Source: Candidatus Saccharimonadia bacterium (lineage in GTDB: Bacteria; Patescibacteriota; Saccharimonadia; UBA4664). From it: a stretch of 48,964 nt of DNA. The position numbers and the translations under genes are program-made. Under the pieces are notes generated by a model. That model saw only the letters and a list, made by a program, of their open reading frames with translations. It made no database searches and had not been told where the DNA came from. Location of the stretch: contig JBGTMQ010000008.1 of NCBI GenBank assembly GCA_041743505.1, positions 135,183 through 184,146 on the forward strand. The letters run 5' to 3'. Of this stretch, positions 1-48,964 are shown one piece after another; positions within the stretch are counted from its first letter, which is position 1, and each line of letters opens with the position of its first letter.

Positions 1-234
1 GTAGAAGGCGATTGTACCGGCCAGGTTATCGTGAATCCAGAAATAGGCCCCATAACCCCGCACGTTGCTCTGGCTCCATCCCGTCAGTGATAGCGAAAAC
101 AAGCATAGAACCGCCCACAACCAACCGAGACAGATACGATGCATCGGCGTTCGGCCGGAGCACAGGGTTTCAAACACCGCAATGCCTAGACACAAAATGG
201 CCAGCGCAGCTGTTGCATTGGTAATGATTCCCAT
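1..234 (-). CDS. hypothetical membrane protein, 5' part (runs off the window start)
   Basis: ATG at 234 preceded by GGAGAGG. Open frame to base 1 (MGIITNATAALAILCLGIAVF...WLWAVLCLFSLSL...), hydrophobic. Absent from the ORF track because no stop lies in the window. Confidence 0.6.
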   Translation of the reverse strand, partial: MGIITNATAALAILCLGIAVFETLCSGRTPMHRICLGWLWAVLCLFSLSLTGWSQSNVRGYGAYFWIHDNLAGTIAFY

Positions 235-455
235 GTCAATCCTCTCCGTCACAAGTTACTCGATACTCAGATTGAGTAATATCGCTCTATTATTATAGCA
301 TAGATACGAGATTTTTGCAATATTCAGCACAGCCAGGTTCCCAGAATCAAAAATATATTACTGACAAGCAGCCGGGTTTGTGTTACAATTACATAAATGT
401 AAATCGGCACCGGCGTGTATCAAATAAGTCACCGGTGTTTTAATTTGGAATTCTC

Positions 456-2297
456 ATGCCCGAAACTCTTACCTCAATCGAACTGATCCGTAACGTAGCC
501 ATTATCGCTCACGTTGACCATGGCAAAACCACTCTGGTCGACGGCCTACTCAAGCAGTCCCGCACCTTCCGCGATAACCAAGCCGAAATGCAGCAAACCA
601 CCATCCTCGACACCGGCGACCTGGAACGCGAACGGGGGATTACCATCTCCGCCAAAACCACTTCAGTCAATTATGACGGCTACAAAATCAACATCATCGA
701 CACGCCCGGCCACGCTGACTTCTCGGGCGAAGTTGAGCGTACCCTGGGTATGGCCGATGGCTGCTTGCTCATCGTTGACGCCCAGGAAGGCCCGATGCCG
801 CAAACAAAATTCGTCCTTACCAAAGCACTCAGCCTGGGCCTCAAGCCGGTAGTGGTCATCAATAAAGTCGACAAGCGCGACTCTCGTATCACCGAAGTAG
901 TTGATGAAATCGGCAGCCTGTTTTTGGACTTAGCCGTATCTGACGACCAATTAGAATTTCCGGTCTACTATGCCATTGGCCGTGACGGCAAAGCCTGGGA
1001 CCATATCCCCACTGAACCAGAGTTAGACTCTAACGCAGACCTCACACCGCTTTTTAACGCCATCATTAATGATATCCCAGCCCCAGCCGTCCAACCTGAA
1101 GGACCGTTCCAAATGCTCGTGACTTCATTGGCCTGGGATTCTTACCAGGGTAAGTATGCCATTGGCCGGATCCAGCGGGGAAGTGCCCGTGTGGGCATGC
1201 CATTAGCCCTTATTAATAACCTGGGTCAGATCACCAACTCCAAAGTTGAAAAATTGTTTGTCACCCAAGGCCTGGAACGGGTTGAAGTCGGGGAAGTCCC
1301 AGCCGGCGACATCGCCTGGATTACCGGCATAGCCAACGCCCAAATCGGCGAAACTGTCGCCGACGTAGCTACGCCCGAAGCACTACCCGTCATGGAAATC
1401 GAGCCACCCACATTACAAATTGCTATCGGCCCCAACACCTCACCGTTCGCCGGCAAAGAGGGCAAATCCACCACCAGCCGCCAAATCGGCGGCCGACTGC
1501 AGCGCGAACTCGAAACCAACGTCGGCCTGCGGGTCGAAGAACGCGGCACCACCTTTCTCGTCAGCGGCCGCGGCGAGCTGCACCTGTCAGTACTCATCGA
1601 AACGTTACGCCGCGAAGGCTTTGAGCTGGAAGTCGGCCGCCCACAGGTCGTCACCAAGGAAGTTGACGATCAAATCATGGAGCCAGTCGAGGAACTAACC
1701 ATCGAAGTACCCGATGAATACGCCGGCGCCGTTACCAGCGAGCTAGGTCGCCGCCGGGCCGGCATGACCTCCATGGAACCAACCACCAAAGCCACTCAAC
1801 GCTTGATCTTCCGCTTACCCACCCGGGCTTTGCTGGGTCTGCGGAATGTTTTATTAACCTCAACCAAGGGCACCGCTATCGTCAACAGCCTACTGATTGG
1901 CTACGAGGCCCTGGGTGCACCACTCCAGCAATTGCGTAACGGCGTGCTCATTTCAGCCGAAACCGGCTCCGCCACCACCTACAGCCTCAAAACAGTCGAG
2001 GAGCGTGGCGTCGCCTACATTGGCCCAGGCACCAAAGTCTACGAAGGCATGATCATCGGCCTCAACCGCCGTTCCGACGACATGGAAATCAACGTCACCA
2101 AGGAAAAGAAGCTAACCAACGTGCGCGCCTCCAGTACCGATATGACTACGCAGCTCACGCCCTTCACCGAACTGACGCTCGAAGAGGCCTTGGATTTTAT
2201 TGAAAATGACGAACTACTAGAAGTCACCCCTCAGAATTTACGCATGCGTAAGCGCTATTTGCTACCGCATGAACGCAAACGTCACCGCAACGCTTAG
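456..2297 (+). CDS. typA: translational GTPase TypA/BipA
   Basis: [41 protein letters not shown] and C-terminal ELLEVTP..LRMRK; 613 aa. Confidence 0.98.
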
Positions 2298-2356
2298 CTC
2301 AAAATCTAGCTGGTTGCGGGTAGCATTACCGTATCGTTTCAGGATACAATGTCGCC

Positions 2357-2902
2357 ATGCCTAAACGACTCTTGTCGGCACTCGTGCTGACGCTTTTGCC
2401 TTTCGCGGCCCTGGCCCAGGAAACGCCATCAGCGGGGTTCGACACCCCAGCCAACCAAACCGCACCGGCAGCCGCAGAAAGTCCCATACAATCCCAATCC
2501 AGCACCAGCGACCCCGGACAGACAGCCACCGGCAGCGGTGTCCAGGGCACCCAAACAGCCCCAACCTCCGGTGGGTCCACCGCCGATAGCAGCGCCCTGC
2601 AGCCTGCCGCCGGTGCCGGCCTTGGCTCATCCACCACTGATTCAACCGGTCTCGTGGCGCCCACCACAAATCCGCTCCAAGCCCTGGGCTCCAACACCGA
2701 CCAACTGAAGGTGCTGCTAGGATCCGAAGCCGACGGGGAACAATATGATCTCACCACCGAGAACACCGACCCCAATCAATTACTGCTCGATACGCTCATA
2801 ATCGCTCTGCTGGCCGCAGCCGCTATCGGACTCTTCTTCATGCGCCGCCGACAACTCGCCCGTGCTCAGGCCCGCTATACGCACATCGAACCAAACCGCT
2901 AG
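2357..2902 (+). CDS. secreted/surface protein with Ser/Thr/Ala/Gln-rich linker and C-terminal membrane anchor
   Basis: signal peptide ending AALA-Q, low-complexity middle, C-terminal hydrophobic helix followed by RRR. Confidence 0.8.
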   Translation: MPKRLLSALVLTLLPFAALAQETPSAGFDTPANQTAPAAAESPIQSQSSTSDPGQTATGSGVQGTQTAPTSGGSTADSSALQPAAGAGLGSSTTDSTGLVAPTTNPLQALGSNTDQLKVLLGSEADGEQYDLTTENTDPNQLLLDTLIIALLAAAAIGLFFMRRRQLARAQARYTHIEPNR

Positions 2903-2936
2903 CCCTTCTTCTCCAAAGCAGTTATGCTAGGGGCAT

Positions 2937-4601
2937 ATGAGAACACGCCTGTCACCACCGGTTTTTGACCGGGACGAGCACTACGAAGCAGCTTCACGAA
3001 CCGTTCGCTGGGTTTGTTTAGGTCTGGCTCTCATTACCTATCCAAGCGACCAGCCTTTTAGCTTCGCTGTCTTTGTTTTAATTCTCGCCATTGGTGTATT
3101 CAATCTTCTGCGCTACAGCAAGCGTCTCATGCGGATACCGGCGTTTTCCTCCCGGGTCAATACTCTGGCCATCGATCATGTATTCATTTTGGGCCTCGTA
3201 TTATTTTCCGGCGGGTTAACCAGCCCCTACTATCCGCTATTCTTCTTAATCATTATTGCCATTATCGCCTCGTACGGCGTAGCCGGATTCGCTATAGCCC
3301 TGGCTAGCCAGGTTGTTATTACGCCACTGCTGCTCGTTACCGGCGGCACCGCACTGCCAGCTACACCCGAGTTTGAGTTCATTATTAAAATCGTATTTCT
3401 CATTATCTTTAGCTTGGTCGCCGAACAATCTGTCCGCAGCCGGGATGAAGAAACATTACTGGAAACCAGTTTCACCCGCCGGATCGAAAATGAACGCCAG
3501 CGGCTCCTGGCCCTCATTAACTCACTTGGCAGCGCCGTGTTGGCTCTCGACGAAAATGGCAAGGTTTATCTGTATAACGCCGCCGCACTGGAGCTCCTCA
3601 ACACGAACCGCGATATTACCGGCCAGCCCATAGATGATCTGTTATCTCTGCACGACGAAAAATACACGGCAGTTGATATCTTCGCCATTATCCGGGAACG
3701 GGATCAGGTCGTAAACCGCCAAGACCTCGTGTTTGTACCCAATGACGGCTCCGAAATGAACTTGGACCTGACAGCCTCGCCGGTGCATACCTCCGGCTTT
3801 GGTGGCTCAAACTGGGGTGGCTACATGCTGGTATTCCGGGACATCACCAAACAAAAGTCACTTGATGAGGAGCGGGACGAATTCATCGCCGTCACCTCGC
3901 ATGAACTCCGCACCCCACTTGCTATCATGGAAGCCAATCTATCCACCGCGCTACTGCCCGGTTTTGCCAAGATTGAACCAAAGGCCATGGAGCTACTAAA
4001 ACAAGCGCACGATAACTCGCTGTTCCTAAGCCAGCTCATCCAGGACCTGACGACCTTGTCTCGAGCCGAGAGGGGAGTGTTTAAAACCGAGCAGACGCTG
4101 GTGGATCTTGGCCAACTAGTCGAGAACCTCGGCCGCGATTACATCTCACAAGCCAAAGCCAAAGGCCTCAAACTCGAAGTAGCTATCGATAAAAAAGCTA
4201 ACAAGGTCCTCTCTAGCGAATCCGAACTTCGCGAAATTGTTCAAAATCTGCTTACCAATGCCATAAAGTACACTCAAAAAGGTTCCATACTCCTAAGCCT
4301 AACTCATCACCAGGACAAAGCCATCGTCAGCGTCAAAGACAGCGGCATCGGTATCTCAGCCAGCGACAAAACCAAAGTATTCGGTAAGTTCTACCGATCT
4401 GAGGATTACCGCACCCGGGCAACCGGCGGCACTGGATTAGGTCTCTACATCACCAAGAAACTAGCCGGACATATGGGCTTATCCATCGATTTTACTTCCC
4501 GGCTTAACCGCGGCTCCACATTCAGTCTGACCGTTCCTTACCACGCACCTATTCGCGAAACCCAAGTAGTGGCAGAAACAGCCCAATTGGCTAATCAGTA
4601 G
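2937..4601 (+). CDS. membrane PAS-domain sensor histidine kinase
   Basis: N-terminal TM helices, PAS region, H-box SHELRTPL, N-box NLLTNAIKYT, DSGIGI, GGTGLGL. Confidence 0.95.
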   Translation: MRTRLSPPVFDRDEHYEAASRTVRWVCLGLALITYPSDQPFSFAVFVLILAIGVFNLLRYSKRLMRIPAFSSRVNTLAIDHVFILGLVLFSGGLTSPYYPLFFLIIIAIIASYGVAGFAIALASQVVITPLLLVTGGTALPATPEFEFIIKIVFLIIFSLVAEQSVRSRDEETLLETSFTRRIENERQRLLALINSLGSAVLALDENGKVYLYNAAALELLNTNRDITGQPIDDLLSLHDEKYTAVDIFAIIRERDQVVNRQDLVFVPNDGSEMNLDLTASPVHTSGFGGSNWGGYMLVFRDITKQKSLDEERDEFIAVTSHELRTPLAIMEANLSTALLPGFAKIEPKAMELLKQAHDNSLFLSQLIQDLTTLSRAERGVFKTEQTLVDLGQLVENLGRDYISQAKAKGLKLEVAIDKKANKVLSSESELREIVQNLLTNAIKYTQKGSILLSLTHHQDKAIVSVKDSGIGISASDKTKVFGKFYRSEDYRTRATGGTGLGLYITKKLAGHMGLSIDFTSRLNRGSTFSLTVPYHAPIRETQVVAETAQLANQ

Positions 4602-4718
4602 AAATTCCAGAAGCCATGCACTCGTTTTTGGAGATACATACTAAATTCCTGGGGACAGCTTGCGGATAAACCTGCCCGCCCATAATAATTGGAAAGTAAC
4701 GCCATTAGTGCTTAAATA

Positions 4719-6137
4719 ATGCTAATGGTTTGTCCAAATTGCTCATCCACCGACATCATCACCGTACAAGACCAACGGTTCTGCATTAGTTGCGGCCAAA
4801 TCTTGTCCGACATCAAGCCTGCCGCCGCGCCGTCAAAGCCCGTTGCCGCATCATCAAAGTTGACCGCCATTCCACCGAAATCGACCACCCTAGTAGAATC
4901 AAATGTCACGATCAGTGCCAACCCGGCAGCCAAACGTCGAAAACCAGGCCGTCCCAAGGCCGGCCGTTTGGACGCACCCCAGCCGGAAGCTGTATTGCCC
5001 GAAACAAACCCACCAGCTTCATCGGATATAGTCGTTCCAGTAGCAGCCACCGCTCCGCGTATCGCTCGCAGCACCGGACGGCGGCTCAGCGATATCGCGA
5101 CCACCAAACCCCGGGCCACACCAGCAACCAAGCCGGCACCGGACTCAAAGGTTATAGCGAAACCAATTCCGCTCCGCTCAGAACCGCTGCCATATGGCAC
5201 TATCGAAAGCGCTAGCCTGCACGAGCGTTTCCGACTCCGAACCATTGTCTGGACGATTTGGCCGGCCGTTTTACTGGCTGTAGTTGCCGGAGCTATAGCC
5301 TATCTGCTGGCAGGCGACCAACCCGGACAAGCCTGGACCGCCACCCAACAAGCCGGTTGGCCGGTCTGGGGCGAGTTAATCCTGGTACTGCTATTATTCT
5401 ACGTCGGCCGCAATATCGGCAGCGCCGCCATTGCCTATGGCATTGCCCGGCGGGCTGACCACCGGCCCCTCCAGCCTGCCCATCAACTAAGTGCCAGCCT
5501 TAACAGTTTCCTCAGCCGCCTGGGCTTCGACGCTATGATGACACTGCTTCAGGCAACCGCAGCAGCACTCATAATTACGCTCGTGATCATTGGCGGCGCC
5601 AACTGGCCGGTACCGGAACTCGTCCAGGTTATAGCCCTGTTCATAGCCTATTTGATACTGGGCTATCTGCTAACCGGCCTTGGCTTAACCCAAGGGTTGG
5701 GGCATGTAGCGTTAACCCTGGGCAACCTGTCAATTTGGCAAGCCTTTACCCTGGGGTGGAACTTCTTCCGGCGCCATTTTGAAATGGTCGGATTTAAAAT
5801 CCTCAGTCTTATTGTTGAGTTGCTTCTAGCTTTACCATTATTTGCTGCAGTTGTAGCCCTGGTACTCTACCTGCCTCCTGAGTTGACCTGGTTTGCCGCC
5901 CTCAGCGCCATAATCCTGACGACTACCGGAGGCGCTCTGGTAGGTGCCGGAACAGCCGTCTGGTGGCAAGCTGCTTACCGGGCTCTAGTCCATCGCAGCC
6001 GGCCTCAGCAAGCCCACAAGCTGTTATCCGGCCGTCAGCCACAACCAACCCAACAAGGCGCCGCCGTGGCTGTAGCAGTCATCATTACCATTCTCGCAGG
6101 CCTGGCCAGTATCTGGCCCTGGGTAACGATCGGCTAG
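4719..6137 (+). CDS. zinc-ribbon / Pro-rich / polytopic membrane protein
   Basis: CPNC...CISC at the N-terminus, KRRKPGRPK motif, Pro/Ala-rich linker, many C-terminal TM helices. Confidence 0.8.
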   Translation: MLMVCPNCSSTDIITVQDQRFCISCGQILSDIKPAAAPSKPVAASSKLTAIPPKSTTLVESNVTISANPAAKRRKPGRPKAGRLDAPQPEAVLPETNPPASSDIVVPVAATAPRIARSTGRRLSDIATTKPRATPATKPAPDSKVIAKPIPLRSEPLPYGTIESASLHERFRLRTIVWTIWPAVLLAVVAGAIAYLLAGDQPGQAWTATQQAGWPVWGELILVLLLFYVGRNIGSAAIAYGIARRADHRPLQPAHQLSASLNSFLSRLGFDAMMTLLQATAAALIITLVIIGGANWPVPELVQVIALFIAYLILGYLLTGLGLTQGLGHVALTLGNLSIWQAFTLGWNFFRRHFEMVGFKILSLIVELLLALPLFAAVVALVLYLPPELTWFAALSAIILTTTGGALVGAGTAVWWQAAYRALVHRSRPQQAHKLLSGRQPQPTQQGAAVAVAVIITILAGLASIWPWVTIG

Positions 6138-6171
6138 CCGGATTCAAGTTCAATTCGCAAGATACATCTCC

Positions 6172-6200
6172 TTGACTTTTTGGCAGCGATCAGGCATATT
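6172..6200 (+). promoter_or_regulatory. sigma70 promoter for secE-nusG
   Basis: TTGACT-17 bp-CATATT. Confidence 0.55.
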
Positions 6201-6268
6201 TATAGCAAAGCCGCAGGCTTTTTAAATTTGCGCTTAGACGATTCAAGCGCATAGGAAAGAACCACGCG

Positions 6269-6460
6269 ATGAAGACATTTTTTAATTACCTGGCAGCCTC
6301 CCGGGTCGAACTGACCAAGGTCACATGGCCAACCCGTCGTCAAACTGCACGTTTGACGGTAATTGTAATTATCTTCTCGCTCATTTTTGCCGCTGTCTTA
6401 GGTACACTCGACTATCTCTTCGCGTTGCTATTAGAAAACATAATTGTTAGAGGATCATAA
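6269..6460 (+). CDS. secE: preprotein translocase subunit SecE
   Basis: ELTKVTWPTR motif plus one TM helix, directly upstream of nusG. Confidence 0.95.
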   Translation: MKTFFNYLAASRVELTKVTWPTRRQTARLTVIVIIFSLIFAAVLGTLDYLFALLLENIIVRGS

Positions 6461-7002
6461 TGTCCGAAGAACGTAAGCTAAAAGCACATTGGTACGTCAT
6501 TCATACTTATTCCGGTTATGAAGACCGCGTAGCCGAAAACCTGCGCCAGCGCATCGACACTATGCACATGCAGGACAAAATTTTCGACGTCATCGTACCC
6601 AAAGAGAACCAGATCGAAATCAAAAACGGCCGCCGCCGCATCGTCGAACGCCGCATTTTCCCAGGCTACGTCCTGGTACAAATGGACGTCACCGAGGATT
6701 CTTGGTACGTCGTCCGTAACACCCCCAATGTCACCGGCTTTGTCGGCTCGGGCACAACTCCTACGCCAATTTCCGAGGATGAAGTCAAACACATCCAAAA
6801 GCGCATGGGTGTCGAAGAACCCAAGTTTAAGATCGACTTTATGGCCGGCGAAGCTGTCAACATTACCGACGGTCCATTCAAAGGCTTCGACGGCATGGTA
6901 TCCGAAATTGACGAAAATAAGGGCAAGATCAAAGTCCTAGTCAACATGTTTGGCCGCGAAACCCCGGTTGAGCTCGACAGCCTTCAAGTCAAGAAAATCT
7001 AA
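6460..7002 (+). CDS. nusG: transcription termination/antitermination factor NusG
   Basis: WYVIHTYSGYE, FPGYVLV, VRNTPNVTGFVG, KOW motif GPFKGFDG, MFGRETPVEL. Confidence 0.98.
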   Translation: MSEERKLKAHWYVIHTYSGYEDRVAENLRQRIDTMHMQDKIFDVIVPKENQIEIKNGRRRIVERRIFPGYVLVQMDVTEDSWYVVRNTPNVTGFVGSGTTPTPISEDEVKHIQKRMGVEEPKFKIDFMAGEAVNITDGPFKGFDGMVSEIDENKGKIKVLVNMFGRETPVELDSLQVKKI

Positions 7003-7021
7003 AACATTATTACAGGAATTT

Positions 7022-7058
7022 CGGTCCGGTCACACAATATTACTGTGTGACCGGACCG
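7022..7058 (-). terminator. 15-bp perfect hairpin between convergent nusG and cassette A
   Basis: CGGTCCGGTCACACA / TGTGTGACCGGACCG; the paralogous hairpin at 7661-7700 has compensatory changes. Confidence 0.7.
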
Positions 7059-7075
7059 GCTGGTGTCAGGACAAA

Positions 7076-7402
7076 TTAGTGAAAACCACCATGTCCGCTG
7101 CTGCACCAGCCCATAACGACCGGCGAGCCATCAAGCATGAACCGCCAGGTAGCAGCTTGTTCGTCGCTCACCTGATCGGCCGGGACAACCTCAGTCACCT
7201 GGACGCGGGCTTCCTCGTCAGTGACCTCAAGCAGAGCTTCGTCGAGAGCAACCTCAAAATGGCTGTGCAGCACCTGCACAGCCAAAACGTCGGTCAAGCC
7301 CTCGTCTGCGAGAAAGGCCCCCACCTTCTCCAAAGCCGCATCCAGCTCCGGTCCACGCCGGACCTCGCGGATGTGAGGTGCGGCCCTCAATGCGGTTGTC
7401 AT
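7076..7402 (-). CDS. hypothetical protein, copy A (LHSHF motif, C-terminal Cys/His tail)
   Basis: SD GGAGAGG; frame conserved in paralog 7726..8058. Confidence 0.85.
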   Translation of the reverse strand: MTTALRAAPHIREVRRGPELDAALEKVGAFLADEGLTDVLAVQVLHSHFEVALDEALLEVTDEEARVQVTEVVPADQVSDEQAATWRFMLDGSPVVMGWCSSGHGGFH

Positions 7403-7511
7403 ACTGTTTCCTCTCCGTAATGCTCAGGACTACATTGTCCCAGCGCCCCAGTTGATGCAAGACTGTTTCCAAGAGCGGCATGCGGCCACTCTTATCATTG
7501 CACCGACTGTT
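7403..7511 (-). ncRNA. candidate structured cis-regulatory 5' leader, copy A
   Basis: stems conserved relative to copy B through compensatory and G-U changes; lies between a TATACT -10 box and the SD. Confidence 0.65.
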
Positions 7512-7539
7512 AGTATACCAACCTTTCATCTATTGCCAA
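7512..7539 (-). promoter_or_regulatory. promoter of cassette A
   Basis: TTGGCA-16-TATACT on the minus strand; copy B has TTGGTA-16-TATACT at 8167-8194. Confidence 0.6.
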
Positions 7540-7586
7540 CGTCCATCTTCACTACTCGCAAACGCAGCCTTATGACTAATGTTTTG

Positions 7587-7646
7587 CAACATGTTTGGCC
7601 ACGAGACCCCAATTGAACTCGACAGCCTTCAGGTGAAAAGGTCTAA
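7587..7646 (+). pseudogene. nusG: duplicated 3' fragment of nusG
   Basis: encodes NMFGHETPIELDSLQVK..., aligns to 6942-7002 with a 1-nt deletion. Confidence 0.9.
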
Positions 7647-7660
7647 CGGGCAACTAAATA

Positions 7661-7700
7661 CCGGTCCAACCACACTATTGTTGCAGTGTAGTTGGACCGG
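7661..7700 (-). terminator. hairpin downstream of cassette B
   Basis: CCGGTCCAACCACACT / AGTGTAGTTGGACCGG; the single mismatch is a G-U pair on the minus strand. Confidence 0.7.
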
Positions 7701-7725
7701 GTGGTGTCGAGAGTAGTGCAGACCA

Positions 7726-8058
7726 TCAATGTCTGGTTATTCCCTCGGGGTTAGTGGTGCAATGACCCATGACAACCGGCCGGCCATCGGACCCGAACCG
7801 CCAAGTGGCGGCCTGCTCGTCGCTGACCTTAGTAATAGGAACAACCCGGGTCACCTGGACGCGAGCGTCCTCGTCAGTAACCTCAAGCAGTGTCTCGCCG
7901 GCCGCAACAGGGAAGTGGCTGTGCAGCACCTGCACAGCCAAAACGTCGGTCAAGCCCTCGTCTGCGAGAAAGGCCCCCACCTTCTCCAAAGCCGCATCCA
8001 GCTCCGGTCCACGCCGGACCTCACGGATGTGAGGTGCGGCCCTCAGTGCAGTTGTCAT
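7726..8058 (-). CDS. hypothetical protein, copy B
   Basis: first 49 aa identical to copy A; same SD. Confidence 0.85.
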   Translation of the reverse strand: MTTALRAAPHIREVRRGPELDAALEKVGAFLADEGLTDVLAVQVLHSHFPVAAGETLLEVTDEDARVQVTRVVPITKVSDEQAATWRFGSDGRPVVMGHCTTNPEGITRH

Positions 8059-8166
8059 ACTATTTCCTCTCCGTAGTGCGCAGGACTACATTGTCTCAGC
8101 GCCTGATCGATACAAGATTGTTTCTAAGCGCAGCATCCAACTGCGCTTATCATTGCATCGACTGTT
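8059..8166 (-). ncRNA. candidate structured cis-regulatory 5' leader, copy B
   Basis: covaries with copy A. Confidence 0.65.
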
Positions 8167-8295
8167 AGTATATCAACCATCCCTTGAATACCAACAGTCA
8201 TACGAGTATCCCCTAATGTCATAAAGCTAACCTTACTTTTATTACTGTGCTTGAAATCTCTTCGTCAAACTTCGGACAATAGCTTAACCTCGTCT

Positions 8296-8730
8296 CTAAT
8301 CGCCAAAAATAACTTCGACTAACTTAGCTTTATCATAAGAAGGGTTCATATTGAGCTTCAAAAACTCATTTTTAGTAAACCACCTCCATTCTGCAACATG
8401 GGCAGTTTTCTTAAGCAAGTCTTCTGGCAGCGACACTTTGAAGAATAAGTTCATCCGTGGAATAGCATTCACTACATTTCCAATGTTGTAATATGCAATC
8501 TGGAAGTCAGATGAAACTTCTTTGGCTGGTACACCAAGCTCCTCCTCTATTTCACGAGCCAAGGATGACTCAACTGTTTCACCATGACCTACTCCACCGC
8601 CAGGAAACGCCCACCACATGTCTGAGATTTCTTTAACCAATAGTACTTTGTCGTTTTGAACAATCAACACCCTTATTGCGACACGATATAGGCAATCGTC
8701 GATGTCGTATAATCGTGGATCTATTTGCAT
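8296..8730 (-). CDS. NUDIX hydrolase
   Basis: Nudix box GGGVGHGETVESSLAREIEEELG. Confidence 0.92.
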   Translation of the reverse strand: MQIDPRLYDIDDCLYRVAIRVLIVQNDKVLLVKEISDMWWAFPGGGVGHGETVESSLAREIEEELGVPAKEVSSDFQIAYYNIGNVVNAIPRMNLFFKVSLPEDLLKKTAHVAEWRWFTKNEFLKLNMNPSYDKAKLVEVIFGD

Positions 8731-8863
8731 GCTCTAATCATACCTTATCTGGTGAGCTCAAACCTATTTACCTCCATGACCTAGAGGGATGCTCGCGACG
8801 CGAACAGTCAACTCTTCACAAATGCAGTATTATCTGGTATTATCACGTGGTTATGTAATTCAA

Positions 8864-8894
8864 GTGGGAGGCCGCCAGCGGCCACTCGTACCAC
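8864..8894 (+). promoter_or_regulatory. ribosomal protein L1-binding leader upstream of rplK
   Basis: GTGGGAG-stem-ACCAC adjacent to the SD, the known L1 autoregulatory site pattern. Confidence 0.8.
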
Positions 8895-8906
8895 AAGGAG
8901 TAAATT

Positions 8907-9344
8907 ATGGCAGTCGCCAAGCCCAAACCAGTAAAAGCCAATGTAAAGTTCCGCCTAGCTGCAGGCAAAGCCACTCCAGCGCCGCCAGTCGGCTCAATTT
9001 TGGGCGCCCAGGGCGTCAACATGATGGAGTTCGTCAACGCCTTCAATGAGCAAACCCGCGAGCTAGGCGACGTTAGGCTAGCCGTTAAGGTCCGCATTTT
9101 CGAGGACCGCACCTTCACCTTTACCTTCAAGGGCGACAATACCGCCACACTCATCCGCAAAGCCGCCGGTCTCGACAAAGGCTCAGGCGTACCCAACAAG
9201 ACCAAGGTCGGCAAACTCACTAAGGCCCAGATTCGCGAGATTGCCGAAGTTAAAGCCAAGGACATGAATGCCAATACCCCGGAAGCCGCCGAGAGCATCG
9301 TATCTGGCCAGGCACGCTCAATGGGCATTGAAGTAGTCGATTAA
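8907..9344 (+). CDS. rplK: 50S ribosomal protein L11
   Basis: AGKATPAPPVG..LG, GVNMMEF, ARSMGIEV. Confidence 0.98.
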   Translation: MAVAKPKPVKANVKFRLAAGKATPAPPVGSILGAQGVNMMEFVNAFNEQTRELGDVRLAVKVRIFEDRTFTFTFKGDNTATLIRKAAGLDKGSGVPNKTKVGKLTKAQIREIAEVKAKDMNANTPEAAESIVSGQARSMGIEVVD

Positions 9345-9350
9345 TTAAAC

Positions 9351-9381
9351 GTGGGAGGCCGAGAAGCGCCGCATGCACCAC
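9351..9381 (+). promoter_or_regulatory. second L1-binding leader upstream of rplA
   Basis: GTGGGAGGC...GCC...ACCAC, same pattern as 8864-8894. Confidence 0.75.
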
Positions 9382-9394
9382 AGGAGCAATAATT

Positions 9395-10390
9395 ATGGCA
9401 GAGAATAAAAAGCGCGAAGAAATCATCGCCGAAGAAGAAACCCAAGACGAAATCGCCGAGGTTCAAGAAGACCAGGATGAGGTAGAACTACCCCAAGAGG
9501 TCGCCCAGGGTGGCGAAAAGTCCACCACATTAGCTAAAGCCGGCAAGCGTAGCTCCAAAGCCGTCCGCGAGATTGAGGAAGAAGAAGCCCGCCAGGCCGC
9601 CAAAGAAGAACGCGCTGCCATCGAAGAGACTGCCGAGTCCGGTCCTAAGCCACCTCGCCGCATCATGCCAAATCCAATGCATCAGCACGGCAAAAAGTAC
9701 CGTGAGGCGCTCAAGCTAGTTGACCGCACCAAGCTGCACGGCCTAGATGAAGCCTTGGAGCTAGCCGCCAAGACCGCTACCACCAAGTTTGATAGCTCAG
9801 TCGAGATTCACGTCAACCTGGGTGTCGACCCGCGCCAGGCAGACCAAATGGTCCGCGCCAGCGTAGTATTGCCTCACGGCACCGGCAAGACCTTGCGTGT
9901 AGCCGTCTTCGCCGATGGCAAAGCCGCCGAAGACGCCAAAACAGCCGGCGCCGACCTTATCGGCACCGACAAGCTGCTAGCCGACATTGAAGCCGGCAAA
10001 CTGGCTTTCGACATACTCATCGCTACCCCCGACAAAATGGCCACACTTGGTAAAGTCGCCAAGATCCTCGGGCCGCGCGGGCTCATGCCCAACCCCAAAA
10101 GCGGCACCGTCACCCCTGACACCGCCAAGGCCGTCAAAGAAGCCAAAGCCGGCAAGATCGAGTTCCGTATCGACAAGCAAGGTATTTTACATCAGGCCGT
10201 CGGCAAAGTTAGCTTTAAGCCAGAAAACCTGCGCGACAATGCCGCCGCCTTCCTAAATGCCGTCCTCAAGGCCAAGCCAAACTCTACCAAAGGTACCTAC
10301 GTTAAAGCCGTAACCGTTACTACCTCCATGGGTCCTGGTATCAAAGTTGACGCCGCCGCAACCACTAGCGAGCTGTCCACCAAGAAATAA
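9395..10390 (+). CDS. rplA: 50S ribosomal protein L1 with long acidic N-terminal extension
   Basis: LGVDPRQADQMVR, LPHGTGK, LGPRGLMPNPKSGTVT, TSMGPG. Confidence 0.97.
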   Translation: MAENKKREEIIAEEETQDEIAEVQEDQDEVELPQEVAQGGEKSTTLAKAGKRSSKAVREIEEEEARQAAKEERAAIEETAESGPKPPRRIMPNPMHQHGKKYREALKLVDRTKLHGLDEALELAAKTATTKFDSSVEIHVNLGVDPRQADQMVRASVVLPHGTGKTLRVAVFADGKAAEDAKTAGADLIGTDKLLADIEAGKLAFDILIATPDKMATLGKVAKILGPRGLMPNPKSGTVTPDTAKAVKEAKAGKIEFRIDKQGILHQAVGKVSFKPENLRDNAAAFLNAVLKAKPNSTKGTYVKAVTVTTSMGPGIKVDAAATTSELSTKK

Positions 10391-10442
10391 GTTCGCTTCG
10401 CGCTAGGCAGAGATAAACCCCCCTCCCAGATCACGAATTATG

Positions 10443-10484
10443 CTATCTGGTACAATCATTGCTAGGTGAGCGTACCTCGACAAG
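10443..10484 (+). promoter_or_regulatory. conserved promoter/leader motif, copy 1
   Basis: 39/42 identical to 11987-12028; contains extended -10 TGnTACAAT and a short AGGTG/TACCT hairpin. Confidence 0.75.
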
Positions 10485-10499
10485 CAGAGGAGTTAGGCA

Positions 10500-11105
10500 A
10501 TGGCCAAAGCCAAGTGGATTCTCAGTGACCGATCGTGTCTACAAGAACGGTTCATTCCGCAGCTCGACCAACTCACATCAGCGTCAAACAGCTTGAAGCA
10601 ACTGGGTTTTAAAGTTGTACTCATATCCGGAGTCTACGATTTACTAGACTGTGGCCAAGCAGACCGCCTTGAAGAGGCTAGTAGACTTGGCGATGTCTTA
10701 ATGGTCGGCGTCCATAGCGATGCTATGGTGTTTGAGGAGTTGGGATATGGCAAACCGTTTGTACCCCAGCTTGAACGTGTCAACTCCCTCATACATCTAA
10801 GGTCAGTCGGGCTAGTTACTCTTATTACCGATTACGACCACTGGCACGCTACGGTAGAGGCCGTCCGTCCGGACATAATGGTCGTTCCAGCCGAAATATT
10901 CTCAACCGAAGAAACCCTCCGCTGGCATAATGCCGGTATTCAGATTGAGCCAATGCCAGAGTCAAGCTCCTACAGTCTGGCAAATCGGCTCAACGACCGC
11001 CAGCAGGCGTTTAAGCAAGCCATCACGGACAAGCTAGCCGCAGGCATACCGGTCTTGATTCAGGAGGCGCTGGATGATGCCACTCAAAAGCGGCCGGCAA
11101 AGTAA
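10500..11105 (+). CDS. cytidylyltransferase-like (RfaE domain II-like) protein with degenerate HIGH motif
   Basis: GVYDLLDCGQ in place of GxFDLLHxGH; GDVLMVGVHSD; P...ER; VRPDIMV. Confidence 0.8.
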   Translation: MAKAKWILSDRSCLQERFIPQLDQLTSASNSLKQLGFKVVLISGVYDLLDCGQADRLEEASRLGDVLMVGVHSDAMVFEELGYGKPFVPQLERVNSLIHLRSVGLVTLITDYDHWHATVEAVRPDIMVVPAEIFSTEETLRWHNAGIQIEPMPESSSYSLANRLNDRQQAFKQAITDKLAAGIPVLIQEALDDATQKRPAK

Positions 11106-11949
11106 ACAAATCATCCTCTACATACCAGCCGTCCATGCTGGTAACCAGGCCCTGATAGAACACCACCGCGATGCTGATGAGCTGTTAGTTCTGGGTCCGA
11201 GTTTTCACAGAATTTGCCCGGAGATCGGCCGCGACAAGCGGGCACTCAAGCCAACAGCCGCGGCTCTTTACATCAATCAGGTGCTCGGCATCACGACTCG
11301 GGTGGTAAACACTCGCACGTTGCCAAGGGCCATAACAGCCGAGCAACTCGTACTGGGCCGGGAGGCCATATCGCGCCAGCTGGTAGCCACATACGAACTA
11401 GATAAACGCCACGATGTTATCTACGAACCAACTTTCTTATTCCACGACCGCCCCTGGAGCTAGCCACAAGCACCAGACGATCCAGACATTACCCGTTCAT
11501 CAAATCCACGCGATCGTGAGTTTATGAAGTTGGCACTAGCACAGGCCAAGTACAGTTCCGATTCATGGCGGCAAGTCGGAGCAGTAGCAGTCCGAGATGG
11601 CCGAATCCTGCTCCAATCACACAACCACCACCTGCCAAGCGAGTATTCGCCATATGTTGACGGCGATCCCCGTGACGGGTTCAGTCGCGGAGTCCGCCCT
11701 GACCTCTCCACCGCCATTCATGCCGAAGCTCAGCTGGTAGCCACTGCAGCTCAAACTGGACTACGACTGCATGGAGCCCAACTCTATGTCACAACCTTCC
11801 CATGCCCACCTTGCGGACACCTCATCGCCACTGCCGGTTTCTCAGCCTGCCTTTACGCCGGCCCCTATGCCATGCCAGAGGGCCAGGAAACCCTCCAGCA
11901 AGCTGGCGTCACGCAAATCTGGGTCAACACCATCAACCTCTCGCCTTAA
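11077..11949 (+). pseudogene. dCMP deaminase with N-terminal domain, interrupted by an in-frame TAG at 11461-11463
   Basis: ORFs 11074..11463 and 11524..11949 share a frame separated by one stop. The C-terminal part has SSDSWRQVGAV, HAEA and PCPPC deaminase motifs. Confidence 0.8.
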
Positions 11950-11986
11950 CCGGCAGGGGTATTTTATTATCACTGAGTCTTAACTA

Positions 11987-12028
11987 CTATCTGATACAAT
12001 CATTGCCAGGTGAGTGTACCTCGACAAG
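11987..12028 (+). promoter_or_regulatory. conserved promoter/leader motif, copy 2
   Basis: 39/42 identical to 10443-10484; upstream of tmk. Confidence 0.75.
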
Positions 12029-12046
12029 AAGGAGAGGAGAACAACA

Positions 12047-12775
12047 ATGCTTTTCTGGCGGATATCAAATTGGTTTGCACACCCGTTTCGAACCAAGTCA
12101 AAGCTATTTGTCATCGAAGGGTCAGACGGCTCCGGCAAAGCCACCCATGTCAAGGAACTTCAAGCCTGGCTTGAAGTCCACGGATATGAAGTAGCCGTTT
12201 TTAGCTTTCCACAGTACGGTCAGCCATCCGCAAAGCTCGTAGAGATGTACTTAAACCGCGAGTTCGGCGACTCAGTCAACGCTCTTGATCCACATCAAGC
12301 CTCAGTTTGCTACGCCATCGACCGGCAAATGATAACACCGGCTATCAAGGCTGCTCTTGCGGACGGCAAGATTGTTCTATGTGACCGGTACCAGGCCTCC
12401 AACAAGGCTCACCAGGGAGCTAAAATTGCCGCTCTGCGTGAACGCCTCAGATTCTACCACTGGCTTGACCGGCTAGAGTTCGGCCTGCTGGGCACAGTCC
12501 GGCCAAACCAGACGTTTGTCTTAAGAGTGCCACCCAGTATCGCCCAGAAGCTGGCCGGCCAAAAGCCCGTCGCCGCACACCTGAAGAACAATCGGGGAGA
12601 TTTACACGAAAAAGATCTCGATCACCTGACGACTGCCTCCGATTGCTATCTGGAGCTTTGCAGCCTCTACCCAAGAGACTTTACCCTAATAAACTGCACC
12701 GACTCAAGCGGTCAGCTCCAGGATATTCAGACAATCAACCTCAAACTCCAAGAGCGCATCAAGCCGCTCCTGTGA
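12047..12775 (+). CDS. tmk: thymidylate kinase
   Basis: IEGSDGSGKAT P-loop, FPQY, DRY..SN.AHQG; start moved to ATG 12047 behind SD GGAGAGGAG. Confidence 0.93.
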   Translation: MLFWRISNWFAHPFRTKSKLFVIEGSDGSGKATHVKELQAWLEVHGYEVAVFSFPQYGQPSAKLVEMYLNREFGDSVNALDPHQASVCYAIDRQMITPAIKAALADGKIVLCDRYQASNKAHQGAKIAALRERLRFYHWLDRLEFGLLGTVRPNQTFVLRVPPSIAQKLAGQKPVAAHLKNNRGDLHEKDLDHLTTASDCYLELCSLYPRDFTLINCTDSSGQLQDIQTINLKLQERIKPLL

Positions 12776-12790
12776 CAGATTGGAATTGTC

Positions 12791-13654
12791 ATGGTTCTTA
12801 GCGACATCCAAATCCGCGAGGAAATTAAGCGCGGACATATTGTTTGCTTCCCATACGTGCCCCGCAACGTCAGGGGTTCGAGCATCGACGTTCGGTTGGG
12901 AAGATACATGTACTCAGCCGACCACATCACCGGTAGCGTAAGTTACAACCCACGTGACCGCCTTGATGTCCAGCGGTATTTCAAGCTCTTTAAGGCCGAA
13001 CCTCACGCACAGTTGTGTGAGAAGCTAAGAATCGCGCCTTTCAAGAACATACCACCTGACCAGGAGATGTTCATACTGCGGCCAGGTGAGCGCGTTCTAG
13101 CCCACACCTTCGAGTTCATCGGCATCTTGCCGCCTGGCACCACCGAAATGCGGGCCCGGTCATCTACCGGGCGCAACGGTGTGGCGGTCTGTAAGTGCGC
13201 CGGCTGGGGTGACCCGGGTTTCATCGATCGTTGGACAATGGAAGTTGAGTGCACCAACCAAGAGCTAACCCCATTACTCGTAGGCGAACGCTACGCCCAG
13301 ATCATTTTTCACGAGACGGGTCCGGTCGACAAGCTCTACAGCGAAGCCGGCAAGTATCAGCAAGGCAGTACTCTGGTGGATGTGGTACGCAACTGGAGCC
13401 CGGAGCACATGCTGCCAAAATCCTACAAGGACCCAGTGGCAGCCCCTGAAGAGCCAACCATCGCCGAGGCTGAAGCTGTCGAAGCCGAAGTAGCCGCCTA
13501 CAACGCTGACCGCGAACGACTAGGCAAGCTCAGCATGATACAGCCTGAATTGCAGGACGGCTCCTTCTGGAATTTCACGGACGAGGAGCGCGACCACGAA
13601 TACGGTCCCGGCTGGCGCGAAGAAATAGCCGGCAAGTACCTAGGAGGGAAGTAA
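12791..13654 (+). CDS. dcd: dCTP deaminase (dUTPase superfamily)
   Basis: MVLSD, SIDVRLG, LAHTFEFI, ARSSTGRNG, GDPGF, AQIIF, GKYQ. Confidence 0.9.
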   Translation: MVLSDIQIREEIKRGHIVCFPYVPRNVRGSSIDVRLGRYMYSADHITGSVSYNPRDRLDVQRYFKLFKAEPHAQLCEKLRIAPFKNIPPDQEMFILRPGERVLAHTFEFIGILPPGTTEMRARSSTGRNGVAVCKCAGWGDPGFIDRWTMEVECTNQELTPLLVGERYAQIIFHETGPVDKLYSEAGKYQQGSTLVDVVRNWSPEHMLPKSYKDPVAAPEEPTIAEAEAVEAEVAAYNADRERLGKLSMIQPELQDGSFWNFTDEERDHEYGPGWREEIAGKYLGGK

Positions 13655-13655
13655 C

Positions 13656-14567
13656 ATGAAGCAAACGCTTGAACTTCCAGATATTAAGACAGCTACCAAT
13701 ACAGGCTACCCCTACATCAGTACACCGGTGTACCACACGGCCGCCGGCAACTCTTATTTGCGGGCGCCAGGAGTCGCGATCGTAGCCGGCCCGCTGACCG
13801 ATTTTGGCGGCTTGCGTGATTTCCTGAACGGTTTTGATCCGGAACTTGGTTTCGAGCAATACCTCGACGATCCGGACACATTAGCCGACGGCACGCAATT
13901 GGTCAAGACAGCCGGGCAAGCCTGCTATGCCAGCTTTGGACCAAAACGCACCACCAATGCCGCTGCCGACGACTACATCCAGAAGCTGCTGTCGAGCGGG
14001 CATGGCTCTGTTTTGGAGCATGCCAACTACACCCTGTTCATCCATGGCGTATCACGCAGTCTCTCCCACGAGCTCGTTCGGCACCGGGCCGGACTTGGTT
14101 ACTCACAGCTATCGCAGCGCTACGTTTCAGGCAAAGTACTGCGGTTTGTCGAACGGCCGGAGTATGTCAATGACGAGATTCTGCATCAGGGTTTCATTGA
14201 CTGGATTGACGCTTCTGCGCGTGAGTACAGCCAGCGGACTCAGCGGCTGATCGACATCCAAGGCGCCGGTTCAAGCATCATGTCCGGTGAGCAGAAGACC
14301 GACCAGCGCAAGAAGGTCCAGGGAGCCGCCCGGTCAGCCTTACCCAACGAAACCGAGACGTTCCTGGCGGTAACCGGCAATGTCCGGGCCTGGCGGCATA
14401 CCATCAATATGCGCGCCAACGCCCACGCCGAAACCGAGATCCGTTTACTGTTTGTCGCCATCTATAGAGTACTCAGTTACATGGAGCCACTTCTGTTTGG
14501 CGATATGGAGCTGGCTACCAACACCGACGGTCTACCTGTAGTAAACGTCGAGCATCAAAAGGTGTGA
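13656..14567 (+). CDS. thyX: FAD-dependent thymidylate synthase
   Basis: GHGSVLEH, SHELVRHR, SQLSQRYV, ARSALPN, NVRAWRH, AETEIR. Confidence 0.95.
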   Translation: MKQTLELPDIKTATNTGYPYISTPVYHTAAGNSYLRAPGVAIVAGPLTDFGGLRDFLNGFDPELGFEQYLDDPDTLADGTQLVKTAGQACYASFGPKRTTNAAADDYIQKLLSSGHGSVLEHANYTLFIHGVSRSLSHELVRHRAGLGYSQLSQRYVSGKVLRFVERPEYVNDEILHQGFIDWIDASAREYSQRTQRLIDIQGAGSSIMSGEQKTDQRKKVQGAARSALPNETETFLAVTGNVRAWRHTINMRANAHAETEIRLLFVAIYRVLSYMEPLLFGDMELATNTDGLPVVNVEHQKV

Positions 14568-14572
14568 ACCAG

Positions 14573-14610
14573 AGGCCGGGAGCAACCACAATCGTGGCAG
14601 CTCCCGGCCT
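14573..14610 (+). terminator. hairpin after thyX
   Basis: AGGCCGGGAGC / GCTCCCGGCCT. Confidence 0.6.
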
Positions 14611-14700
14611 GATTCATTAATAAGCTATAATACTCCCTATGATCTAACTACGACGTTCAACCACTTCAATTTCAATAACTATCGACAAGGAGTTTCTGTA

Positions 14701-16014
14701 ATGAAGCAACTGAACGAACAATCCGTACAGGTCACGCGCGATAAAACAATTGCCCAGCTTATCGAAGGCGAGGAGCAACGTCAGCGCAACGGCCTGGAAC
14801 TAATCCCGAGCGAAAATTACGTCAGCCGCGACGTACTAACCGCCTCAGGCAGTGTTTTTGCCAACAAGTACTCAGAAGGCTACCCTGGCCGGCGCTATTA
14901 CGGCGGTCAGGAGTTCACCGACCAGATCGAACAGTTAGCTATTAACCGCATCAAAACACTGTTCGGTGCCGACCACGCCAACGTCCAGCCACTGTCCGGG
15001 GCCCAGGCCAACGAAGCCGCCGAGCACGCCTGGATGGAGCCCGGCGACACCATCCTGGGCATGGATCTCACCCATGGCGGCCACCTGACTCACGGCCGGG
15101 AAAACACTATTTTGGCCAAAATCTTCAATTTCATCCGTTACGGCATGAAAGATGTCGAAACCGGCGAAATCGACTATGACCACTTGCGTGAGCTAGCCCT
15201 CAAACACCGCCCCAAAATGATCCTGGCCGGCTACTCATCCTACCCCCGCGAACTCGATTACGCCAAATTCTCCGCCATAGCCGAAGAAGTCGGCGCCGTC
15301 GCCTGGGCCGATGTAGCACACATTGCCGGCCTCATCACCGCCGGCAAGCTGGAAAACCCATTTCACCACGGCTTCCACATGGTCACGTCCACCACCCACA
15401 AGACCCTGCGCGGACCACGTGGCGGCATTGTGCTCACCAAAGGTGTTGTCGGCAACCCACTGCGCAAAGTCGACAAGACCATTGAGAACCTGCCTACACT
15501 GGTAGACCGAACGGTATTCCCCGGTGTTCAAGGTGGGCCGCACATGCACATCATCGCTGCCAAAGCCGTGGCCTTCCACGAAGCTGCCCAACCCGAGTTT
15601 GTCGATTACGCTCAGGCCGTCTTGGATAACGCCCAAGCCTTAGCCACAGCGCTCATGAACCGCGGCTTCAAACTCGTTACTGGTGGCACCGACAACCATT
15701 TGGTGTTAGTTGATGTTTTGTCCAGCTTTGGTATCCACGGCGGGGAAGCCGAGGCCACTCTGGACAAAATCGGCCTAACTCTCAACAAGAATGTCATCCC
15801 TGACGATCCACTGCCACCATTCCGGCCCAGCGGCATCCGGCTGGGCACCCCAGCCATCACCACCCGTGGCCTCAAAACAGAGCACATGAATCAAATCGCG
15901 GCCTGGATGCTCGACGCCATCAACAACCGCCACGACGACAAAAAGCTCGCTACCCTGAGTGCGGAAGTAACCGACTTCGCACAACAATTTCCGCTGCCCA
16001 GCGACCACCAATAG
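14701..16014 (+). CDS. glyA: serine hydroxymethyltransferase
   Basis: LIPSENY, NKYSEGYPGRRYYGG, GGHLTHG, TTHKTLRGPRGG, SGIRLGTPA. Confidence 0.98.
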   Translation: MKQLNEQSVQVTRDKTIAQLIEGEEQRQRNGLELIPSENYVSRDVLTASGSVFANKYSEGYPGRRYYGGQEFTDQIEQLAINRIKTLFGADHANVQPLSGAQANEAAEHAWMEPGDTILGMDLTHGGHLTHGRENTILAKIFNFIRYGMKDVETGEIDYDHLRELALKHRPKMILAGYSSYPRELDYAKFSAIAEEVGAVAWADVAHIAGLITAGKLENPFHHGFHMVTSTTHKTLRGPRGGIVLTKGVVGNPLRKVDKTIENLPTLVDRTVFPGVQGGPHMHIIAAKAVAFHEAAQPEFVDYAQAVLDNAQALATALMNRGFKLVTGGTDNHLVLVDVLSSFGIHGGEAEATLDKIGLTLNKNVIPDDPLPPFRPSGIRLGTPAITTRGLKTEHMNQIAAWMLDAINNRHDDKKLATLSAEVTDFAQQFPLPSDHQ

Positions 16015-16023
16015 CAACCAACC

Positions 16024-16056
16024 ATGCGGCTGCCGGAATCTATCTTGCAGCCGCAT
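16024..16056. terminator. hairpin between convergent glyA and the paralog pair
   Basis: ATGCGGCTGC / GCAGCCGCAT. Confidence 0.55.
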
Positions 16057-16114
16057 ATCATATTAAACCGCAATAAAAAAGTGGCTGCCGAAACGAATCC
16101 GACAGCCAACGAAC

Positions 16115-16498
16115 CTATTGCTTCGCACTTAATCGCCGCGTAGAGTGAAACGTCCATTGCCTCCAGCGCACACCGCAAGTGCCCCAGCGGTAAGGGTACC
16201 TGATCCATACCATGTTTGTACCGATGGTCACATGGGCAGTGTACTGGCCGTCACACCCCCTGAGTGGCCCGATAGGCACATCCAATCCATCAGCAACCGC
16301 AATGCGAAGATAATCCCGGGGTGGCAAAACTCCATGAATCAGTTGCACCGGCCGTAAAACGGCCGCCGAACCCCGGTTCTGATCCCGACCCTCCTCGCCG
16401 TCGTGCCATCGGTACTCAACACGCCAGCACAACAGCCTCGCATTGAGCAGTCCAATCAGCTCGTTCGTGTGCATATCATCGACCGGAAGAACAACCAT
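16115..16498 (-). CDS. hypothetical protein (paralog of 16508..16918)
   Basis: SD GAGGAG; shared blocks LPV..M..N.L...LN.RL, YL.I.VA.G..VP.GPL, YPY.WG...VRW. Confidence 0.8.
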   Translation of the reverse strand: MVVLPVDDMHTNELIGLLNARLLCWRVEYRWHDGEEGRDQNRGSAAVLRPVQLIHGVLPPRDYLRIAVADGLDVPIGPLRGCDGQYTAHVTIGTNMVWIRYPYRWGTCGVRWRQWTFHSTRRLSAKQ

Positions 16499-16507
16499 CT
16501 AGACTCC

Positions 16508-16918
16508 TCACCGTGCGTCGAGGCGGCTTCTCGGAATAAGCGTCAGATATATCCAGCGCACCTCATCCCTACCCCAGAGGTAGGGATAGTTAATCTTCAC
16601 CCAGTGCGGCTCCGCGGCAATATGAGCTAAGTGCTCTTGACCGCCAACCTCCAAAGGCCCCACCGGCACACTATGACCACCCGCTACCGGAATATAGAGG
16701 TAGCCTCTTTTCGGATAGCCGCGCTGGGCGACACACACCGGCTCACTCATCGCTGCAAAACCATGGTCTTGCCCATGCGAAAAGCCCGTATCACACTTAA
16801 CATACAATACCTGCCAGCCCTGTAACCGGGTATTCAATACCTCGGTCAAAGCATTGGCATTCATAGCCACAACCGGCAAATCTGCCAGTTCTATCGCGGG
16901 TGGGGGAGTACTAGTCAA
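16508..16918 (-). CDS. hypothetical protein (paralog of 16115..16498)
   Basis: SD GAGGAG before TTG; homology to its neighbour. Confidence 0.8.
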   Translation of the reverse strand: MTSTPPPAIELADLPVVAMNANALTEVLNTRLQGWQVLYVKCDTGFSHGQDHGFAAMSEPVCVAQRGYPKRGYLYIPVAGGHSVPVGPLEVGGQEHLAHIAAEPHWVKINYPYLWGRDEVRWIYLTLIPRSRLDAR

Positions 16919-17114
16919 TTCAACTCCTCGGTCGAATGCGAGCGAAAACTCTATGCAAATATGCCATGGATGTCTTACTTACTCAAGACATCCAGAGCTG
17001 GTTACTAATGCCTAGGCAAAGAAACTTGACTCGAGAAGAGATGTATGTCATAATAAATATGAGATACCTCAACTCTGAGTACTCGCATCTTCGTCTAGAC
17101 CTCAGGAGGTCATT

Positions 17115-17498
17115 ATGGGAAGCTCACAAGCCGCTACCACCGCCAAAAACACCCCCCAGGTACTTGTGGTCAAGCGGCCCGATGGCGTCCGGGAAATCCA
17201 TTTCGCCGAACCCCTCACAAGCGTCGGTACATACGGAGCCGACACTCACACGCATGACTATCGCGTTAAGGAAGCCGGGGAAGCCCGGATTGGCAACGCC
17301 GCTGCCTACACCCTGTTCTGGCATCTCAACGGGATCCCCGGGCTAGAGACCGCCACGGCGGAATACCGCAAGGTAACACTAACGTTCGGCCTGGTATATC
17401 TCGCCGACAGTACCCTGTGGGAGGAAGTCAAAGCCGCCCTCGAAAACGCGATCAAAAAATACTTGAACCACGATGCGCCTCGCATCCTCTGGCACTAG
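17115..17498 (+). CDS. hypothetical protein, possibly Nfu/NifU N-terminal-like domain
   Basis: own promoter TTGACT-17-CATAAT, SD AGGAGG and terminator; L.GIPGL...VTLT...WEEVKAALENAIKKYL resembles Nfu_N (from memory only). Confidence 0.7.
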   Translation: MGSSQAATTAKNTPQVLVVKRPDGVREIHFAEPLTSVGTYGADTHTHDYRVKEAGEARIGNAAAYTLFWHLNGIPGLETATAEYRKVTLTFGLVYLADSTLWEEVKAALENAIKKYLNHDAPRILWH

Positions 17499-17502
17499 AC
17501 GA

Positions 17503-17536
17503 AGAGCCCCCGACGCGCACATGTGTCGGGGGCTCT
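17503..17536 (+). terminator. hairpin terminator
   Basis: AGAGCCCCCGAC / GTCGGGGGCTCT. Confidence 0.7.
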
Positions 17537-17607
17537 AACTATTTGGCAGTACGCCGTCTCAATCAACCTTGACGCATCAGCTTATATCAGCTATCATAAT
17601 TCAAGTT

Positions 17608-17730
17608 CACCGAAGACAGTGGCAGCTCGTACCGAGCTTAATATGCCACCGAGGCGATTTACGCTGGCCAACAACCCGCGCAAAAACCCCGAACTGTCTC
17701 TCGCAAGCGTGAACCGAGAGATTTTTTAAA
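17608..17730 (+). promoter_or_regulatory. ribosomal protein L10 leader
   Basis: CCGAAGACAGTGGC...TAATATGCCACCGAGG upstream of rplJ, following a TTGACG-17-TATCAT promoter; 3' boundary approximate. Confidence 0.8.
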
Positions 17731-17750
17731 TTTAAGAGAAGGGTAATGAC

Positions 17751-18281
17751 ATGGCCATTTCTCGTGCCGCCAAAGAGCAAGCCGTCGATCAACTGACCGG
17801 CGAGCTCGGGCGCATCAAATTGGCCGTCATGACCGACTACCGCGGCCTATCCGTTCCGGAGATCGAGGAGCTGCGCGCTACGCTGCGTACCGAAGGTATC
17901 ACCTACCGGGTCACCAAAAATACGCTACTGCGCCTGGCTATCAAGAACAATCCGAGCTTGGCCGGTATTGACCCCGCGACCTTCACCGGCCCGATGGCTC
18001 TGGCGCTAGGATTCGACGACGAAGTGGCTCCGGCCCGCGTCATCTTCCAATACGCCAAGAAGCACGACGCCCTTGAGATCGTTGGTGGCATCACCGGTGA
18101 TGGCCAAGTCCTGACCGCGGCCGATGTGAAGGCGCTAGCTACTCTGCCAACCCGCGAGCAACTGCTTGGTCAGTTGGTTGGCACGATCGCGGCGCCCCTC
18201 ACCGGGTTTGTCGGTGTCATGGCGGGCAATGTCCGCTCCATTATTAACCTGCTAAACGCGCTTTCCGAGAAGAAAGCTTAA
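17751..18281 (+). CDS. rplJ: 50S ribosomal protein L10
   Basis: [26 protein letters not shown]. Confidence 0.97.
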
Positions 18282-18294
18282 AGGAGAATCCAAT

Positions 18295-18720
18295 ATGGCA
18301 GAAGAAGTCAAGGATCAGGCCGAAGAGACCGTAGAGATCCCCAAGAAGTTCAAAGGGCTCGTTGAGGAAATCGATAAGCTGAGTGTACTCGAGCTAAGCG
18401 AGCTAGTTAAAGTATTAGAGAAGCACTATGGTGTTTCGGCTGCTGCTCCTATGGCGATGGCCGCTGCACCGGCTGGTGGTGGCGAAGAAGCTGCTGCTGT
18501 CGAAGAAAAAACCAGCTTCACGGTCATGCTGACCGAAGCCGGTGCCAGCAAAATCAACGTCATCAAGGCCGTCCGTGAGATCACGGGCCTCGGTCTGGCC
18601 GAGTCAAAGGCTCTGGTTGACGGCGCTCCCAAGCCGGTCAAGGAAAACGTCTCCAAAGCCGATGCCGAAGAGGCTGCCGCCAAGCTCAAAGAAGCCGGCG
18701 CCACCGTCGAACTGCAGTAG
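18295..18720 (+). CDS. rplL: 50S ribosomal protein L7/L12
   Basis: [29 protein letters not shown]. Confidence 0.98.
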
Positions 18721-18739
18721 ATTACTGCTCGTTTCGATA

Positions 18740-18769
18740 CAAAAAGACCCCAGTTACGGGGTCTTTTTG
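18740..18769 (+). terminator. intrinsic terminator after rplL
   Basis: CAAAAAGACCCC / GGGGTCTTTTTG. Confidence 0.9.
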
Positions 18770-18869
18770 TTGCCTACTAAAAGCGGCTAACTCTCATCAT
18801 CCAAGCTGGTAACAAGCTTATGCTTGCAAAACAACACAATTCTAGTAGGATATTAGCGCGGAGGTAAAA

Positions 18870-19172
18870 ATGGCCAGAGATAGGATATACGACATTCTCA
18901 ATCAATCGACCGACTTCAAAGGTCGCGAAAGCCTCCTGAAGGAGTATTTGGTTAGTCAGGTAGAGCGGTACGACAGGGCCGACGAAGACCCTAAGGAGAT
19001 CGCTTATGAAATTACCGGGCTAATGGGAACTCGAGCCCTAATAGGATTACCAAGAGAAAACCCTTTTATGGAGGTACTGGAGATGGCCGGCCAATTAGAG
19101 TTGCCATACCCCCATCGTTCACCCGAGGATAACTGGGAAGCTTTCAAGGCCCTCGTAAGCCAGCTTCCATAA
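18870..19172 (+). CDS. small acidic hypothetical protein
   Basis: SD GGAGGT, 100 aa. Confidence 0.75.
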   Translation: MARDRIYDILNQSTDFKGRESLLKEYLVSQVERYDRADEDPKEIAYEITGLMGTRALIGLPRENPFMEVLEMAGQLELPYPHRSPEDNWEAFKALVSQLP

Positions 19173-19206
19173 GTATATAATCCACCAGAGCCAGAAGGGA
19201 CCCGTC

Positions 19207-19536
19207 ATGGGAAGCTGGGATGATGTTGACGCTTTCAAGTCTGGACCAAAGGCAAAAGACCCCGGCAAGACAGATACCTACTTCAGCCCACCGGGACAGG
19301 AAGACGTCCATGGTCACGTCGTAGAGTCGCAAACCAGCGACGGCCAGACACAATATCATTACGCGAGAGACAACCAACGGAATGTCTATATAGACGATAA
19401 TCCCCAGAGTACCACCTACACTGGTCACCGAACTGAGCGTAGGAGAAGGAGTGGAAACCGCAGAAGCGCCAAATGGGGCAACTACGACAGCGGGTTCAAT
19501 CCAAATGGTCGAGCAGGCCACCGAGACATCGACTAG
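19207..19536 (+). CDS. hypothetical protein (C-terminal frame uncertain)
   Basis: ORF followed by a hairpin at 19554-19586. Confidence 0.5.
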   Translation: MGSWDDVDAFKSGPKAKDPGKTDTYFSPPGQEDVHGHVVESQTSDGQTQYHYARDNQRNVYIDDNPQSTTYTGHRTERRRRSGNRRSAKWGNYDSGFNPNGRAGHRDID

Positions 19537-19723
19537 CCGCACTCTTGATCGCCATGTGGCCCGCAGCTACCATCTGCGGGCCACATCCATTTTGTATATC
19601 AATCTTTCCATTCAGGTATTAATTCCAGCAGAAAATGCAGATAAGCTTTGACTTTGCTCGCCGTACGTAGTATGAATAAAGCCAGCTAGAGGTTAAACCA
19701 AAACCAAAGGATGATGGAGTTAC

Positions 19724-20248
19724 ATGGCAGAGATTACAGACAAGCAGCTCAAAACGCTGAAGAAACTTATTGAGACGGCCGAAACCAATTTGGCCGGCGC
19801 TAAAGAATTGCTGACGAGCCTCGTCGGCTCTGAGGAAACTGTTGCCCCAACCGCCGCGTCCGGCAAAGCCGGTGCCGGCGAAACCGGCAAGATTATCGAG
19901 GGTGCCTTCGATGGCCAGTATATGGTAGGGCCGGATGGCAAGAACTACCCAGTACCGGCCAACTACGCCTCCAAAAGCAAGCTAGTGCAAGGTGACCAGC
20001 TCAAGCTAATCATCGGAGACGACGGCAGCTTTATCTACAAGCAGATCGGCCCGGTAGAGCGCAAAAAGCTTATCGGCACGCTCAATCTCAAGGACGGAGC
20101 CTACTTTGTCGAAGCCCGCGGCAAAGAGTACCACGTACTATTCGCAAGTGTTACGTACTTCAAGGCACAACCTGGCGATCAGGTCACCATGGTCATCCCC
20201 GACGAGGGCGATGCCGAATGGGCCGCTATTGAAGCCGTTATTGGCTAA
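19724..20248 (+). CDS. conserved hypothetical protein of a type common in CPR genomes
   Basis: IIEGAFDGQ.M.GPDGK.YPVPANYASKSKLV.GD, YKQIGPVER, VL.ASVTYFK; own promoter and SD. Confidence 0.85.
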   Translation: MAEITDKQLKTLKKLIETAETNLAGAKELLTSLVGSEETVAPTAASGKAGAGETGKIIEGAFDGQYMVGPDGKNYPVPANYASKSKLVQGDQLKLIIGDDGSFIYKQIGPVERKKLIGTLNLKDGAYFVEARGKEYHVLFASVTYFKAQPGDQVTMVIPDEGDAEWAAIEAVIG

Positions 20249-20342
20249 TCAGGCGCCGAAGTACCCCACAAACTATCTTATCCACTGTCCATAACAGTCC
20301 TATGAGATATAATGGCAACAGTGTAAAAGGGTGGGTGTAGGC

Positions 20343-21860
20343 GTGGCCGAACAGGCATTATATCGGAAATATCGGAGCAGCGACTTCACAGAAGTCATCG
20401 GTCAAGAGCATGTGGTTAAAACTCTAACCACGGCCATTAATAGTGGCCGTCTCAGCCATGCATACCTGTTTACCGGACCACGCGGCGTTGGTAAAACCAG
20501 TGTAGCCAGGCTACTAGCCCGGGCCCTCAACTGTACGGCCGATAACAAGCCTTGCAATGAATGTGCGCTCTGCCGTGCAGCCCAGCAAGCCAGCCTGGAC
20601 ATCATCGAAATCGACGCCGCCTCTAACCGCTCTATCGACGCTGTGAGGGAACTACGCGAGAAGGTCGGTCTAGCTCCGGCTGCAGGCAAGTACAAGGTCT
20701 ACATCGTCGATGAGGTCCATATGCTCACCACCGAAGCCTTCAATGCACTACTCAAAACCCTTGAGGAGCCGCCAGCGCACGCCGTATTCATCTTAGCCAC
20801 CACCGAAGCCCATAAGCTGCCCGAAACCATCGTCAGCCGGACCCAGCGATTCACCTTCAAGCCCATAACCGAAGCCGACATCATCAACCATTTAACCAAA
20901 ATCGCCGCCAACGAGGGGATTGAGGTCGAGAAAACTGCCCTCGAAATGATCGCCGTAGCCGCCCGGGGCGGATTCCGCGATGCTATCAGTATGCTCGACC
21001 AGGTAGCCTCCAGCGGCGACAAGCCAATCACGGGCCAAACAATCCGCACACTACTCGGGCTAAGCGACGGAGAGGCCATCGGCGCCATCAGCCGGGCTAT
21101 GGCTACCCGCAACGCCAAAACAGCACTCAACGCGTTAACCGCCCTCATGGATCAAGGTGCGCAGCCAGGACAGATCGCCATCCAGCTAGTGGCGCAATGG
21201 CGTGAAATCTTGTTTGTAGCAGTCGGCTCCGGCACCGCCGCCGACGAGACAGTCCGTGAGCTAGCCCGCGAGCTACCCGCCAACCGAATCGGTACCATTA
21301 TCGAGGGTCTGCTCGAAGTCACCCGGTCGCATTGGCCCCGCGAAGCCCTGGAAGTAGCCGTCGTCCGTTTGTCAGCTGAAGCTGAACCCGTTTTCACGGC
21401 CACCAGCACACCACAGCCAGCCCAATCCCACAGAACCACTTCCGATAAACTCGCTACCGCTCTAACCCCCAAGACAGTGCCCGCTCCGGACACCGCCTCA
21501 GCTACTCCCACCGCCCGAACCAACTCCAGCGGCCAGGTTGACCATGGATTATGGCCCAAGGTTCTCGTACTCGTAAAACAACAGAACAATTCGCTATGCG
21601 CATTACTGCAAATGTACCAGCTTGATTTTGGACCCGATACCGTCACCATTAAGTCACGTTTTAACTTTCATCGGGACCTGTTTATGAAGGCCGCCAACCG
21701 GCGCGTCATCGAAGAAGCCGTACAAAAAGTTTACGGACGGGCTATCACCGTTACCGCCGTAACTGACGGAACAGGCCAAAAAATCGCCAAACCCAAGGAT
21801 CCATCTGCCGAGCTGGTCTCCTCAGCCCTGGAGATTCTGGGCGGCGAGGTCGTTGACTAA
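20343..21860 (+). CDS. dnaX: DNA polymerase III subunit gamma/tau
   Basis: ALYRKYR, HAYLFTGPRGVGKTS, EIDAASN, DEVHML, NALLKTLEEPP; start may be 20331 or 20343. Confidence 0.97.
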   Translation: MAEQALYRKYRSSDFTEVIGQEHVVKTLTTAINSGRLSHAYLFTGPRGVGKTSVARLLARALNCTADNKPCNECALCRAAQQASLDIIEIDAASNRSIDAVRELREKVGLAPAAGKYKVYIVDEVHMLTTEAFNALLKTLEEPPAHAVFILATTEAHKLPETIVSRTQRFTFKPITEADIINHLTKIAANEGIEVEKTALEMIAVAARGGFRDAISMLDQVASSGDKPITGQTIRTLLGLSDGEAIGAISRAMATRNAKTALNALTALMDQGAQPGQIAIQLVAQWREILFVAVGSGTAADETVRELARELPANRIGTIIEGLLEVTRSHWPREALEVAVVRLSAEAEPVFTATSTPQPAQSHRTTSDKLATALTPKTVPAPDTASATPTARTNSSGQVDHGLWPKVLVLVKQQNNSLCALLQMYQLDFGPDTVTIKSRFNFHRDLFMKAANRRVIEEAVQKVYGRAITVTAVTDGTGQKIAKPKDPSAELVSSALEILGGEVVD

Positions 21861-23269
21861 TGGCAGCAGGGGATAGCACCAAGCACCAAGGCCGCAAAAC
21901 CCAGCGCCTGGGCGACGCCATGACCATGGAAGCAGCCGTCGGCGCCGCCGGAAAGCTGCCACCGCAAAACCTGGAAGCCGAAACCAGTTTGCTCGGCAGC
22001 TTGCTAATCGATAAAGAAGCTATCATCAAAATAGCCGATATTGTCACGCCGGAAGATTTTTACGATAACCGCAACGCCATCATATTTAGCGCCATCCTCG
22101 ACCTCTATGAAAAACGCCAACCGCTCGACCTGATAACCCTCACCAACAAGCTCCGCGACGTCGAAGAGCTCGAGCGGGTCGGTGGTTCAGCCGCCATAGC
22201 CGAGCTAACCTCCGTGGTCCCGACAGCCGCCCACGTCGTAGAATATGCTAACATCGTATCTCACAAATCCACATTGCGCCGCTTAATTGGCGCCGCCGGC
22301 AACATCACCAACCTCGGTTATGACGAAAATGTTCCGCTCGACCAGCTGTTGGACCGGGCCGAACAAACCATATTCGAAGTCTCCCAAAAGAACCTCAAAC
22401 AAAACTTTATTCCCATCCGCACCGTCCTCGATGACTCATTTGAGCGGTTAAACGAACTACACTCCAACGCCGGCAAGCTGCGGGGTATCCCCACGGGTTT
22501 CCGGGACCTGGACAATCTGCTGGCCGGCCTGCAAAACTCCGATTTGTTCATTCTGGCCGCCCGGCCTTCCATGGGTAAAACCACGCTCGTCATGAACATT
22601 GCCCACCATGTTGCCACACGCGAGGGCATCCCTGTCGGCTTCTTCTCGCTCGAGGTCTCCAAAGAGCAGCTTATCGACCAGCTACTAGCGGTCGAGTCAG
22701 GCGTTGAAGCCGAAAAGCTCCGCACCGGCCGCCTCGACGACGACGACTTCCCGCGCATCGCCGAAGCTATGGCCCAATTATCCGAGGCGCCCATCTATAT
22801 TGATGACTCCGCCATGACCAACGTCATGGAAATGCGCACCAAAGCCCGGCGCCTGCAAGCCGAACACGGCCTCGGCCTGGTCGTCATCGACTACTTGCAG
22901 CTCATTTCCGGCGGCGCCCGCAACCAGGACGGCCGGCAGCAAGAAGTCTCCGAAATCTCCCGTGGCCTCAAGGGCCTTGCCCGCGAGCTTAACGTGCCCG
23001 TGCTAGCGTTATCACAGCTATCCCGCGCCGTCGAATCGCGCACTCCACCCACCCCGCAGCTGTCTGACTTGCGCGATTCCGGCTCCATCGAGCAAGACGC
23101 CGACGTCGTCGCCTTCATTTACCGGCCCTGGTACTACGACAAAGAGGCCGACGAAAACACCACCGAGATTCTCATCAAAAAGCACCGTAATGGCCCGGTG
23201 GGGGATGTTGAACTCTACTTCAACGCCGCTCAGCGCCGGTTTACCGACCTGGACCGCTTCCACGCCTAG
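21860..23269 (+). CDS. dnaB: replicative DNA helicase
   Basis: PPQNLEAE, AARPSMGKT, IDYLQL, LSQLSRAVE, SDLRDSGSIEQDAD, KHRNGP. Confidence 0.98.
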   Translation: MAAGDSTKHQGRKTQRLGDAMTMEAAVGAAGKLPPQNLEAETSLLGSLLIDKEAIIKIADIVTPEDFYDNRNAIIFSAILDLYEKRQPLDLITLTNKLRDVEELERVGGSAAIAELTSVVPTAAHVVEYANIVSHKSTLRRLIGAAGNITNLGYDENVPLDQLLDRAEQTIFEVSQKNLKQNFIPIRTVLDDSFERLNELHSNAGKLRGIPTGFRDLDNLLAGLQNSDLFILAARPSMGKTTLVMNIAHHVATREGIPVGFFSLEVSKEQLIDQLLAVESGVEAEKLRTGRLDDDDFPRIAEAMAQLSEAPIYIDDSAMTNVMEMRTKARRLQAEHGLGLVVIDYLQLISGGARNQDGRQQEVSEISRGLKGLARELNVPVLALSQLSRAVESRTPPTPQLSDLRDSGSIEQDADVVAFIYRPWYYDKEADENTTEILIKKHRNGPVGDVELYFNAAQRRFTDLDRFHA

Positions 23270-23340
23270 GACTATGAGCTCTACCGCAGTTTACACGCCA
23301 CCTCGAATTGGTTATGCTTACATGGACATGAGGTACCATT

Positions 23341-23817
23341 ATGCCTAAGCCAACCTTTAGCTCAGCGGCAACTGAAGTGGTGCTCGTCGGTAAGTTTGGC
23401 TTAGTCGGCATGCTCAATACCGCCATTGATTTCACCATCTACAACATCTTGCACTTTACACTCGGGTTGGGCTTAATCAGTTCCAATATTGTCTCGACCA
23501 CCATAGCTATGTGCTTTAGCTTTGTCATGAACAAGCGGCTGGTTTTTCGACACCATGAAGGTTCCACGCTTAAACAAGCCGCAATCTTTCTGGCCACCAC
23601 CGCTTTTGGGCTATACGTACTCCAAAACGGAGTTATCGTCCTCCTAACCGAGGTCTGGCATGAACCGCTCCAACTTGTTGTCGCCATAGTCCACGTACTT
23701 GGTCTAGGAGACGCTTTTAGTGACCGGTTCGTCATCAATAACGGCGCTAAGGTTTTTGGTACAGCCTTAAGCCTGACTTGGAATTATATAATGTATAAAA
23801 AGGTGGTATTCCGCTAA
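23341..23817 (+). CDS. GtrA family flippase-like membrane protein
   Basis: KFGLVG..NT.IDF, SF..NK..VF, WNY..YK..VF. Confidence 0.9.
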   Translation: MPKPTFSSAATEVVLVGKFGLVGMLNTAIDFTIYNILHFTLGLGLISSNIVSTTIAMCFSFVMNKRLVFRHHEGSTLKQAAIFLATTAFGLYVLQNGVIVLLTEVWHEPLQLVVAIVHVLGLGDAFSDRFVINNGAKVFGTALSLTWNYIMYKKVVFR

Positions 23818-25346
23818 TGTCGAAGATTACTCCTCCGTTTGCATGGTTTGGCCGCTACAGCCTGGAGCTGAGCACGGCCCTATTACTAGTGGTAGCCGCG
23901 CTATTTCGGTTCTGGCGGCTAGGGGATCTGCCACCAGGGTTGTATTCAGGTGAAGCCCAGGTGGGACTCGAAGCCCTCGGACTAGCCCAGCATGGCTGGC
24001 TCCCCGCACTCACAGCCGCCAACGATTACGCACCACTGTGGATCTGGCTCCAAGCTATTAGCGTCAAGGTACTCGGCCATACCGAACTAGCTCTCAGGTT
24101 CTGGCCGGCCCTGCTTGGCATCGCAGCCGTCATAGTAACCTGGTTCTGGATTCGGGACTGGTTCGGGCCGCGCGTAGGCTGGATTGCCGGCTTCCTCCTG
24201 GCCGTCACGCCCTGGTCAGTAACACTATCTCGCAATGCCATGCCCACAGCTCTCATCATGCTCCTCGTACCATTAACACTGTGGGTAGCAACCCGGGCGT
24301 ACCACCGGCGTACCCTTGGTTGGAACATCGCGCTGGCCGGAGTAATCACCGCCGACTTGCTGGCCGGTCCGCTCGGTTGGCTGCTAGCCGCCACCGTCCT
24401 AATCCTCGGTGCCATCCGGCTCGCCCAACGTCACGAGCTCATGAAGCTGGACCGCCCCCGCCTCATCGGCCTTGCCGGTCTAACCGTTGGTTTTGCCACC
24501 CTGGCTTACTTAGTAGCGGTATCCACCGATGCACTCAGTAAGATCAGCCAAGCCACCGGGATAACTCAGCAGCTCAGTACGTTTGCCGATGCCTTCAGCC
24601 GCACTCTGTTCATGTTTAATCTCCGGGGTGACGAGAACTTCCGACATAACTTTGCCGCAGAACCGCTCCTGAATGCTTTCGTAGGCTTAATGTTCATAGC
24701 CGGAGTATTGGTCGCATTATCACGGGCGCATGAGCGGCGCTACCGCATCGCCTTGCTATTCCTGCTTGTATTCTTGCTACCGGCCATGATCAGCGTCGCC
24801 GGCGTACCAAACGCGGCACACGCCGTCGCCGCCCTGCCCATCGTGATGACCCTGGCAGCTATCGGCATCTCGTACATGCTCGAGTTATGGTACGCCACGT
24901 TCCCAATCAACTCGGCCGCCCGTAGCACCGGCCAAGCCGTGATTATTTTGCTCCTCATCCTGTCAGGGTTCCAAGGTTACGCCCAATACTTTAGAGCTTG
25001 GTCCGGTTCCAGCGAAACCTATACCGCGTATAATGAATCAGCGGTCGCAGCTGCGAGACATGTCCGCCAGTCACAAGATGTAGCCGAGAAATACTACATA
25101 GCAGCCGCAGACGAATTGCCCGTAGCCCTCTACCTTAATGACGGCCTGCGCTACACACCCATCCAACCCGGTCAGATTGCCGGGCAACCGCTCAAAACCG
25201 GCGTCCTCAAGTTTGTCATTACCGCCGCCGCCCGGGATGAAGCCGCCAAGAGTCTGTCACTCAAATATCCCGGCGGCAAACTCAAACCCTTTGTTTCACC
25301 GCTAAGCCAAAATGAAATTTACTACACCTACGAGGTAACCAAGTGA
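23817..25346 (+). CDS. GT-C (family 39 / PMT-like) glycosyltransferase
   Basis: RFWRLGDLPPGL..GEA, ALRFWPALLG, PWSV.LSR, many TM helices. Confidence 0.85.
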   Translation: MSKITPPFAWFGRYSLELSTALLLVVAALFRFWRLGDLPPGLYSGEAQVGLEALGLAQHGWLPALTAANDYAPLWIWLQAISVKVLGHTELALRFWPALLGIAAVIVTWFWIRDWFGPRVGWIAGFLLAVTPWSVTLSRNAMPTALIMLLVPLTLWVATRAYHRRTLGWNIALAGVITADLLAGPLGWLLAATVLILGAIRLAQRHELMKLDRPRLIGLAGLTVGFATLAYLVAVSTDALSKISQATGITQQLSTFADAFSRTLFMFNLRGDENFRHNFAAEPLLNAFVGLMFIAGVLVALSRAHERRYRIALLFLLVFLLPAMISVAGVPNAAHAVAALPIVMTLAAIGISYMLELWYATFPINSAARSTGQAVIILLLILSGFQGYAQYFRAWSGSSETYTAYNESAVAAARHVRQSQDVAEKYYIAAADELPVALYLNDGLRYTPIQPGQIAGQPLKTGVLKFVITAAARDEAAKSLSLKYPGGKLKPFVSPLSQNEIYYTYEVTK

Positions 25347-26116
25347 CTAGGCCCATTGATTTGAGCATTATTTTGCCCTCCTACATGGAGGCCAAAGGCA
25401 TTGCTCAAACCCTAGACCGGCTGGCAACATTCCTGGCCACCCGCAATTACGGGGAGGTTGAGGTCCTGGTAGTGGTCGCCAGTAGTCCGGATGGCACCGC
25501 CAAAATCGCCGAGAGTAAAGCCGGCCTGTTCAATCACTTCCGGATCATTCACGCTGGCCCCCGGGCCGGCAAAGGCCGCGATGTCCGTTTGGGTATCTTC
25601 GAAGCCAAAGGCCGTTACCGCCTCTTCATGGACGCCGATCTTGCTACCCCCCTCGAGCACATAGATGAAGCCAAGCAACTCCTGGATAACGGTGCCAAGG
25701 TCGGCATAGCCGTGCGAGATCTCATCAAGATTCACAAGGGCGTGACGCGTAAGGCCATCACGGGTATTGGTAATATGCTGGCCCAGGTTATATTACTGCC
25801 CGGCATCAAAGACACCCAATGCGGATTCAAATTCTTCGAAGCTCAGGCAGCCGAAGAAGTCTTTAGCCGCATGACCATCATTGGCTGGGGCTTCGATCTC
25901 GAAGTACTAGCGGTGGCGCGAAAATTAGGCTACAAAGTAGCCATCATCGAAGCGCCAGACTGGAAAGACCCGAAAGCTGCTACCGCCGGTCTGGCAGGGG
26001 ACTCGCCTGCTAAAGCTGCTCTACAGGTGTTTCGTGATCTGCTCCAAGTACGCTGGAACCTCATCCGCGGACTATATCGCAAGCCACTGTACGACCACAA
26101 AACAATCTACAATTAG
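25343..26116 (+). CDS. GT2 polyprenol-phosphate glycosyltransferase
   Basis: LSIILPSY.E, GKG..VR.G, FMDADLAT, DTQCGFKFF, GWGFDLE. Confidence 0.93.
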   Translation: MTRPIDLSIILPSYMEAKGIAQTLDRLATFLATRNYGEVEVLVVVASSPDGTAKIAESKAGLFNHFRIIHAGPRAGKGRDVRLGIFEAKGRYRLFMDADLATPLEHIDEAKQLLDNGAKVGIAVRDLIKIHKGVTRKAITGIGNMLAQVILLPGIKDTQCGFKFFEAQAAEEVFSRMTIIGWGFDLEVLAVARKLGYKVAIIEAPDWKDPKAATAGLAGDSPAKAALQVFRDLLQVRWNLIRGLYRKPLYDHKTIYN

Positions 26117-26127
26117 ATTTTGGCCGT

Positions 26128-27987
26128 CTAGTACAGCTTAAAAACGTAAATACTATACCCAACCTTGGCGATTGGCTTCATATTACGCAGGTATTCATAA
26201 CCAGAGTCACCCCGCAAAGCCGAATACCACCGGTCATTTTGTAAAAACGTCTCAGATATTGCTATGTATTGCCCGGTATAGGGGCCGTATTCAGCATGCC
26301 AAAACTCATAAATACTGTCGCTGCAATCATAACCCGCTGCCGTCGCAATCAACCGCCCTTGGCTATCGTAGGCCCGCTTACAAAAAACGTACTGTGGATT
26401 ACCACCCCCAAAGTAATCCAGCGCCAAATGGGTAATCTCCGGATGGGCATCAGTATATTGCTTAAGCCGGTTCAGGTCCTGACCCCAATCGATACCCGAA
26501 TCACTGAAGTATTTATCAGCGTTAGCCGGCCCGCCAATTAATTCGTTGAAATAAGCCGTATGCGCAGGATGAATCCAGACTGCGGCACCCGCATACCACA
26601 CCAGCAGTACTGTCAAAGTTGCCACCACAGCGTTACGCATACGTGTCCGCACCAGCCGGCGGCTCAGCGCCACCACCGCCACCGCCACAAACACAAACAG
26701 AGGCACATAGATCGGCAAAATATGCCGGATACCCAGATTCAGATTGCCAACTACCGAAACAGCAAAATAAAAGACGGTGAAAAAACCCAATGTCCAAAAC
26801 ACCAAATGGTTACGGATAGAATCAGCTATCCGCTGCCCCACGTTGACCCATCGCCGCCGGTAGAGCACCACTAGCCCCGCACCCAGCACGATAAGCGCCA
26901 GGATCAAAAAAGCTACCTGGGTCTTCATCATAAACAGCTGCGGAAAATACCAGTGGTAACTTTGATTTGTCACCTCGCCGTTAAAGTAGGTGATATTCCC
27001 ACCTGAAACCCGTGAATACACCATGCCAAGTCCAAGCAAATAATGAGCAATGGGTTGCAAAATCACACTTTGCGACATTGCCAACAAACTGCTCGCCAAA
27101 CCGGTCACACCGCCGGTAACCAATGATCCTGATATCAATCGCTGCTGCACATCCACCGGCATATTAACCACATGCGGAATGTAATAGATCCAGATCCAGA
27201 TGATACTTAACACCGAGGCCGAAACTAGCCCACCAATGTACAACTGCGCCCGGGTTATCCAATTCTCTGGCCGCTTCCAAACCGCCACAACAGCAATAGT
27301 AATGAGTAGCAAGATAGGGTAGAGCATGGCACTGCTAAACTTTGCCAACTGCGCCAATGACAGCGCCAGCGACAACAAAAACAAATTACGTGGGTCCGGC
27401 TTCTCAATAAACCTAACAAAGGTAACTAACGCCAGGAACATAAAAACCGAGGCCCCAAGATCAGTCGTAACATAATGACCATGCGCAATGATATTGGGCG
27501 AAAATGTATAAAATAACAACGTTAGCAACGCCGCTGCCCGGCCCCATCTCCGCAGCACAAACAAATACAAAACGATACCAAAACCAATGGTCAGCAGTAA
27601 TATAGGCAGTCTGGACCAAAACAAAACCGCCTGCGCATCATTACCGATGTGATAAAGAAAATTCCAGCCGCTTTCCCACTGGCCATTAACTTCGGTGGTC
27701 CAAGCCGGCTGGTCATCCGGAAACTTCAGGTCCATAAACTGGAGCGGCACCCCGGCCAGATCTTTAATGAGCGGAGGATGCTCAGGATTTAGCCGGAAGT
27801 CGCCATAATGAAGATACGAGTAGGCTGCCGGTACGTGAGCTACTTCGTCTACAATCGCCGAATCGCCAGCCGAACTGGTGACCCCCAGGCCAAACATCGT
27901 CGCAAGCATTGCACCAGCCAGGAACCAATGCCACCTCTGTCCAAAATCAACCAGCGGCATTATGGTACGATGGTGCAGAGACTTCAC
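26128..27987 (-). CDS. GT-C (family 39 / PMT-like) glycosyltransferase; minus strand, mislabelled + in the ORF track
   Basis: reverse complement of 27981-27987 gives GTG AAG T..., with SD AAGGAG upstream; CTA at 26128-26130 is the stop; motifs VDEVAH, NPEHPPLIK, TTDLG, DSGIDWGQDL. Confidence 0.92.
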   Translation of the reverse strand: MKSLHHRTIMPLVDFGQRWHWFLAGAMLATMFGLGVTSSAGDSAIVDEVAHVPAAYSYLHYGDFRLNPEHPPLIKDLAGVPLQFMDLKFPDDQPAWTTEVNGQWESGWNFLYHIGNDAQAVLFWSRLPILLLTIGFGIVLYLFVLRRWGRAAALLTLLFYTFSPNIIAHGHYVTTDLGASVFMFLALVTFVRFIEKPDPRNLFLLSLALSLAQLAKFSSAMLYPILLLITIAVVAVWKRPENWITRAQLYIGGLVSASVLSIIWIWIYYIPHVVNMPVDVQQRLISGSLVTGGVTGLASSLLAMSQSVILQPIAHYLLGLGMVYSRVSGGNITYFNGEVTNQSYHWYFPQLFMMKTQVAFLILALIVLGAGLVVLYRRRWVNVGQRIADSIRNHLVFWTLGFFTVFYFAVSVVGNLNLGIRHILPIYVPLFVFVAVAVVALSRRLVRTRMRNAVVATLTVLLVWYAGAAVWIHPAHTAYFNELIGGPANADKYFSDSGIDWGQDLNRLKQYTDAHPEITHLALDYFGGGNPQYVFCKRAYDSQGRLIATAAGYDCSDSIYEFWHAEYGPYTGQYIAISETFLQNDRWYSALRGDSGYEYLRNMKPIAKVGYSIYVFKLY

Positions 27988-28073
27988 TACACGCGGCTCC
28001 TTAGATTACACCCATATTAGCATAAGAGTTATTTAGCCGTTGTTACAGTCTCCATTAGTAAGGAGATACCAGC

Positions 28074-28361
28074 ATGTTTGAGAAAAGTAAGGCATTATTC
28101 GAACTTAAAAAAATCCAAAGCCAGCTAGCCAAGGAATCTATTGAGGTAGAAGCCGGCAATGGCGCCGTTAAAGTAAAAATCAACGGCGAGCAAAAGATTC
28201 AAAAAGTCAGCCTCGACGAAGAATTAATCCGTGACGCCGATATCACGAAGGTTGAAAAATGGATTGAGAGCGCAGTCTCCCAGGCCATCACTCGCAGCCA
28301 GCAACTGGCCGCCGAAAAAATGCGCAGCGTCGCCGGCGGCCTCGGCTTACCAGGACTCTAG
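28074..28361 (+). CDS. ybaB: YbaB/EbfC nucleoid-associated protein
   Basis: EAGNGAVKVKINGEQKI, C-terminal GGLGLPGL; located between dnaX and recR. Confidence 0.9.
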   Translation: MFEKSKALFELKKIQSQLAKESIEVEAGNGAVKVKINGEQKIQKVSLDEELIRDADITKVEKWIESAVSQAITRSQQLAAEKMRSVAGGLGLPGL

Positions 28362-28424
28362 GCAAGCTCAACAAACATTCTCAGAAATAATAATCCCTAA
28401 TTTGGCATTTTAACCCAAGCTTTA

Positions 28425-28453
28425 TTGACACATGACGCTAATGGCTATATAGT
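28425..28453 (+). promoter_or_regulatory. sigma70 promoter
   Basis: TTGACA-17-TATAGT. Confidence 0.7.
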
Positions 28454-28515
28454 GTTGTTGTTGTATTCTACTGCAACGCTGCTTCATAACTTGTATCCCG
28501 TCACAGGAATGAGGC

Positions 28516-29106
28516 TTGATGCAGACCCCCCTTGCACAAGTTGACCCCGTTACGGCAGCCGGCTTTCTAGCCGAAGAAGCCCATGCGGGGCTGATCGGCT
28601 ACGATGACCACAGCTGGCTTCACTACCTCCAATGTGTCGCGACACACCCGCGACTCACCACGCCGGAGCAATCCGCCATCGCGCTATTGCATGACGCAGG
28701 CACGCCTGAATATTCTCGCTTTGGCCAGGCAGAGCTTGTCGCCAAAATGCAAGCATCTGGCTTTACGGACGAAGTCATAACTGCCGTCCAGTGCTTGCAG
28801 AGGCCACCCAGCTCCAGCCTGAATTACACCAACTGGATCCACTACCTCAGGCGGCACAAACTTACCCGTTGGGTTAAATGGGCCACGGCTACCATCGCTA
28901 TTGAATGCTTTAGCGATAACGTACCAGCAGAACGCATCTCCGCTTGGTACCTTGCCACCAGGATCTTGGAATCTTCAGCCGGGGAGTCCGAACCAACCAC
29001 CCGCGGCATCGCTCACGCGGTACGGCACCATTTAATACCCGACCTGCATGAGTTCACGCATTTTCGTACTGCACGATTTTCTGCCGCCACACCTCAACTT
29101 CCGTAA
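28516..29106 (+). CDS. degenerate HD-domain (small alarmone hydrolase-like) protein
   Basis: A..AHAG, ALLHD, GF..EV..AV..L, VK; lacks the ED and AD..N residues. Confidence 0.65.
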   Translation: MMQTPLAQVDPVTAAGFLAEEAHAGLIGYDDHSWLHYLQCVATHPRLTTPEQSAIALLHDAGTPEYSRFGQAELVAKMQASGFTDEVITAVQCLQRPPSSSLNYTNWIHYLRRHKLTRWVKWATATIAIECFSDNVPAERISAWYLATRILESSAGESEPTTRGIAHAVRHHLIPDLHEFTHFRTARFSAATPQLP

Positions 29107-29203
29107 CCCAGACGCTGGTTACCGGGTCCGGGCCTCCTCGTTACTGAGGCCCACTTTCCCAGCCACCAAATCAACCGGGTTTGATTGTTAGGAGAGTAAC
29201 GTA

Positions 29204-29914
29204 TCAAAATTCCGCTTTTTTATACCGGTGCAATTCCTCTACAAAGGAGGCCTGCGCTTCAGCTACCGCCATTTCGGTCTCGAAACTAGCAAACTTTTTA
29301 TCCAGTACCTCAACCTCATCCCGCGACATCCATGCGTTGCGGCCGCCCTCAAACCGCTCAATCAAAGTACCCTGCAAGTCAAAGCATTTAACAACAAAGA
29401 AAATCTTATCCTCGAGCATTTCACCAGTCTCTTCCTGGTACGTATGTTCGTGGTAAATTCCCATAAATTTATGCCTGGCCTTCAAACCAGTCTCTTCCTC
29501 AAGCTCCCGGGCGGCAGCCTCCAATATCGTCTCACCCCAGCGAATCTTGCCCCCAGGCAATCCCCAGTAGCCAAAATATGGCTGCTTCAACCGTTCTTGA
29601 AACAAGTACAGCGTCTGGCCATCTACCATCATAGACGTCGCCAAAAGTACCGCCGCTTTTGGCTGCCTCTCAATAGTATTGTTATCAGTATCAAGCTTAT
29701 TGGCATATTCTTTGCCCCTAGGCGTCAGATGATAACGGCCGCGTTGTCTTCGCTCCACTAGGCCTATGTCCATTAAGCGCTTGATATGAAAATTAAAATG
29801 ATCACTCGCTAGCCCGGTCGGTTTTTGCAATTGGGTATAACCGGCATCCGGCCGAAACAACAACTCCCGCAAAATACTCGTCTGAGCATCATGAATATTT
29901 ACCTCAACACCCAT
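29204..29914 (-). CDS. winged-HTH + NUDIX fusion protein
   Basis: start at ATG 29914 behind AGGAG; N-terminal FNFHIKRL..GLV...GRY.LT..G; Nudix box GGKIRWGETILEAAARELEEETG. Confidence 0.88.
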   Translation of the reverse strand: MGVEVNIHDAQTSILRELLFRPDAGYTQLQKPTGLASDHFNFHIKRLMDIGLVERRQRGRYHLTPRGKEYANKLDTDNNTIERQPKAAVLLATSMMVDGQTLYLFQERLKQPYFGYWGLPGGKIRWGETILEAAARELEEETGLKARHKFMGIYHEHTYQEETGEMLEDKIFFVVKCFDLQGTLIERFEGGRNAWMSRDEVEVLDKKFASFETEMAVAEAQASFVEELHRYKKAEF

Positions 29915-30040
29915 CGGTGGTCTCCTTATAGCTTGGAGCGATAGTAGCGCATAACGGCTTCTTTCAACTAGTAAAGTCAACTTTAGGAACCGCTCGAATG
30001 GACAGGGAATCAAAACGTCCACTCTGCTAAAATATAGGGT

Positions 30041-30640
30041 ATGCAAATCGTTCCATCGTCAGTTGAGCGCCTCATTGAAGAACTAGGTAAACTGCCCGGC
30101 GTCGGGCCACGTACAGCCGAGCGGCTAGCCTTTCATCTGCTCAAAAACGACCCGTTGCGTAGTGCCGCCCTTGGAACCGCCATAGCCGAGCTACATGCCG
30201 GCGTCCGCTCATGCAGGGATTGCCACAATTTCTCGCAAAATGACCTCTGTGCCGTCTGTTCTGCAGGCAGCCGCGACAAGCACATTGTCGCTGTAGTCGA
30301 GGAGCCGTTCGACGTCGTGGCCATCGAGAAGACCGGCTTGTACAAAGGGCTCTACCACGTCCTCGGCGGCGTCATTTCGCCCATCGACGGCGTCGGCCCG
30401 GACCGGCTGGAGATAGCCAGTCTCCTTAGGCGTGTACAGGAAACCGGCGTCCAGGAAGTCATCCTGGCCACCAACCCATCTCTGGAAGGTGAATCCACCG
30501 CCATGTACATCCGCACCACCCTCGAACCAGCCGGCGTCACTCTAACACGCCTGGCTCGGGGCCTCCCCGTCGGCGGCGATCTGGAATACGCTGATCAAAT
30601 TACCCTAGGCCGCGCCCTCCAGGGCCGTCAAGCGTTCTAA
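30041..30640 (+). CDS. recR: recombination protein RecR
   Basis: LPGVGPRTAERLA, C4 zinc finger, YHVLGG.ISP.DG, EVILATNP..EGE. Confidence 0.98.
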   Translation: MQIVPSSVERLIEELGKLPGVGPRTAERLAFHLLKNDPLRSAALGTAIAELHAGVRSCRDCHNFSQNDLCAVCSAGSRDKHIVAVVEEPFDVVAIEKTGLYKGLYHVLGGVISPIDGVGPDRLEIASLLRRVQETGVQEVILATNPSLEGESTAMYIRTTLEPAGVTLTRLARGLPVGGDLEYADQITLGRALQGRQAF

Positions 30641-30663
30641 CATCGAACCTGCACGGCTTATTA

Positions 30664-30692
30664 TTGACAAGTATAGGTATGTATGCTATAAT
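30664..30692 (+). promoter_or_regulatory. perfect consensus sigma70 promoter
   Basis: TTGACA-17-TATAAT with extended -10 TG. Confidence 0.85.
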
Positions 30693-30728
30693 TAATATAA
30701 GCACCTACCATTCCGAGAGAAGGTCAAA

Positions 30729-31247
30729 ATGGCCCCGAATGTCCCGGCTACAGCTGAACTGATCCGGTCAGTATTAGCGCTGCTGGCTATGAGAGCCGAA
30801 TTCGATGTCGCATGCGCAGACCAATCCCGCCTTGAACAGCAGTCGGATAAGGAATGTGAGCTGACGCGACAACACCGGCTCACCGAGTTTATGCGCAGCG
30901 AGGTTGCAAACGCCCGCTATAAATTGGCCCGGAACCTAGTGGGTGCCATGAGCTCTACTCGTCATACCAAACCCTGGTTGCATGCGTTCATGGTCGAAGA
31001 ATTCGCCGGACAACGGGTCTTAATCCATGAAGATGGAGGACGGCGGTACGTTTACACCAGCGCCGAGGCCTGGGCTGAAATTCTCAGAGCAGACACCCGC
31101 TTGATCCCACGGGAACGCAAAATGCGGGCCGCTACTGACGATGACTGGTTGACTCTAGAAGCCGTACTGCCTCAGCTACTCGGATACATGACCACTCCCG
31201 ACATTCTGGCCCAAGGTAAAGCCGCCACGACAGCCATGAATGCCTAA
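30729..31247 (+). CDS. hypothetical protein
   Basis: flanked by a consensus promoter and a terminator; 172 aa. Confidence 0.75.
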   Translation: MAPNVPATAELIRSVLALLAMRAEFDVACADQSRLEQQSDKECELTRQHRLTEFMRSEVANARYKLARNLVGAMSSTRHTKPWLHAFMVEEFAGQRVLIHEDGGRRYVYTSAEAWAEILRADTRLIPRERKMRAATDDDWLTLEAVLPQLLGYMTTPDILAQGKAATTAMNA

Positions 31248-31263
31248 TAATTACCGGTGCTTC

Positions 31264-31305
31264 AAAGCCCACGAGACAGACATAGCATCTGACTCGTGGG
31301 CTTTT
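31264..31305 (+). terminator. intrinsic terminator
   Basis: AAAGCCCACGAG / CTCGTGGGCTTTT. Confidence 0.8.
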
Positions 31306-31339
31306 CTCACTATTAACAGCCGCGTGGTAAGATATCTCA

Positions 31340-32353
31340 ATGAAATCAACCGAAATCCAAGCCAATATTAAAAAACTCGGCCGCCTCGTGGACGATGCCC
31401 AAACCATCGTCGTCCTCCAGCCCGAAAAACCCGACACCGATTCACTTTGTTCGGCTCTCGTGCTAGAGCACTTGCTAGGCGACCTCGGCAAAGACATCAC
31501 GCTCTACTGCCAGGACGAAGTCCCGCCATACATCAATTATTTCGAAGGCGTCGACCGCCTCACCGACGAGCTACCCAACAAATTCGACCTGGCCATCCTA
31601 GTCGACACTGGTGGCGCCCAACAAGTCGCCCGGACCATGGAAAAACACCAAGGCCGGCTGGCCGCCAAGCCATTCGTGATCATCGACCACCACGCCACCC
31701 GCACCCCACTGCCATTTGCCACGATCGACATCGTCGACGCCCAAAGCGCCGCCACCGGTGAATTACTAGTCAAGATTGCCACCCAGCTTGGTTGGAAACT
31801 AGGCGCCGAAGCCGCCAGCCTGGTCGTGCCGGCCATCACCGCCGACACCCTCGGGCTCACCACACCCAGTGTCCGGGCCAACACCGTGCACACCGTTGGC
31901 ACAATGGTTGAACTAGGCGCCAACCTCTACGAGCTCAATCAGGCCCGGCTAGCCGCCGGCGCCATGGACCCCGACGTTCTCACCCTCAAAGGCCGTCTGC
32001 TGCAAGAAGTAGAATTCTTGCTCGACGGCAAGCTAGCCCTCCTGACCGTCGGTCCAGCCATCCTCAAAGACTATGCCAAGCGCTACGATCCTGCCGCCCT
32101 TGTAATCTATGACATGCAGCATGTCCGGGGCGTCGAGCTGGCGATAGTTATTCGCAATTATGCCCCCAAACTCAAACTCAGTCTCCGCGCCAACTCACCC
32201 GTAGCCGCCCCGGTAGCCGAAGCCTTTGGCGGCGGGGGACACCCTCAGGCGGCCGGCGCCACTATCGAAACTGGCCAACCGGAAGACATTCGCGCTAAAG
32301 TAATCGAAGTAACCAAAGAAATGCTTGCTAATGCGCCTGTACAACACCCTTAG
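31340..32353 (+). CDS. DHH/DHHA1 phosphoesterase (NrnA-like)
   Basis: PDTDS, VD, IIDHH, DT, SLR, FGGGGHPQAAG. Confidence 0.92.
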   Translation: MKSTEIQANIKKLGRLVDDAQTIVVLQPEKPDTDSLCSALVLEHLLGDLGKDITLYCQDEVPPYINYFEGVDRLTDELPNKFDLAILVDTGGAQQVARTMEKHQGRLAAKPFVIIDHHATRTPLPFATIDIVDAQSAATGELLVKIATQLGWKLGAEAASLVVPAITADTLGLTTPSVRANTVHTVGTMVELGANLYELNQARLAAGAMDPDVLTLKGRLLQEVEFLLDGKLALLTVGPAILKDYAKRYDPAALVIYDMQHVRGVELAIVIRNYAPKLKLSLRANSPVAAPVAEAFGGGGHPQAAGATIETGQPEDIRAKVIEVTKEMLANAPVQHP

Positions 32354-33779
32354 CCGTAAGGCCGTGGAATTCAAGCCCCATGACCCCAAAACGGTCAAAC
32401 TCTACACCTGCGGCCCGACCGTCTACAACTACTACCACATTGGCAACTTACGCAATGCCGTTTTTAATGACACCCTCCGCCGCGCTCTCAATCTAGTTGG
32501 CCATAATGTTCAGCACGTCATGAATATCACCGACGTCGGCCATCTTGTTAGTGACGGCGACGAAGGTGAAGACAAGCTCGAAAAAGGCGCACGGTCCGAA
32601 GGCAAAACCGTTTGGGAAGTTGCCGAGCACTACACCAAAGCCTTCAAAAACGATATGGCAGCAATGAACGTGCTGCCACCAAACGGATACAACAGCCCAA
32701 AGCATCATGATACCTACGCCCGCGCTACCGAATTCATCGCAGGACAACTCGACATGATTCAGCGTCTAATCGATAAAGGCCTAGCCTACCAGACCACCCA
32801 GGCCATCTACTTTGACGTCACCAAATTACCCGACTACGGCATCCTATCCGGCCAACGCCTGGCCGACAAAGAAGTTGCCGCCCGCAGCGAAGTAGTCACG
32901 GATTCCGAAAAGTATCACCCATATGACTTTGCCATATGGTTCTTCACCGTTGGTCATTTTGCAGATCACACCATGCATTGGCCTAGCCCCTGGGGCGAAG
33001 GTTTTCCGGGTTGGCACCTCGAATGCTCAGCCATTATTCATGGCACCCTCGGCGACCCCATTGATATTCATACCGGCGGTGTCGACCACATTGGCACTCA
33101 TCACCCGAACGAAATGGCCCAAACCCAAGGCGCATTTGGTCACGACTTGGCCAACTACTGGCTACATAACGAATTCATCCTCGTCGATGGCGCCAAGATG
33201 TCCAAGTCCAAGAACAACTCGTACACTCTGAAGCAAATCACCGATAAGGGCTTTCATCCACTCGCTCTGCGCTTGCTTTACCTGCAATCGCATTATCGCT
33301 CAGAGCTCAACTTTAGCTGGAAAGCACTCGAGGCTGCTCAAAATGCATTGCTCAATATTTACGCCTGGGCTGATCTCCGCCACCAAACAACCACCGGCAT
33401 TATGCCGGCAGAACTCGATGAGCTATTTCGTGACACCCGGCGTGGCATGCTCGCAGCCATTGAAGAGGATCTCAATACTCCAGTAGCCCTCGCCACGCTC
33501 GGAAAACTCGTTATGTACATGACAAATATTCCCATCCCTGGCGTTGAAGGAAAATACACCGACGGAACCTTAGGCTTCATCGATGATCTGCTCGGGTTAA
33601 ACCTTGCCAACCGCCCGGACATCACCCCGGCACAAAAACAACTCATCGCCAATCGCGAAACCACCCGCCAGGCCAAAGACTGGTCCAAAGCTGACGAGCT
33701 ACGCAGCCAATTATCCGCTCACCACCTCGAAATTGACGACACTCCAGCCGGCCCGCGCTGGCGCCGCACTTATCTGTAA
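32331..33779 (+). CDS. cysS: cysteine--tRNA ligase
   Basis: YTCGPTVY, HIGN, PGWHLECS, HHPNE, KMSKS. Confidence 0.98.
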   Translation: MRLYNTLSRKAVEFKPHDPKTVKLYTCGPTVYNYYHIGNLRNAVFNDTLRRALNLVGHNVQHVMNITDVGHLVSDGDEGEDKLEKGARSEGKTVWEVAEHYTKAFKNDMAAMNVLPPNGYNSPKHHDTYARATEFIAGQLDMIQRLIDKGLAYQTTQAIYFDVTKLPDYGILSGQRLADKEVAARSEVVTDSEKYHPYDFAIWFFTVGHFADHTMHWPSPWGEGFPGWHLECSAIIHGTLGDPIDIHTGGVDHIGTHHPNEMAQTQGAFGHDLANYWLHNEFILVDGAKMSKSKNNSYTLKQITDKGFHPLALRLLYLQSHYRSELNFSWKALEAAQNALLNIYAWADLRHQTTTGIMPAELDELFRDTRRGMLAAIEEDLNTPVALATLGKLVMYMTNIPIPGVEGKYTDGTLGFIDDLLGLNLANRPDITPAQKQLIANRETTRQAKDWSKADELRSQLSAHHLEIDDTPAGPRWRRTYL

Positions 33780-33782
33780 GTC

Positions 33783-33885
33783 AGTACTCTCCCGAGGAGA
33801 GTACTCATATTTCGAAGCACAAATTATAGTCTGGCATAAGCAAAAAAGCCGACCTAATTTGCCATACTCTCCTCAGGAGAGTATG
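33783..33885. promoter_or_regulatory. two palindromic operators (TACTCTCC-N3-GGAGAGTA) upstream of PadR
   Basis: copies at 33783-33805 and 33863-33885; the second fills the spacer of TTGCCA-17-TATGCT. Confidence 0.8.
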
Positions 33886-33898
33886 CTACCGGGAGCTT

Positions 33899-34198
33899 AT
33901 GAAAACTTCTCTCACACCAATGACCACCTACATCTTACTGGCCCTTACCCACGGCGATATGCCTGCAGCCGCAATCTACAGACAAATTGGCAACGATTCC
34001 CAAAGCACCTTTCTTCCTAGTGAAGCCCCGCTCTACAAAGCGCTAAACCGGATGCTCCGCGAAAACCTCATCGCGAAATCCGTATTAAGCGCACCCCAAC
34101 GCCGAATCTTTACGCTAACCCCAAACGGGCGCAAACAACTAAAGCTCGAGCAAGCGCGTATCAGCCGCCTTTCCCAAGTCTTACACGACCAATTATAA
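33899..34198 (+). CDS. PadR-family transcriptional regulator
   Basis: ILLAL..G, LYKALNRM...LI, RR.F.LT..GR..L..E. Confidence 0.85.
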   Translation: MKTSLTPMTTYILLALTHGDMPAAAIYRQIGNDSQSTFLPSEAPLYKALNRMLRENLIAKSVLSAPQRRIFTLTPNGRKQLKLEQARISRLSQVLHDQL

Positions 34199-34427
34199 TA
34201 TCATCGTCGGCTTACAGTGCAGCAAGGTGATCTAACAAGAATCCCGCTGCATAATCTAATTGAGCCACAACTTCCCATAGCACTATGTCTAAAATCATAG
34301 CCAATATTGGAACCGCTTCTTGTGATATTTTTTAACGAATTAGATGTTCTGCGGGCGCTAAACTTAATTCCATGTATGTGTTAACGTAAGGCAATATGCC
34401 CGGCAAAAGCTAAGGGAGAGTACTGAT

Positions 34428-35594
34428 TTGAGCGGTTCTAGCGGCGCTAAGCGCATCACAGCCAATCCGCAATCGTTCGAAACCCTGATGACCGAGCTCG
34501 CAAAGACTCAGGCTATGCTTCATGAAAACCGCATCCGCACCGAAGCTATGATCAATAGCTTAGGCGAGGGCTTAATCGCCATGGATATAAACGGCCAGAT
34601 TACCACCATAAACCATTACGCCGTTAACTCACTTGGCTATGATGAAGACGAACTAATTGGTGCCTGGTTTCCCAAAGTCTTCCAAGCCGTTGACCAATAT
34701 CACCAACCCATCGACCAATTAGCCAGACCCATCATCAGAGCGCTCACCAGCGGACAGGCTGTATCAGAGCGACTCTACTATATCAAAAAAGACGGTACGC
34801 ACATGCCGGTTTTCGTCACCGTCTCCCCAATCCTGATGCATGGGCGGCCCATTGGAGCCATCGAGGTATTCCGGGATCTAACCCAGGAACACGAACTAGA
34901 TCTCGCCAAAGAGGAATTTGTATCATTAGCCTCGCACCAGCTCCGCACCCCGGCTACCGGCGTCATGACAATCTTGTCTATGTTAGCCGCCGAAGATTTC
35001 GGCCCTCTCAACGAGCGTCAGCAAACCTACATCCAAAAAGCCATTCGCACCAATGACCGCCAGCTTCAAATTATCGAGGACCTCTTAAATGCCGCCCGGG
35101 TAGACGCTGGTAAAATGCAACTAGACCCTCAGCAAGCCGACATTGTGAGTGTACTCTCAGAAGTCGTAGCTGATCACCAAGCTATTATCAAGTCACGCTC
35201 TCAAGCTGTGCATCTCGAAGCTCCCAAAAGCTACCAGATGATGTTTGACGTCCAAAAAATGCGTATGGTATTCGATAACCTCATCTCAAATGCTAGCAAA
35301 TATTCTCATGCCGGCAGCGACATCGACGTTATTTTCAAAATCAAAACTGATTACGCCATACTATCGGTCCGTGACTATGGGGTAGGCATCTCTCAAAACG
35401 ACAGCGCCCGCTTATTCACCAAGTTTACCCGCATCGACAACGAACTCTCTGCAGCAGTCGGTGGCACCGGATTAGGGCTCTTTTTAGTCAAGGGTGTCGT
35501 TGAATTACACCACGGCAATATCGCCGTCACCTCAATACCCGGACAAGGCAGCACGTTCCTGATCCGCATTCCGACCAATTTGGAGAACCGTTAA
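34428..35594 (+). CDS. cytoplasmic PAS histidine kinase
   Basis: PAS region, ASHQLRTP, NLISNASKYS, DYGVGI, GGTGLGL; no TM helix. Confidence 0.93.
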   Translation: MSGSSGAKRITANPQSFETLMTELAKTQAMLHENRIRTEAMINSLGEGLIAMDINGQITTINHYAVNSLGYDEDELIGAWFPKVFQAVDQYHQPIDQLARPIIRALTSGQAVSERLYYIKKDGTHMPVFVTVSPILMHGRPIGAIEVFRDLTQEHELDLAKEEFVSLASHQLRTPATGVMTILSMLAAEDFGPLNERQQTYIQKAIRTNDRQLQIIEDLLNAARVDAGKMQLDPQQADIVSVLSEVVADHQAIIKSRSQAVHLEAPKSYQMMFDVQKMRMVFDNLISNASKYSHAGSDIDVIFKIKTDYAILSVRDYGVGISQNDSARLFTKFTRIDNELSAAVGGTGLGLFLVKGVVELHHGNIAVTSIPGQGSTFLIRIPTNLENR

Positions 35595-36538
35595 TGGCCA
35601 GGTTGGAGCCCAACATCGACGAGTCCAAAGAGTGGCCATATACCACCGGCGCTTATATAGTGTTGGTGGCTTGTGGACTTGCATATTTAATAGGCTCACT
35701 GCTAGCCCCCCAAACAGCTGCCACCATAGCTTTTCAAATGGCGCCTGCCCAACGAGTAACCATGCAGCTCAGTATCATCATTCCAGTTCTTATTGTTTGG
35801 ATAATAGCCCTCAGGGCAGCTCTCACCTTTAAAAACTATTCCCGAATCATTGAGGGCAGTCCCGAAGCCCGCGGAGTTGGCCGCATAGCTGATGGCTTGA
35901 TGTGGTTAGTTGCTTACTTAGTTCTTACCAGTATTCTGAGTGTCGCAACCCAGTACTTCGTGGGTTCATCGTGGTTATGGATGATAGTAGCCATCAAGAA
36001 TCATTTGCCGGTTATAGCAAGCCTCATCGCTTTTTTCTTGATATTTCAGGGGTCACTGACTCTCAAGGCTATGACTGATGCCAACAATCAACAGGGTACC
36101 CCTGTTTGGCTCATAATCCTCTTTGGTATCTTTGCCGCCGCACTCGCCTGGCTATTCGCCGTCAGCCCAGTCGACACCGATCGTCCCATACCTATCTATG
36201 GATTGCCTCACGACGTCAACCTCTTTACAATGATCTTGCCACATACCTTGGCGTGGTTTATCGGCTTACTTGCATCCATAAACATCCTAAATTACACCCG
36301 CCATGTAAAAGGGTTGATCTATCGCCAGGCTTTGCGCCGTTTAGTATGGGGCATTTTGTCTGTAATCCTGTTTGCCGCTGTCCTACAATTATTAACGATC
36401 CTATCTAAGATATTCTCCTCACTTAGTCTCGGCCCGCTCTTGTTAATTGTCTATGTGCTGATAGTGCTCTATGGCATGGGATTCATCCTGGTGCATTTGG
36501 GCGCCAAGAAACTAACCCGGATTGAAGTGGTGCAATGA
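35594..36538 (+). CDS. polytopic membrane protein
   Basis: about 8 hydrophobic segments; start overlaps the kinase stop. Confidence 0.85.
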   Translation: MARLEPNIDESKEWPYTTGAYIVLVACGLAYLIGSLLAPQTAATIAFQMAPAQRVTMQLSIIIPVLIVWIIALRAALTFKNYSRIIEGSPEARGVGRIADGLMWLVAYLVLTSILSVATQYFVGSSWLWMIVAIKNHLPVIASLIAFFLIFQGSLTLKAMTDANNQQGTPVWLIILFGIFAAALAWLFAVSPVDTDRPIPIYGLPHDVNLFTMILPHTLAWFIGLLASINILNYTRHVKGLIYRQALRRLVWGILSVILFAAVLQLLTILSKIFSSLSLGPLLLIVYVLIVLYGMGFILVHLGAKKLTRIEVVQ

Positions 36539-36822
36539 GCGACCAGGACTACCAGCCAGGAGACCTCTACCACCAAGTGGTCAGTATTACCGAAGAATAT
36601 CTGGGCCCGGCCGCGCCCAGATTTGTAACCCGCCAGGTATCATTCCACCTCAATAAAACCCCCGAAGAACTCAGTATCGAAGACCTGCCAAAATTTGTAG
36701 AATGGGCCCACGTCACCTTCAGCCTTCTCACCGACGATCGCGAAACAGTCAACCGCTACGTTGCAGAGATCGGCCAGCTAGCTACGAAGCCTTGGCCCGG
36801 CGCCGCTCAACGAAATCTTTAA
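36535..36822 (+). CDS. small hypothetical protein coupled to the kinase operon
   Basis: ATGA overlap; YLGPAAPRFVTRQ...HLNK.PEEL. Confidence 0.8.
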   Translation: MSDQDYQPGDLYHQVVSITEEYLGPAAPRFVTRQVSFHLNKTPEELSIEDLPKFVEWAHVTFSLLTDDRETVNRYVAEIGQLATKPWPGAAQRNL

Positions 36823-37819
36823 TCAAAATCTGCAGGGAAGCGAAGACCGGAATCGCTACGATAGCTCCAACGATACCGCCAACCGCCGCGCCCATTAATA
36901 CCGAGACCAGAACAAGCAATGGCGAAATATCAACCGTTTTGCCATACACCACCGGCTGCAGGACATGGTTTTCCAACTGCTGGTAAATAACAAAAAATAT
37001 AGCCATAAAGATCAGTGCTGTCAGCGACGTAAACCCGGCCACTAGCAGCACCACGACAGCTCCAATCGTGGCTCCAATCAGCGGCAGCAGGTCCATAATT
37101 CCGACAAATATACCAAGCGGAATAGCAAATGGCACCCCTACGAGAGCCAAAGCCAACGCGGTCGTGACAGCCGCTATCAGACTGGTTAGGAGATTGCCAT
37201 TCACATACCCTGTCACCGAACGGTACATTTGATTGGCCAAATGCTCCAAGTGTTCACGCCGTGAATCGGGTACCGTCCGCCAAAAAGCCTTCACCCAAGC
37301 CGGCCCTTCCAACAACATAAAAAACGTCAGGGCCAGTATCGTAATACCCGCCACAACACTCGAGAACACACTACCCAACACGCCCACAAACTGGCTGCCC
37401 GCCGAAGAAGCATAGTTAGTAAGCTGATCCTGGCTATCCTTAATGCGGTCAACCAGCTGGAACTCGCGAATCAAATCGGGCACAAAGCCACTCCCATGGA
37501 CCAATTGATCGGTATACTTCGGTAAATCACGAGTCAACGCTGCTGTCTGCTGCACCAATGGCGGAACAAAGCTCACCACCAAGAATGTGAACACCAAGCC
37601 TACAAGTATAAATACTGTCCCAATCGCCAGACCCCGGTGCCGCCTCGGCATAAAACGGGTGACCCACTCTACTGCCGGATTGAACGCTACAGCCAAAAAG
37701 AAAGCTGTGCCAATCCATACCAGTTCATGCCGTGCCAAATAGCACAGCATCAAAACAGCAAAAAACCCGGTGGTGAGAGCCAGGATTTTAAGAATTGTTC
37801 GGCTCGGAATTTCCATCAT
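36782..37819 (-). CDS. AI-2E family transporter
   Basis: P.V.W, PLIGA.IG, YQQLENHVLQP.V.G, GIVGA.VAIP. Confidence 0.92.
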   Translation of the reverse strand: MMEIPSRTILKILALTTGFFAVLMLCYLARHELVWIGTAFFLAVAFNPAVEWVTRFMPRRHRGLAIGTVFILVGLVFTFLVVSFVPPLVQQTAALTRDLPKYTDQLVHGSGFVPDLIREFQLVDRIKDSQDQLTNYASSAGSQFVGVLGSVFSSVVAGITILALTFFMLLEGPAWVKAFWRTVPDSRREHLEHLANQMYRSVTGYVNGNLLTSLIAAVTTALALALVGVPFAIPLGIFVGIMDLLPLIGATIGAVVVLLVAGFTSLTALIFMAIFFVIYQQLENHVLQPVVYGKTVDISPLLVLVSVLMGAAVGGIVGAIVAIPVFASLQILIKDFVERRRAKAS

Positions 37820-37943
37820 ACTCGTTTATACCATATTTATTTAGTTATAGCTACCGTAAGCAACATCCGTTCTGCCATAAACTCGAAAGGTTTGTCCTGT
37901 GGGCCATTATAAGCTAAAATACCCAAGTTAAAACTCATATTAA

Positions 37944-38018
37944 TGGGGCGTGGCCAAGCGGTAAGGCACCAGGTTTTGGTCCTGGTATGCGCAGGTTCGA
38001 TCCCTGCCGCCCCAGCCA
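37944..38018 (+). tRNA. tRNA-Gln(TTG)
   Basis: acceptor TGGGGCG/CGCCCCA, anticodon arm CCAGG-ttTTGgt-CCTGG, GTTCGA T-loop, encoded CCA. Confidence 0.97.
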
Positions 38019-38098
38019 TGAAGAAATTATGGTTGATTTTAGCTCTAAATGACCCTCGTCTGATCTGTCAGCAGGGTCGTTTTTAGTAGGTTGGACTG

Positions 38099-39589
38099 TC
38101 ATTTTTGCTCCTCCATTAAATTACGGGTTATTTGAATTTTTTCTGCGATTATATTGACGAAATTGGTGTACTTAACAGATATGATACCGTCCTTTAGGGT
38201 TAAATTACTAAAAAGGTTGGACACTATGACGCGCTTTTGCTCCGGCGACTTGCGCGGGTATAGTTGAGCCGCTTTTTGCGATAGCTCCAGGAGCACTAGT
38301 CGCTGCTCTAATTGGCGTCCGGCTGACTCATCAAGCTTGCTAAGCCGCTTATTAAGTTCTGCCCTCTGACTTACGAACTGTTCATGTTTTTCCTCATACC
38401 TTTCTTGTGTTATTACTCCAGCAAGCTTGTCATCGTACAAACCATCATCCATCCGACTAATCCTGTCTAGCTGTGTCTGAATTGATGCGACCAGCTTCTC
38501 GCGGTTCTCAATGCTGTCTTTGTGTTGGCCTCTCATCGCATTAGCCACCCACTCGATAATCTCAGGAGAAGGACAAACCAGTCCTTCAAGCCGTGCTGTA
38601 ACCATTTCTTCGATACGATCTTCCCGAAGCATCTTGCCTTGCTTGCAAGCTTCACTAGTGCGCTTGCACACGCCATAGTAACGTCCTTTGTGTAGTTGCC
38701 ATGTGACAAGCGTGCCGCAGTCCTCGCAGCGAATAAGACCCTTGAACACCGAGTTATGTTTTACATAGACCAGCGGCCTCCCGCCATGCATCTTAAGCTG
38801 TACCGCTTCAAAGGTCTCTTTGCTAATAAGTGTTTCCTGAGCTCCGGGGTAATCTTTGCCATTATGGCGGTTTATGCCTATGTAAAATGGGTTCATCAGT
38901 AACTGCCGCACACGTTCTGTTACGTGAGGGCGTCCTTTTCTCGTCCTAAGGCCCATCAGCTCCATTTCTTTGGTTATCGTGATAAGGGAGTGGCTCGGCT
39001 CAAGGTATTTCTTAAAGACTTCTTGTATAAGGCTCTTCGTTTCTGGATTAGGAACATGTATGCGTTTACCGTTTTCAGTGATAGTCATGTAGCCTGGTGG
39101 CGGTACGCCAGGCAGCCAGCCTTGGGCTAGTTTTTCAGCCCAGCCCTTCATAGCCTCCTCGCGCAAGTTGTCGATATAGTTTTTCGACATCACGACTCGG
39201 ATGCCCCAATTGAGCCATTCTTGGGATCGTGAGCCTTTGTGCATCACTAGCGAGTCTTTTACAAAATGAACACGCTTAGCCTCGTCCGCCATGAGCCAGT
39301 CATGCGTCGCCACAGCATCATGTAGGTTGCGAACATGTCGATCTACCTTTTCAATAATAAGGTGTTTAACATTCTTATCTTCAATGTACGCCATTGCTTC
39401 TTTGAAAATATTTCGCTGGACAGCCTTGGAGGCAGACTCTGTGATCTTAAAAGTACACAAAACGGTCATGCCGTGACTTTCGCAATAGCCCAGCAAAGTT
39501 TTGACCTGAGAGTCAAGCGAATAGCCTTCGTCTTCTTGCCCCTTGCTTGATACTCTTGCGATTACTACTGCGGATAGTTGTTGAGTCAT
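38099..39589 (-). CDS. large serine recombinase (integrase)
   Basis: ARVSS...Q...YSLDSQ, ESAS, DRHVRN, PPPGY, NPFYIG, zinc ribbon CEDCG...C...C, coiled coil. Confidence 0.95.
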   Translation of the reverse strand: MTQQLSAVVIARVSSKGQEDEGYSLDSQVKTLLGYCESHGMTVLCTFKITESASKAVQRNIFKEAMAYIEDKNVKHLIIEKVDRHVRNLHDAVATHDWLMADEAKRVHFVKDSLVMHKGSRSQEWLNWGIRVVMSKNYIDNLREEAMKGWAEKLAQGWLPGVPPPGYMTITENGKRIHVPNPETKSLIQEVFKKYLEPSHSLITITKEMELMGLRTRKGRPHVTERVRQLLMNPFYIGINRHNGKDYPGAQETLISKETFEAVQLKMHGGRPLVYVKHNSVFKGLIRCEDCGTLVTWQLHKGRYYGVCKRTSEACKQGKMLREDRIEEMVTARLEGLVCPSPEIIEWVANAMRGQHKDSIENREKLVASIQTQLDRISRMDDGLYDDKLAGVITQERYEEKHEQFVSQRAELNKRLSKLDESAGRQLEQRLVLLELSQKAAQLYPRKSPEQKRVIVSNLFSNLTLKDGIISVKYTNFVNIIAEKIQITRNLMEEQK

Positions 39590-39606
39590 GCCTCATTCCC
39601 CGCGTT

Positions 39607-39804
39607 CTATGACGCGCCTTGTAATATTGACTCTTGGTGAGCATAGGAATCGTCCGCTAAAACCTCAAAGAAACAGATCAGTGATTCGCCTACCTCTCGG
39701 GCTTCTTCGCAAGTAACCGGGCGACCCTGCTCGACCTCAAGAATAAGCCGCAATGACTCAGTGCTATCCAACCCAGTTAATTTATCGCTATTCTCTGAAT
39801 TCAT
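39607..39804 (-). CDS. small acidic protein upstream of the recombinase
   Basis: ATG at 39804; LRLILEVEQGRPVTCEEAREVGESLICFFEVL; same strand as and directly ahead of the integrase. Confidence 0.65.
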   Translation of the reverse strand: MNSENSDKLTGLDSTESLRLILEVEQGRPVTCEEAREVGESLICFFEVLADDSYAHQESILQGAS

Positions 39805-39915
39805 TTTAGGCAACTATCCTTATTAGCTCAATTATACTATCCTAGCTAGCTCAGTTGCAAGAGTTTTATAGCCTTATTTCATATTCTCCTGGTGGGCTGC
39901 GCTATACTATTAAAT

Positions 39916-40314
39916 ATGAGACCTTTCACCGAAGACGAAGCTGGACGATTGCTAATAAACCCTTTCTACACTGTTACACTGAGAGACTATCTCTTTAAGG
40001 ATCGCAAACTATCGGGAGCCAAAGAGGACTGGGTACTTTTGAACTCAAAACTCATAGAAGATATGAGCGCTGATAAATGGCTTATTGAGTTTCTTGATGC
40101 TATTTCGCAGAAATCATCAGAATACGACGGTCACGACATTATAAATCCAGGGCATGTAGTTATCGTTTCGGATAGATTGCAGGGCGATCATGAGCCACTT
40201 GTTACTCATGAGGCATGGATAGAGGCTAATGTAAAAGCTATGAAAGAATATGGTACAGACAAGTGGCTCTGGCGTCTACTCGATGTACTCGAAACTGGCG
40301 GCCCAGAAAGTTAA
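39916..40314 (+). CDS. hypothetical protein with two internal repeats
   Basis: INP..(x)..W...N.K......DKWL...LD occurs twice; TATACT 7 nt before the ATG. Confidence 0.8.
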   Translation: MRPFTEDEAGRLLINPFYTVTLRDYLFKDRKLSGAKEDWVLLNSKLIEDMSADKWLIEFLDAISQKSSEYDGHDIINPGHVVIVSDRLQGDHEPLVTHEAWIEANVKAMKEYGTDKWLWRLLDVLETGGPES

Positions 40315-40328
40315 GGAGTAGTAATCTT

Positions 40329-40372
40329 ATATAAAGATAGAGGGCTACGCGATTAGCCCTCTATCTTTATAT
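40329..40372. repeat. 19-bp perfect inverted repeat, candidate oriT/origin or terminator
   Basis: ATATAAAGATAGAGGGCTA-6-TAGCCCTCTATCTTTATAT upstream of the relaxase-like gene. Confidence 0.8.
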
Positions 40373-40436
40373 CCTATATCTGTTAACCGCTCTACTCTTA
40401 TCTCTTTATATTTATATATACTATACTAGAGACACT

Positions 40437-41267
40437 ATGGCAGACACTAACCCACGGTACCGCAGACCACTCAATAGCAAACAACTCTACATACTGCATC
40501 TACTCTATCGCTTTCGCTTCGTAACCTCAGACCTATTAACCAAAACCCTCAACCTAAAAGACAAAAGTAAAATGAACCAACGCCTAAAAGTATTAACGCA
40601 GCAGGAATACATTGGACGTAAATATGAGCCTCACTATAGCCTAACTGGTAAGCACGCCATTTATTACCTGTTGCCTAAAGGCATTGCAGCCCTAAAGCAA
40701 ATACGTGATGAAAAGAAGTACGTCACTTCCGCTTTACACAACCTCCATAAAGATAAAACCGCCAAGGATCAATTTGCCGAGCATTCTTTAGACGTATTTA
40801 AAACCTATAATCGGCTAGCGGACATATATAGTAACAACCTAACATTCTTTTCTAAAAGTGAGCTTGCTAAATACAGTCATTATTTCCCAAAACCATTGCC
40901 AGATGCCTATATACGATTAGAGGTGGAGGGTGATGTTAAGCAGTATTTTATAGAAATAGCTCACACATCAAAGCCCTTATTTATAGTTACTAGAAGGGTA
41001 AAGCAATATGTTGAATATTCAGACGATGGAGAGTGGGAGAACACAAAGACCCTATTGCCTGCCGTCCTGCTAATTTGTGACACCCCAACTCTCCAAAAAC
41101 GGCTACAGAAGATCATGCCGATCATTACCGAAGATGCTGACACTGACGAATTGAAGATATATACAACTACGATGGAAAGACTAAATAATGCAGATAAGCC
41201 AACCAATGACGCTATATGGCTTAATGCTGTTGATGGTGGGGGTGAGCTTTCTCTAAGGAATATTTAG
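40437..41267 (+). CDS. replication-relaxation family protein
   Basis: LYRFRFVT..L, RL..L, Y.L..KG wHTH followed by PDAY...FIEI nuclease-like motif. Confidence 0.8.
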   Translation: MADTNPRYRRPLNSKQLYILHLLYRFRFVTSDLLTKTLNLKDKSKMNQRLKVLTQQEYIGRKYEPHYSLTGKHAIYYLLPKGIAALKQIRDEKKYVTSALHNLHKDKTAKDQFAEHSLDVFKTYNRLADIYSNNLTFFSKSELAKYSHYFPKPLPDAYIRLEVEGDVKQYFIEIAHTSKPLFIVTRRVKQYVEYSDDGEWENTKTLLPAVLLICDTPTLQKRLQKIMPIITEDADTDELKIYTTTMERLNNADKPTNDAIWLNAVDGGGELSLRNI

Positions 41268-41319
41268 CACGCAAAAAGCCCGGAAGCCGCTCAAAGCAAA
41301 CTCCGGGCCCCTGCGTTCC

Positions 41320-41640
41320 TTAATACTCGCTCGCCAGCATAACGGTCATTACTCGCCGACAATCCGGCGATAACGGCTCCTCGCCGTATTTCAGCTCCTG
41401 ATCATAGTAATCTATCTTCCAGAATACTTTCTCACCGTACCAGATGATCTTTCCGAAATCGTGTTCACCATAGGGATCATTCACTTCTTTAAACTCTTCA
41501 AACGTACAAACTTGCTCAATGAGTCCTGGCAAATCTTCCAGTGTTTGCACGCCCGGTGTTACCACAATCCCGCGTCCACTGTGGCGAAACATATCATTAA
41601 GCTTTGCGACCCGCATTGCATAATCTGTGTCTACATTCAA
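41320..41640 (-). CDS. DUF3768 family protein
   Basis: LND.FR, T.GV, NDPYGEHDFG, FWKIDYYD, RVMTVMLASEY; SD GAGGAGG. Confidence 0.9.
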   Translation of the reverse strand: MNVDTDYAMRVAKLNDMFRHSGRGIVVTPGVQTLEDLPGLIEQVCTFEEFKEVNDPYGEHDFGKIIWYGEKVFWKIDYYDQELKYGEEPLSPDCRRVMTVMLASEY

Positions 41641-41684
41641 GTAAAACCTCCTCGTAAAGTTATTTCTGACTTTCTGAGCGTATC

Positions 41685-41806
41685 GACCTCCCGCTCTGTC
41701 GAACGGGCAAGGGTAAAATTGACCGCGTCAAGGTGGAGCTCCCAACGCGAAGAACGACCTTGAGGCGGTCAGTTTTACCCTTATAATTAAGAGACAGTGG
41801 GAGGTC
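41685..41806. promoter_or_regulatory. long hairpin, Frpo/ssi-like single-stranded promoter or origin
   Basis: arms 41709-41734 and 41757-41782 match 24/26, plus an outer stem; TTGAGG-16-TATAAT on the 3' arm with the -10 largely unpaired. Confidence 0.7.
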
Positions 41807-41823
41807 TAGGCTAGACTAGAGGC

Positions 41824-42909
41824 ATGACCGATATAAGCAATAGAAAGAAATTTAGTTTTGACCACTTAACCCCAACAGAATTTGAAGAATTTTGTTTCAG
41901 ATTGCTTAAACTTATGGGGTTTAAAAACGTAAAGTGGCGAAAAGGCACAGGCTTTGACGCTAGTCCGTCTGACCAGGGGCGCGACATCGAGTGCGACCGA
42001 CTTATTGACGATATAGACGGCAAAGTCCACGTAGAAAAATGGTTTGTAGAGTGTAAGCACTACAAGGAGGGTGTCCCGCCAGATAAAATTGCAGGCGCAC
42101 TGGCTTGGGCCGAAGCCGAAAGTCCCGATGTTCTAGTAGTTATTGCTTCAAACTTCTTTTCAAATCAAACAGTAGAACACTTAAAGAAATATAGACAAAA
42201 TCGTAAGCCTCATTTTCGAATCAAAGAATGGGAGCTCCCTGATCTTGAGGAATATTCTAATGACAAACCGTTACTGTTAAGTGTCTTCGGCCTGTCAGCT
42301 GGGTTGGCATTTCTCAATATTATGCATCCCGCACATTTAGAGTATATGAAGAGCACCCAACTTAATACGCTCGACTATTTTTTTGTGTGTATGGATGAAC
42401 TTGAAGAAGGCAAACGTAACGAGATCGCTAGTTGGCTATATATGCCAATAATACAGGCTCGCAGCCGTGAGCCAATTAATGATAAGGAGACTCTGAAAGA
42501 TTTACTAATCGATCCAGAGGGTTACGAAACCTTTAAGCAGAAATGCTATGCAATACTTAACGACGGACTTATTCCTGATCCTTGGTTTACGTCTTTTCTT
42601 GTTAGTCATTTACTCCAGGCCACTTTCGGACATGGCAACACGACGGCTATAAACAGTGCCGTGCAACGCATGAAAGACTCGCTCGCTTTCATGGATGAGT
42701 TAGAGAAAGATTCGCCAGATAAAGCTGAAGCAGCGCACATTAAAGAAGCCCGACTTAGATTTAAAAAACACCTCAAAGAAACACCAGATAGAATACGTGA
42801 GGGTTATAAAATTTATGAATACTTCTGCGAAGAAGTGGTAACTAAGCTTCTGCAAGAAGAAATGATGCGAAGCTATGTTAAGCATGAATCGAAAGATTTA
42901 AGCTCGTAA
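41824..42909 (+). CDS. Mrr-like restriction endonuclease domain protein
   Basis: LTPTEFEEFC..LL..MGF, DQGRDI, VECKHY; unrecognised helical C-terminal half. Confidence 0.85.
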   Translation: MTDISNRKKFSFDHLTPTEFEEFCFRLLKLMGFKNVKWRKGTGFDASPSDQGRDIECDRLIDDIDGKVHVEKWFVECKHYKEGVPPDKIAGALAWAEAESPDVLVVIASNFFSNQTVEHLKKYRQNRKPHFRIKEWELPDLEEYSNDKPLLLSVFGLSAGLAFLNIMHPAHLEYMKSTQLNTLDYFFVCMDELEEGKRNEIASWLYMPIIQARSREPINDKETLKDLLIDPEGYETFKQKCYAILNDGLIPDPWFTSFLVSHLLQATFGHGNTTAINSAVQRMKDSLAFMDELEKDSPDKAEAAHIKEARLRFKKHLKETPDRIREGYKIYEYFCEEVVTKLLQEEMMRSYVKHESKDLSS

Positions 42910-42911
42910 CA

Positions 42912-43961
42912 TCATTTGCTGCGCTGCGCGTCGATATAACTCAAAATGCAATAACGAACCAAGTCTTCGAAAAAATGAATGTATGGCAATTTCTTTTCGG
43001 CAGCGAATTTTCGTTTACCTATATACATGCCGGCACTACTATCCGTATCCCAATCAAACTCTTCAAATGGCGTGCTTAGGTACATATTCTCGCCATCATG
43101 TAGATATGCCGAACGAGCATCGTATATGGCGGATAAAACTTTGTTGAGATCGGTGCGTTTTATATGTAGATCGGGAGCATTAAACTTACCACCTTTAAAA
43201 TAGCCTTTTGAATGCTCCTCTATAAATCTTATAAACTTACGCTTGGTCTTTCGGTTCTTAATTAAACTTTTAAGTTCTGCCCGCTGCTCTATAGTGAAGC
43301 GACTAATGTCTCCGAGATCGTAGAGTGGATCGTCGCCCTTATTGAGCTCATAGGATACTGACAATACCTCGATGGCGGATACAAGTTTTACAAACACCAT
43401 TTCAGGGTCAAGGCCAATCTGTCTTAAAGCCGAATTATAGTTACTGGCGGCCTTCATGATTGAAAGATGTTTTTCTTCTGGTAGACCTATGACTTTATCA
43501 AGAAACGCGGGGAAATCGGTAAAGTTGCGCCCCTCGCCCTTGAAAACTTTTTTGTCCCAATGTGTGGGCACTCTTTTACGCATAATTTTATTTACGGTTC
43601 TTGTCTGTGCCCCTCTCTCCGTAATCTCGCCACCTGTTGTAGTAGTATGGTAAAACCTAGCTTGATAAAATAACGCGAATAAAGACGCGAGTTCGTCTGC
43701 TATACCGCCTGGATGGTAGTAGGCATCTTCACTAGCGTCATCAAGGTTAAGCGGTTCTTCGGGTTCGGTGGCAAAAAGTGCTTTCACCTGATAGGTGAAT
43801 AGATCGTGAGGCTCTGGCGTCTCGATTAATGGGCTTATGAGTAGAGTACCTCCAAAATAATCAGTACTACCTGTTATATGCGCTTCGGAGACAAATTCAT
43901 AAATCTCAGCATCGCATTTTTCTTTTGGTGCTAAATGCTTTAGATCGAGATTTAGATACAT
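42912..43961 (-). CDS. HEPN-domain protein (ApeA-like), putative defence RNase
   Basis: LVSAIEVL and IYDARSAYLHDG (Rx4H) motifs. Confidence 0.75.
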   Translation of the reverse strand: MYLNLDLKHLAPKEKCDAEIYEFVSEAHITGSTDYFGGTLLISPLIETPEPHDLFTYQVKALFATEPEEPLNLDDASEDAYYHPGGIADELASLFALFYQARFYHTTTTGGEITERGAQTRTVNKIMRKRVPTHWDKKVFKGEGRNFTDFPAFLDKVIGLPEEKHLSIMKAASNYNSALRQIGLDPEMVFVKLVSAIEVLSVSYELNKGDDPLYDLGDISRFTIEQRAELKSLIKNRKTKRKFIRFIEEHSKGYFKGGKFNAPDLHIKRTDLNKVLSAIYDARSAYLHDGENMYLSTPFEEFDWDTDSSAGMYIGKRKFAAEKKLPYIHFFEDLVRYCILSYIDAQRSK

Positions 43962-44142
43962 GTACTGAATATAGCAATAGGTGCTCAGTTTGCATAACTG
44001 TAGATCACTGACTTAATTTCGTAACTTTCATTTGTACCCAAATGGAAGTTGACCTATTTGCCGAAGGAAAATAGGTATCTGCAAGGATTAACGGTACTTA
44101 GCGAGAAGGAATGTTTTGCTTCGTAGGCCAGCTTAACTTTTC

Positions 44143-44336
44143 CTAATCCGCCTTCTTGAGTGTATAAACCTTCCACTCCACTGGTTCGCCGCTAACCTCG
44201 CCTTTTTCAATTTCTCGACGTTGCCGACGATTTCACCATCCCGCTCAATCATCCAACTGTATCGGTCGTCCTCCTCGAACATATTTTTGAGATGCTAACC
44301 TCATCCTCGAGAGTCATCTTGGAGAAATCCGCACCG
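44143..44336 (-). pseudogene. GNAT (RimJ/RimL-like) acetyltransferase remnant
   Basis: broken frames give LGADFSKMTLEDEV / HLKNMFEEDDRYSWMIERDGEIVGNVE / IEKGEVSGEPVEWKVYTLKKAD*. Confidence 0.5.
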
Positions 44337-44396
44337 AGACCCCGAGTTCACGAGCCGCAATTGCAGCATGCTGCGAAAAACTGAGCCACAGCGACT

Positions 44397-44687
44397 CTAG
44401 GTGGTAAGATAAACTAAATAGACCAAACCAACGAAGATCACAAGGTATAAGATGGCTATACTATTATGTCGGACATAGACTGGACGTCGTTCAGGCGATA
44501 GAGACCAGTATTTGTGCCACACCTGGAGTACCCAACTGCCAAACCAAACTGCGATTAGGAGAACGAAAAGAGCAACTCCTAAAATCGGATCAGATGAGAC
44601 TACAGGCCTGATAAAATAGTAGCCTAGAAGACTCGCCACTACAGCGGCGGTTAACAATACTATGTATCTCTTTGCGGTCTCGATCAT
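44397..44687 (-). CDS. small membrane protein (3 TM)
   Basis: three hydrophobic segments, 96 aa. Confidence 0.65.
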   Translation of the reverse strand: MIETAKRYIVLLTAAVVASLLGYYFIRPVVSSDPILGVALFVLLIAVWFGSWVLQVWHKYWSLSPERRPVYVRHNSIAILYLVIFVGLVYLVYLTT

Positions 44688-44748
44688 CCGACAAGACTTT
44701 CTATGCCATTATGGGGTTTAAATTTCCGATTTTAAGCCAGAACAGAAA

Positions 44749-45117
44749 CTACCGCGCCTCTTGTGTCGAACGTCCACCAAAGCGATTACTGGTAATAAGC
44801 AAAGTAAATAGAGCCGCCAGCGCTACTAGCAGCCATGGTAGCTGATCAATGCTGCTCTTTTGGGCAAAGATCCACCAAGCAATCACTAGGGGTGTGAGTA
44901 CCGCAAATAAGATTCTGCAGGCACGGGGTGACATAAGGTGTTCTTTTTTATCAATATATACGTTTCGCTTAGACCAGTATGTTAAAAGACCAAATATAAT
45001 AAACCCTACAGAGGCAACAGTTTTTCGGCCAATCGGTGCAAACAGCAATAAAGCCGAAGAGATTAAAGCGTATTGTAGAAGAAAACCTAGAATAACTCTA
45101 TTGGGTGCAAATTTCAT
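44749..45117 (-). CDS. small membrane protein (4 TM)
   Basis: four hydrophobic segments, 122 aa. Confidence 0.7.
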   Translation of the reverse strand: MKFAPNRVILGFLLQYALISSALLLFAPIGRKTVASVGFIIFGLLTYWSKRNVYIDKKEHLMSPRACRILFAVLTPLVIAWWIFAQKSSIDQLPWLLVALAALFTLLITSNRFGGRSTQEAR

Positions 45118-45161
45118 AATGTCATATTATATCATGGTATATCGTAATTACAAATTAATAA

Positions 45162-45195
45162 GCCCCAAGAAACACGAGTTGGCGTTTCTTGGGGC
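45162..45195 (-). terminator. hairpin after the secreted protein gene
   Basis: GCCCCAAGAAAC / GTTTCTTGGGGC. Confidence 0.7.
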
Positions 45196-45208
45196 ACGAG
45201 CGTAGTGG

Positions 45209-45823
45209 CTAGCCACATTGTTCAAGCCACACCGGGACATTGTATCCGAAACCAAACGGTATCTGACCGTTGGTAACAGCCTGCAGGTTCTCTACGCTAT
45301 TATTGAGGTAATTGGCTACCCAGGCAGGCGGCAGGGTAAAGCCGAGGCATTGGTCTCCCGGAAGATACGTTCCTACGGCTCCTCCGATACCAGCAGTCAA
45401 TGAGTCCCGCACCGCAGGGCTCATTGACTGAAGAGCTGTACGTACCATCGGTGTTACTAAACCAACAACATCCCTTCCAAATGAACCACCTGCACCACCG
45501 GTGGCGGCAAACACTATCTGGGTGGTGCGATTAGTGAGTCGGACCTCAAAACCATTCTGGCCGAGGTAATATCTGCCTCCAGGAAAGTAACGGGCCGCGC
45601 CGTCTCTGATTTCGGGGATGCGGTGCTGAACAATCTGGGCCCAGTAATCAAAATCGGCATCGGAAGGTGAGGTTTGAAGGTTAACAGTCGTACTAATGTA
45701 GCTTACCGTTTGAGCCTGTGCATTATGACCAACGTTGCCAGCTACCGAAAATGCAAGAACCAGCGCCATCAAAAGCGCCGCAACCACAAAATTCGAACCA
45801 AGCTGCCGCAGTATTCTGGTCAT
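45209..45823 (-). CDS. secreted protein with Gly/Ala-rich central region
   Basis: ATG 45823 behind GGGGGAG; signal peptide ending AQA; promoter TTGACA-17-TACTAT at 45875-45903. Confidence 0.8.
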   Translation of the reverse strand: MTRILRQLGSNFVVAALLMALVLAFSVAGNVGHNAQAQTVSYISTTVNLQTSPSDADFDYWAQIVQHRIPEIRDGAARYFPGGRYYLGQNGFEVRLTNRTTQIVFAATGGAGGSFGRDVVGLVTPMVRTALQSMSPAVRDSLTAGIGGAVGTYLPGDQCLGFTLPPAWVANYLNNSVENLQAVTNGQIPFGFGYNVPVWLEQCG

Positions 45824-46111
45824 GCCATCTCCCCCTAAGATGTAAGGTGCGAGGATTGTTCCTCTGGTCGGCAAATAGTAACAGAGGAATGCTCTAGTGT
45901 CAAATCCAAATGCTTGCATTCTACAAACAAACATGGAGGTTAAGGGATTCAGGTACTGCTTGTGCAGTAACGTAGATGCAGCCATAATAGCGCGCTGAGA
46001 CGACTATGCTTTTATGGAGCTATCACAAGTGACGCAACTGTTCCATAATGGTGGTGTGCTTAAAATTAGATGCGACCGGAAGGAATATCTCAATTTTAAA
46101 GCGAGAATAAT

Positions 46112-46648
46112 ATGAAAAGCATTAACCTTGATCAATTCAATGAATTAATCAAAAAGGCAACCATCAAACCTCGTCTTAAGCGCGAGCTACGCTTTGTAAC
46201 GAGCACAACAAATATTGCGCCCGAGGACTGGCAGGAGCTAGAGCTTGTCGCTATTGCTGACCGGACTGGTGCTAAAGGCGTGCTCTTACTCGCGCCTAGT
46301 GATGACCTATTTATATTTCCATATGAGTTATCTACAAGGGCGCTCACCAATCGGCAAACCGGCCGATCCCAGCCTATCATCTGCGACCTTTGCCGTACTT
46401 GGCAAGCTGGCAGTAATGCGGCAGTCATTAGTTTTAGAAAAGATACGCAATCCATGAACAGCGTTAGTTATCTTTGCTGTGCCGATTTAGCTTGTAGTAA
46501 CCATGCCCGAAGCAAGACCACTGCTTCAATTGCCTCTCGGGCTCAGTTGCACGAAGACCTCACTAATGGGCAAAGAGTTGAACGTCTAAAGAACCAGCTA
46601 CAAAAGCTTACTGATAATATAGGCTTAGAGCCGGTTAACCTTGAGTAG
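46112..46648 (+). CDS. FBP/FusB C-terminal treble-clef zinc-finger domain protein
   Basis: CDLC.TW ... SVSYLCCADLACS..AR. Confidence 0.8.
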   Translation: MKSINLDQFNELIKKATIKPRLKRELRFVTSTTNIAPEDWQELELVAIADRTGAKGVLLLAPSDDLFIFPYELSTRALTNRQTGRSQPIICDLCRTWQAGSNAAVISFRKDTQSMNSVSYLCCADLACSNHARSKTTASIASRAQLHEDLTNGQRVERLKNQLQKLTDNIGLEPVNLE

Positions 46649-46684
46649 AAACTTAACGGTCACTGCGCTAAGATTAAAATACGT

Positions 46685-47224
46685 ATGGAAAAACGCGAAC
46701 TGAAAATTGATGTCATCAAACCCTTTGGTAATTTGTTTCGCAAGAGATGCGTGCTCATAGCAGCCCAGGATAGTGAAGGATATATTCTCATCGGCGCTAA
46801 GCCCTCCTTTTACCCACCAACGATCTCCCGTTTGCTTGGCGGTGGTGTAGATGAAGGTGAAACATTTGAGCAAGCTGCCATACGCGAACTTGAAGAAGAG
46901 CTCGACGTTATTGTAGAGCCGGGTCATCTTGCACCCTTGATACTATTTGCCACTACTGCCACGGACGAGACTGGCAAAGAATATCACAATGAAACTGCCA
47001 TTTTCCAGGCTAGTATCGGTAATCAGGCATATCAAGCTGGGGATGATGTGAAGCACATTATCAAAATGACCACCGATGAGCTTTATGAGCTAGGTCAACG
47101 GTATGAACAGTTGTTAGAAGTGCTTTGGTTTAAAGACAAAGAAGATTCGTACAGTTGGGTGGATTACGCCAAGCTCTATGGGCCAGTGCATAAAATAGTG
47201 GCTGAGAAGATCAGGGAGCAATGA
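46685..47224 (+). CDS. NUDIX hydrolase
   Basis: GGGVDEGETFEQAAIRELEEELD. Confidence 0.9.
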   Translation: MEKRELKIDVIKPFGNLFRKRCVLIAAQDSEGYILIGAKPSFYPPTISRLLGGGVDEGETFEQAAIRELEEELDVIVEPGHLAPLILFATTATDETGKEYHNETAIFQASIGNQAYQAGDDVKHIIKMTTDELYELGQRYEQLLEVLWFKDKEDSYSWVDYAKLYGPVHKIVAEKIREQ

Positions 47225-47227
47225 TAC

Positions 47228-48826
47228 CTATTCTTGATGAATAGGTAGACCGTAATCTTCATCTTCACTTTTGCTTTCAGGTTTTCTGGTTTTAGGCTTA
47301 GTCTCAGGTTTTTTAGTCCCCACTCTAGCGGTCTTTAGTGGCTTAGGCTGAGGTGCTTCTTTGGGAACGTACTTTGTGGTGTAGTTTACTCTTGAAGCCG
47401 CAATAACTAGTTGAGCCAAATCCTTGATGCCCGAGTCCTCTAGTAAAAGCGTCTCACCCGACACCGGCTCTTGAGATAAGACGGCTGAGATTCGAGCGTA
47501 GAAGTTATACGAAGGTAAATTAGCAATCTCTCCCTGCTCTATGTAGGGGCTAAAAAGCGGTAATATCACTTGCTCGTCTGCTGGGTTGCCGGATCGGAAA
47601 CATACAACCGTGCCGACGTTGGCTAGGATTGTGTTAACCATGCGCTGTTCTTCTTGCTGTGATGTGGACTGCTCGGCCATCGTCAGAAAGACTTTGTACT
47701 TTCGGGCTTCGGAAAGCATCTGAACGAATGACATGGTGGCAAAGTTTTGGAACTCATCAACGTAAAGGTAGAACGGCTTACGGTTGCTGCGCTCTTGCTT
47801 AACCCGTCGATAAGCCGCAAGTTGTAACTTAGCGAGAGTACTAATACCGAATAGCTCAGAGGTATCCTCGCCAATAAGACCCTTGGCAAAGTTACAAATC
47901 AGTATTTTACCATCTAGGACTTCTTCAAAGTTGATCGTAGATTTGGGCTGACTTAAAATACGCTCTGCCGAGGCCGAAAATTGATAACGGCCAATCTTAG
48001 CCGTAACACCAGCCGCCATCTTCACTCTCTGAAAGTCACCAGCCTTGCCAAACTCATTTTTCCAGAAGTTTTTTAGCTTTTGATCTTCCAGAGTTTTTAT
48101 CATCTTCTTACGATATTTAGTGTCAGTCAGAAGATCGAAGATTGTAAATAGTGTGGAGCCCTCAATAGTAAGTGCGGTCTGAACTGTGTTTCGCATGATG
48201 TATTCGATACGGTGACCGCCGGAGTCGTCATCTGAGAATGTCTTACGCATGATCGAAATGACCGACTCGGTTATAAAATCTTTAGCGTCTAGTAGTTCGT
48301 CACCAGTTAAGCCCTCAGGTAGCTCCAAGATATTGAGCCCCATCGGGTAACCCAAATCGGACGGATTAAAATATATAACATCGTTTACCCGGCTCTCTGG
48401 GATATATCGCAAAAGTTTTTCGGCTAGGTCGCCATGAGGGTCAACCACGGCCACGCCTTTGCCGTTCTTAATATCTTGGACAATAGCGTATTCCATCATG
48501 GTCGTCTTGCCGTTACCCGTGCCACCAATGATGTAAACGTGCTTCTCGCGTTCGGCCGCAGTCAACCCAATGTCTGTGCTTGTGCCATGATGGAAGTTAC
48601 GCCCAACCACAACATCCAGCTTTGGATTACTTTTTAGTGAAATTGGTGCAGGCAGTGTCTTGCTCAATGATTTCACGACGTTTTCAGTCTTCGCAGTTTC
48701 GGTATGGGGGAAATGGTAGAGATCGGCTATTTCTGAGGCCGAGAACACGCAAGAGCTACGTGCAAACAGCGTTGGTAGTCTGTGCTTGAACGTAAACACC
48801 TGATATTGCCTCTTGATCCGTAAGCC
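47228..48826 (-). pseudogene. VirD4/TraD-like coupling ATPase, C-terminal part; 5' end cut off by IS30
   Basis: HVYIIGGTGNGKTT, VVDPHGDL, LYVDEFQNF, LSEARKY; the frame stays open upstream of the GTG up to the IS end. Confidence 0.8.
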
Positions 48827-48964
48827 TAGCTTCTAACCCAAAACGCACCACCGTGCCTTAAACACCTGCTCTGGCGTGCGGTAGCCGAGTCGTTTCCGGG
48901 GTCTAGTATTAATCAGACGTACCGCCCGGTCAATGTCTTGCTGGGTAATGCTCGCAAAGCTCGT
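48826..48964 (-). mobile_element. IS30-family insertion sequence, right end (transposase C-terminus 48833..>48964)
   Basis: TSFASITQQDIDRAVRLINTRPRKRLGYRTPEQVF* carries the IS30 N.RPRK.LG..TP signature; end position approximate. Confidence 0.9.

Follow-up and report, generated by a model that had tools for sequence, protein, structure and literature searches.

A covarying stem-loop at the predicted 5' end of two tandem paralog transcripts in a hot-spring Saccharimonadia genome

Hairpin aptamers with an internal loop exist, as in the THF-II (folE), xanthine (NMT1) and Li+ (nhaA-I) classes, in which a single extended hairpin in a 5' leader carries a conserved internal loop between covarying stems. 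Other leader hairpins act on the fate of the messenger. The reference list of PMC3997798 cites work on 5'-terminal stem-loops that stabilise the ompA and papA mRNAs of E. coli and the aprE mRNA of B. subtilis, and passages of the same paper describe hp2, a leader hairpin of the rne 5' UTR that is recognised through its internal loop and affects mRNA fate. According to these passages, the pyrophosphohydrolase RppH of B. subtilis requires unpaired 5' nucleotides, and so does 5'-end-dependent decay (PMC3997798).

Here we compare with these systems the leaders of two paralogous genes from a Candidatus Saccharimonadia bacterium, using as our window the whole 48,964-nt stretch of contig JBGTMQ010000008.1. 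On the plus strand, secE (6269-6460) and nusG (6460-7002) are followed by rplK (8907-9344) and rplA (9395-10390), and three minus-strand genes stand between nusG and rplK, namely the two paralogs and a NUDIX hydrolase (8296-8730). The paralogs lie in tandemly repeated units with a period of about 655 nt, and every unit comprises a promoter-like site, a roughly 105-nt leader, a gene and a strong 3' hairpin:

7076-7402, minus strand: copy A gene (108 aa), encoding an acidic protein of pI 4.5 without Pfam or NCBIfam family
7726-8058, minus strand: copy B gene (110 aa), 82% identical to copy A
7021-7058, minus strand: 3' hairpin after copy A, back to back with nusG and common to both (-33 kcal/mol, z -6.8)
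7661-7700, minus strand: terminator-like 3' hairpin after copy B (-31.7 kcal/mol; z of both 3' hairpins about -6.7)
about 7587-7645, plus strand: duplicated remnant of the nusG 3' end, which ends the roughly 655-nt repeat unit of copy B

The remnant of the nusG 3' end lies in an ORF (7579-7716) containing NMFGHETPIELDSLQVK, and its presence in the copy B unit indicates that a segment reaching into nusG was simply duplicated in tandem to give the repeat. The best explanation of the layout is that each paralog gene is its own transcription unit, with its promoter, leader, coding sequence and 3' hairpin. The G+C content of the paralog genes is 61%, against 51% for the window, and the repeat unit was probably acquired horizontally and duplicated afterwards. 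In the one relative of the same family that was examined (G004), different genes follow nusG; the junction may thus be variable.

Both leaders were recovered with 0 differences, on separate contigs, in an independent assembly of two hot-spring metagenome runs that may be the source sample, and one contig of that assembly (7337-7945) joins copy A to copy B. Three DNA runs from one hot-spring study match the stretch, the two possible source runs and a third that spans only 7889-8084 of copy B and whose 26 leader bases show no listed difference. No variant inside either 5' hairpin was found in the contigs of the matching DNA runs, and none of the listed sequencing runs that carry the stretch is an RNA run.

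Both genes encode acidic proteins (pI 4.5 and 5.4; net charges of -12 and -5), for which Pfam and NCBIfam returned no family. A close search among 5.8 billion clusters returned three relatives besides the two copies (P0003, P0004 and P0005), and a profile search returned 325 cluster representatives at E <= 0.001, many of them about 200 aa long and with the domain in duplicate. Searches for the protein found it in 0 of 60 relatives and in 0 of 400 genomes drawn from the phylum, scanning metagenome contigs with a protein pattern gave 219 matches with no relative among them, the protein atlas returned only unnamed clusters with scores of 0.86 or less, and Foldseek found 0 matches in the PDB at E <= 0.001 for the predicted model (pLDDT 91). 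Residues H46, H48, E55 and E59 of these proteins are invariant and C100 is nearly so, which suggests a metal or small-ligand site.

Upstream of each gene, the minus strand carries a promoter-like site directly followed by a 57-nt hairpin, which opens the leader in both paralogs:

7512-7539, minus strand: promoter-like site of copy A, TTGGCA, 16-nt spacer and TG-extended TATACT (10 of 12 matches)
8167-8194, minus strand: promoter-like site of copy B, TTGGTA, 16-nt spacer and TG-extended TATACT (9 of 12 matches)
7451-7507, minus strand: 5' hairpin of leader A (-22.6 kcal/mol)
7507-7498 with 7460-7451, minus strand: stem P1 of leader A
7496-7494 with 7463-7461, minus strand: stem P2a of leader A
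7493-7485 with 7479-7471, minus strand: stem P2b of leader A
7470-7464, minus strand: 7-nt internal loop of leader A, GGAAACA
7484-7480, minus strand: terminal loop of leader A, CGCAU
8106-8162, minus strand: 5' hairpin of leader B (-26.2 kcal/mol)
8162-8153 with 8115-8106, minus strand: stem P1 of leader B
8151-8149 with 8118-8116, minus strand: stem P2a of leader B
8148-8140 with 8134-8126, minus strand: stem P2b of leader B
8125-8119, minus strand: 7-nt internal loop of leader B, AGAAACA

The two sites share the pattern TTGGNA-16-TGnTATACT and are the best promoter-like sites on their strand, and a scan of both strands of the region gave seven promoter-like sites against a shuffle mean of 1.5. 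The -10 boxes end at 7512 and 8167, P1 begins at 7507 and 8162, and the two copies do not differ between the -10 box and the base of P1. With the usual -10 spacing P1 would begin at the predicted start or no more than about 3 nt from it, so that transcripts are predicted to start at 7507-7504 (copy A) and 8162-8159 (copy B), the first nucleotides of P1; given the same promoter-to-hairpin distance and the identical stretch between them, the hairpin would begin at the 5' end in both cases. Copy B alone has a second, weaker promoter-like site (TTGATA-16-AATGAT, 9 of 12), from which transcription would start within P2b.

In structure prediction the two copies fold separately into the same hairpin, in the order P1 (10 pairs), a 1-nt bulge, P2a (3 pairs), the internal loop, P2b (9 pairs) and the terminal loop. 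The internal loop is asymmetric, with its seven nucleotides on the 3' side only, and the 5-nt terminal loop differs in sequence between the copies. Predictions at 55 and 70 C still give this hairpin. For the antisense strand the predicted fold is weaker in both copies (-16.4 and -18.1 kcal/mol against -22.6 and -26.2 for the sense strand, a gap of 6-8), which indicates that the folded molecule is the sense RNA.

An earlier note on this DNA had proposed a riboswitch-like leader on the strength of covariation between the two copies; its letters and coordinates for both leaders proved correct on re-reading, and the covariation is largely as it described. The hairpins differ at 14 of 57 columns (11 transitions and 3 transversions), and pairing is held at 22 of 22 positions in copy B and 21 of 22 in copy A: two pairs changed on both sides, six on one side via G-U, 13 are unvarying and one is mismatched in copy A. 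All nine pairs of P2b are kept through the two double compensatory changes that had been pointed out (A-U to C-G and G-C to A-U) and through two one-sided wobble swaps (U-G to C-G and C-G to U-G). The enclosing stem (P1 and P2a, 13 pairs), which was also said to keep pairing, does so through four one-sided changes via G-U, except at columns 16/68, where copy A has a C.A mismatch in place of the C-G of copy B. The observation that the wobbles work on the minus strand only stands as well, as these G-U pairs suit the sense RNA alone and the antisense fold is the weaker one.

We then compared these counts with random substitution, placing 14 changes on the same 57 columns with the same 11:3 split of transitions and transversions in 200,000 trials per direction. 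From A to B, 47 of 200,000 trials retained 22 pairs and from B to A 1,137 of 200,000 retained at least 21, for a structure that was itself derived from these same two sequences. A column-shuffle control is powerless at two rows (125 of 500), which leaves the substitution simulation as the sole meaningful statistic. The sense-strand hairpin in both 5' leaders is real and is maintained by selection through compensated substitutions, as seen in two paralogs of one genome. The 3' hairpins of the two copies likewise retain their pairing via several compensatory changes; paralog covariation therefore flags a functional hairpin and not a riboswitch specifically, and marks ordinary hairpins, those of terminator type included. 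Within the 5' hairpin the changes are unevenly placed, with 2 of 28 columns differing around the internal loop (columns 19-30 and 48-63) versus 12 of 29 elsewhere (Fisher p = 0.005, for a partition picked after seeing the data).

Divergence is also uneven along the repeat, reaching 30-50% in the 3' untranslated part and 20-40% in the second half of the gene, and falling to nothing in one tract:

7261-7365, minus strand: identical tract, 0 differences in 105 nt against 7917-8021

Codons 13-47 show no difference whatever between the copies, while among codons 50-100 there are 16 whose changes are all synonymous and 13 that alter the amino acid. Selection on the protein cannot remove synonymous changes, and the 105-nt tract is thus best read as recent gene conversion, which is probably its origin. 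The independent assembly breaks at this identical repeat. From the tract to 7440 the leaders differ by about 10%, across the hairpin by 20-27% in 30-nt windows, and in the promoter again by little. The hairpin is thus among the most diverged parts of the leader, yet it pairs fully (21 of 22 in copy A), and this is the real signal. The two single-stranded segments that had been reported as invariant, GAAACA (columns 52-57) and GACAAUGUAGUCCUG (columns 82-96), are indeed identical in both copies; as a sign of function, however, their invariance lies within what chance or gene conversion leads one to expect of two sequences. GACAAUGUAGUCCUG is located on the shoulder of the identical tract and adjoins it, so that with two sequences its invariance is no evidence for a ligand pocket.

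The remainder of the leader holds a second predicted hairpin and the ribosome-binding site:

7422-7446, minus strand: hairpin P3 of leader A, with an AAUGUA loop (-10.3 kcal/mol)
8078-8102, minus strand: hairpin P3 of leader B (-10.4 kcal/mol)
7416-7410 and 7402-7400, minus strand: Shine-Dalgarno sequence (SD) GGAGAGG and ATG of copy A, SD unpaired probability 0.68-0.74
8072-8066 and 8058-8056, minus strand: SD and ATG of copy B, SD unpaired probability 0.63-0.96

Folds were run from the predicted start to the ATG and in versions with 30 or 60 nt of coding sequence, and in 6 of 6, over both copies, the mean unpaired probability of the SD was 0.63-0.96. The 5' hairpin lies about 35 nt upstream of this open SD. 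P3 is plausible as a predicted structure, yet it is without covariation support: its lower stem pairs in one register in copy A and in another in copy B, and both changes break a pair in any common register.

These folds do not favour the ligand- or protein-responsive translational switch that had been put forward, in which UGUAGU would alternatively pair with AYUACG next to the SD. That pairing is possible, with six pairs and a single change from G-U to G-C, but as a switch helix it is weak (-1.1 and -3.4 kcal/mol, where the mutually exclusive P3 has -10.3 and -10.4), and of the SD it covers a single G, the first. Being transcribed first and very stable, the 5' hairpin has no possible competitor downstream. 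A scan of the region found no terminator-like site with a U-tract in either leader. With neither an SD-sequestering helix nor a terminator seen, the models predict no expression platform, and a riboswitch-like translational switch is unsupported. An RNA thermometer of the ROSE or fourU kind finds no counterpart either, the SD being unpaired at 37, 55 and 70 C in predicted minimum-energy structures. Three other arrangements were considered and rejected: capture of the SD by the pyrimidine-rich 3' strand of P1 arises only with the 5' strand deleted, has registers that differ between the copies and is outcompeted by the hairpin; for leader-peptide attenuation, the small ORF starting from the hairpin has 22 codons in A versus 9 in B and, judged by eye, no SD; and for a K-turn, pseudoknot or loop-loop contacts, inspection by eye gave no more than three invariant pairs.

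In agreement with the earlier note, which did not recognise a known riboswitch class, the leaders match no Rfam family, either at the gathering score or at E up to 10. With Rfam 15 the whole window gave at the gathering score only tRNA and the L10 leader, both away from the leaders studied here, and at E up to 10 the interval 7000-8400 gave three weak matches, none on the leaders (two to miRNA models, at the 3' palindrome, and one to a snoRNA model). This search incidentally reveals the palindrome of the copy A 3' hairpin. A covariance model of the two leaders (R1) found in the genome itself only these leaders (2 of 2 matches), and it matched in 0 of 150 relatives under stricter filters, at 0 of 5 nusG loci of the same family and at 0 of 4 loci of distant protein homologs, where the best E was 0.43 and not upstream of the gene; these searches for related leaders left out the contigs of the close homologs P0003, P0004 and P0005. 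An RNA-motif pattern matched two loci in metagenome contigs (L009 and L010), both the same unrelated stretch without the hairpin, which we read as chance. The core-motif pattern had 0 matches in viral contigs, unit A had no blastn match among plasmids or phages, and the literature searched yielded no description of this motif. The hairpin is thus known from two paralogs of one hot-spring genome.

Our preferred reading, to which we give a probability of roughly 0.45, is a 5'-terminal stem-loop, folded constitutively, that would act on mRNA fate as a protective element. The first 57 nt of each transcript would fold, at the predicted start, into a long and very stable stem-loop that would shield the 5' end of the mRNA against decay dependent on that end, while the ribosome-binding site would stay open; the surroundings of the internal loop, better conserved than the rest of the hairpin, may in addition be recognised by some factor. 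The mostly unpaired SD fits constitutive translation. The genome (1.67 Mb, 98.5% complete) encodes RNase J (scoring 567 bits where the cut-off is 400) and RNase Y (624 bits, likewise above its curated cut-off), so that 5'-end-dependent decay is provided for in this host, and RNase E/G was not found in the 98.5% complete genome. The need of RppH for unpaired 5' nucleotides, as given in passages of PMC3997798, and the known stabilising stem-loops fit a protective stem. The adjacent NUDIX gene is a candidate for RppH at most.

The likeness to the ompA, papA and aprE stem-loops, which form a functional kind and no homologous family, lies in a predicted 5'-terminal stem with an accessible ribosome-binding site downstream, in a host with a 5'-end-dependent nuclease (RNase J), and in the conservation here of stem structure rather than sequence. 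The hairpin described here differs in being long (57 nt, 22 pairs), in its conserved 7-nt asymmetric loop and in the second hairpin that follows, and its 5' position is a predicted one. Several points count against a plain protective stem. A conserved internal loop would be superfluous in it, and the pattern of conservation points to specific recognition by a protein or ligand; P3 and the conserved 3' part of the leader are left unexplained by protection alone; and the comparison has two related sequences only, with gene conversion between them. The weaker promoter-like site of copy B also counts against a 5'-terminal position, since the start would lie inside the hairpin, but the covariation of P1 argues against a transcript start within P2b.

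Recognition could be the main role of the element, and a binding site for a trans-acting protein or small RNA, co-regulating both paralogs via stability or translation, is somewhat unlikely but has evidence in its favour. The region recognised would be the internal loop, GCAAUGAUAAG opposite CUURGAAACARUCUUG, and the contrast between this conserved core and the proximal and distal stems, which vary with compensation, is what such a site would leave, although the partition was chosen post hoc. The same element stands on two separately transcribed paralogs, and the autoregulation of RNase E via the rne 5' UTR hairpin, in passages of PMC3997798, is a precedent. With hp2 the present hairpin, as a candidate only, shares the position in a leader, the internal loop and the proposed effect on mRNA fate; it differs in that RNase E/G was not found here, there is no sequence or Rfam match and no binder has been identified. 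The proteins encoded by the two genes are acidic, so that autoregulation through their direct binding to RNA is unlikely, and the position of the hairpin some 35 nt upstream of an open SD also counts against such a site. A new riboswitch of the hairpin type, in which the internal loop, perhaps with the P3 loop as well, would bind a small molecule or ion related to the His/Glu/Cys-bearing proteins and change translation or stability, is quite improbable. It shares with the THF-II, xanthine and Li+ riboswitches a single extended hairpin in a 5' leader with covarying stems flanking a conserved internal loop; residues H46, H48, E55, E59 and C100 hint at a metal or small-ligand site, and no known RNA family matches. 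Unlike those riboswitches, however, it has no Rfam match even at E up to 10, neither SD-sequestering helix nor terminator, a distribution of one genome and no ligand suggested by gene function. The open SD (0.63-0.96) and the feeble alternative helix (-1.1 and -3.4 against -10.3 and -10.4 kcal/mol) leave it without an expression platform, the hairpin forms unaided at -22.6 and -26.2 kcal/mol and is predicted even at 70 C, the invariant single strands adjoin the gene-conversion tract, and the RNA was found in 0 of 150 relatives and was not found upstream of the gene in 4 of 4 distant homologs. One specific form, in which RGAAACA opposite GAUAAG, perhaps docking with the invariant AAUGUA loop of P3, would be the aptamer of a new and very rare riboswitch class, acting on mRNA stability and not on SD access and controlling this uncharacterised family of small His/Glu/Cys-bearing proteins, has a slim chance of being right.

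That the hairpin has no present function, being a leftover of the duplicated unit kept by luck or by partial gene conversion, is very unlikely. Only two sequences are compared, gene conversion does act in the repeat and the shuffle control has no power (125 of 500), all of which would suit a leftover; the hairpin columns are nevertheless 20-27% diverged per 30-nt window and thus not recently homogenised, random substitution keeps all pairs in just 47 of 200,000 trials, and the G-U changes are strand-specific. The same strand specificity bears on an element acting as DNA, an operator palindrome or an integron attC-type recombination site, which we find barely credible: the three G-U pairs of each copy turn into C.A mismatches on the other strand. 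An inverted repeat adjoining the promoter would suit such an element, and the earlier note had termed the units 'cassettes', but the arms are 37 nt apart, their ends, judged by eye, misfit the attC core motifs, and the repeat unit carries the tail of nusG, hence a plain tandem duplication.

Old tandem paralogs such as these can act as a two-sequence covariation test, within the limit that 3' terminator hairpins are flagged as clearly as the 5' hairpin. If the 5' hairpin is a protective or recognition stem, it would be a cis-element of an ordinary kind, in a little-studied lineage of small genomes. The proteins it precedes belong to a family often fused as two domains, with a confidently predicted fold that has no match among solved structures; if a ligand were sensed by the leader, it would provide a handle on the function of this uncharacterised protein family.

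Copies A and B, the tandem paralogous genes encoded on the minus strand between nusG and rplK (7076-7402, 108 aa, and 7726-8058, 110 aa), belong to an unnamed protein family for which we collected 325 cluster representatives by profile search (E <= 0.001). The residues H46, H48, E55 and E59 are invariant and C100 is nearly so. Many members of the family, at about 200 aa, carry the domain twice in tandem, so that what is a pair of separate genes in this window corresponds to a single fused protein elsewhere. The AlphaFold model of the small paralog protein has a pLDDT of 91, and a Foldseek search with this model returned no PDB match at E <= 0.001.

The two genes share a tract of 105 nt (7261-7365 and 7917-8021) that is identical between the paralogs, with zero synonymous differences, and is flanked by sequence diverging by 20-40%; this tract probably arose by gene conversion. 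The break of the independent assembly, built from two hot-spring metagenome runs covering both leaders, falls at this identical repeat. In the 3' hairpins of the two units (7021-7058 and 7661-7700), 15-17 pairs are preserved by several compensatory changes, among them GG/CC to AA/UU; these hairpins offer a handy positive control for covariation between one paralog and the other. Between the units lies a short piece of nusG, which marks the duplication boundary:

7587-7645, plus strand: remnant of the nusG 3' end, reading ...NMFGHETPIELDSLQVK...

Immediately upstream of copy B is a NUDIX hydrolase gene (8296-8730, minus strand), the G+C content of which is 40.7% against 61% in the paralogs. Elsewhere in the window, a plus-strand ORF of 472 aa (4719-6137) carries an N-terminal CxxC...CxxC motif, followed by a linker rich in proline and alanine and by a hydrophobic C-terminal half; no Pfam family was found for it at E <= 0.001.

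An L10 leader (RF00557; 17592-17737, plus strand) was detected with 48.8 bits, for a gathering score of 44, and because roughly 7 kb separate it from rplA, which lies upstream and has its end at 10390, inserted genes seem to split rplKA from rplJL in the window as well. At L016, the nusG locus of G004, a relative of the same taxonomic family, the genes found downstream of nusG are a weak Peptidase_S51-like gene and a DUF1905/OmdA gene, in place of rplK or the small-gene cassette. The junction between nusG and rplK appears to be variable within the taxonomic family of the source organism.
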